A DNA stretch of 48,478 bases, the filler included, from Guillardia theta CCMP2712 (lineage: Eukaryota > Protista > Cryptophyta), in the NCBI RefSeq assembly GCF_000315625.1. It is 3 parts of 3 records of this genome, joined end to end, with 100 filler letters (N's around TTAATTAATTAA, not from the genome) between each part and the next. Parts side by side here need not be neighbours in the genome. Positions count along the whole stretch, not along the records: positions 14,936 to 38,424 come from NW_005434366.1; 2 more parts are not named here. The stretch is one strand, 5' to 3'. Positions 1-48,478 of the stretch are shown here, piece after piece. A program made the translations under genes and the position numbers. Below the pieces are notes generated by a model that saw only the letters and a list, made by a program, of their open reading frames with translations, was not told the DNA's origin and did no database searches. Within the stretch, counting starts at the first letter, position 1, and the number at the start of each line of letters is the position of its first letter.

Positions 1-1449
1 CCTGCCGCTGCTTCTGCACCTCCTCCTCCATCCACCACCACCACCTCCTCTATCCTGCTGCTGCTCCATCCTGCCGCTGCTTCCGCTGCTGCTGCTGCGC
101 CCCGCCGCCGCCGCTGCTGCTGCTGCTCCTCCTCCTCCTCCTCTGTCCTGCTGCTGTTGCTGCTGGTGGCTGTGGTGGTGCTACCTCCCTGGACTTCCTC
201 CTTCTTGGCTTCCTAACTAGCTGTGGGTTCAGGCTCCGGCTGCTCCTGTCGCCAAGGCAGTCACTTCTCCTGCAAGTTCGCAACCTGCTCAGCCGGGTAC
301 TGCTGCCTCTCCCCGCCTTCCTCCACGCCTTCCTTCCACACCTCCTGCTCCTGCTCCTCCGCATCCTTTTCACTTGCACCTTCTCCTTCTCCCTCCACAC
401 CTCCTGCTCTGCTCCAGCTCCAGCCTCAACCCCTGTCTGCTTCGTCCTCGTCCTCGTCCTTATTCTGCCTCATTCGGGTCCTCATCCCCCTCTATCCCCC
501 TTTTGCTCCTCCGCTCTCTTGTTCTCGTTCCTATCCCTCACTCATCTTGCAGCCATGGAGCAACCTGCCGCAGCAGCCAAGGAGGCTCCTGCTGCAGCAG
601 GTGAGACTGGAGGAAGAAGTTTGTGCCTTGACACCGCGACAGACGAGCAGGTTCCCGAGCTGAAGCCCAAGCCCGAGAGAACGGTGAGAGGGAGGAAGCG
701 AAGAGGGTGGAGAGGTGTGGAGAGGGAGGGAGGGAGAGGAAGCAAGGGGAGAGGAGGGAAGAAGACGTATGGAGCAAAGTTGCGACATGACTGTAACTCG
801 TTTGTAGTTGGACCAGATCAAGGAGCAACTTCGATCCAAGTCCCCCTACTCCCAGCGCAAGGTGAAGGCTCCTCCTCCTCCCTCCCTCCTCCCCTCCTTC
901 CTTTCCACTTCTCTTTCCTGCTACTAACCTCCCCTCGCCCTCTTCCGCTCTTTCCTTCCTTCTCCTGCCTTTCCTCTACCTCCTGCCTTCTCCCTCTCTT
1001 CCCTCCCTCCCTTTGTCTTCATCCTCTCTCTTCCCCGTGCCCCTCTTCCTCCTCTGTCCTCTTCTTCTCCCTCGTCCTCCTCTGCCCCCCCATCTCCCCT
1101 CTTCCTGATTCGCTTCTGCAGTCGCCATGGGACACGTGATCTCGCTTCCTTCACTCCACACGATCCAGCTGGCCTCGAGCTAGCGACGACAAGTTTGTGC
1201 CTGATGAAATTTTGAAAAGTGTTCATTTGGTTGTCTCTACTTCCAAGCTCTCCTTCTCAGCTGAACTTCCTGCCGTCGTAAGGAGCGTTGATGCTGTCCG
1301 CGTCCTTCCAACGGTTCTCCCACCTGATTCTCTCAGCCGTCTTGTGAAGGTCGGAGAGCTGCCCAGCTTGTCAGTCACGAGCCTTTCCCAGCTCCTCTCC
1401 CAGCTGCAGCGCCCTCGTTCCTCCAGCTCACCTTCTCCTCTCCCTGCTG

Positions 1450-4400
1450 GAGCACTTGGCTCTTAAGCGCCTGCAGCTCCGCCTTCGCCTGCAGCTCCGT
1501 CAGCTGAGATCCAGCTCAAGGCAGAGAAGTCGAACATGCTCTGGCGCATGTCGGACAGCGTCCTTGAGCATTTTCTGCACAGCATGTCAGATGTTTACCA
1601 CCGTCTCCTCTCCCCTCCTCCCCTCCCCTCCCCTTCCCTCCCCTCTTCTCCCTCTTCCCTTCCACTGCCTTCTCTCCCCTCTCCTCTTCTCCCTTCCTCT
1701 CCCCTCCTTTCCAATCATCTCCTCTCCCTCCCCCTCCCATGCTCTGCTCTGCTCTGCTCTTTCCTTCCCATCCTCCCTCCATACCCCCTCTCCCCCCCTC
1801 TTTTCCTGGCCTTCCTCCTCCTCACCTCTCCGTTCAGTGTGTCGCCTAGCATCCGAACTGTTGCAGCCCATCAGTAACTTTCCTGACCGTCTTCTCCCTT
1901 CCCCCCCATTCCTCCTTCTCTCTTCCCCCCCACTCTCCCTTCCGCTGCTTCTGCCTTTGCTGGTGCTGGTGCTGGTGCTGCTGGTCCTCTTCCTCCTCCT
2001 CCCCTCGGTCAACTTCGTCTCCCACACCCTCTAACTCACCCAGCATCACCCCGTAGTTGGCAAGCGTCCTCCAATCGTGAGGATCAATCCGCAGGGCCTT
2101 CCTCAGTACCCGCTCCTGTCACAGCAGCAGCAGCATCAGCATGCCTCGGCCCTCCTCCTGTCTCTCCTCTCACTTCCCCCTCCTCCGTTTCTGCCGCGTA
2201 TCTCGTTCCTCCTTCCAACTCCTCGCTCTCCCCCTTCCTCTCCTTTTTCTCACCCTATCCTTTCCTCTCTCCTCTCACTCTATCTCTCTCCTCCCAACTT
2301 ACCGATCCCTCCCTGTCATCAAGCTGGCAGAGCACTTTCCCGTACCCGCACAGAGCTGGCACGTAGTCTACACCACCAAGTGGGTCAGAGCACACCAGCT
2401 GGAGGCTAGCTGACCAGGTGCCAAGCTGAGAGCCTGTAGAGGTGACGAGTCAGAGGCTCTAGATGCAGCCAAGGTAGCGGGACCCGCTCGAAGATCTTTG
2501 CGGACTTTTGGAAGCGACTCTGAGCTCGGCATCAGCTGACGTGGGAAGCTGCTGGGGGAAGGGGAAAGCACCTTGACTACTTCGTCCATCATCCCGTGCA
2601 TGCTGACTTTCCCATCTGGTAAAACCGCAAAGTGAGCCCTCTCCTAGTCCAGCTAGAGCTCACCCTTGTCAAATATCTTGGCCGCCTCTTGGTACTGCAG
2701 CAACTTCTCATTCCCCTCCTCCTCCTCCTCATCCTCCTCCTCCTCCTCTTTCTCCTTTTCTCCGCATTAATCACCTCGTTCTGCACGGTAGCATTGGGCA
2801 GCCCAGCAGGAGGGATGGCGAGGATGTTCGCCCGTCCTGCTCAGCTCTGAGGGGAGCCCGGAACTTCACAGCTCACCTAGCATGGCCTCCAGGTGGTTGG
2901 GAACGAGCTTCAATGCCCTGCTGGCCCTCTATCAGCCCCTCCCCCTCCCCCCGCAAACTTCCTCTGATAGATCATCTCTGCGTCCATGAACTGGCCCTTC
3001 GAGCTGCGAAGGGGAGGCGGAGCCAGTCAGCTGAGCTGATCACGTCACACAGCACAGCTGGACCTGAGAAGGCTTGCCTTGTGGCACAGGGAAGCCACGT
3101 GGTCGGGCTGGATTTTGATCGCCTTGTCCAGCATCAGCCCAGCTACTTCGCGGCTGTTGTCGCTCTCCCTCAGCACCCCCCCGAGGCACGCGAGCGTGTC
3201 TGCATCATTAGGGCTCGACCTGTAGGTCCAGATGAGTAGTCAAGTTCAGCTGGTGTCCACCTGGTGGCCTCTCGCCGCTCACCGTAGCGCCCTCTTCAGC
3301 AGATCCTTGGCATCTTCCACGTCCCGTCGATCTCGAGCTTGCGCGATCTTCAGCTCTGCGAACCCTCTGCCGCCTACTCTGAGCTGGGAAGCTAGGAGCT
3401 GAGAACCGCCTCACCGGAGTGACGGCACGTGGCTGGGGGCCAGCTGAAGGGCTCGCTGGGACAGAAAGTGTCAAACCGTCGTCCTGAGCGGCAGGAAAGG
3501 GGGAACGTGAGAGCAGATCCTCTCACCTCGAAGAGCTCGCTGGCCTCCTCCATGTCGTGCAGCTCGTCCTTCAGCTGGGAAAAGGCGCTATCACCCCTCA
3601 AGTCCCCACTCATGACCCCTCCCCACTCACCAGACACGCGAAGTCGCACAAGGTGGGAACGTGGTCGGGCTGGACCCTCTCCGCCTTCTCGTAGAGCGAC
3701 CTGGCCTCGTCGTACTCTTGTCTGCCCGCCTCGTCAGGCACGTCGCCCAGCTGTTTCCTAGCTGTTCTCCAGCTGCATCTCACCTCTGGCATGCGAGGAA
3801 AGCGGCCAGGTTGGTGAGGCTCTCAGCGTCTGCGGGGTGACACTTCAAGCTGAAGGCAGACAGGTGAGGGGGGTGAGGGGGCGGCGGGCAAGGAACTCCA
3901 CCTCCTCCTCAGCAGAGCCTCCGCCTGGTCCTTTTCCCCCTCACTCCTGGAAGAACCTCAAGTCAGGATCTCTGCTGGGGCCCAGCAGGGGCAAGAGACG
4001 TCGCTCTAGTTCCCAGCACCATCCCATAGCCCAGCAAGGCCCTCCTGTCTCGCTCGCTCAGTCGCTTCACCTTGCAGCGCGAGGGTCAGTTCACCTGTTG
4101 GTGGGGTCGATCGCCAGGGCCTGGAGGGGTGAGCAGCAGGAGATCAGCTCGGCCCTTCTCCTCCTCCCGTACAACCTTCGCGAACATGCCGATCGATCTT
4201 TGCGGGTTGTTGGCGGCAAGCAGCGATCCATACTCCCCCAGCACGAGCTTGACCGCATGTGAGCGTTGGCAGTCTCGTCAGTCACACCCCCTGACCGTGT
4301 TTGACGGGTCGATTACAAGGGCTCGCCTGAAGAGCCTGCAGTCCTAGTGAGCCGAGATGTCTTCTCCCAGGTGATGCCGAGCTGTGTACCTCTCGGTGGA

Positions 4401-4500
4401 GCTGTAGTCTCCCCTCTCGTACAGGAAGCATCCTGCTCGGCGAGGGTGAGAGAGCAGAGGACGTCAAAGCGTGCGGTGGCTTCGACGCCTCCTAACATGA
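1450..4500 (-). CDS. Multi-exon TPR-repeat protein (boundaries approximate; probably extends further toward the window start and into the gap)
   Basis: TPR-like helical hairpins in several minus-strand exons: QEYDEARSLYEKAERVQPDHVPTLCDFA (~3640-3730), AGLMLDKAIKIQPDHVASLCHKASLL (~3065-3145), QKMLKDAVRHAPEHVRLLCLEL (~1515-1580). These are separated by low-complexity purine-rich introns. Confidence 0.5.
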
Positions 4501-4735
4501 AAATGTTCTTGCAGCATGCTGATCTGATCCTTCATTGTGATCTTGTGTTTTGACCTTCCTCCCCTCTCCCTGCCACTTGTTCTTTCCTGCTCTGACCTGT
4601 CCTCTTCTTTCCCTTCGTTCTCTCCATTCATATCCACATCATTTCCTTTCGCTACTCCTCTGCACCTCCCATCTTCCCCTCACTTTCTCATTCGCCTCCC
4701 TCCCACTCCCTCCCTCCCTCCCTCCCTCCCTCCCT

Positions 4736-5648
4736 NNNNNNNNNNNNNNNNNNNNNNNNNNNNNNNNNNNNNNNNNNNNNNNNNNNNNNNNNNNNNNNNN
4801 NNNNNNNNNNNNNNNNNNNNNNNNNNNNNNNNNNNNNNNNNNNNNNNNNNNNNNNNNNNNNNNNNNNNNNNNNNNNNNNNNNNNNNNNNNNNNNNNNNNN
4901 NNNNNNNNNNNNNNNNNNNNNNNNNNNNNNNNNNNNNNNNNNNNNNNNNNNNNNNNNNNNNNNNNNNNNNNNNNNNNNNNNNNNNNNNNNNNNNNNNNNN
5001 NNNNNNNNNNNNNNNNNNNNNNNNNNNNNNNNNNNNNNNNNNNNNNNNNNNNNNNNNNNNNNNNNNNNNNNNNNNNNNNNNNNNNNNNNNNNNNNNNNNN
5101 NNNNNNNNNNNNNNNNNNNNNNNNNNNNNNNNNNNNNNNNNNNNNNNNNNNNNNNNNNNNNNNNNNNNNNNNNNNNNNNNNNNNNNNNNNNNNNNNNNNN
5201 NNNNNNNNNNNNNNNNNNNNNNNNNNNNNNNNNNNNNNNNNNNNNNNNNNNNNNNNNNNNNNNNNNNNNNNNNNNNNNNNNNNNNNNNNNNNNNNNNNNN
5301 NNNNNNNNNNNNNNNNNNNNNNNNNNNNNNNNNNNNNNNNNNNNNNNNNNNNNNNNNNNNNNNNNNNNNNNNNNNNNNNNNNNNNNNNNNNNNNNNNNNN
5401 NNNNNNNNNNNNNNNNNNNNNNNNNNNNNNNNNNNNNNNNNNNNNNNNNNNNNNNNNNNNNNNNNNNNNNNNNNNNNNNNNNNNNNNNNNNNNNNNNNNN
5501 NNNNNNNNNNNNNNNNNNNNNNNNNNNNNNNNNNNNNNNNNNNNNNNNNNNNNNNNNNNNNNNNNNNNNNNNNNNNNNNNNNNNNNNNNNNNNNNNNNNN
5601 NNNNNNNNNNNNNNNNNNNNNNNNNNNNNNNNNNNNNNNNNNNNNNNG
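4736..5648. other. Assembly gap flanked by (CCCT)n/(GGGA)n microsatellites
   Basis: Run of about 910 N. Confidence 0.95.
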
Positions 5649-8600
5649 GGAGGGAGGGAGGGAGGGAGGAGTCTTGAACCTTGCTGCCTCTTTCCCAGCT
5701 TATGGAAGAGGAAGTTCCCATATCTGGAAAGTTCAGGTGACTCGTAGGCTCCTCTCACCAACCACCTGACCTGCAGATGATACTCGCGTTCTCCGAGCCC
5801 GACTGAGCATTGGGAGCAATGGCCGTTAGCAGTAGGAAGCACATGTAAGGAAAACAAGGTGTTGAATCATTGGGTTGCAAACAGTTCATGTCTGTGACAA
5901 TGGCGTTGTGTAGCAGCAGGTCAATCATCGGCTGACTGTCTTTCTCCCTGTTTCCTACTTCTCGTTCAAGCTCCTAGCATGTCAACACAACATCTCTTGA
6001 GGTCTATCGGATAGAATCTAATGGCATCCCGTCACAACTAGGGGTCTTCCATAACATGGAGCGATGTCCTTCCAAGATAGCTATCATAAACATCTTCCAC
6101 AACATCAACAAGTTTCCCACAGCGTCAAACCTCAATCAATCTTTCATACAGCTCTTCTGCAAGCTGAAGTTCCCCTAACCTCGTGTCAGCACACTCAAAC
6201 AACCAACTTCAAGGAAACCCTGCGCCTCGGCTGCTACAGCATGTCGAAATGTCCTGTCGATCTGGACCAGACTGCGGTCACCGGACGCCTAAAAACCCCC
6301 TCTAGCCTCCTGACCTCGTCCTCGCTCATACTCTCCAATGGAGGAGCCAGGATTTTGTCCCACTAGAAGCAGGCTTGTCACTGGTCAAAGTCCTCGGTAC
6401 AAGGTATTTGTTAACCTTGCTGTAGTCGAGAACGTCGCGTTTCTGTGATTGCTTTGTCTTGTTCTGGGAAGCTTCAACAGTCTTGCCCTTCGGATCTTCA
6501 ACGCTCTTCTCCTGTGCTTTCTTCAACGCCTTTGCAAACTCGCAAGCACACAAGACCTCCTGGGGCTCAGCAAAGTCAAGATGTATGTTGCTTCTCAGTG
6601 GGAGGAGGCTTGGCTTGGGGGCTTTGGTGTCCAACCTGTGAAACAGTCACATGGTGAGGAGGGAGAGACGAGGGAGGGATGGGATGGAAAGGAGACAAAC
6701 AGGAGTCGAGAGGAGCACGAGAAGAGGGGAAGTAGGAAGGAGGTGGGGGCAGGGTGGGAAGGGAGAAGGAGGGGGAGACTAGGGAGCGAAGGAAAGTGGA
6801 GGGGAGGAAGGAGCAGGAGCAGGAGATGGTGGGGGCAAGAGCATGCATAACAATCACCTTGACCGCATCCCACGCAGCCAATCCTTGGTAGGAAGGAGGA
6901 ATTCCTCAACACTGGAGAACGGAACTTACTCAAGGCTAGTAGTCCTACACCGACCCAACCTCCGATTCTTCAATGCTGAGGATATGTTCTCTACTTTCTG
7001 GAGGAGGCAGATCATAACTTCCTAACAGTGGGCAAGGAACGTAGTCTTGTACCATGTTGTGCTCCGGCGGCTCAACACACATCCTGCAAGCCAACCCTTC
7101 AGCACCTGCCTTCCTCCTCCGTCTCATATTGCTTGACGTTCATCACCTGAAGGATTCGGCTCCTGCGGACTGGCTGGCACGCACGCCGACCAACGCGACG
7201 CAGCAGAAGACCAAGGAGGAGAACAAGCTGATCTTGGACCGCATGCTCCGATCAAAGTTTGTGCGTTCAACTCTCTTGCCGCAGTCTCATCTTGCAACGG
7301 AGCAGGGGCCAAGCACCAGGCAAGATGTCAATTTCAACATCTGAGTCTCACTCTCAGTTCGAAGAGCCTCACGTTCTTGCACGTGAGATGTATGTCATCT
7401 GTCAACTGATTCATCCGACTGGTTTGAATTCGAACTTGCCAACTTGCCAGGATTATACTGATCTCAGCTTGCTAAAGTGGAGCTTTGCTAGGTATCTAAG
7501 ACCCAGAATCTTGTGGAGGAAGGTAAGAGACGGTACATGATTGTCATTCTCTTGCTGCAAATGTGCCATTTGATCCTATTTCTCCCTCCTCCTGCTCTGT
7601 TCTCCTCTTCTGTCCCTCGGCCTCCTTTCTCGCTCTCTGCCTCTTGTATCTCAGCATGTACCCCTGTCTCCGTCCTGTCTCTGTCCTGTCTCCGTCCTGT
7701 CTTCGTCTCTCTCCCTGTCCCTGTCGGTCACCTGCGGCTGCTGTTCATTCTCCCTCCCCCCCTCCCCATCCCTCCTCCTCTCCTCTCCTCTCCTCACTTG
7801 CCATGCTATCTCTAATAAATTCATGAGGCGTATCCTTCCCACTTCTACCACCCCTACCCCCCTTCACCGCCTGCTAATACCCCGGCTTTCCACTTCCCCT
7901 CCACCCCTACTACTCCAATACCCACCCCACCCCTTCATGCGAGCACAATCTTATTCCTATGATGGGTGGTGGGAGTGGCGAGTTCAATTAAAAAGTGGGG
8001 TGGGGTACTGATGTTGTGGGTAGGGATAATTGAACGAGTTTGTTGCATGGGGTAGTATGTGTCTGCGGGAGGGGTACTTTGATTTGGAATTGGGATGGAA
8101 GGGGGTGGGGGTAGCTGTGTCTTGATTGGGGTGAGGGTAGGGGTGGATCTTTCCCGCCAAATCGAAAGGAAAATGGCGGATACAGAGAAATTAGACGGGA
8201 AGGAGAATGAGAAAAATGAGAACGGGAGATAACAGGAGGAGGAGGAAGAGGAGGAGGGAGAGGAGGAGGAAGGAGAGGAGGAGGAGGAGGCAGCGATAGA
8301 AGGATAATAGTAACAGGAGGAAGAGTATGGCGAGGAACACAAGGATTGGAAAGTGAGGAGTTGAAGTGTAAATGGGAATTTGTGAAAGGATTGCTAAAGG
8401 ATACAAATGGTCGAGCTATTCAAGTTCGTCTTTGTTATCAAATGGTTCGAAACATAGAGATCGAGTTGCAACTCTCCAACAGACTCACATTACACTGTCT
8501 TGCAAGTTCTTGACAGCCCTGCCAGAAATCCCTGAGACAAAACTTTCGAGCCTTTGATGCTCCAGGGAGAAACATCTTCGACGCCTGATGTGAGAAACGC

Positions 8601-8852
8601 TGGACAACCTTTGGACTCGAAGCTGATCATGGCTCTTAGACTGAGATGGCAGAATCAGCGATAACAGCGGAAGATGATAATGTGAAGGCATCTGACTCGG
8701 CGAAAACATGCTTGTTCAGCTCACGAATGTCGAACAGATGTCGGATATCCAAGCCGACAATTCCGATCAACAAGGAGGTGAGTCGACCTTGAACTTGCTC
8801 GTGCCTTGTCTGATGGTCGCCATTAGCGGCCGAGGAGGAAGAAACTGCCGAC

Positions 8853-11800
8853 ATGGAAAAGTTTCTTAGTACCTTGAAGATCGAGAGGTGTTGGAATGAT
8901 CGCTGTCCTGTTTCTTGCTTTGAGATGAGACCTTACCGCAGCAAGTGCAAGGCGTACGACGCGAGGGACGGGAGATGGTATCAAGCTAAAGTTGTGAACA
9001 TGGAAACCCAGGGTGGGGTCAAGAAAGTGGAAATCCACTTCCATAAATTTCCCAAAAAGTAAGACCATGTAACTCTGTTCTCCCCCCCTTACAAATGTTG
9101 TTCTCCCCTCCTTACAACGATGCAGATACGACGCCTGGGTGACTCTGGACTTGCTTCAACCCCCAGAGAAAGAAATCCTCCTCCCCAAATTGCCCCAGGT
9201 GGAAACGATCGAGGTCGTCGAGGTCCACTGCAAGTCGGTTCTCTTCAAGATCGAGTTTCCCAACGACCTCCAGGGCTTCATGTCGTTCCAAGTGATGGTG
9301 AACGACTCGCTGGACAACATGAAACTCCGTCCGAGACCTGACAACCTCTACCTGTACAAGGGTCTAGAGCCGCTCACCAAGTACACGTTCACCTTCAGAG
9401 CTGTGGGGAAGCAGAAGCAACAGTTGGGGGACTGGAGCCGTGAAGTCGTTGTGAAGACGAACGTTGCTGAATCTGTCAAGGAGGAGGAGGGGACGGCGCG
9501 GCAGGCCAAGGTCAAGGCCGAGCAGAAGGTGATGAAGAACCAGAACAAGGAAGAGAAGGACGAAAAAGACTTGGAGGAGAAGAAGTTGAAGCTATGCACA
9601 AGGAATCACGACTATCATTGCGATATCTGCCTTGGATGGGAGGGAACGCTGGTCTGCTGCGATGGTAGCTGCAGACGCAGCTTTCACCTGGCATGCCTTG
9701 GGATGGACGAGGAGGAGAATGACGAAGAGGAGGAATGGCTGTGCAATCTCTGCAAAGTGGGCGCAAAGAGGTGTATGATCTGCAGCGACTCTCAGGACAG
9801 TGAGAACATGATTCACTGCAAAGTCGAGTCTTGCAAGAAGTACTTCCACAGGGACTGTCTGAAGACGTGGAACTGTGAAGTTGACGCAGCAGGGAGGTTC
9901 ACGTGCCCCCGCCACACCTGCAAAGCTTGCAACCAGGTGAGAGAACGATCGGTCACGCAGGCAACTCTTCTCACGGTTCTGCCAGAGCCAGCACAGCTAC
10001 ACGGGCAAGCAAGGAGTTATGTTCAAGTGCATAGACTGCCCGGCAGCGTTTCATTTCAAGTGCCTGCCTTCACAGGTGAACATGTCAAGGTGTGATCTGT
10101 AGCAGCGACGCTGAAGGGTTGAAAGGGGTACACGCTCTACCCGAACAACATCCCCAGATTCATCTGCAGTCGGTAATGTCATGATGGGTCAAAAGAGGTA
10201 AAGTTTGACCGTTCCACTCCAGAGAGCACCCAGCGCAAGAGAAGAGGTTCAAGGAGATTCATGTCAGGCTTGCCTGCAGGTCTGTAGAGTCATCAAAGGA
10301 GGTTGTTTTGTAGCCCTTGTCTTGATGATTCTCACAGAGACTGTGAAATCGTCGACGATTGGCCATCGGACCCCGTGAAGGATGAAGTATGCTGGAGAAA
10401 ATCTCGTTCTTGTTCCCAACATATTCTTGACTCAATTTGTAGTCTTTCAAGTACATGCTGGATGCTGTCAAGTTTCTTATGCCAGAACATTTCAGGTGAA
10501 CCTTACCTCGTGTGGACATGGTTCGATTGACTGTGAAATCATCTCGGTCTTTCAAGCATGAGATGTTATTTGACATGATGCCTTCTTTCATTCTCCTCAA
10601 AAAATGATGTACATGTTTGCGCAAAATTGAACGAGAATTGTACCATAACTTCATGCACCGCTTACAAACATGTTCACCATGAAATACTGATGAATGCCAT
10701 TTTCTTGCCTTGCAGGCTGCCTGTCCGATTTGCAGAAGCAAGAAATTATGCTGGAAACAAACCTGCACCATTCCGGTAAAAAACGAGAATGGTCTTCATT
10801 GGCAATGACGACACATTCTAGTTTGTTGAAACGCAATCTCTACACGATGGGGAAGCCGAAGACGAACAAGGCAACAAAATGATGCCGTCTTCGATGCTTG
10901 TTCCTTACGAACGCATGTTCCTTATGCATACTATTCTCTTGGCTGTTGAAATCTCGTCTCGTTGTTTCGGAACTGATTCCTCCTTGTCTGCAGGAGCACA
11001 TCACTGTTTGCTCGTGCAAGCTCAATGAAAAGTCGACGTCCAGCGCTCTCCCACAATCCCAGTTAGACCAGGTGCCTTCTAAAATCTACATCTCCTCCTA
11101 TACGCTTCCTCAGCGCTTCAATCTTCTCATACAAAACTTCAGTTTTCCATGGGAACTTGCGGAGATCACTGCGAGAATCGTCTGACCCACTTCGAATGCC
11201 TCGCAAGGTCTGGTTGCTCCCTTCCCTCTCTGCCGCTGATGGAGTACCTCTAGTGTCTGCCACACTGACTGCGGCAACCAGCGACTTCAGAAGAGGATCT
11301 ACCCTCGACTTGAACTCTTTAAGGTCCAAGAGGACCCTGCTCCAGTCCTGTCCTGTCCTTTCTTTTCTATTCCTTTACCTGCCCTGCCCTGCCCTGCCCT
11401 GCCCTGCCCTGCCCTGCCCTGCCCTGCCCTGCCCTGACCTGACCTGACCTGCCCTGACCTGACCTGCCCTGCCCTGTCTTGCACTGTCCTGCCCCATCTT
11501 GTGCTGTGCTGTGCTGTGCTGTGCTGTGCTGTGCTGTCCTGCCTGCCTGTCTGTCTGCCTCTGTCCCATACTCGCTCCCCCAAGTCAAGATTACCTTCCT
11601 CTCGATTCCTCTTCTGCTGTCTTGCGAGGGGAGACGTTCCGCGGTCACCACAAGTTGGATGATTGCTTTTCTTTCTCCCCGACATCAACCAACCCCTCAC
11701 ACTTTCGCTGAATCCTGCGGAGACTTTGAGCAAGGAGGAGCACGAGACCTCTTCTTTCCTCCTCCTCCTCCTTCCTCCTCCTCCTCGGCTCCTCCTGCTC

Positions 11801-14200
11801 GATGTGATGAGAGGGTTCTGTGCTGATCGGGTGCGGCAAGGGCCACAGGTCCTCGCGAGAGATTGATTGCCGTGTATGCGAGCATTTGAGCTCACCCAGC
11901 ACAACATTTTATACTTGTCTTGTGTTGTCTTGTGTTGTCTTGTGTTGTCTTCTCTTGAGTCGGGTTGGGTTGAGTTTTACGTCATTCTTTTCTTCTACTC
12001 CTTGTTCTCCTGCTCCTGCAACGTTCTGCTCTCCATTCTTCCTCCACTTCCTTCCCGTCCTCGTCTTCCTCCCTCCTCTTTTCCTCTTCCTCCTCTCAAT
12101 CTTACATGACCTTTCAGACCGATGGAAGAGGATGGGGACTGAAAGCGCTTGAAGATATTCCAAAAGGTGCTCTGGTGCAGGTCATTGTCAACAACGACTC
12201 TGTTTCATGCCTCAAAGAAAATCAGGAATACATCGGAGAAGTTGTAACCAAGGAAGACTTCAACCTCCGGACATCCCGTAACGCTGAAGAATATGATGAT
12301 TATGGAGAATGTGGAGACAATTGAGATTTTAGTGGTGGTTGTGAAGAAGAAGAAAAGCTTGAACAAGATGAAGAAGGAAAAGGAGATGACAGAGATGTTC
12401 AAGATGATGATAGAGATGGAGATGATGGAGTTGAATATGAGTTGTAAGGAGACAGGCGCGATGATGCATGTTTGATGAAAAAGATCTCAGTTGTGCTTGA
12501 CTTTCTATCTACAGGTTATGGTCCAAACACTCCAGTCTACTTCTTCAATCTCGACAATGATCTGGTTTGATTGCGTTTCATTGTCTGCTTCCTTCCCTTG
12601 CTCCTGTTGCTCCTCCTCCTCCCTCGCCTCCTCCCTCCCTCTCTCCCTCCCTCGCCTCCTCCCTCCCTCTCTCCCTCTCTCCCTCCCTCGCCTCTTCCCT
12701 CTCCTGTTCATCTTCTCTCCCCTCCAGTTTCCATCACTCGCCCAATCTCGTCTCATCGTCTCATGTTGCAACAAGGTCATTGACGCGTCTGCCATGGGCT
12801 CGATGGCGAGATTCATCAATCATTCTTGCAGCCCGTGAGTATTTCTTGTCATTTTGTTGTCTCACCTTATGGTTGGTTGTAGCAATTGCCACACGGAAAA
12901 ATGGACAGTCGGGGCCGAAACTCGTATCGGCATCATGGCTTCTGATAATATTCCTAAAGGAGCAGAAGTAAGTCACTGAAAAGGGATGGTGGAGATGGAG
13001 ATGGAGATGGAGATGGAGATGGAGATGGAGATGGAGATGGAGATGGAGATGGAGATGGAGATGGAGATGGAGATGGAGATGGAGATGGAGATGGAGATGG
13101 AGATGGAGATCGAAATGAAGATGATAGAGATCCAGATTGAAATGATGGAAATGATAGTGAAGGGGACAAATTGTTGTTGTTGTTGTTCTTGTAATCGTTG
13201 TTATTCTTGATTACTGTCTCAATCGAGCTTTCATCCTCCACTGAACATATTTGCAGGTCACGTACAACTATCAATTCGAATCTTTTGGCGGCATGAAGCA
13301 CAAATGTCTCTGCGGAGCTCCGAACTGCAGCGGGTAATGCGATACTACATGATATGATATGATATGATATGATATGATATGATATGATATGATATGATAT
13401 GAAACGATATGATACGATATGATATGATATGATATGATATGAGACTAGGTAGCATTTGAGTAGATGATGAGAGGAGGGGAGATGTGTTGTTACTTTATAT
13501 GCTCTGAAGTGCCAAGTGACGTGTTGTTAGTACGTTGATAGCAACTCTTTGCTTTGCTCACGAGTTTGTTTTCAACAGATTTCTTGGGAAAAGGCCAAAG
13601 ACAGCAAAAGAGCTCGAGATGGAGGTGAATTTTGATTTGTGCTGGTGACAGGACATTGACAGCTGGTTCGAAGAACATGCCGAACAAAAGATCAAAAGTG
13701 AAAGGAAAACACAACAAGGCTGCTACTGCTCCTGTTGCGCAAGAAGAAGGAGGAGAAGGAGAAGAAGAAGGAGAAGGAGAAGAAGCAGACTTGATCGGAA
13801 GGTTTACAACTTGAACACAGTGAAGAGGATCTGTCAATGGTTGAAACTTTTGCAACCAGAATGGTGGAGTACGATGATAGTGGAGAAACGAAACGAGCTA
13901 GGGTAATGAAGCCTGCGCAATCACTGTATCTTCACGTTCCCTGATTGTTGTGTCCTTCAGGTTCTCGATGTGAAGGATAAGTTTGCACTTGTTCTCTTGG
14001 ACGACATCCGTCAGGTGAGCAGTGAGTTGTCAACAGCAATTACGTTGACGAAGGTTACAGCAAGTCTTGTTTGTCGAGATGGACCGGTTGAATCTCCTGG
14101 AAGGTGACTCGATTTGTCAAACTCTCAACGGTTCTTCAACGGACTGAGCGAGCGAGCAGCACAAGATGCCATGAAGCTTGAATCCTGCGAATCGCCCAAG
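8853..14200 (+). CDS. NSD/ASH1-like histone-lysine N-methyltransferase: chromo-barrel/Tudor-knot, FN3-like, PHD fingers, SET, post-SET (multi-exon; ends approximate)
   Basis: KAYDARDGRWYQAKVV...EIHFHKFPKK-YDAWV (chromo barrel); YKGLEPLTKYTFTFRAVG...GDWS (FN3); CDIC..LVCCDGSCRRSFHLAC..WLCNLC, CMIC..HC..C.KYFHRDC, FTCPRHTC (NSD-type PHDs). SET exons GRGWGLKALEDIPKGALV-EYIGEV (12120-12250), VIDASAMGSMARFINHSCSP-NC (12776-12890), TYNYQF and post-SET KCLCGAPNCSG (13260-13332). Confidence 0.85.
11378..11540 (+). repeat. Intronic pentamer microsatellites (CCCTG/CCTGA/TGTGC)n
   Basis: Visible tandem pentamers. Confidence 0.9.
12990..13110 (+). repeat. Intronic (GGAGAT)n microsatellite; a (GATAT)n run follows at ~13348-13441
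   Basis: About 20 hexamer copies between SET-domain exons. Confidence 0.9.
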
Positions 14201-14935
14201 GTTGAACTTTTGCCGTGGAATGAAAACCAGTTGTTGGATTTGTGTGCGATGCTGAAATTCTTGCGTTTCGTGTGAAAATTCTCACAATCTATTTGAAATC
14301 TGTCATGCCATCTTCATTTTCTGATACCTGAAAAGCAGCTAGACCAGAAAGACGTCAAAGTCGAGAATCGGAAATCGACTGGGAAGTCTTTCCACCCCCA
14401 GTGGAATATGAACAAAGTGAAGCTGCTCTGCTCCTCTCTTTTCTCTTCAGTCGCCTTGTCCCGGCCCCCCTCCTCTCCTCTCCTCTCCTCTCCTCTCCTC
14501 TCCCCTCCCCTCCCCTCCCCTCCCCTCCCCTCCCCTCCCCTCCTCCCCTCCCCTCCTCCCCTCCCCTCCTGCTCTGCCCTCTCCACCCTCTTCTTCACTT
14601 CCCCCATTATCTTTGATTGATTCGCACCTCAGGTCACAGACGACAAGTGCAAGCAGCTCCGGTATCTCATCGCATTCCCCTCTCCTCCAGTGCGAGTCCA
14701 GCTGACGCCGAGCTGGCAGCGAGCTGGCAGGAGGAACAAGAGCAAGATTGAGCATGAAAGATGAGATCTTGACGGGGGAAAAGTTTGAGTGAGATGAACT
14801 CTTATCTTCTCCTTTACTTCACTCCCGTTCCTTTCNNNNNNNNNNNNNNNNNNNNNNNNNNNNNNNNNNNNNNNNNNNNTTAATTAATTAANNNNNNNNN
14901 NNNNNNNNNNNNNNNNNNNNNNNNNNNNNNNNNNN

Positions 14936-17900
14936 GATTCAGCGTTGATCCTGCCCACGGGTCGATCGCCTTGCGAGGTATGTTGAGACTCAGACGTGTC
15001 ATACAAGCAAGCTTCGCACAGAAGCTCGTTCTGACTGGTGACCTCGTACAAGTCTTCGAAGCTTCCTCGTCCCTGATGAAGCTTCTTGATGATGCCGTCG
15101 TACAACGTTTGCATCGAGACTTTATCATTCTTCGTGTACTGATGGAAGATCTTGTATCACTCCATCCCTTGTATCTTCTGCGGCCACCAATTGTTGAACC
15201 TGTTCTTCTGCTGGATCTGCTTGTTGTACTAGTCTGTCAATACGACGGGGATGATAACTGCTTTGCTCGCTGTCAATCTGTTCCATAGCTTGCTGAAGCT
15301 ACTTTCTCCTTGCATAGCTCCCTGCTCATCAACACACTCTGTCGATATACACAAGATGTTCACGAGACATTCATCACCAGCACCTCCACGTTCGTCACAC
15401 GGATGAATCTGACAAGTAAGACCTAGAGGGAGGTTCTCCGCCTCGTAAAGCTCCTTCACTTTTCTTTCAATATCCCGCCCACATGCTCTTGACCTCTCTC
15501 CTTGCGTGAAGATCCCTATTTGCACGGCCTCTTTGCCTGAGCTCTCCTTGTCGCTTCTCCTTCGCTTCATCCCCGGGAAGAACGCCTCCAGTCGCCTCAA
15601 GTCATCAAGCAAGTTCTCGATCTGCTCCCTCGTCGACGCATCAGCTCTCAGCACGTGCTTGTCATTGTCTTCCCGCCAGCTCACCAGCAGCGTTCGGCCC
15701 CAGCCCTTCATCACCGCCATAGAGCCGCTGCAGTCTACCTCAAAGTGTCGAGCAGCGCACAGCACGACCAGCCTGTCGATGAAGCCTGCGGGGAAGATGT
15801 TGTACTCGCACTCGACAGATGCGCACAGAGACTGCTTGTCCTTGTCCGTCACTGCTCGCTTGTGCTCATGCGTGAACGACGGGATGATGCCGGGACACAG
15901 CAGCTCTTTGCTCTTGTTGTCTGTATCCTTCAAGTCCTTCATCCCCACGCCGAGGAAGTGCGCCAGATCGCAGCCTCGCAGCAGAGCCACCGCCTCCTGC
16001 ACCTCCACATGGCTCTTGATGAAGCCTACCTCTGCTGATCTTGACACCTTCTCTGTCTTCTCTTCGAGCCAGAACTTGCTGCCTTGCTGGGGCCACAAGT
16101 ACTCCAACATGTCCTCGTCTATGATACCCAGGTGTAGCAGCTTCTTCGACTTCTTGGACTTGGTCGGGTCCTGCTGGAAGCAGTCGAGCAGGTGCTCCCA
16201 GTCATGTCGCATCACGCCCTTGAACACGTCGATCATCCACACGGGATCGATGAAGACCGTGTCCTCGACGGAGTACTTGCCTTGGTCTTTCTTGCTTTCA
16301 TCCGCACTCAGCGCATGACCGAAGTACTTGAGCACGCCCATGTCGTGCAAGAAGCTTGTCACCACCTTGTGCTCTTTCTCGCTGACCCCTGACTCTCTCA
16401 ACATCTCCTTGTACTCCTCTACCTTGACGTACGAGACAGACCCCGACTTTCGCTTCTCCACAGCCTCTCTCAGTCTCAGATAAGTCCAGGGATTCTTTCC
16501 TCCCACCACAGCAGCTCTTTTGCAGTCTTACACACAGATCGCCGCAGCTCCTTCACTCCCTGTCCCTCAAGACAGTTCACCCGGAAGCTCTCGCCTACAT
16601 TGATGACATGTAACGGCAGGATGTTCTCATCGTCTTCCTCCGCCATCTTCTTCAGCTCCTCTTCCACGCATGCCTTCACCTCCTCACACTGATCCGTCAC
16701 CTCGCTCTCCCCGGCAAGATCAATGTGCGTTACTACGAGCAACACGCTCGCTNNNNNNNNNNNNNNNNNNNNNNNNNNNNNNNNNNNNNNNNNNNNNNNN
16801 NNNNNNNNNNNNNNNNNNNNNNNNNNNNNNNNNNNNNNNNNNNNNNNNNNNNGCTCGCAGCCATGTAGAGATCATCTTCTTCAGCTCCTCCATGCCTCCC
16901 CCTCCATCCTCTTTGCTCTGCTTGTCTCGCTTCACCCTCACGCTCCACACCAGCAGGTACAAGGCCCGCCTCACGATGAAGTACTGGTTCGTCTTGGCGT
17001 AGATCTGCTGCCCCCCGAAGTCCATCACGTCAAACGTCAGCCCGTCAGCGTCCTCAGGCTTCCACTCGTGCAGGTCTATCCCGATCGTCCTCCTGTCTAC
17101 CTCGATCTTGTCCGCCTTGTCCTTGTCTGACCTCAGAGCTCTCAGCACGCTCGTCTTGCCTGCCTCTCCGTTGCCTATGAGGATGACGTTGATCCGCTTG
17201 TTCGCCTCGCTGTCTCTCTTGACACTCTGCAGGTACGTGAAAGCAGCTGCCCCTCCCTGACTGGCGATCTCAGGGGGAGGCAGCTGCAGCCTGACGCAGC
17301 CCTCACACTTGACCTCCTGCAGGCTAGACTCCATGCTGCAGAGCTCGTCCAAGGGAAGGTGGGAGAAGCTGGGGTTACCGGACACGTCGATGACTTTAAA
17401 AGCGAGGCCGAGCTTGGAGATCCAGCGAGGCAGGCTCTTCATCCTCAGATCTCGTATCACATATCGTTGCATACTATCTGTCCGCAAAGACATGTTGAGC
17501 GTGCCTTCCTCGGTGTTGTAGCAGCTCCCGAGCTCCCCGCCCGACAGGAGCTGCTTCACTTCTTCGACAGCAGAGGTATCTATCTCTTGCATCCCTAAGA
17601 TATAGTGGCACTTGACTAGATCCAGTCTCTCGGCAAATGGCTTCCCCACGTTGTTGACGTGCTCGCGGACCTTCTCGATCTTGGCGATGGCGTCCTGTAT
17701 GCTGGGTCTTGACGATACAAGATCTTGCTCGAGGTTGTGCACGCAGGAGCGTCGATCCTTGCAGTGCTGGCACATGTTTTCTTGCCTTTGATCTTCAGAT
17801 TCATCATCGTAGGAGCAAACGCAGCACTAGGAAAAAAACAGCCGCAACCCAGAGCATGCCAGCAAAGACCCGAATGGCAAAATACATGTCAGCCAGTCTT

Positions 17901-18903
17901 CTCTGACCGCATCTTGCAAGATGGTACTTACCACCTATCCAGTCCCATTCACACCCCAGCCAATGAGAAAACCCAAGAAAAAACAGAAAATGTCAGCCAA
18001 TCATCCCCTGAGCGAATCATATGATATGACACTTACATCCTATGAAGACGAATTTATTCCAGGCAAGCAAGGAAAAACCAGGAATTTGCAAAAATTAAAT
18101 GTCAAGACAATCGTCCCCTGAGTGCATCATATGATATGACACTTACTCCCTATGAAGACGAATTTGATCCATGCAAGCAAGGAAAAACCAGGAATTTTCA
18201 AAATACATGTCAGCCATATCGCCCCCTGAGCGCATGATTTTATAATCATCACTTACCAACTGTCCGGACAAATCAACAACCCATCCGATGAGAAACCGAG
18301 AAACAAACGAAACATGTCAGCCCAATCGTCCCCTGACCGCATCATATCATATGACACTTACGATCTACGAAGGCGAATTCAGTCCATGCAACCAAGGAAA
18401 AACCAGAAATTTGCAAAATACATGTCAGTCTATCGTCCCTGACCGCATCATATGAAATAACACTTACTCCCTATGATGACGAATCGAATCCATGCAAGCA
18501 AGGAAAAACCAGGAATTTGCCAAACAAACGTTAGTCCAATCGTTCCCTGACCGCATCTTTCATCATCGTCACTTACCCGCTATACCGCGCCATCCACGGT
18601 ACATCCGAGCAAATACCGACACATACATGAAAGAAATGTCAGCCAATCATCCCCTGACCGCATCTTTGAGCACTTACATACTATTCAGTCACATTCATGA
18701 CCCGTCCGATGAAACACCCACAAAAGTGCAAAGGACACGTCAGCCAATCGTTTCCCTGAACGAGCATATGCTGCACAGACTGATGCTTACCGCCTTCCGA
18801 ATAACAACATGGCAGTTCACGGCAGAACGTAAAACACTCAAAGTCAGATGACGCCTACTAGGAGCTATTCAAATTACGCATTTTGTGCTGTCGTTGGTAC
18901 CAT
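14936..18903 (-). pseudogene. Roco gene: microexon-encoded N-terminus, CxxC/CxxC module, short LRR, ROC GTPase, COR, TIR-like C-terminus; disrupted
   Basis: LRR/hinge LPRWISKL..IDVSGNP..LQLPPPEIASQG..FTYL; P-loop GNGEAGKTS; switch I RTIGID; DFGGQQIYAKTNQYF; G4-like VVTHID; COR motifs FLHDMGVLKYF, VFIDPVWMIDVFK, FPAGFIDRL. Lesions: 1-nt frameshift at ~16487 (RIP/TYLRL), in-frame TAG 15231-15229 and TGA 15159-15157 with the frame continuing to the gap. Large exon starts at acceptor ttttcctag|TGC 17826; candidate ATG 18903-18901. Confidence 0.85.
17827..18900 (-). repeat. Microexon array 1: nine 3-nt exons separated by ~100-110-nt repeated introns
   Basis: Minus-strand AG|NNN|GTAAG(T/C) at 18793-91 GCG, 18680-78 TAT, 18579-77 CGG, 18470-68 GGA, 18364-62 ATC, 18259-57 TTG, 18149-47 GGA, 18039-37 GAT, 17934-32 GTG. 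Introns carry a conserved GATGCGGTCAG-N~11-CTGACAT motif. Confidence 0.85.
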
Positions 18904-18916
18904 ACTCGACCACGAT

Positions 18917-19241
18917 CTGGAGCAACACAAGTCAGGAGGTCAAGAAAAGTGTTGAGAGGAAGTGAAGGAGCCGCCAAGAAAGGAGTTGAATGATGGAAGG
19001 ATCAGATGTGGGGGAGTAAAGCAAACATCTCCATCATCAAGCATGTCACTCAAGGTAATAGCATCTCATCCCAGCTGCTCCTTGCCTGGCACATGTCGCA
19101 GAGCATTGCGCGAAGGTTGTTAACAGAGGGTGGGGTAGGTTGAAGATTTCGGGTTGTAGGCGAATAGCTGGTAGGGGTAGTCGAATGAAGGAGGGAGGCA
19201 GGGGACTCGAATCATGCCGGTGAGAGCGATTCGATTTTATA
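18917..19241 (-). promoter_or_regulatory. Candidate TATA box (TATAAAA 19241-19235), 5'UTR exon and 5'UTR intron of the Roco gene
   Basis: TATAAAA, a possible CAG|GCAAG donor (~19086), and branch/acceptor CCTGAC..CTCCAG just before the ATG exon. All are conserved in the paralogous copy (TATAAAA 30348-30342). Confidence 0.5.
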
Positions 19242-19973
19242 AGTGAGACACTAGTAGCATTCAACGAGGGTGAGAGAGCGAAGGGTATTTGAGGTGGTAC
19301 AACCAATCGTTTGACAAGTGCTCGGGTAGCGTGAGCAAGGACAAAGGTTGTTTTTCTGTACGGGTAGGGTGGGCAAAACAAACTCAATCGTAAGGGAGAT
19401 ATTGAACAAAATGCTCAATCTTTCAAAGATTGGAGTAGATATTGAAGAAGATATTGAAATCAAGACGAATATCACGGCTGCACCCGTCCAACATGCGTTT
19501 CCTAGTGACTCCACCTACTTGCCTATCATCGATATTCTCTATATCTCTTCCTAGTCTCAAACGCATATGCCCCTACCTACCAGCTCCATGTCCCCTCCAC
19601 CTTCCCCTCCACCCCCCTCACTTTAAAGTTGACATGCCCCCAGCCCTCAGCCAACTCGACGGCTCTGAAAAGCGAAATGCTTTTGTGCTCGTGTCATCAC
19701 GCGATATCAGCGCCTGTTGTGTCTTGTTCCTGCTCCTTGGGTCTCCCAACCTGCTCTTCGACTTCCTCCCATCCCCCGCATCCTTCCCCTTGCCCCAGCT
19801 GCTTCCCCCCCTCTTGTCCCGGCTGCGTACCCTCCCACCTGCCCTCCTTCCACCGCCATGCTCCTTCATCCTCTTGCTCTTGCCCCGGCTCCTCCTTCCA
19901 TTGCCATGCTTCTCCTTCCTCTTCCTCGTGCCTTTGTCACTTTCCCCCTACACACACATTCCTGCTCCCTAGA

Positions 19974-20967
19974 ATGGTTTGGCCTGCCTTGTTCAGTTTT
20001 CCACCGTCCGAAGCGAGTCCATCATGCGGATGTTGCCAGCCGCCTTGCTGTCCATCAGACACAGCAGCGGGGACAGCGGAGACATCGGAGATGACGGGGA
20101 CAGCGGAGACATCGGAGATGACGGGGACATCGGAGATGACGGGGACAGCAGAGACATCGGAGATGATCGTTTCGGAGCCTCGCCTGCCTTGTCCGGCGGC
20201 GGGTGAGGGTGCAGATTCAGTGCAAGCAGCTGGAGACCTGGCAGATGATGTCATGACATCGGAGGTGCTCGTTGTTGGCAGCTCACAGTACGGCGCTGCA
20301 GGGGCTTTGCAGTGCCTGGACACAGATCATGAGCCGCGGGGTCGAGATGGAGAAGGTCAGGTTGACGAGTTAATCTTGCGAGCCTTGATGTCTTCGAATC
20401 TGCTTCGCCTTGTGGGGAACGCAAGCTACGTCCAGGGCTTGAAGGAGAAGATGCGGATTGAAGTGTCGCAGAGGAGGCGGGACTCGCTAGACTTTGCCGG
20501 GAAGCTTCCCTTGGCACTGAAGGCCTTGAGCATCGGCATCCCTGCCGATCAGCTTCTGATCGACGTTGCACAGGCAGGTGGGCTGCATGGCAAGAGCGAC
20601 GGGTGTATCATAGTTGGGCCCCAGAGACAGGTCAGCGGGTCGAGTCGGGGTGAACCTCTGCCGATGTGCCGAGAGCCGCTGGAGGTGAAGTCGTCCTCGT
20701 GCGGGAGTGGTGACAGGACCTTCGGCATCAAGTCCATCCGCAGGTCCTTCCGTCATCTCTTCGTGGGAAGAAGGACAACCCTAACGACTGGTCGTCCCTT
20801 GACGCTCTAGACGACAAGTGCTCCCTCGGTTAGGATGTGACGGTGACGATGAACAGCAGGAAGAGGACCGGCTGGCTCTCGCAGCACATCCGGTGGGTGG
20901 GCTTCAAGGACCTGACGCTGCAGTGGTGGCAGGCTACGGTAGAGAGCAGTGTTTTGACACTTAGGTA
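19974..20967 (+). pseudogene. Disrupted copy of the putative PD-(D/E)XK nuclease
   Basis: Near-identical to 31400-32779 (GKSDGCII...EPLEVKSS) but frameshifted near 20760, with a further ~75-nt deletion near 20832. Confidence 0.7.
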
Positions 20968-21879
20968 GCCTGACCTAATCATCACTCAGTGATTGCTAGC
21001 TTCGATCCTCTTCTGCAAGGTGATGCACCTGACTGGTTGTTACCATCCGGTAAGCCAGAAGGCTTGGGGGCCGTGTATTATCTCCCCTTGGAGCAGTAAG
21101 GTGAAGCTGCTAGCAATCTCTCTGCTGCCATTGCTGATGCCCTCTAAGAGGTAGTGTCAGTGGGGACGGTGTATCAACAGCCGAACAAAGGTCTCCTCAA
21201 CAGAACTTGTGCAGCGACTCGCTCGTATTCAGATATGGCAAGGAAGAAATTGTCAAACGATAAGACTACCGTGAAGCAAGGAGCGAGGACAATTTTTCTC
21301 ATGAAGGGACAAAAAGCTCCCAGGCTGACCCGTCATGGGAGCATGTGAAACCGTTGGGGCCTGTGGAGTTTGATGTGATATTGTTGTGTTGGGGTCAACG
21401 AGATCATTGAGGACGAGCGACTTGTATTCTGAGACAGATCAAGCAGTGAGCTGGCCGTTCCTGAGTGGGGAAGGAGCAAACGGGGTGGGGAGGGGGAGGA
21501 GGACGAGGAGGGGAAGGAGGAAGAGAACGAGTAAAGGAACGGAGAGCATGTACCAGAAGAAGGATGAGAATGTTAAGAGTGATGGAGATGATCATGAGGA
21601 TAGAGATGGTGCTGTTGTCCATAATGACGAGGACGAGGATAATGAGAAGGCGAGACTTGGCTGGTTACGGTGGGGAAGAATCGCAGACACGTTCACTCTT
21701 GCACGTCCGAAGGGCCTTCGCTGCAGCTGAGACAAAGGTAGATTGATTCCCTGGCCTGACACTCGCGATGCAGCTGAGCGGCCTGCCAATGTTGAGCAGC
21801 TGCATGCCGTGACACCGGTATGCGAGAATGAAGGGTCTGAGCTGAGAAATAGGCTGTCTGTGTAGCTAACGCAAGTCAT

Positions 21880-22150
21880 CCGGGCACAGCTCGCGATGGA
21901 GTGCCACAGAGGAGCCGAGACTCTCTGGATCTTGCCGGCAAGCTGGCCTTGGCACAGGCTGGTGGTTTACATGGACAGAGCGTGAGGCGCGGAGGAGGGC
22001 AGGGGGAGACGCTGTATCGAGAGCCGCTGGAGGTGAAGTCGTCTTCTTGTAGAAGTGCGAAGGGCACCTTCGGCATCAAGTCACAACCACATGGTGTGGG
22101 ATCATACGTTTGTCGCTACTTTCAAACTTGTCTCCTCCGGCATCGATCAT
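21880..22150 (+). pseudogene. Third, degenerate fragment of the putative nuclease
   Basis: RDSLDLAGKL..AQAGGLHG..REPLEVKSSSCRS..TFGIKS matches the two other copies, with internal deletions. Confidence 0.7.
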
Positions 22151-23095
22151 CGTAGCGGCTGAGGCGTGCACGAGGTCGCCCGGAGGAAGGGAGGGGCTGA
22201 ATACAGTCATATGTGTGAGCTAGCGTCAGTGCTCGTAAGTGCCGGCGAAGAAAGACTCTTGGTCTCAATCAGACATCTGCTCTCAATCTCAACCTTGCAG
22301 TCAAGACCGTCGAGGAAATGGTGAGCGAGAGGAGGTTAAGCGTTAAGCCTACCCCCCTCCTCATATGCTCCTCGCTGACTCTCCTGCAACCATCACTCGC
22401 TCGCTTTGACCGCTGGCATGCAATATGCCGCGACCTTAGGATTGTACAAGAACAAGAAGCTGCAGCTTGTACAGACAAGTTGCGACGTACTTGATGGGAC
22501 GTGACTCGGACGGGCGATGTGATGACTATCTATCACATCATAGATAGAGCAGAGGATACAGACAACAATACAGACAACTTGTGTTAGTATTAGTAGTAGA
22601 CTTGATTAGAGTACTAGTGTGACCTTGAGTTTAGCCTCTCTCACTCCACCAACGAGCAGCTGATATTGTGTATCCCGACAAGCGATACCTTCTGCGAGTA
22701 AACATTCTAGTAGCGATCACACGCTCATTCCACGCCTGCCCATCTCACGCCGTTGTGCTCCGGCTTGAGCAGAGAGCTCACCATCAACTTGACCATGTCC
22801 AGCAGGGTCCTTGTGACCTTCACGCAAGGTGAACAGCGCTTCCAGGGATACCAGTCTGACAGCAAACTGACTTCGGCTGCGTCATTGCCGTGCAGCTGGA
22901 CGTAGTACTTCAGCTTGGCCTCGGTGCCGCTTCCATGCAAGTTTGCGATACCAGGTAGGATCTTGTAAGGAACCAGGGGTGCTGCTAGGGGCTGAAGTTA
23001 ATCAGATGCGGCGGGAGACAGGGGTCTGAGATGAGAGGGGCCTTACAAGGAGGGGTACCTAGAGGAGTAGGGGTGATGGAGGGGGCTGAAGTTAA

Positions 23096-23470
23096 TCAGA
23101 TGCGGGGGTCCTCGTTCTCTGACTTCTGCTTCAACACGACGACGTTGCTCGCGAGAAAGTCGAGGAGACAATCGGGCACTGAGTTTCCATCAGGAACGAT
23201 GATCAGCTTGAACTTCCACTGCTCCGAATGAGCCACTCGCTTCTTCACCACGTACCCCTCCCTCTTCATGATCTTGGGCAGTTGTTTCGACTCGGTCTGC
23301 ATCACCCTGGTAAAGCGAGCATCGATGAGGTCTGGGTGATCCAACGAAGCCTTGACGATCTTGGTCCTCGCAAAGTTCCTCCAGTTGTCTTCGGTGTAGA
23401 TGCCGCCAGTGGTTGTCCCCCTGAAGAAAGCTTTGCTGATCTTCCGTTCCAACGGAATGGTATCCGCTCG
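23096..23470 (-). pseudogene. Glycosyltransferase family 90 (CAP10/KDELC/POGLUT-like) fragment
   Basis: KAFFRGTTTGG...RTKIV...DARFT...EQWKFKLIIVPDGNS...LASNVVVLK matches GT90 motifs (WRG..TG; KY.I.iDGn; SvvlK). Ends at a short direct duplication (ggggctgaagttaatcagatgcgg at ~22989 and ~23082). Confidence 0.7.
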
Positions 23471-23705
23471 ACAACTGCCACCACCCCCTCCTTCCCTTTC
23501 TCCTACACGCTACAGCTCCTGCAGCTTGTCCCTGTCCCTGCTCCTTGGGCCAGCCAAGCTGCTCTTCATCTTCATCCCTTCCCCATGCATCCTTCTTCCA
23601 ACGCCATGCTCCTCTTTCTCCTCCTTGCCCCGGCGGAACCTGCTGCATGCTGCACCCTGTGTGGCCCTTGATGTTCGGATCTGCACCGGCGCCATTCTGT
23701 TGCCG

Positions 23706-24260
23706 CTATGCCTCTTGAATCAGCCCCGCCTCTACCAGTGAGCGGCTGATGTAGCTTCCAACTGGGTCCACCCATCTCATGGGGTATAGCGTTGGCCAGT
23801 TGACGAAGTTGATTGTTCCAGCTAACTTCCCTAAATGATGCAGGAACTCATAGGAGAGTGGTTGCCCGTTCGCTCCTACGTGATTTGAGATATGTATGAG
23901 CATTCGCAGCTCAGCCTCCTTGTCCTCGTCGGCTTCGTCCCGGAGGGCGAAAGGAGCTGTCTCAAGTGAAGATTCCATTGCGTCGAAGGGTCGCGAATCT
24001 CTCCGTCGCCCCAGGGTTCTCAAAGATTGTTATATTGCAGAATGAACTCATGCTTCCTAAGCTGATGTGTGAGCAGCTGTGCTGCTATTGAGCGATCTTT
24101 GGGCGCTTCTAATCTGCTGGTTGAAACCGCCGAGGTCCTTTTTGGTTGAACCCAGTTGGCCCAGGTGCCGGCGAGTCTTCTTCCGCTTTCTGCTTCCTTG
24201 ATCTGCTGTTTGTTTCCTCGCTGATGCTCTTCCGTTTCTCGCTGGACTGACACACCCATA
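23706..24260 (-). mobile_element. Fragment of the same retroelement family as 36370-38398
   Basis: ESSLETAPFA...QPLSYEFLHHLGKLAGTINFVNWPTL versus EASLDSAPFA...QPLAYEFLQHLAEI...FRNWPTI; also RLEAPKDRSIAAQLLTHQL versus RLWPFPKQREQAEEILAQYL. Confidence 0.65.
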
Positions 24261-25020
24261 CGACGATTTAGGAGCAGAAATCTCAGTCACTCACGGAGCA
24301 ATGGGGCGGTAGCTGTGAGTCGATCATACAGCTACAGGGGCAGGTGTCAGCCGACGTCGGAAGAGTTTCCTGTCCTTGTTGCGGTAGGCCATGTTGTCCG
24401 ATGTAAACACATGTTTTCATGTTCTTCACATCCTTGATAACTGCGCGGCAGGTCTAAGGTCGGTGTCAGCCTCCAGCACATCCTTGTCCGGGTGTCTATA
24501 GAGCAGGCTGAAATTGTGTGCGCTGCCGATTTCCCGGATCATGGCGAGGAACCGGTCAAAGCCCTCCTGCATGTAATTTCCAGTGACTTCCATGCTGATC
24601 TGTGAGTGAAGGGCCAAGTATGGTGGCGTCAGGGTGCGGGTTGGACAGCCTTCAACACAAAAAGAACCGAAATAGAAGGACAGGTGGAATTTGTTTGGAG
24701 GTGATATGATCTATCACCAGGCTGAACGTTCACGAGCTTCGTGCCGTGAAAGATTCAGCCTGGCTGGCTCATCAACAATCAGGCCAACCCCCAGTAGACA
24801 CGGTAGCCATGTGCAATTGACAGCTCACAGCGGTTGTGATCACGGAAAAAAAGCAACAGCCTTGAAACCTGGAACGATCTTACAGGGCATCAGCAATATT
24901 ACTGTGAGAGCTGTACATTAATGGTGGCGCTTGTATGCTCCTGGCGCACAAGGAGCTGCTCTAGAGCTACGTCATAGTATCCTTTTACTCTTCCAGAACA
25001 ATCATAGAATTCCACACGCT

Positions 25021-33525: not shown

Positions 33526-35753
33526 AGGGTTTAGGGTTTAGGAGGCGCCGGTTATTTCAGGCACCATGGCTGCACGCGTGGTGTAGGGGAAGCCGCCAGG
33601 GCGCCAAGGAAGCTGCAAGCGAGAGGTTTGTATAGTTTATCAGCTTTCTAAGTATGGTTCTTCAGTATGATGAAAATGTTCGAAGTTCGCAACCTGCTGT
33701 ATCGGAGATCATGCCAATACACGCAGAGCGGACTTGTGAATGCCTCTGTCCTCGAAGCTGATCTCGTCGAGAGGGTGAAGAGCTTCGCGAAGCGTTATCC
33801 GAACAGCAGGACAGCCCAGGCTTGCAAGGCTGTGGAGGGATGCACCCCCGACGCTATCGCAGAAGCCATCCGCTCGACATGTCAGCAGGCACGACGTGAG
33901 CTTCTGCAAGAAGCAATGACTGGATGGAGTGACGCATCCAACGAGGTGACTTCCTTCATCTCCATGACTCTCCTGGGCATCTCCTCGGTGTATGTCAACC
34001 ATGAAGAGAAGCTGAAGAAGAAATTCGAAGAGATCGGACTGATCGTAGACTCAGTGCAAGAGAGTAAAGCAATCATGTGGAAGGCTCCGTATAGACCCGA
34101 GATGGCGAGTGCTGATGAGATCCCGGTGACTTCCTCCGCAATGCACAAGCGGAGAAGCTCTGGCAGGGAAGAGAGGACTTCGCGATCGATGGTCGCAAGT
34201 TCACAGCTGTACATGTGAGCATCGTGCAGCATGACAACAGCAGAGATTGCTGACGTCTACCGCTATCAGCTGCTGGGCCAGTCCCTTGCAGCGGTCCAAC
34301 TCCAGCGGCCGCTGGCAGGCATGCTGGTTAGGCCAGCAAGAGGCTTCGTCGCTGTAGGGGCCAACGTCATCTGGAGACAGAGGGAGGTGGAGTGGATCGT
34401 CTCCTCGAGCTGCCCAGAGGCGAATGATACAGCCTCGGCATTTCGAGCTTTCCGAGAGAGCGAAGCGATGAGTCGAGCTGAGCTGACAGCTGATCGCTTT
34501 GTGTCCAGAAACAAGTTGAAGAAGGCATCAAGGATGCAGAAGAAGGCAGGCGGCAAGGACGGCAAGGAGATCAAGATCATCATCAAGTCTCGCTTCACGA
34601 GGAAGGAGATGGAGGGGCTGTGCAACGGCGGCAACACGTCCATCGCAAGAGTCAAGAGAGTCTTGTTGGAGATCGCTAACAGGCTCGAGATCAAAGTTGA
34701 AGGCATCGACATGGAGGAGGATTTGAACACGGGTCCCAGCTATGCATACTCCTCGGCTCCACGGAGGATGCTCGACGCATGATGAAAGAGCTGCCCTCAG
34801 TTCTATCTCGAAGGCGCAGCAACCAAGCTCGAAGCAGTCACGGACCCGGCGGCTTCGACATGGAGCCTGAGGCAGCTGGTCAGCGGGGCACCAGCGACGC
34901 AGCGCAGCGACAGGAGGAGAGCGAGGGAGAGTGGCTGGAGTTTACAGACCTGGAGAGGATCACAATGGAGGCAGCATCTCCTTCAAGCCAAGAGGACATG
35001 CAGCTCGTCAGCGAGCTGTCAGCAGTCATCGAAGATGAGACGGGGACGAGCGAGCCAATCAAGCTGGTCCTGGACAAGGCTGTTGGCAACCTCCACGACA
35101 CCTTCTACTCTCCGGGGAGCCTGGAGTTCATGTCGCTGGGAGAGTGGGCGAAGACGCCAGAGGAGCAGGGAGTGGGACGCAACGTTCTCAAGGAGAAGCT
35201 GGGGGAGTGGCTGCAGAGCAAGCGCTGGACTCGCGTGCAAGGAGAGAGCAAGAAGGCAAGGAGGGGCAGCGCGTTCTCGCCACGGGCAACGGCAGCTGCT
35301 GAGCTTGAGCAGCCTGGAGGCGGAGAGCGACGACATAGAGCGTCGATCTCTTAGCTTCCTGTTCATAGCACTGAGTAAATTCGCAGAGATGCATGTGCTG
35401 GCCTGCTCGCTGAAGGTGGACAACTTGCAAGAAGGACCGGCGACTGCGGGTGGAGATGAGGGAAGATGATGAAGAAGAGGAAGACATGTCATGGAAGAAG
35501 AGCAAGGCGAGGGCGAGGAGACAACACGGCGAAGTCGAAGAGCAACCGACGAGCCAGCAAGGTAGGCAAGGTAAGGAGAGAAGGTAGGACTCCGGGAGGC
35601 AACCGAAGGCCAAGGGGAGGAGAGGCAACTCTTCTGACTGAGGCTGAGGAAGCTGAACAGAGGAGAAGTGTGAGGGCTGATAAGCAGCTTGAACAACATT
35701 CTAGCATTCTAATAAACTCACATAATAATAATAATAATCATAGGGTTTAGGGT
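33526..35753 (+). mobile_element. Possible insertion or retro-copy: three consecutive unknown ORFs (33667-34218, 34231-34782, 34779-35354), AATAAA plus (TAA)n tail, flanked by AGGGTTTAGGGT direct repeats
   Basis: AGGGTTTAGGGT at 33526-33537 and 35742-35753; AATAAA 35711-35716; (TAA)6 ~35723-35740. No recognisable domain in the ORFs. Confidence 0.35.
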
Positions 35754-35760
35754 ATAGAGA

Positions 35761-36360
35761 TTCCTTATTTCCTGGCAGGTTCCTTATTTCCTGGCAGGTT
35801 CCTTATTTCCTGGCAGGTTCCTTATTTCCTGGCAGGTTCCTTATTTCCTGGCAGGTTCCTTATTTCCTGGCAGGTTCCTTATTTCCTGGCAGGTTCCTTA
35901 TTTCCTGGCAGGTTCCTTATTTCCTGGCAGGTTCCTTATTTCCTGGCAGGTTCCTTATTTCCTGGCAGGTTCCTTATTTCCTGGCAGGTTCCTTATTTCC
36001 TGGCAGGTTCCTTATTTCCTGGCAGGTTCCTTATTTCCTGGCAGGTTCCTTATTTCCTGGCAGGTTCCTTATTTCCTGGCAGGTTCCTTATTTCCTGGCA
36101 GGTTCCTTATTTCCTGGCAGGTTCCTTATTTCCTGGCAGGTTCCTTATTTCCTGGCAGGTTCCTTATTTCCTCAGGGCAGGTTCCTTATTTCCTGGCAGG
36201 TTCCTTATTTCCTGGCAGGTTCCTTATTTCCTGGCAGGTTCCTTATTTCCTGGCAGGTTCCTTATTTCCTGGCAGGTTCCTTATTTCCTGGCAGGTTCCT
36301 TATTTCCTGGCAGGTTCCTTATTTCCTGGCAGGTTCCTTATTTCCTGGCAGGTTCCTTAT
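35761..36360 (+). repeat. 19-bp tandem repeat (TTCCTTATTTCCTGGCAGG) x ~31
   Basis: Near-perfect copies with one variant at ~36170. Confidence 0.97.
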
Positions 36361-36369
36361 AGACTTACA

Positions 36370-38398
36370 AACCTTAGATACCCTCTGGACCAGAGCATTC
36401 AAAAGAGCTATGGGATTGAGCAAGAGTACAAGCAACGCTATCTTTCACCTACCTTGGGACAGAGGAGGCCTCCAACTCCCCCATCCAGCACCCATCTTGG
36501 GAAGGGCGGCGATTCGGTATCTAGAGAAAGAAACGAATAAGAAATGCAGGGTGGATGATGATATCAAAAGCAGTCTGATACACAAACTAACATCATGGTG
36601 CAACCAATGGGGGTGTCAAACAATAAACCAGCTACACGTTCTCTTTGAGTCTGCCCGATCTGATTTCTCGTTAGCGGAAAAAATGCAGACCACCATCAGT
36701 TGGGAAATGATTGAAAGCAAGATGAAACCGGGGACAATAGCCATCTTACACGACCTGGAGGACAAGATGCTCTCAGAAGAAAACTCCCTGCTGTCCGGAG
36801 AAAACTCCCTACCTACATCTCCTGCTCGGCAAGGCTGGGAGAGTTTTGCAAAGGCATGGAGACTACTGCCCCAAGTAGGCTTCCACTCCATGACAAGTGT
36901 CTTACCCGTCCCAGACACCGAGGGCATCTCCCTGCACCTGCCCATCCGACTCTGGCCATTCCCAAAGCAAAGGGAACAAGCAGAAGAAATCCTTGCACAA
37001 TATCTGCAAGCGAATGTCATCTGGGCAAAACTCGGACTTGAGCAGGCAGGAACAGGGAAGAGAAGAAGGCCAGCCAGGGAGGAGGGGAAGCCCCCAAACA
37101 AGACAAGGAAAGGAAAAAGGGAGGCTAGCCCACATTAACTTCAGCCACACAAGAAACTAGCCAGACCGGACCAAGGGAGAGAGGAGACGAATACGAAGGC
37201 TTGTACCCGGGTAATTTTGAGGCGGTGGCTCCAACATGACCCCACCTGTTATGATGAAGGAGGGAATCAGCAAGAAAGATTCAGCCACACTTCAAGCAAC
37301 ATACCTTTCAAAGTTCAAGGGAACATAGCCATCTTTGAGCGATCTCAAATTGAAGAAAGCAAGACCGTGGATCCACCAATAGAATGGTTGGAAGCGTCGC
37401 TGGACTCGGCTCCCTTCGCATCTGCAACAAGGGAAGAGGACGGTAATAACCGAAGAGACTGCAATCAAAGCATCCATCTGCTGCTGGAAATAGTTAATGC
37501 ATTGGACGACGGCGAAACAGAAGCTACAGCATGGTGGCAACAACTCGAGGAGGTAGTATCAGAGGTTCGCCAAGAAACAACACAACCATTGGCATACGAG
37601 TTTTTACAACATTTAGCAGAGATTACAGAATGCGACATCAGTACATTTCGTAACTGGCCTACCATACACACACATCCCCAGGCTCTGGGCAAAAAGAGAG
37701 CAAGGGAACTGCACAGAGTGGTGGTTTGGATGGACAAACAAAAGAGATTTCGTGAACAAATCCTGGATTTAATACATGTCATTCTGATAGGATGGAAGAA
37801 TAACATTGATGAGATACCAGAAGGTTTTGAAATTATCAGCCGGGTCCCGAAAGGCGCTCAAATAGCTTATGCAGCAAACTTCTTGCAAACAGGGAATAGG
37901 TGCTTGACGAAAACTGTAGAGGAGTTATGGATACTAGTTAGGCACACACTCCCAACACACTTACGAGACCAGCTCCAGGACAACATCCTCCCAACGTATG
38001 AGGAGCTGTGTAACAGACGAAGGGATCAGATCCAGCCGCGCAGCAATCATCAAGGCGGAAGGCATTTCACAGCAGCTATTGAAGGAGACATCACGCAGGG
38101 CAGAAAAAACAGATCCATGCGAATAGGATATGTTCTCCAACAAAAAGAGATGACGTCAGGAGGAGGGATGAAAATCAATGGGAAGTGCAGCATCATCCGA
38201 GCGAACACAATCGCAATTGGCTTACTTCTGCAACATGTCCTTGAGGAAGGAATACAGATCAAAAGGGGAAATCAAGTCACAATAATGTACCAGTCCACAC
38301 GTTTCCACCGCTTTATGACAAATACGTTGCGAATGGATACATGCGATACGAAGACGAACTGCTGGAGGACTTACATGATCGGTTACTCACTTGCATGA
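36370..38398 (+). mobile_element. 5'-truncated, interrupted non-LTR retrotransposon ORF remnant (RT thumb region to degenerate RNase H-like domain)
   Basis: IQKAMGL..AIFHLPWDRGGLQL resembles the LP...GGLGL motif just after LINE RT domains. C-terminal FTAAIEGD...IGYV...AIGLLL...VTIMYQS follows RNase HI topology without clear catalytic acids. Confidence 0.6.
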
Positions 38399-38884
38399 AG
38401 AAACTCGAAGGGAGGGGAATCAGGNNNNNNNNNNNNNNNNNNNNNNNNNNNNNNNNNNNNNNNNNNNNTTAATTAATTAANNNNNNNNNNNNNNNNNNNN
38501 NNNNNNNNNNNNNNNNNNNNNNNNAGAGAGAGAGAGGAGGAGGGAGGAGGAGAGGAGGAGAGGAGGAGAGAGAGGAGAGAGAGAGAGAGAGAGAGAGGAG
38601 GGAGGAGGAGGAGAGGAAGGGAAGAGGGGGGGGGGGGAGTGAAGAGAGGACGGAAAGGAGAGGGATTCCAAAGGTGGTGCGGAGGAAGAGAGGAGGGAAG
38701 GGCAGGAGGAGGAAGCGATCAAGTCGAGATGAAGTCATACCTGCTCCCTCAAGAGAGAGATCGTGATGGCACAGGTCCCTCGGCTTCTCCCTCCACACCT
38801 TAGAGTTGGAAACGCGACTCCTGTACTCCCTCCACGTCTCCTCCTCCTCCTGCGGCTTCAACCCCACTGCCCGGCGTATACCCA

Positions 38885-39607
38885 TCAGCATCGGCAAGGA
38901 AGCGCAGCCATGCCCTGGCACACAACCTGGTCCAGCTTGAAGTCGAAGAGTTGCGGGTCCTCGGGCTTTCTCCTCCTACCTGCTGCTCCTGCCATGATCG
39001 ACGTACCTTGGAAGATTAAGTCCATCAGGTCCAAGTCCTTGACCACGGACAGCAGGGGAGTCCCGTCGTGCGGGCAGGCGACTGTTGTCACCGTCCTCAC
39101 CCACCTGTCGCTGATGGCGTCGCTGTACTCGAGCTCACCGAACACGTCCTCCTCCTCCCTGTCCCTCCCGTGCTGGCTCAGCAGCTGCACAAGGGCCCTT
39201 GCGGTCAAGCCACCCATGCTGTGACCGAGGAGGTGGATTGGGCGCTCCTCGCTCCACTCCGGGTAGAGCCCCGGAAAGGTGCGACCATATCGCTCGTGCT
39301 TGTGCGCTTGGGAGTGTGCCCTCCCGTAGTCCACCCTTCCTCCCTTGATTTGATAGAAGAGTTCGACGGCTCTGTCCCAGACGGAGCTGAAGGGGCCGAC
39401 GGAAGCAGTGAGCACACGCAGCGATCCGTCTGCATCCATGAGCTCACTTGCAAGATCTTTCTGTGCTCCCCAGTAGAAGAACTTCCCTCTCATCTCCTCG
39501 CGGCTCCACCCGCCGAAGCCATGCACCAGAACTACCACCATGGCGCTCCCATCGCCGCTTCGTCTCTCACCATCGTGAACCTCGCTCATTTTTAACTTGG
39601 CGTACAA
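38885..39607 (-). CDS. Alpha/beta-hydrolase triacylglycerol lipase, similar to Staphylococcus/Geobacillus-type lipases (3' part runs into low-complexity sequence and a gap)
   Basis: VLVHGFGGW..YWG..ASVGPFSSVWDRAVELFYQIKGGRVDYGRAHS..H.RYGRTFPGLYPEW..IHLLGHSMGG..VTTVACPHDGT. Confidence 0.9.
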   Translation of the reverse strand: MYAKLKMSEVHDGERRSGDGSAMVVVLVHGFGGWSREEMRGKFFYWGAQKDLASELMDADGSLRVLTASVGPFSSVWDRAVELFYQIKGGRVDYGRAHSQAHKHERYGRTFPGLYPEWSEERPIHLLGHSMGGLTARALVQLLSQHGRDREEEDVFGELEYSDAISDRWVRTVTTVACPHDGTPLLSVVKDLDLMDLIFQGTSIMAGAAGRRRKPEDPQLFDFKLDQVVCQGMAALPCRC

Positions 39608-40114
39608 AGGTACTGTCTCTCACGTTCTTCGAACCTATCTTCTCAAGAAGACCAGCCGCCCTCCTCCTCCTCCTACTCTCCTCCTCTCCTCCTCCCCGCT
39701 TCCCTGGCACGCATTTCCTTGTCGGGGAACGGTTTTAAAAAAAATGTTCTGAACATCCCGTGAACCAGAAGGAAGGGGGGCACAGGTAGACACTATCCCG
39801 TAATTTACTAGTACCTCATTCGTGAAAAGTTTCGCCTTGCCCCCCTGTCTAATTCACCCCGTAGGACTCCCTGGTACAACACACTTTGTACCCCAGATTG
39901 TACTCATCGATCGCGATGGTAGGAGGAGAAGGAGACAAGCAGGCGCGGGGGACGCTTGTCGCCCGGTGAGGGAGGGAGAACATCATCGAGGTCAAGCATC
40001 TTTGTGCATCAGTAGAAAGTTCAGCCATCCCACTACCTTGGCGCAGTGAGAGCAGAAACATCTGAGGGGCGGTCCCTTGTTGCTGACCCTTCAAGGAGAT
40101 TCTGACCCAGCGCC

Positions 40115-41537
40115 ATGGGAGGCCCGGCAAGATTCAGGCGTGAAGATAACTCCGGCATGTCCATCGTGGAGAGAGTGTTCGGTCGGGAGGTTGAGCCAGC
40201 GCGCGAGCAAATGGCGACCAGGAAGCTGACTGAAGGGGAAAGGGAGATGTATGGATACAGAATAGCCGGCATGATCGATTTCTTCAGTTCAGAACAGAGC
40301 TTTCATAGCGCTCTCACCTCGGACATGCAGCATCTCAAGCTCCCAATGCCTCTCCAGAGCCTTGAAGCTTTCCTTCTCGACCTGACCAGCAAGGAGGGAG
40401 GGAGAGAAGAACAAGGGGCGGAAGAGGATGCGCTCTTGGCAGAGCAGCGGAGGAGGAGTGACTGGGTCTGTGGAGGATACGCCCAGCAAGCCCTGCTTCT
40501 CACCATCCACCTTGAAGGGCTACAAGACTGCCCTCAAGCACTTGCACTCGAGCCATGGCACCCCGTTCGAGGCTCAAGGCATGCTGGACTCGGAGTCGAC
40601 TTTGGATGACCTGATTGACAAGTAGGTGAGCCGCCATGCGCAGCTTCTTCCCGACGATGAGCCGCCATGGACCGTGTACACGCTGGACCTGGAGGGAACC
40701 GTGTCGGTGCAGGCGTACCTCACTCTGGACAGGCTGCTGCGGAACCTTGGGCCAGGGAACGGGAGCAACGGGACCGATGCCAGCTGGGTCTTCGGGTGGA
40801 CTTGCAGCACGATGCTATGGAATCTCCTGTACATGAAAGAGAGTCTTGACGACTTGATGCTGAAGGACTTCGACTGGGATAACGACTCCATGAGGTACAG
40901 GGTGACCAAGCACGTGTATGCGGCTCTGTACAGCCCTAAGTTGTGCTCGATACTGAGCGCTGCTCTGTTTACATTCTCCCAGAGCCGGCCGACCCCTTAG
41001 AACAATGACAAGTTCTTCCCGGGTCCAGACTGCAAGGCGAAGTTCGCATACATCTTTCAAGGCACCTTGGAGCAGGGGAGGGAGGAGCATCTGTGCATTC
41101 GCGACCTCCGCAAGGCCTCAAGTGCGTCCCTGCGGAAGGGAGGCTTGACTCTTCTACCCGGCCAGATGGACGGGCCAGATACCTCGCAACCTCTTCAGCG
41201 CATCCCTCCCAGTGACCATGGCCTGTGCAGGACCGTTCCGAGTCTAGCTACGGCACGGCGAACCATCCAACAGGTCCCTAGTGAAGACTTTGCTCCCGTC
41301 CTGCATCCTCCACTGACAGTTATTCTCCAGGGATCCGAGGGGTACCAGGCGTGTGGAAGGCTGCTCGCAGGGAACCCTTTCAGATCTACTGATTTCAGCC
41401 TCCTTCCCCCTCACCTGACGCAGCAGTGCCTGCGCAAGGTTGAAACCGTAGGGTGGAACAAGTTCGTGTTCCTTTCTTCCTCGCCAGGAGTGGTGGTGGA
41501 AAGCTCGGAGCGGCATAGGAGCTGCTATAGAGTGTGA
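40115..41537 (+). CDS. Hypothetical multi-exon protein
   Basis: Consecutive plus-strand ORF segments with coding-like composition joined by short intron-like gaps; no family recognised. Confidence 0.45.
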
Positions 41538-41937
41538 GTAGCCTCCCGAGAGAGAGACTGTCTAGAGTGCGAGGGCTACTGGATCAGAGCGTTGAGTAGA
41601 CTCGTACTACTGAGTACGGGGGTGCAGGCCCGATAGCGAGTTGCCCGGGGCCCGGGAGGCCATTTATAAGAATTTATGTATAACATTTCATAATGTTGTA
41701 TATCTGTCGGGGGATTGTACCCGCAGCACCCGCGACATGCACACCGACCATGGCGGAGAAAGATCGCGAGCGAGGAGAGGAAGGAGGAGAAGATAGAGAA
41801 GAACGTCAACATCAGCATCAACATCAACAAGGAGACGATGAAGGGGAGCTGAAGGAATAATGGAATGATTCCGGTGATAAACCTTTATCACCGTCCTCGT
41901 CAATAGCAGCTGATCTCCTGCACTTGACTCTTCTGGT

Positions 41938-43417
41938 ATGAGATCGACGATCTGGGTAGCCGTACTGCTAGCTGCTCTTGCCTTGTCAAGCTTGGCGGAA
42001 GACGACGAGGATAGGTGTGAGGCCATTGCGGGCCCGAGCGACGGAGAGGTCTTTGAGGATGGTAGCCCAGAGATCTTCTTCGCTGTCGGCGAGTGCTTCC
42101 GAGTGCCTGAGACGTACAACCAGGAGGTCAAGATCACGATTGAGCTCAGACCCAGCACGAGGGTGTACAACTTCAATGTGCTCGCTCCCGACCTCCAGCG
42201 GGGCCAGGACCTGAGACTCCCTGTCGCCCTCCCAGACGCGAGCTACGAAGGATTCGTCCGCATCGCTCCTCCGTACAACCTTGCCCTGAGCCTGCGCTTC
42301 ACGGTCGTGTCGAGCTCAAGGAAGCAGCTCAAGGTCGTGTTTCCTGTCCCCGGCTTCGCCTTCGGGTCGCTCTCAACCCCCTGGGTCCAGGTCCTCGTCA
42401 CCGATGACGCGCTGGCGTCGAAGGGGGTAAGGGAAGTGAACTATTTCCTGCAGCTCTCAGTGAACGGCCGGCCGCCCATGTCCATCCCGAGCCCCAACGG
42501 CCGGCGGATCGAGCTCGGGTCGGGCACGAGCATCGGCGAGAACAGGATCGAGCTTGAGGTCCTTGACATCCTCAGGCGACCCCTCGGCCTCTCCACCTCC
42601 TTCACTCTCAACATCTCCAGCAGCCCCGAAGACTCGTTCGCGTCTCCCCCCGGGTCCTTCAGCAGCGAGGAGCTGCACTGCGGCGGCGCCAGCGGCAGCT
42701 GCCGCTCCCCGGAGGACTGCTCGGGGCACGGGGAGTGCGGACGGGGAGGATACTGCGAGTGTGGCGGGGACTGGGCGGGGTACAGGTGCGAGCACAACAT
42801 GCTGTTCTCCCCCAGCTTCCTCCCCGAGAGCGACCCCCTGCTGTCTGAGAGCAGATGCCATGGAGCAAGCAGCAGGTGATGGGGAGGTAGGAGGGCCGGT
42901 CCGGCTGAGCCTTCACGCAGGCTCAAAGCCGTGGCTGACCTCCTGCAAAGCATGGGGAATGTTATGAACCCTGGGGAGTGCCAGGTGCATACCACGTTCG
43001 CAAGAACTTCGCGCTACTCCTCGCGCTGAACAAATCAGCTGGAGCCAACGAGAGAGCTGAGGGTGCGACGAGTAAGATGCAGGAGGGGCAGCAGCAGCAG
43101 CAGCAGCAGGGGGAGGAGGAAGCGGAGGAGGAGAAGGAGGAGGCTGCCCTGTCGCATCTTCATCCTGCTACCAGGAGGAGACTTAGGACGGTAGCATCTG
43201 ATCTCCTCGACCTCCCGATGTCTCGTCGCTCCTTCAACGGTAGCGAGCAGGAGGAGCTCGAGAAACTGAACGACTGGGACCTGGAGGGTCAAGTGCCGCA
43301 GGTGAGAGGAGGGGAGGGAAGAGGAGGGGACAGGGTATGGAGGGAGGCAGAAAGGAGAGGAGAGGAGAGTGGCGGAGGAATTTTACGGAGAGAGAGGGCA
43401 AGGGATGTAGGAGAGTT

Positions 43418-43460
<43 letters not shown>

Positions 43461-43461
43461 A

Positions 43462-43525
<64 letters not shown>

Positions 43526-43569
43526 CCACCAGTAGCAACAAGAGCAGCAGTAAGAGCAAGGGCAAGAGC

Positions 43570-43649
<80 letters not shown>

Positions 43650-44582
43650 AGGAGCAAGGAGCAAGGAGCAAGGAGGAGGAGGGGCAGGAGAATTTATGCA
43701 CTGCTCGAAGGTTCTCCGTCCCCCAAAGAGCATCGGGAAGACGGTTGGGGTCCTGTGGTGGAATTCTTTCCTCACAGAGCAGATCCTGAGGCCCAGCCGT
43801 TTCCTGGACGCCCACCTCCGCCATGCACGAAACGCGGTGGGGTAGCGCCAGCTCGTCTCGAGAGGCTCCTCACCTGCTACCGCAGGTCAACTTCCAGCAC
43901 CCTATCCTCGGCATCCACGTGCGACACGGGGACGCCTGCAGTGACTGGAGTCGTCCGAGGGCATGTAGAGGACTGTCGGAGTACGTGGAGGCGGCGGAGG
44001 AGATGAGGAGGAGGTGGGCTCGCTGCTGTTCCGCTGCTTCCGTCATGCTGCGTCAGGTACGGCGTTACAAGGATATTCCTCGCCACAGACTCGGAGGATG
44101 TGAAGCGAGAGTTCGAGGTGCTCTCTCCCTCCCTCCCTCGCTCTCCTCCCTCTCTCTCACCTCCTCCCCTCGTGCTTCCTCCTCCCTCCCTCCTTGCGTC
44201 TGCTCTGCTCTGTTGTGCTCTCCTCTCCCCTACTCCCCTCCTCTACCCTCCCGTTCCCTTTTCTGCTCTTCTCTCCTCTGCTCTCGCCCTCCCTCACCCT
44301 GTGACACGCTGAAAATTCAACGCAGCGCCTGCCCAACTTCTCCGTGACGAGCTTGCCCGGCCTTGACCGCCAGACGTTTCACTCGGACCTTTACATCGAG
44401 TTTCGTGTCCAGATGAAGATCGTGGACAGGAAGACGGTCAGGCGATTCGTCTCCTGCTCCTGCTGCTCCTGCTCTTGCTCCTGCTCCTGCTCCTCCTGCT
44501 CCTCCTGCTCCTCCTGACTGAACTTACCAGGTCACCCACTCGTCCTTCCTTGACCTGTACGTGCAAACATCTCCTGACCTTG

Positions 44583-44668
<86 letters not shown>

Positions 44669-45060
44669 ATCCTCCTCTTCCCTAGTTAATCCTCTGTTCA
44701 GCTTCCTGCTGGCCCAGTGCGACTACTTCGTTGGGACCCTCAGCAGCGCCTTCAGCTCTGTCGTCCTGGAGCTGAGCATAGCACGTGAGGGAGAGGTGGA
44801 GGGAGGGGGAACGAGGACGATGCCACGGGGGCTATGTACCATGATGTTATGCACGATGGTGGTGGTGGTGGTGGTGGTGGTGGTGGTGGTGGTGGTTGTG
44901 GTGATGATGGTGATGATGATGATGATGAGGAGGAGGAGGAGACAGAGGCAGGCGGGTAGAGGAGGAAGGCAATGACGATGGTTCACAGAGAAAGGATACT
45001 ACCCTCCCTTCATCTCCCTCGACATTCCTTGGAGGCCTTTCCGTCCCTTCGAGCCTCATC
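41938..45060 (+). CDS. Secreted/Golgi protein with an EGF-like domain and an alpha-1,6-fucosyltransferase-like (GT23/FUT8/NodZ) domain; multi-exon
   Basis: Signal peptide MRSTIWVAVLLAALALSSLA; EGF CSGHGEC..GYCECGGDWAGYRCE; GT23 motifs PILGIHVRHGDAC and LLAQCDYFVGTLSSAFS..LEL. Confidence 0.75.
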
Positions 45061-45131
45061 CTTACCTGAGCATGCAGCATCTCGTAAGAGATTAACGCAT
45101 TTCATTTATTCTTTGCGGCAGATTCTTAAAG

Positions 45132-47050
45132 CTATTCCGACATTTCAACTTTGTCTTCCCCCTCCGCTGGGGCCTCTTGCTCCTCCTTCTTGGCTTCCTC
45201 TTTATCCTTTTCGTGCTGCTCCCCAGTTGTCTCTTCCACACTCATCGCCGTATCTCCATCGTCTCTACCTGTTTTCTCCTCTTGATTCTCATCGTCAGCT
45301 TTCTGCCCCTCTGACTTGACCTCCCCTTCGCCCATCTCTTCATCTGCTTGCTGATTGTCTGGCTTCCATCCACTCGAGCTCACTCCCGCCCTCGCTGCTT
45401 CTCCTTCGCCATTGACGTGTGCTCTTGATGGTTCCCCTTGCGGCTGTGAAGAACTTTCGCCATGAGCGACAACGGCGGCAGGAACACTTGCCTGCGGGCT
45501 TCCGAACGTACTCTCCAACTCATCGCTGTCGTAGCTTGAGGCCTCCGAGAGGACCTCCTCCTTCTCCGCCGCCCAGATCTCGTCTGACATCTGCCATACA
45601 TGCATGCTGTCTTCCAGGTCAGACACTGTCGAGATGAGCCAGGGGTCGTGAAGGTTCCAAGTGATGTCGGATATCTTACAAGTGTGCCCGGCATGGACGA
45701 ACATCAGCTCCTCGGGGTCTTCAACGAAGGAATCTCTCTTGCTAGGTGCGTTCGATGTGTCCAGAATGTGGACATTGCGATCGCGGCTGCCTGAGGCCAG
45801 GATGTTTTGACTGTGGGGAGCCCACGAGACGACGTCGACGACATCAGTGTGAGAGTTGATGATGTAGAGCGAATCGTCCATCTTCCTTCTGTCCCACACC
45901 TTGACAACTCCCGCGTCCGCTGATCCCGAGGCAATCGCAAACAGATGATGGTTGATATGATTGAAGGAGATGGAGTTCACCGGGTGCTGCGATACTTCGT
46001 GTATGCTCGTGGGGTCTGAACCAGCCCTCATGTCCCACATCATGACAACTTTGTCGTCTCCGGCGGTTGAAAACGTATCCTCGCAGAAAGGATGCCATGC
46101 CACATCACTCACCACATCAGAATGTTTCCTGAAAGTGTAAATCGGATCCAACCCCCTGATCCCCTGCCTCGATTCTTCGGGCGTGCCATTGATGTCCCAC
46201 ACGCAAACTTTTTGGTCGTAAGATCCACTGAGGACGTAGCCTGTCTTCCTGTCATTCCAAGCCAGTCCGTAACCTTCCTTCGTGTGCCTGCAACAAAGAG
46301 TCACTACAAGCAAGCCTCGGGTTCATCGAGTAGCCGCACCCTCGCAGTAGTAGAGTGTGGCAGAAATTCACGTCGTCGAACTTTTTCTGGGTTCCAATAT
46401 CGAACAAGTAGACCTCGCCATTACCTCCAGATTTCGTTGCAATGATCCTTGAGTTCTGAGGCATGTACCTGGCGCGATTCACCTCCCCTTTGTGAAGCAA
46501 GCGAGTTTCCATCTCAACGTTGGATCTCAGGTATGCATTTTCAGATGGGTGTAATCGGCCTTCCGGCTCATATTCGTTGACTTCTTGCTTTTCACTGAGG
46601 TCTCGTGGGATATTAACAATAGCAACCATCAAGAAGTCTTTCCTTTTCTTGGGGTCAGTGTGTGAGGAGTAGGTTCCAAGGAGCAATCTGTGGGCAAAAA
46701 GTCTGCATCGACCTCCAATTTCTCAGGAAGCCACTGAACAGTTAAACTGGGCCATTCAAGAGCTTGCACCATGGCAAAATCGTACAAGAGAGGAGAATTC
46801 TTCATCCAATTTCTATGGGCTCTGTCGACTTTCTTCTGGAGCTCTTCATCAGTATCGTTTGCATTCGCATTCCTCTTGAGGCTCCAGGTGCCTGCAGGAA
46901 GGCTTGAAGACGATGTTATGGGGACCAATTCATCTGGCGATTTCTTCTGATGTTCTTCCCGTTGTTTCTGCCTTAGATCCTTCTCATATGCCTTCACCAA
47001 TCGACGGCGTCTTTCGAAGTCGGTTTCTGAACTCCTGCATAGTGAACTAT
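45132..47050 (-). CDS. RBBP4/MSI1-like (CAF-1 subunit C) WD40 histone chaperone; multi-exon, may extend to the 47083-47625 ORF
   Basis: NWMKNSPLLYDFAMVQALEWPSLTVQWLP; LLLGT; HKGEVNRARYMPQNSRIIATK; HTKEGYGLAWN; PEELMFVHAGHTCKISDITWN..PW. Confidence 0.9.
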
Positions 47051-48478
47051 GTGAGTCGATGATAAAGATCAGGGCGCAATCTTTACCTGCCGTCGTCATC
47101 CCACCGCCGAAAAGATCCTGGAGGGATGATGCCTTGCCTTGCCTCGAATGCTTCCAAGGTTTCATTAGAATTCGCCAGCTTCACTTGTTGCCTTGGTCGA
47201 CGATAATTGTTCTTTGCAAGTTTTGCGAATTCACTTGCTGTGAGTTGACCATGGCCGCTGACATTTATCTTGACCTCGAAGTTTGCAGCGAGGATCAGCT
47301 CTCCATCTGCTCGAACACCTTTGTTATCTCCAGTTCCCGTCACATAGACCCTGATGCCGTTGATCGCAGACGAGTTCGGCGTAGCTCTGTGCATAGCATA
47401 ACGGGGAAAGGCAGGGCTGGAGGACGAATTCCACGAGTTTGACGTGGGAAGATTCCACTGCCCAGATGATGACCCGAGACCCTGATTGAATCCAACGTGC
47501 TGGTACGGATACATCTCAATCTTACTAATGTACCTGTGCAAAAATGAGCATTCATATTTCATCTCGTAGAACTCTGGATCTTGTGATGACCTATGAGAAT
47601 GAAAATCGGCAGGTTTGATCTTCAATTCTCACAGAGCTGATATGAAGACTCTAGGAATCAGGGGATGAGTTGATGCAGTGAGAGGAGGAAGCTTGGCAAA
47701 GAGATGCATGCAAGGGAGAACCAGGTCAGGCATGACAGCTGTGGGAGATTCTTCACTAGAGTTAGGACAACCAGCAAGGGAGATGGAGAGGGCAAACAGA
47801 GATAGAACAGATCCAAACAGAGCTAGCAGTGCAAGTGCATCTTTGTAGTACATAGAGGAAGAAATGCTACTCTGCTGGAGATGGAGAAGAATGAGAAAGT
47901 GGGATGGAATGCAGACAGGGAAGAGAGAGGAATGCGAGAGGAAGGCGAGGAGGAAGTGAAGCAGAATATCAAGAGGTAGAGCAGAGGAGGAGAGGAGAGG
48001 CCATCGGTGACGCCATGGCGGGCAGCTCTCATGCGTGTCCGCGGGTTCAGCGGCATGGAGCGGAAATGGCGGGAAACTCGTAAGGTCTGTAGTCAAGATA
48101 GGAGAAAATATTCATTTGCATTCGAAAAATTATTGAAATGTTTTATGTAATTTCTAAATTAAAAAAGAATATTTATATCACTCTTGAAATGCTCTCCGCA
48201 CGTAGTGAAGGTGACTAGGTGATATTGACTATAGGCATGGTGCAGAGATGAGGCATGTTTATCTCCCACATCCCCACCCTGACCCCGGTATGGACCTCAT
48301 GAAACCGCGAGACTGGGAGAGCCAGAAATTTGCCCGCCCGACAACTGGCCCGATAACCGCAATGAGGGAGGGAGGGAGGGAGGGAGGGAGGGAGGGAGGG
48401 AGGGAGGGAGGGAGGGATGGAGGGAGGGAGGGGGGGGGGGGGGGGGATGGATGGAGGGCAGGGAGGGGGGGATGGATT

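Follow-up and report, generated by a model that had tools for sequence, protein, structure and literature searches.

A tandem array of probable single-codon exons at a Guillardia theta Roco locus, with spliced counterparts in sister genes

Introduction

Introner elements, known from Micromonas, Aureococcus, fungi and dinoflagellates, are introns that transposition has dispersed into unrelated genes. The ratchet points of recursive splicing, found in Drosophila Ubx and in long vertebrate introns, consist of juxtaposed AG and GT with an exon of zero length, and contribute no sequence to the mRNA. Single exons of 3 nt are oddities that are hard to fit into models of splice-site recognition. Isolated examples include micro-Ex8 of Drosophila homothorax (PMC7392893) and microexons of human MAP4K5 (PMC8632122) and RPS24 (PMC11162997). 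Neural microexons with an extended region between the branchpoint and the 3′ splice site have been described (PMC12871342). In the micro-exon genes (MEGs) of Schistosoma mansoni, runs of symmetric exons of only 3-81 bp, each a multiple of 3 in length, encode highly variable products (PMC10526429).

The window analysed here is the whole stretch of 48,478 nucleotides of DNA from Guillardia theta CCMP2712, which contains a tandem array of nine 3-nt units at the 5′ end of a Roco gene (leucine-rich repeat, Roc, COR and probably TIR domains). Like introners, many of the introns in this array and its relatives are copies of one family carrying their own splice signals, but they lie in tandem and were found only at the 5′ ends of genes from a single modular family rather than being scattered over many unrelated genes. 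As at ratchet points, adjacent segments would be removed stepwise, each next 5′ splice site abutting the previous acceptor; here, however, the sites are not juxtaposed, and 3 nt per step are retained in the cDNA and translated. The isolated animal microexons likewise show that a single codon between two introns can be recognised and included in the mRNA, but they come singly or at most a few at a time, with long introns and often with dedicated regulators, whereas up to 18 follow one another in Guillardia, separated by short homologous introns. With the neural microexons the Guillardia units share an unusually long distance from the branch point to the acceptor before a tiny exon (median 60 nt in Guillardia, for a predicted branch point); the organisms and splicing factors differ, and in Guillardia the feature is part of a repeated unit. 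The comparison with MEGs, which is one of architecture and not of sequence homology, reveals in both cases short symmetric exons whose gain, loss or skipping preserves the frame (PMC10526429). MEG exons vary in size, their introns are long and unrelated (up to 5 kb) and their products are small secreted proteins, whereas every Guillardia exon has 3 nt, the introns of about 105 nt belong to one family arranged head-to-tail, and the linker lies in large signalling proteins of intracellular type. As far as our literature search found, which returned no published description of such arrays, they are a previously undescribed variant of microexon architecture.

Results

Nine single-codon units lie upstream of, and in frame with, the Roco open reading frame

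Nine AG|NNN|GTAAG units on the minus strand, followed by a final acceptor at 17827/17826, are in frame with the Roc-COR ORF. The units and their AG/GTAAG flanks were seen in the sequence exactly where the original prediction had placed them, and the arrangement is far beyond chance genome-wide. The last repeat intron (105 nt) ends in ttttcctag at 17827, and TGC TGC GTT TGC follows from 17826, in the frame of ATG 17775 and 17 codons ahead of it, as had also been claimed. The features of the locus, including the exons and introns proposed upstream of the array, are as follows.

19086..19106, minus strand: predicted coding part of exon 1, a start ATG and 6 further codons (MLCDMCQ), with the GC donor gcaagg after it; placed by homology
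18917..19085, minus strand: intron 1, 169 nt, GC-AG (GCAAGG..CAG), with CTGAC shortly before the acceptor ..ctccag
18878..18916, minus strand: exon 2, 39 nt, IVVEYGTNDSTKC, conserved; holds ATG 18903-18901 out of frame (TAT|GGT)
18794..18877, minus strand: intron 2, 84 nt, GTAATT..CTGAC..GGAAG, with an in-frame TGA at 18871-18869; its acceptor, but not its donor, is that of the originally predicted first intron
18791..18793, minus strand: microexon 1, GCG (Ala); this first codon is kept in most paralogs
18678..18680, minus strand: microexon 2, TAT (Tyr); counterpart in paralog C228, TTT
18577..18579, minus strand: microexon 3, CGG (Arg); C228 counterpart, TCG
18468..18470, minus strand: microexon 4, GGA (Gly); C228 counterpart, GAA
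18362..18364, minus strand: microexon 5, ATC (Ile); C228 counterpart, TTC
18257..18259, minus strand: microexon 6, TTG (Leu); C228 counterpart, TCG
18147..18149, minus strand: microexon 7, GGA (Gly); aligned to a C228 microexon
18037..18039, minus strand: microexon 8, GAT (Asp); C228 counterpart, AAA
17932..17934, minus strand: microexon 9, GTG (Val); C228 counterpart, CCG
within 17827..18790, minus strand: nine repeat-family introns of 98-110 nt each
18790-18681, 18677-18580 and 18576-18471, minus strand: repeat introns after microexons 1-3
18467-18365, 18361-18260 and 18256-18150, minus strand: repeat introns after microexons 4-6
18146-18040, 18036-17935 and 17931-17827, minus strand: repeat introns after microexons 7-9
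14936..17826, minus strand: large exon, CCVCSYDD.., then MCQHCK (ATG 17775), leucine-rich region, Roc and COR-A

The ORFs of the locus contain a Roc domain (1.7e-11) followed by COR-A (1.1e-10), the domain order of Roco proteins, and the full-length paralog L035 adds TIR_2 to Roc and COR-A. The large exon is truncated by the contig edge at 14936 and interrupted by a 100-N assembly gap at 16752-16851, and its frame changes by 1 nt near 16483-16497. Coding regions of this copy, for which the NCBI model is P0012, are about 95-97% identical to those of four paralogs (C228, which has an indel, was left out).

Each of the nine repeat introns starts with GTAAG and contains the conserved core GCGGTCAGGGGACGATTGGCTGACATG, an AG-free zone of about 55 nt and a terminal YAG. 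These termini, like those of intron 2 (GTAATT..AAG) and intron 1 (GCAAGG..CAG), are of U2 type. Across 153 family units, whose introns are homologous to each other and 89-127 nt long, GTAAGT is about 99% conserved, and 145 contain a CTRAY motif, the predicted branch site, whose median distance to the 3′ splice site is 60 nt. In 140 of these 145 units, the stretch of about 55 nt from CTGAC to the 3′ AG is free of AG (frequency 0.0006 compared with 0.04 expected), and the acceptor is thus the first AG after the motif, as in U2-type introns. Intron lengths fall about equally into the three classes modulo 3 (53/51/49), whereas the exons always measure 3 nt; this spacing was found at all 44 unit boundaries with a GTRAG donor and at one with a degenerate GTATCA.

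Sister genes splice single codons into their transcripts

Direct evidence that the 3-nt units are true exons, each contributing one phase-0 codon, comes from two paralogs. All 14 genomic 3-nt exons of C228 (42 nt) are contiguous at positions 117-158 of the JGI transcript contig L055, flanked by exactly the neighbouring exons, and 14 GT-AG introns of 93-106 nt have been removed. Over residues 1-74 of the MMETSP proteins P0015 and P0017, the exons of paralog C23 can each be recognised in turn, in the order ATG exon, 39-nt exon, 8 single-codon exons, 87-nt exon, 3 single-codon exons and CCVC exon, and their ORF runs uninterrupted from the upstream ATG through the 11 single-codon exons into the Roco ORF. 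Short exons between two removed introns are thus present in cDNA in 14/14 cases for C228 and 11/11 for C23; de novo assembly of short reads can yield chimeras in a family with so many paralogs, and a different paralog is matched by the first 9 nt of L055 and by residue 75 of P0015. Isoforms in the two assemblies comprised full inclusion only, plus one form retaining intron 2. A further candidate spliced product, P0005 (MANDSFCSFQ-CCICY), was rejected: it is encoded on L048, a contig of metagenomic DNA, by an ORF that starts at a TTG and runs straight across the last intron.

The nine microexons of this copy align one-to-one with microexons of C228, and by this homology we infer that they are exons and that this copy is spliced like its sisters. 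In the RNA-like run X1, a contig with 95% identity to 17632-17826 has its alignment break at precisely 17826, as use of the acceptor there would predict; with 10 mismatches over 195 nt, it may derive from a paralog. The X1 and X3 data are Logan contigs whose RNA nature is a guess and in which paralogs cross-map; both have zero depth at 18524-19600. Read placement on this locus left 125 loose letters upstream of 17826. X20, the only true RNA-seq run sampled, yielded 18 reads from about 6% of the run, and no transcript of this exact copy was recovered, nor a copy-specific one in the protein collections.

Two conserved exons are predicted to precede the array

Exon 1 is homologous to exon 1 of paralog L034 (MPYNCDKCQ), with the same flanks (..gca|ATG and CAG|gcaaggag), and the product of the L034 exon is the N-terminus of P0015 and P0017; the exon is 6 nt shorter in this Roco copy than in the paralogs. 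Intron 1 has the same boundaries as a GC-AG intron of 168 nt that has been spliced out of the L034 transcript product. The L034 counterpart of exon 2, IVIEDDTNDSLKC, is found in both MMETSP proteins, and intron 2 is spliced out in the L034 product and kept in L055. Paralog comparison revealed that exons 1 and 2 of this copy and all of the copy's splice sites are conserved. Judged by this homology, the true start is the predicted ATG at 19106, about 200 nt upstream of ATG 18903, and two exons precede the array. Two other starts, non-AUG initiation at GUG 18820 and a long out-of-frame ORF from ATG 18810, had been considered because L055 has no in-frame ATG; both were dropped once P0015 and P0017 revealed the upstream ATG exon and the GTAATT donor.

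Alternative readings of the locus

The original prediction had translation begin at ATG 18903, followed directly by a GT donor at 18900 and a 107-nt intron, with M-A-Y-R-G-I-L-G-D-V as the N-terminus. The letters ATG|GTACCA are indeed present, their phase matches that of the microexons if this ATG is spliced to 18794, and a CTGAC lies about 50 nt before the acceptor at 18794. However, ATG and GT occur together at this site in only 1 of 12 paralogous 5′ regions (ATACC in 7, AAACC in 1), GTACCA is a poor donor in a family with about 99% GTAAGT, and the site falls within the 39-nt exon that is translated in the C23 proteins, the true donor (GTAATT, 18877) being 23 nt downstream and the intron 84 nt long. 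We therefore regard this start as extremely improbable and the letters as a chance occurrence. Comparison with paralogous Roco loci, which the prediction had proposed, thus supported the array and its splicing (C228, C23) and not the ATG 18903/GT donor. The nine residues A to V stand, but as internal residues, while the M and the N-terminal position do not; the large amount of DNA per residue also holds, corrected from about 1.1 kb for 10 residues to about 1.0 kb for 9.

A start of translation at ATG 17775 (MCQHCK), as in the NCBI/JGI models, with the array confined to an untranslated leader or skipped in its entirety, seems very unlikely, even though the NCBI models P0001, P0003 and P0012 and the MMETSP ORFs P0009 and P0016 all begin with MCQHCK, the intron-2-retaining L055 has no in-frame ATG upstream of MCRHCK, and codons 1-17 (CCVC..) differ in amino acid at 7 of 8 variable codons. 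A codon-position test on these 17 codons had no power. The MCQHCK starts are what an ORF caller returns for 5′-truncated or intron-retaining contigs, and the ORF of P0015 and P0017 is open from the upstream ATG across the microexons. Translation of the upstream exons is further favoured by their lengths, all multiples of 3 across the family (21/27, 39, 3, 87 and 6), by purifying selection in phase 0 over the 57 nt compared in the 87-nt exon, and by the kinase-PARP paralog L037, in which coding sequence is conserved (dN/dS 0.34) over 123 codons ahead of the first Met. This particular copy could instead be a dead or silent paralog, its array a well-preserved unexpressed relic: the assembly gap, the apparent 1-nt frame change and the cut by the contig edge would fit a pseudogene, as would the lack of a copy-specific transcript in the protein collections and the very few X20 reads. 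Yet all 11 introns have intact splice signals, the ORF is open from 19106 to the gap, X1 contigs (RNA-like run) are identical to this copy over 169 nt, and the frame change may be an assembly error, as contigs of X1, X3 and X12 have an extra G after 16483. On balance we consider a dead copy unlikely.

The reading that we favour, and hold to be highly probable, is a tandem unit of one 3-nt exon plus one U2-type intron of about 105 nt, present in nine copies that are individually spliced to give a 9-residue linker in the N-terminal part of the Roco protein.

Arrays of the same design recur across one gene family

The same design was found in about 25 arrays at about 20 loci of the CCMP2712 genome, which hold 186-230 microexons, every one 3 nt long, with up to 18 in succession in one array. 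Two consecutive units occur 162 times in the genome compared with 8 for the reversed pattern, and three consecutive units 80 times compared with 0 for this control. Tandem arrays lie on 18 contigs, and all those with a downstream gene that was examined have the same 5′ module; a few units are solitary or paired (C167, C21 and C113). Arrays are also present in an independent ENA assembly (L048, L056), and those of C116 (130423-133171), C75 (36993-38272), C56, C92, C12 and C14 have unrelated intron sequence. A search of JGI metagenome contigs for related loci found no relatives, in a collection that may lack records close to this genome. The products contain Roc-COR-TIR, kinase-PARP or kinase-RING domains, probably also a metacaspase, and the symmetric exons make up only a short N-terminal part of these proteins of 1100-1300 aa. 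The reference annotation misses all the single-codon exons, its proteins starting at an internal Met or within an intron, and the protein family is therefore mis-annotated in public databases.

Codons evolve faster than the introns that surround them

Read in phase 0, none of 186 microexons is a stop codon. We downgraded this depletion as proof of coding, since phase 1 is also depleted (1/161) and splice-signal conflicts confound the test: TAA or TGA after AG would create a shifted GTRAGT donor and TAG another acceptor. Many codons have, in addition, been inherited together with the repeat unit that carries them. For the embedded Cys exon, dN/dS is about 0.1-0.3 in most pairs.

The array codons are hypervariable and evolve several times faster than the conserved introns, the reverse of the usual pattern. 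Best-matching introns are 92.6% identical, whereas 43.5% of the bases in the codons beside them differ; 22 of the changes alter the amino acid and 2 are synonymous. Between this copy and C228, 8 of 9 aligned codons differ, all 8 altering the amino acid, and sister genes with an ORF dS of 0.005-0.08 have entirely different arrays.

Discussion

In the mechanism that we propose, amplification has produced nine copies of the unit, placed between the CCVC.. exon and a short N-terminal segment that contains Cys (exons 1 and 2). Every copy carries its own donor (GTAAGT), a predicted branch site (CTGAC) unusually far upstream (about 60 nt), an AG-free zone and a YAG, so that each intron would be removed singly and a single codon be left behind. 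With the whole of a 3-nt exon inside the U1 footprint, adjacent introns presumably cannot be committed simultaneously and would be removed one after another. The protein would gain the linker A-Y-R-G-I-L-G-D-V at predicted residues 21-29, for which a function is presumed. Unequal recombination among the conserved introns probably lengthens, shortens and rearranges the arrays, codon by codon and with the frame always kept.

We tentatively suggest, as a possibility that we rate well short of even, that the arrays are a built-in diversity generator, in which introns serve as scaffolds for recombination and splicing while codons are added, deleted, swapped and mutated independently, producing a hypervariable linker. 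The linker would be rich in Gly, Tyr, Arg and Trp and would belong to a family of proteins of immune or death type (TIR, PARP, probably metacaspase, kinase, RING). The wholly different arrays of closely related sister genes and the excess of amino-acid changes among the codons support this idea. Since every exon is symmetric, combinatorial skipping of single codons is conceivable and would perhaps add to the variety. Selection for variability is hinted at by the kinds of protein that bear the arrays, namely TIR, PARP, kinase and probably metacaspase ones.

About 200 such exons across one gene family of a free-living alga, in runs of up to 18, provide a natural test bed for the recognition of exons below the U1 footprint, the order of intron removal, the use of a distant branch point and the dependence on consensus donors. 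They are also a clean case of intron number rising through tandem duplication of an "intron plus one codon" unit, in which new introns and new protein sequence arise together, always in frame. RNA folding of the units was no better than that of shuffled sequences (z -0.4 to -1.2). Short GTCAG/CTGAC complementarity was observed within the units.

Anatomy of the array upstream of the Roco ORF

On its minus strand, 5′ of the Roco ORF, the window contains nine sites at which AG is followed by exactly 3 nt and GTAAG, spaced by 101–113 nt, a region that Tandem Repeats Finder reports as a ~108-nt repeat. The last unit ends in ...ttttcctag at 17827, and TGC TGC GTT TGC begins at 17826, 17 codons 5′ of ATG 17775 and in the same frame. 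The ORF downstream of 17826 contains a Roc domain (E = 1.7e-11) and the next ORF a COR-A domain (1.1e-10). Every letter that the original prediction had described was found in place, and the pattern is real and non-random.

Predicted exons and introns of the array-1 gene (exons 1 and 2 and introns 1 and 2 by homology to paralogs; microexons flanked by AG and GTAAG)
19106-19086, minus, exon 1, MLCDMCQ, then gcaagg
19085-18917, minus, intron 1
18916-18878, minus, exon 2, IVVEYGTNDSTKC
18877-18794, minus, intron 2, 84 nt
18793-91, minus, microexon 1, GCG
18680-78, minus, microexon 2, TAT
18579-77, minus, microexon 3, CGG
18470-68, minus, microexon 4, GGA
18364-62, minus, microexon 5, ATC
18259-57, minus, microexon 6, TTG
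18149-47, minus, microexon 7, GGA
18039-37, minus, microexon 8, GAT
17934-32, minus, microexon 9, GTG

The Roco ORF is interrupted by a 100-N assembly gap (16752-16851) and, relative to the paralog L035, by a 1-nt frame change (~16483-16497). Since contigs of three sequencing runs mapped to the window (X1, X3 and X12) carry one more G after 16483, the shift may stem from faulty assembly and not from decay into a pseudogene.

Microexons are spliced into the mRNA of two paralogs

A protein search returned P0008, which derives from L055, a 1,411-nt contig of a JGI transcript assembly (3300017164, Ga0186123_109755). The 14 genomic microexons of the paralogous locus C228 (L032) amount in order to 42 nt, which are contiguous in L055 at positions 117-158, with the exact sequence of the adjoining C228 exons to either side; the 14 GT-AG introns of the genomic DNA (93–106 nt) are absent. 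Within positions 1-116, the 84-nt intron 2, which has a weak donor (GTAATT) and an in-frame TGA, is kept, and all 14 repeat introns are gone. L055 may represent a regulated or inefficient retention isoform, which would shift initiation to the internal Met.

Two G. theta proteins derived from MMETSP, P0015 (UniRef A0A7S4JL62) and P0017 (A0A7S4N5W1), belong to the 90% cluster of another protein, P0009. An exon-by-exon walk showed that residues 1–74 of P0015 and P0017 are accounted for exactly by the paralog C23 (L034).

Exons of C23 represented in P0015 and P0017, in order
Exon 1 with the ATG, MPYNCDKCQ, then a 168-nt GC-AG intron
Exon 2, 39 nt, then an 84-nt intron, GTAATT...GGAAG
Eight single-codon exons, A T G T H P S V
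Cys-containing exon, 87 nt
Three further single-codon exons, G G R
CCVC... exon, continuing into Roc

At residue 75 there is a mismatch, Q versus R, consistent with the sister copy L035, which cautions that short-read assemblies of the Roco family can be slightly chimeric. Nevertheless, the microexons of C228 and C23 are spliced into mRNA, and those of C23 lie within an ORF opened by a normal ATG. No Pfam family matched the first 120 residues of P0015.

For the copy in the window, the sole RNA-level hint is a 320-nt contig of the RNA-like run X1, which aligns to 17632-17826 with 95% identity and may derive from a paralog. Its alignment ends exactly at the predicted acceptor, the further 125 nt lying outside the window; because a genomic contig would be expected to continue into the conserved polypyrimidine tract and AG, this break fits use of the 17827 acceptor. 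Contigs of X1 and of X3, also RNA-like, lie over the large exon, with zero coverage at 18524-19600. At 18056-18523, X1 and X3 contigs resembling one intron unit reach a depth of 215–259, compared to 10–50 on the Roco exons, and are bordered by unrelated sequence; they could come from an abundant transcript in which a copy of the intron family stands alone or is retained.

Start codon and upstream exons

Locus comparison showed that the 5′ region is kept across 12 paralogous loci. The original prediction placed the start codon at ATG 18903-01, followed directly by a GT donor and a 107-nt first intron; both the start codon and this intron are wrong. The ATG falls within exon 2, which is conserved among paralogs, and spans its codons TAT and GGT, while the GT is part of GGT/ACC, the Gly-Thr codons. 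ATG and GT occur together there in this copy only (1 of 12 loci), seven loci reading ATACC and one AAACC. The acceptor at 18795-94 was correctly placed, and the true donor lies 23 nt further downstream, at 18877, giving an intron of 84 nt. What stands is the proposal that each exon supplies one codon in the Roco frame; the support is direct in two paralogs and comes from homology in this copy, whose predicted N-terminus, with slashes between exons, would be MLCDMCQ / IVVEYGTNDSTKC / A / Y / R / G / I / L / G / D / V / CCVCSYDD....

An in-frame TGA lies within intron 2 (18871-69). As a result, L055 has no in-frame ATG 5′ of MCRHCK, and ORF callers and the reference annotation start proteins at MCQHCK (P0001, P0003, P0009, P0012 and P0016) or, for P0002, at an ATG that lies in an intron. 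Protein matches point to G. theta CCMP2712, and the NCBI model P0012 is located on array 1's own 23,489-nt contig. The reference models P0001, P0002, P0003 and P0012 are devoid of any microexon, P0002 (GUITHDRAFT_121310) beginning at an ATG within the last repeat intron (MYFAIR-CCVC).

Coding evidence apart from cDNA

Every exon 5′ of the large exon is a multiple of 3. Stop codons are found in 0 of 186 microexons in phase 0, 1 of 161 in phase 1 and 7 of 161 in phase 2, with a mean of 10 after mononucleotide shuffling. This depletion is given limited weight, as AG+TAA+GT or AG+TGA+GT would make a shifted GTRAGT donor, TAG would make another acceptor, and many codons were duplicated together with their units. 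Stronger coding evidence comes from the 87-nt Cys exon (dN 0.04–0.14 versus dS 0.1–0.57 over the 57 nt compared) and from the kinase-PARP paralog L037, in which 123 codons 5′ of the first Met are conserved coding sequence (dN/dS 0.34). Three apparent stops obtained under a looser rule were parsing artefacts.

A genome-wide family of arrays with a conserved intron

A two-unit array-1 probe matched 18 contigs, including its own, in the 87-Mb genome of G. theta CCMP2712. The pattern AG-NNN-GTAAGT, 85–115 nt, AG-NNN-GTAAGT occurs 162 times versus 8 for the reversed control, and three units in a row 80 times versus 0. Among the loci retrieved there are ~25 arrays, with 186 (strict rule) to ~230 (loose rule) microexons. 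Acceptor and donor are 3 nt apart at all boundaries examined, even in a unit whose donor is degenerate, and introns are 89–127 nt long. The repeat period (intron plus 3 nt) does not favour multiples of 3 (53/51/49), so the repeat is not translated unspliced; the length constraint is on the 3-nt spacers only.

The same intron family, with other codons, was found on two contigs (L048 and L056) of an independent ENA assembly, so the arrays are not an artefact of the reference assembly. Both contigs belong to an organism closely related to the reference strain. Their source is a metagenome (ERZ930071, run ERR2281808), with codons such as G G N F Q before CCIC..; L048, the one compared, shares 94% identity with C72 across 385 nt.

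When 153 units were aligned, conservation was lowest in the three exon columns at either side (~33% consensus identity) and highest in GTAAGT, in the core ...GCGGTCAGGGGACGATTGGCTGACATG... and in GGATAG at the 3′ end (90–99%). The median distance between a CTRAY motif and the 3′ splice site is 60 nt, and 140 of 145 units have no AG in the ~55 nt between the two; AG frequency downstream of CTRAY is 0.0006, where 0.04 would be expected and the 5′ part of the intron has 0.05. Such a pattern is classically diagnostic of a branch point in use, with selection of the first AG. The predicted branch point is unusually distant from the acceptor, as reported for vertebrate neural microexons (PMC12871342). 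Predicted RNA structure of the units was no better than that of shuffled controls.

Other AG-NNN-GTAAGT runs, at ~100-130-nt spacing, have introns seemingly unrelated to the array-1 family, for example purine-rich or GGGATGGG-rich.

AG-NNN-GTAAGT runs with seemingly unrelated introns
C116:130423-133171
C75:36993-38272
C56:349376-349693
C92:12307-13286
C12:596487-597084
C14:526439-526654
C60:260372-260482

The single-codon-exon design may have several independent origins, or may be much older.

Codon turnover

Between this copy and the four Roco paralogs L034, L035, L036 and L038, the large exons are mutually 95–99.5% identical (dS 0.005–0.08). The arrays, nonetheless, are wholly different in length and content.

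Microexon codons per Roco copy
This copy: 9
C23: 8 + 3, around the Cys exon
C149: 2 + 10; ORF 99.5% identical to that of C23
C228: 14
C150: 9

Each microexon of this copy can be aligned to one of C228, the flanking 50 nt being mostly 84–96% identical; 8 of the 9 codons differ, all 8 changing the amino acid. When introns of different arrays were paired as reciprocal best matches (18 pairs, on average 92.6% identical), 43.5% of exon bases differed versus 7.4% of intron bases, and the flanking codons comprise 12 identical, 2 synonymous and 22 amino-acid-changing cases, unit orthology being approximate. The microexon codons may be under diversifying selection; alternatively, the introns may be homogenised by recombination and conversion, with selection keeping the codons different.

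Comparison with known systems

Full-text literature searches, which covered tandem or consecutive 3-nt exons, microexon arrays and introners, microexons or short exons in Guillardia, yielded no description of this architecture. Four kinds of system come nearest to it. Introner families are dispersed, whereas the Guillardia intron units are in tandem, and recursive splicing involves zero-length exons of which nothing is retained, whereas the Guillardia 3-nt exons are spliced in. Schistosome micro-exon genes have symmetric tiny exons (3–81 bp) as in Guillardia, but their introns are long and unrelated and their products secreted (PMC10526429). The 3-nt exons of animals are isolated (PMC7392893, PMC8632122), in contrast to the Guillardia arrays. 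We file these arrays as a variant architecture of microexons and intron duplication, outside all four classes.

A common 5′ module and a second array

A common 5′ module, in which an ATG exon and exon 2 are joined by arrays, small exons of the CxxC...H...C type and a pair of CC codons, is followed by different effectors.

Effectors downstream of the module
L035: Roc-COR-TIR
L037, L043: kinase-PARP
L031: kinase-RING
L033: kinase

The module probably also heads the metacaspase ORF 25021-26118 (Peptidase_C14, 2.2e-25), downstream of the window's second array. This larger array comprises 18 units on the same strand as array 1 (~29898-28052).

Second array and associated exons (27871-30216, minus strand, plan as array 1)
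30216-30190, minus, ATG exon, MPYNCPNCQ
30021-29983, minus, exon 2
29898 to 28052, minus, 18 single-codon exons, A G W D E D G G W I N A Y Y G R R Y
27959-27954, minus, 6-nt exon TGCTGT
3′ of the TGCTGT exon, minus, one more 3-nt exon (AAT) and small Cys exons

The window has further tandem repeats at 31536-31872, 35761-36360, 27610-27700 and 20068-20166, with units including a perfect 27-nt unit (x12.5) and a 19-nt unit (x31); those at 20068-20166 are related 18/27/45-nt repeats, and the 24-nt unit repeated at 27610-27700 on the minus strand encodes (ERDRKEKE)n in the second-array gene.
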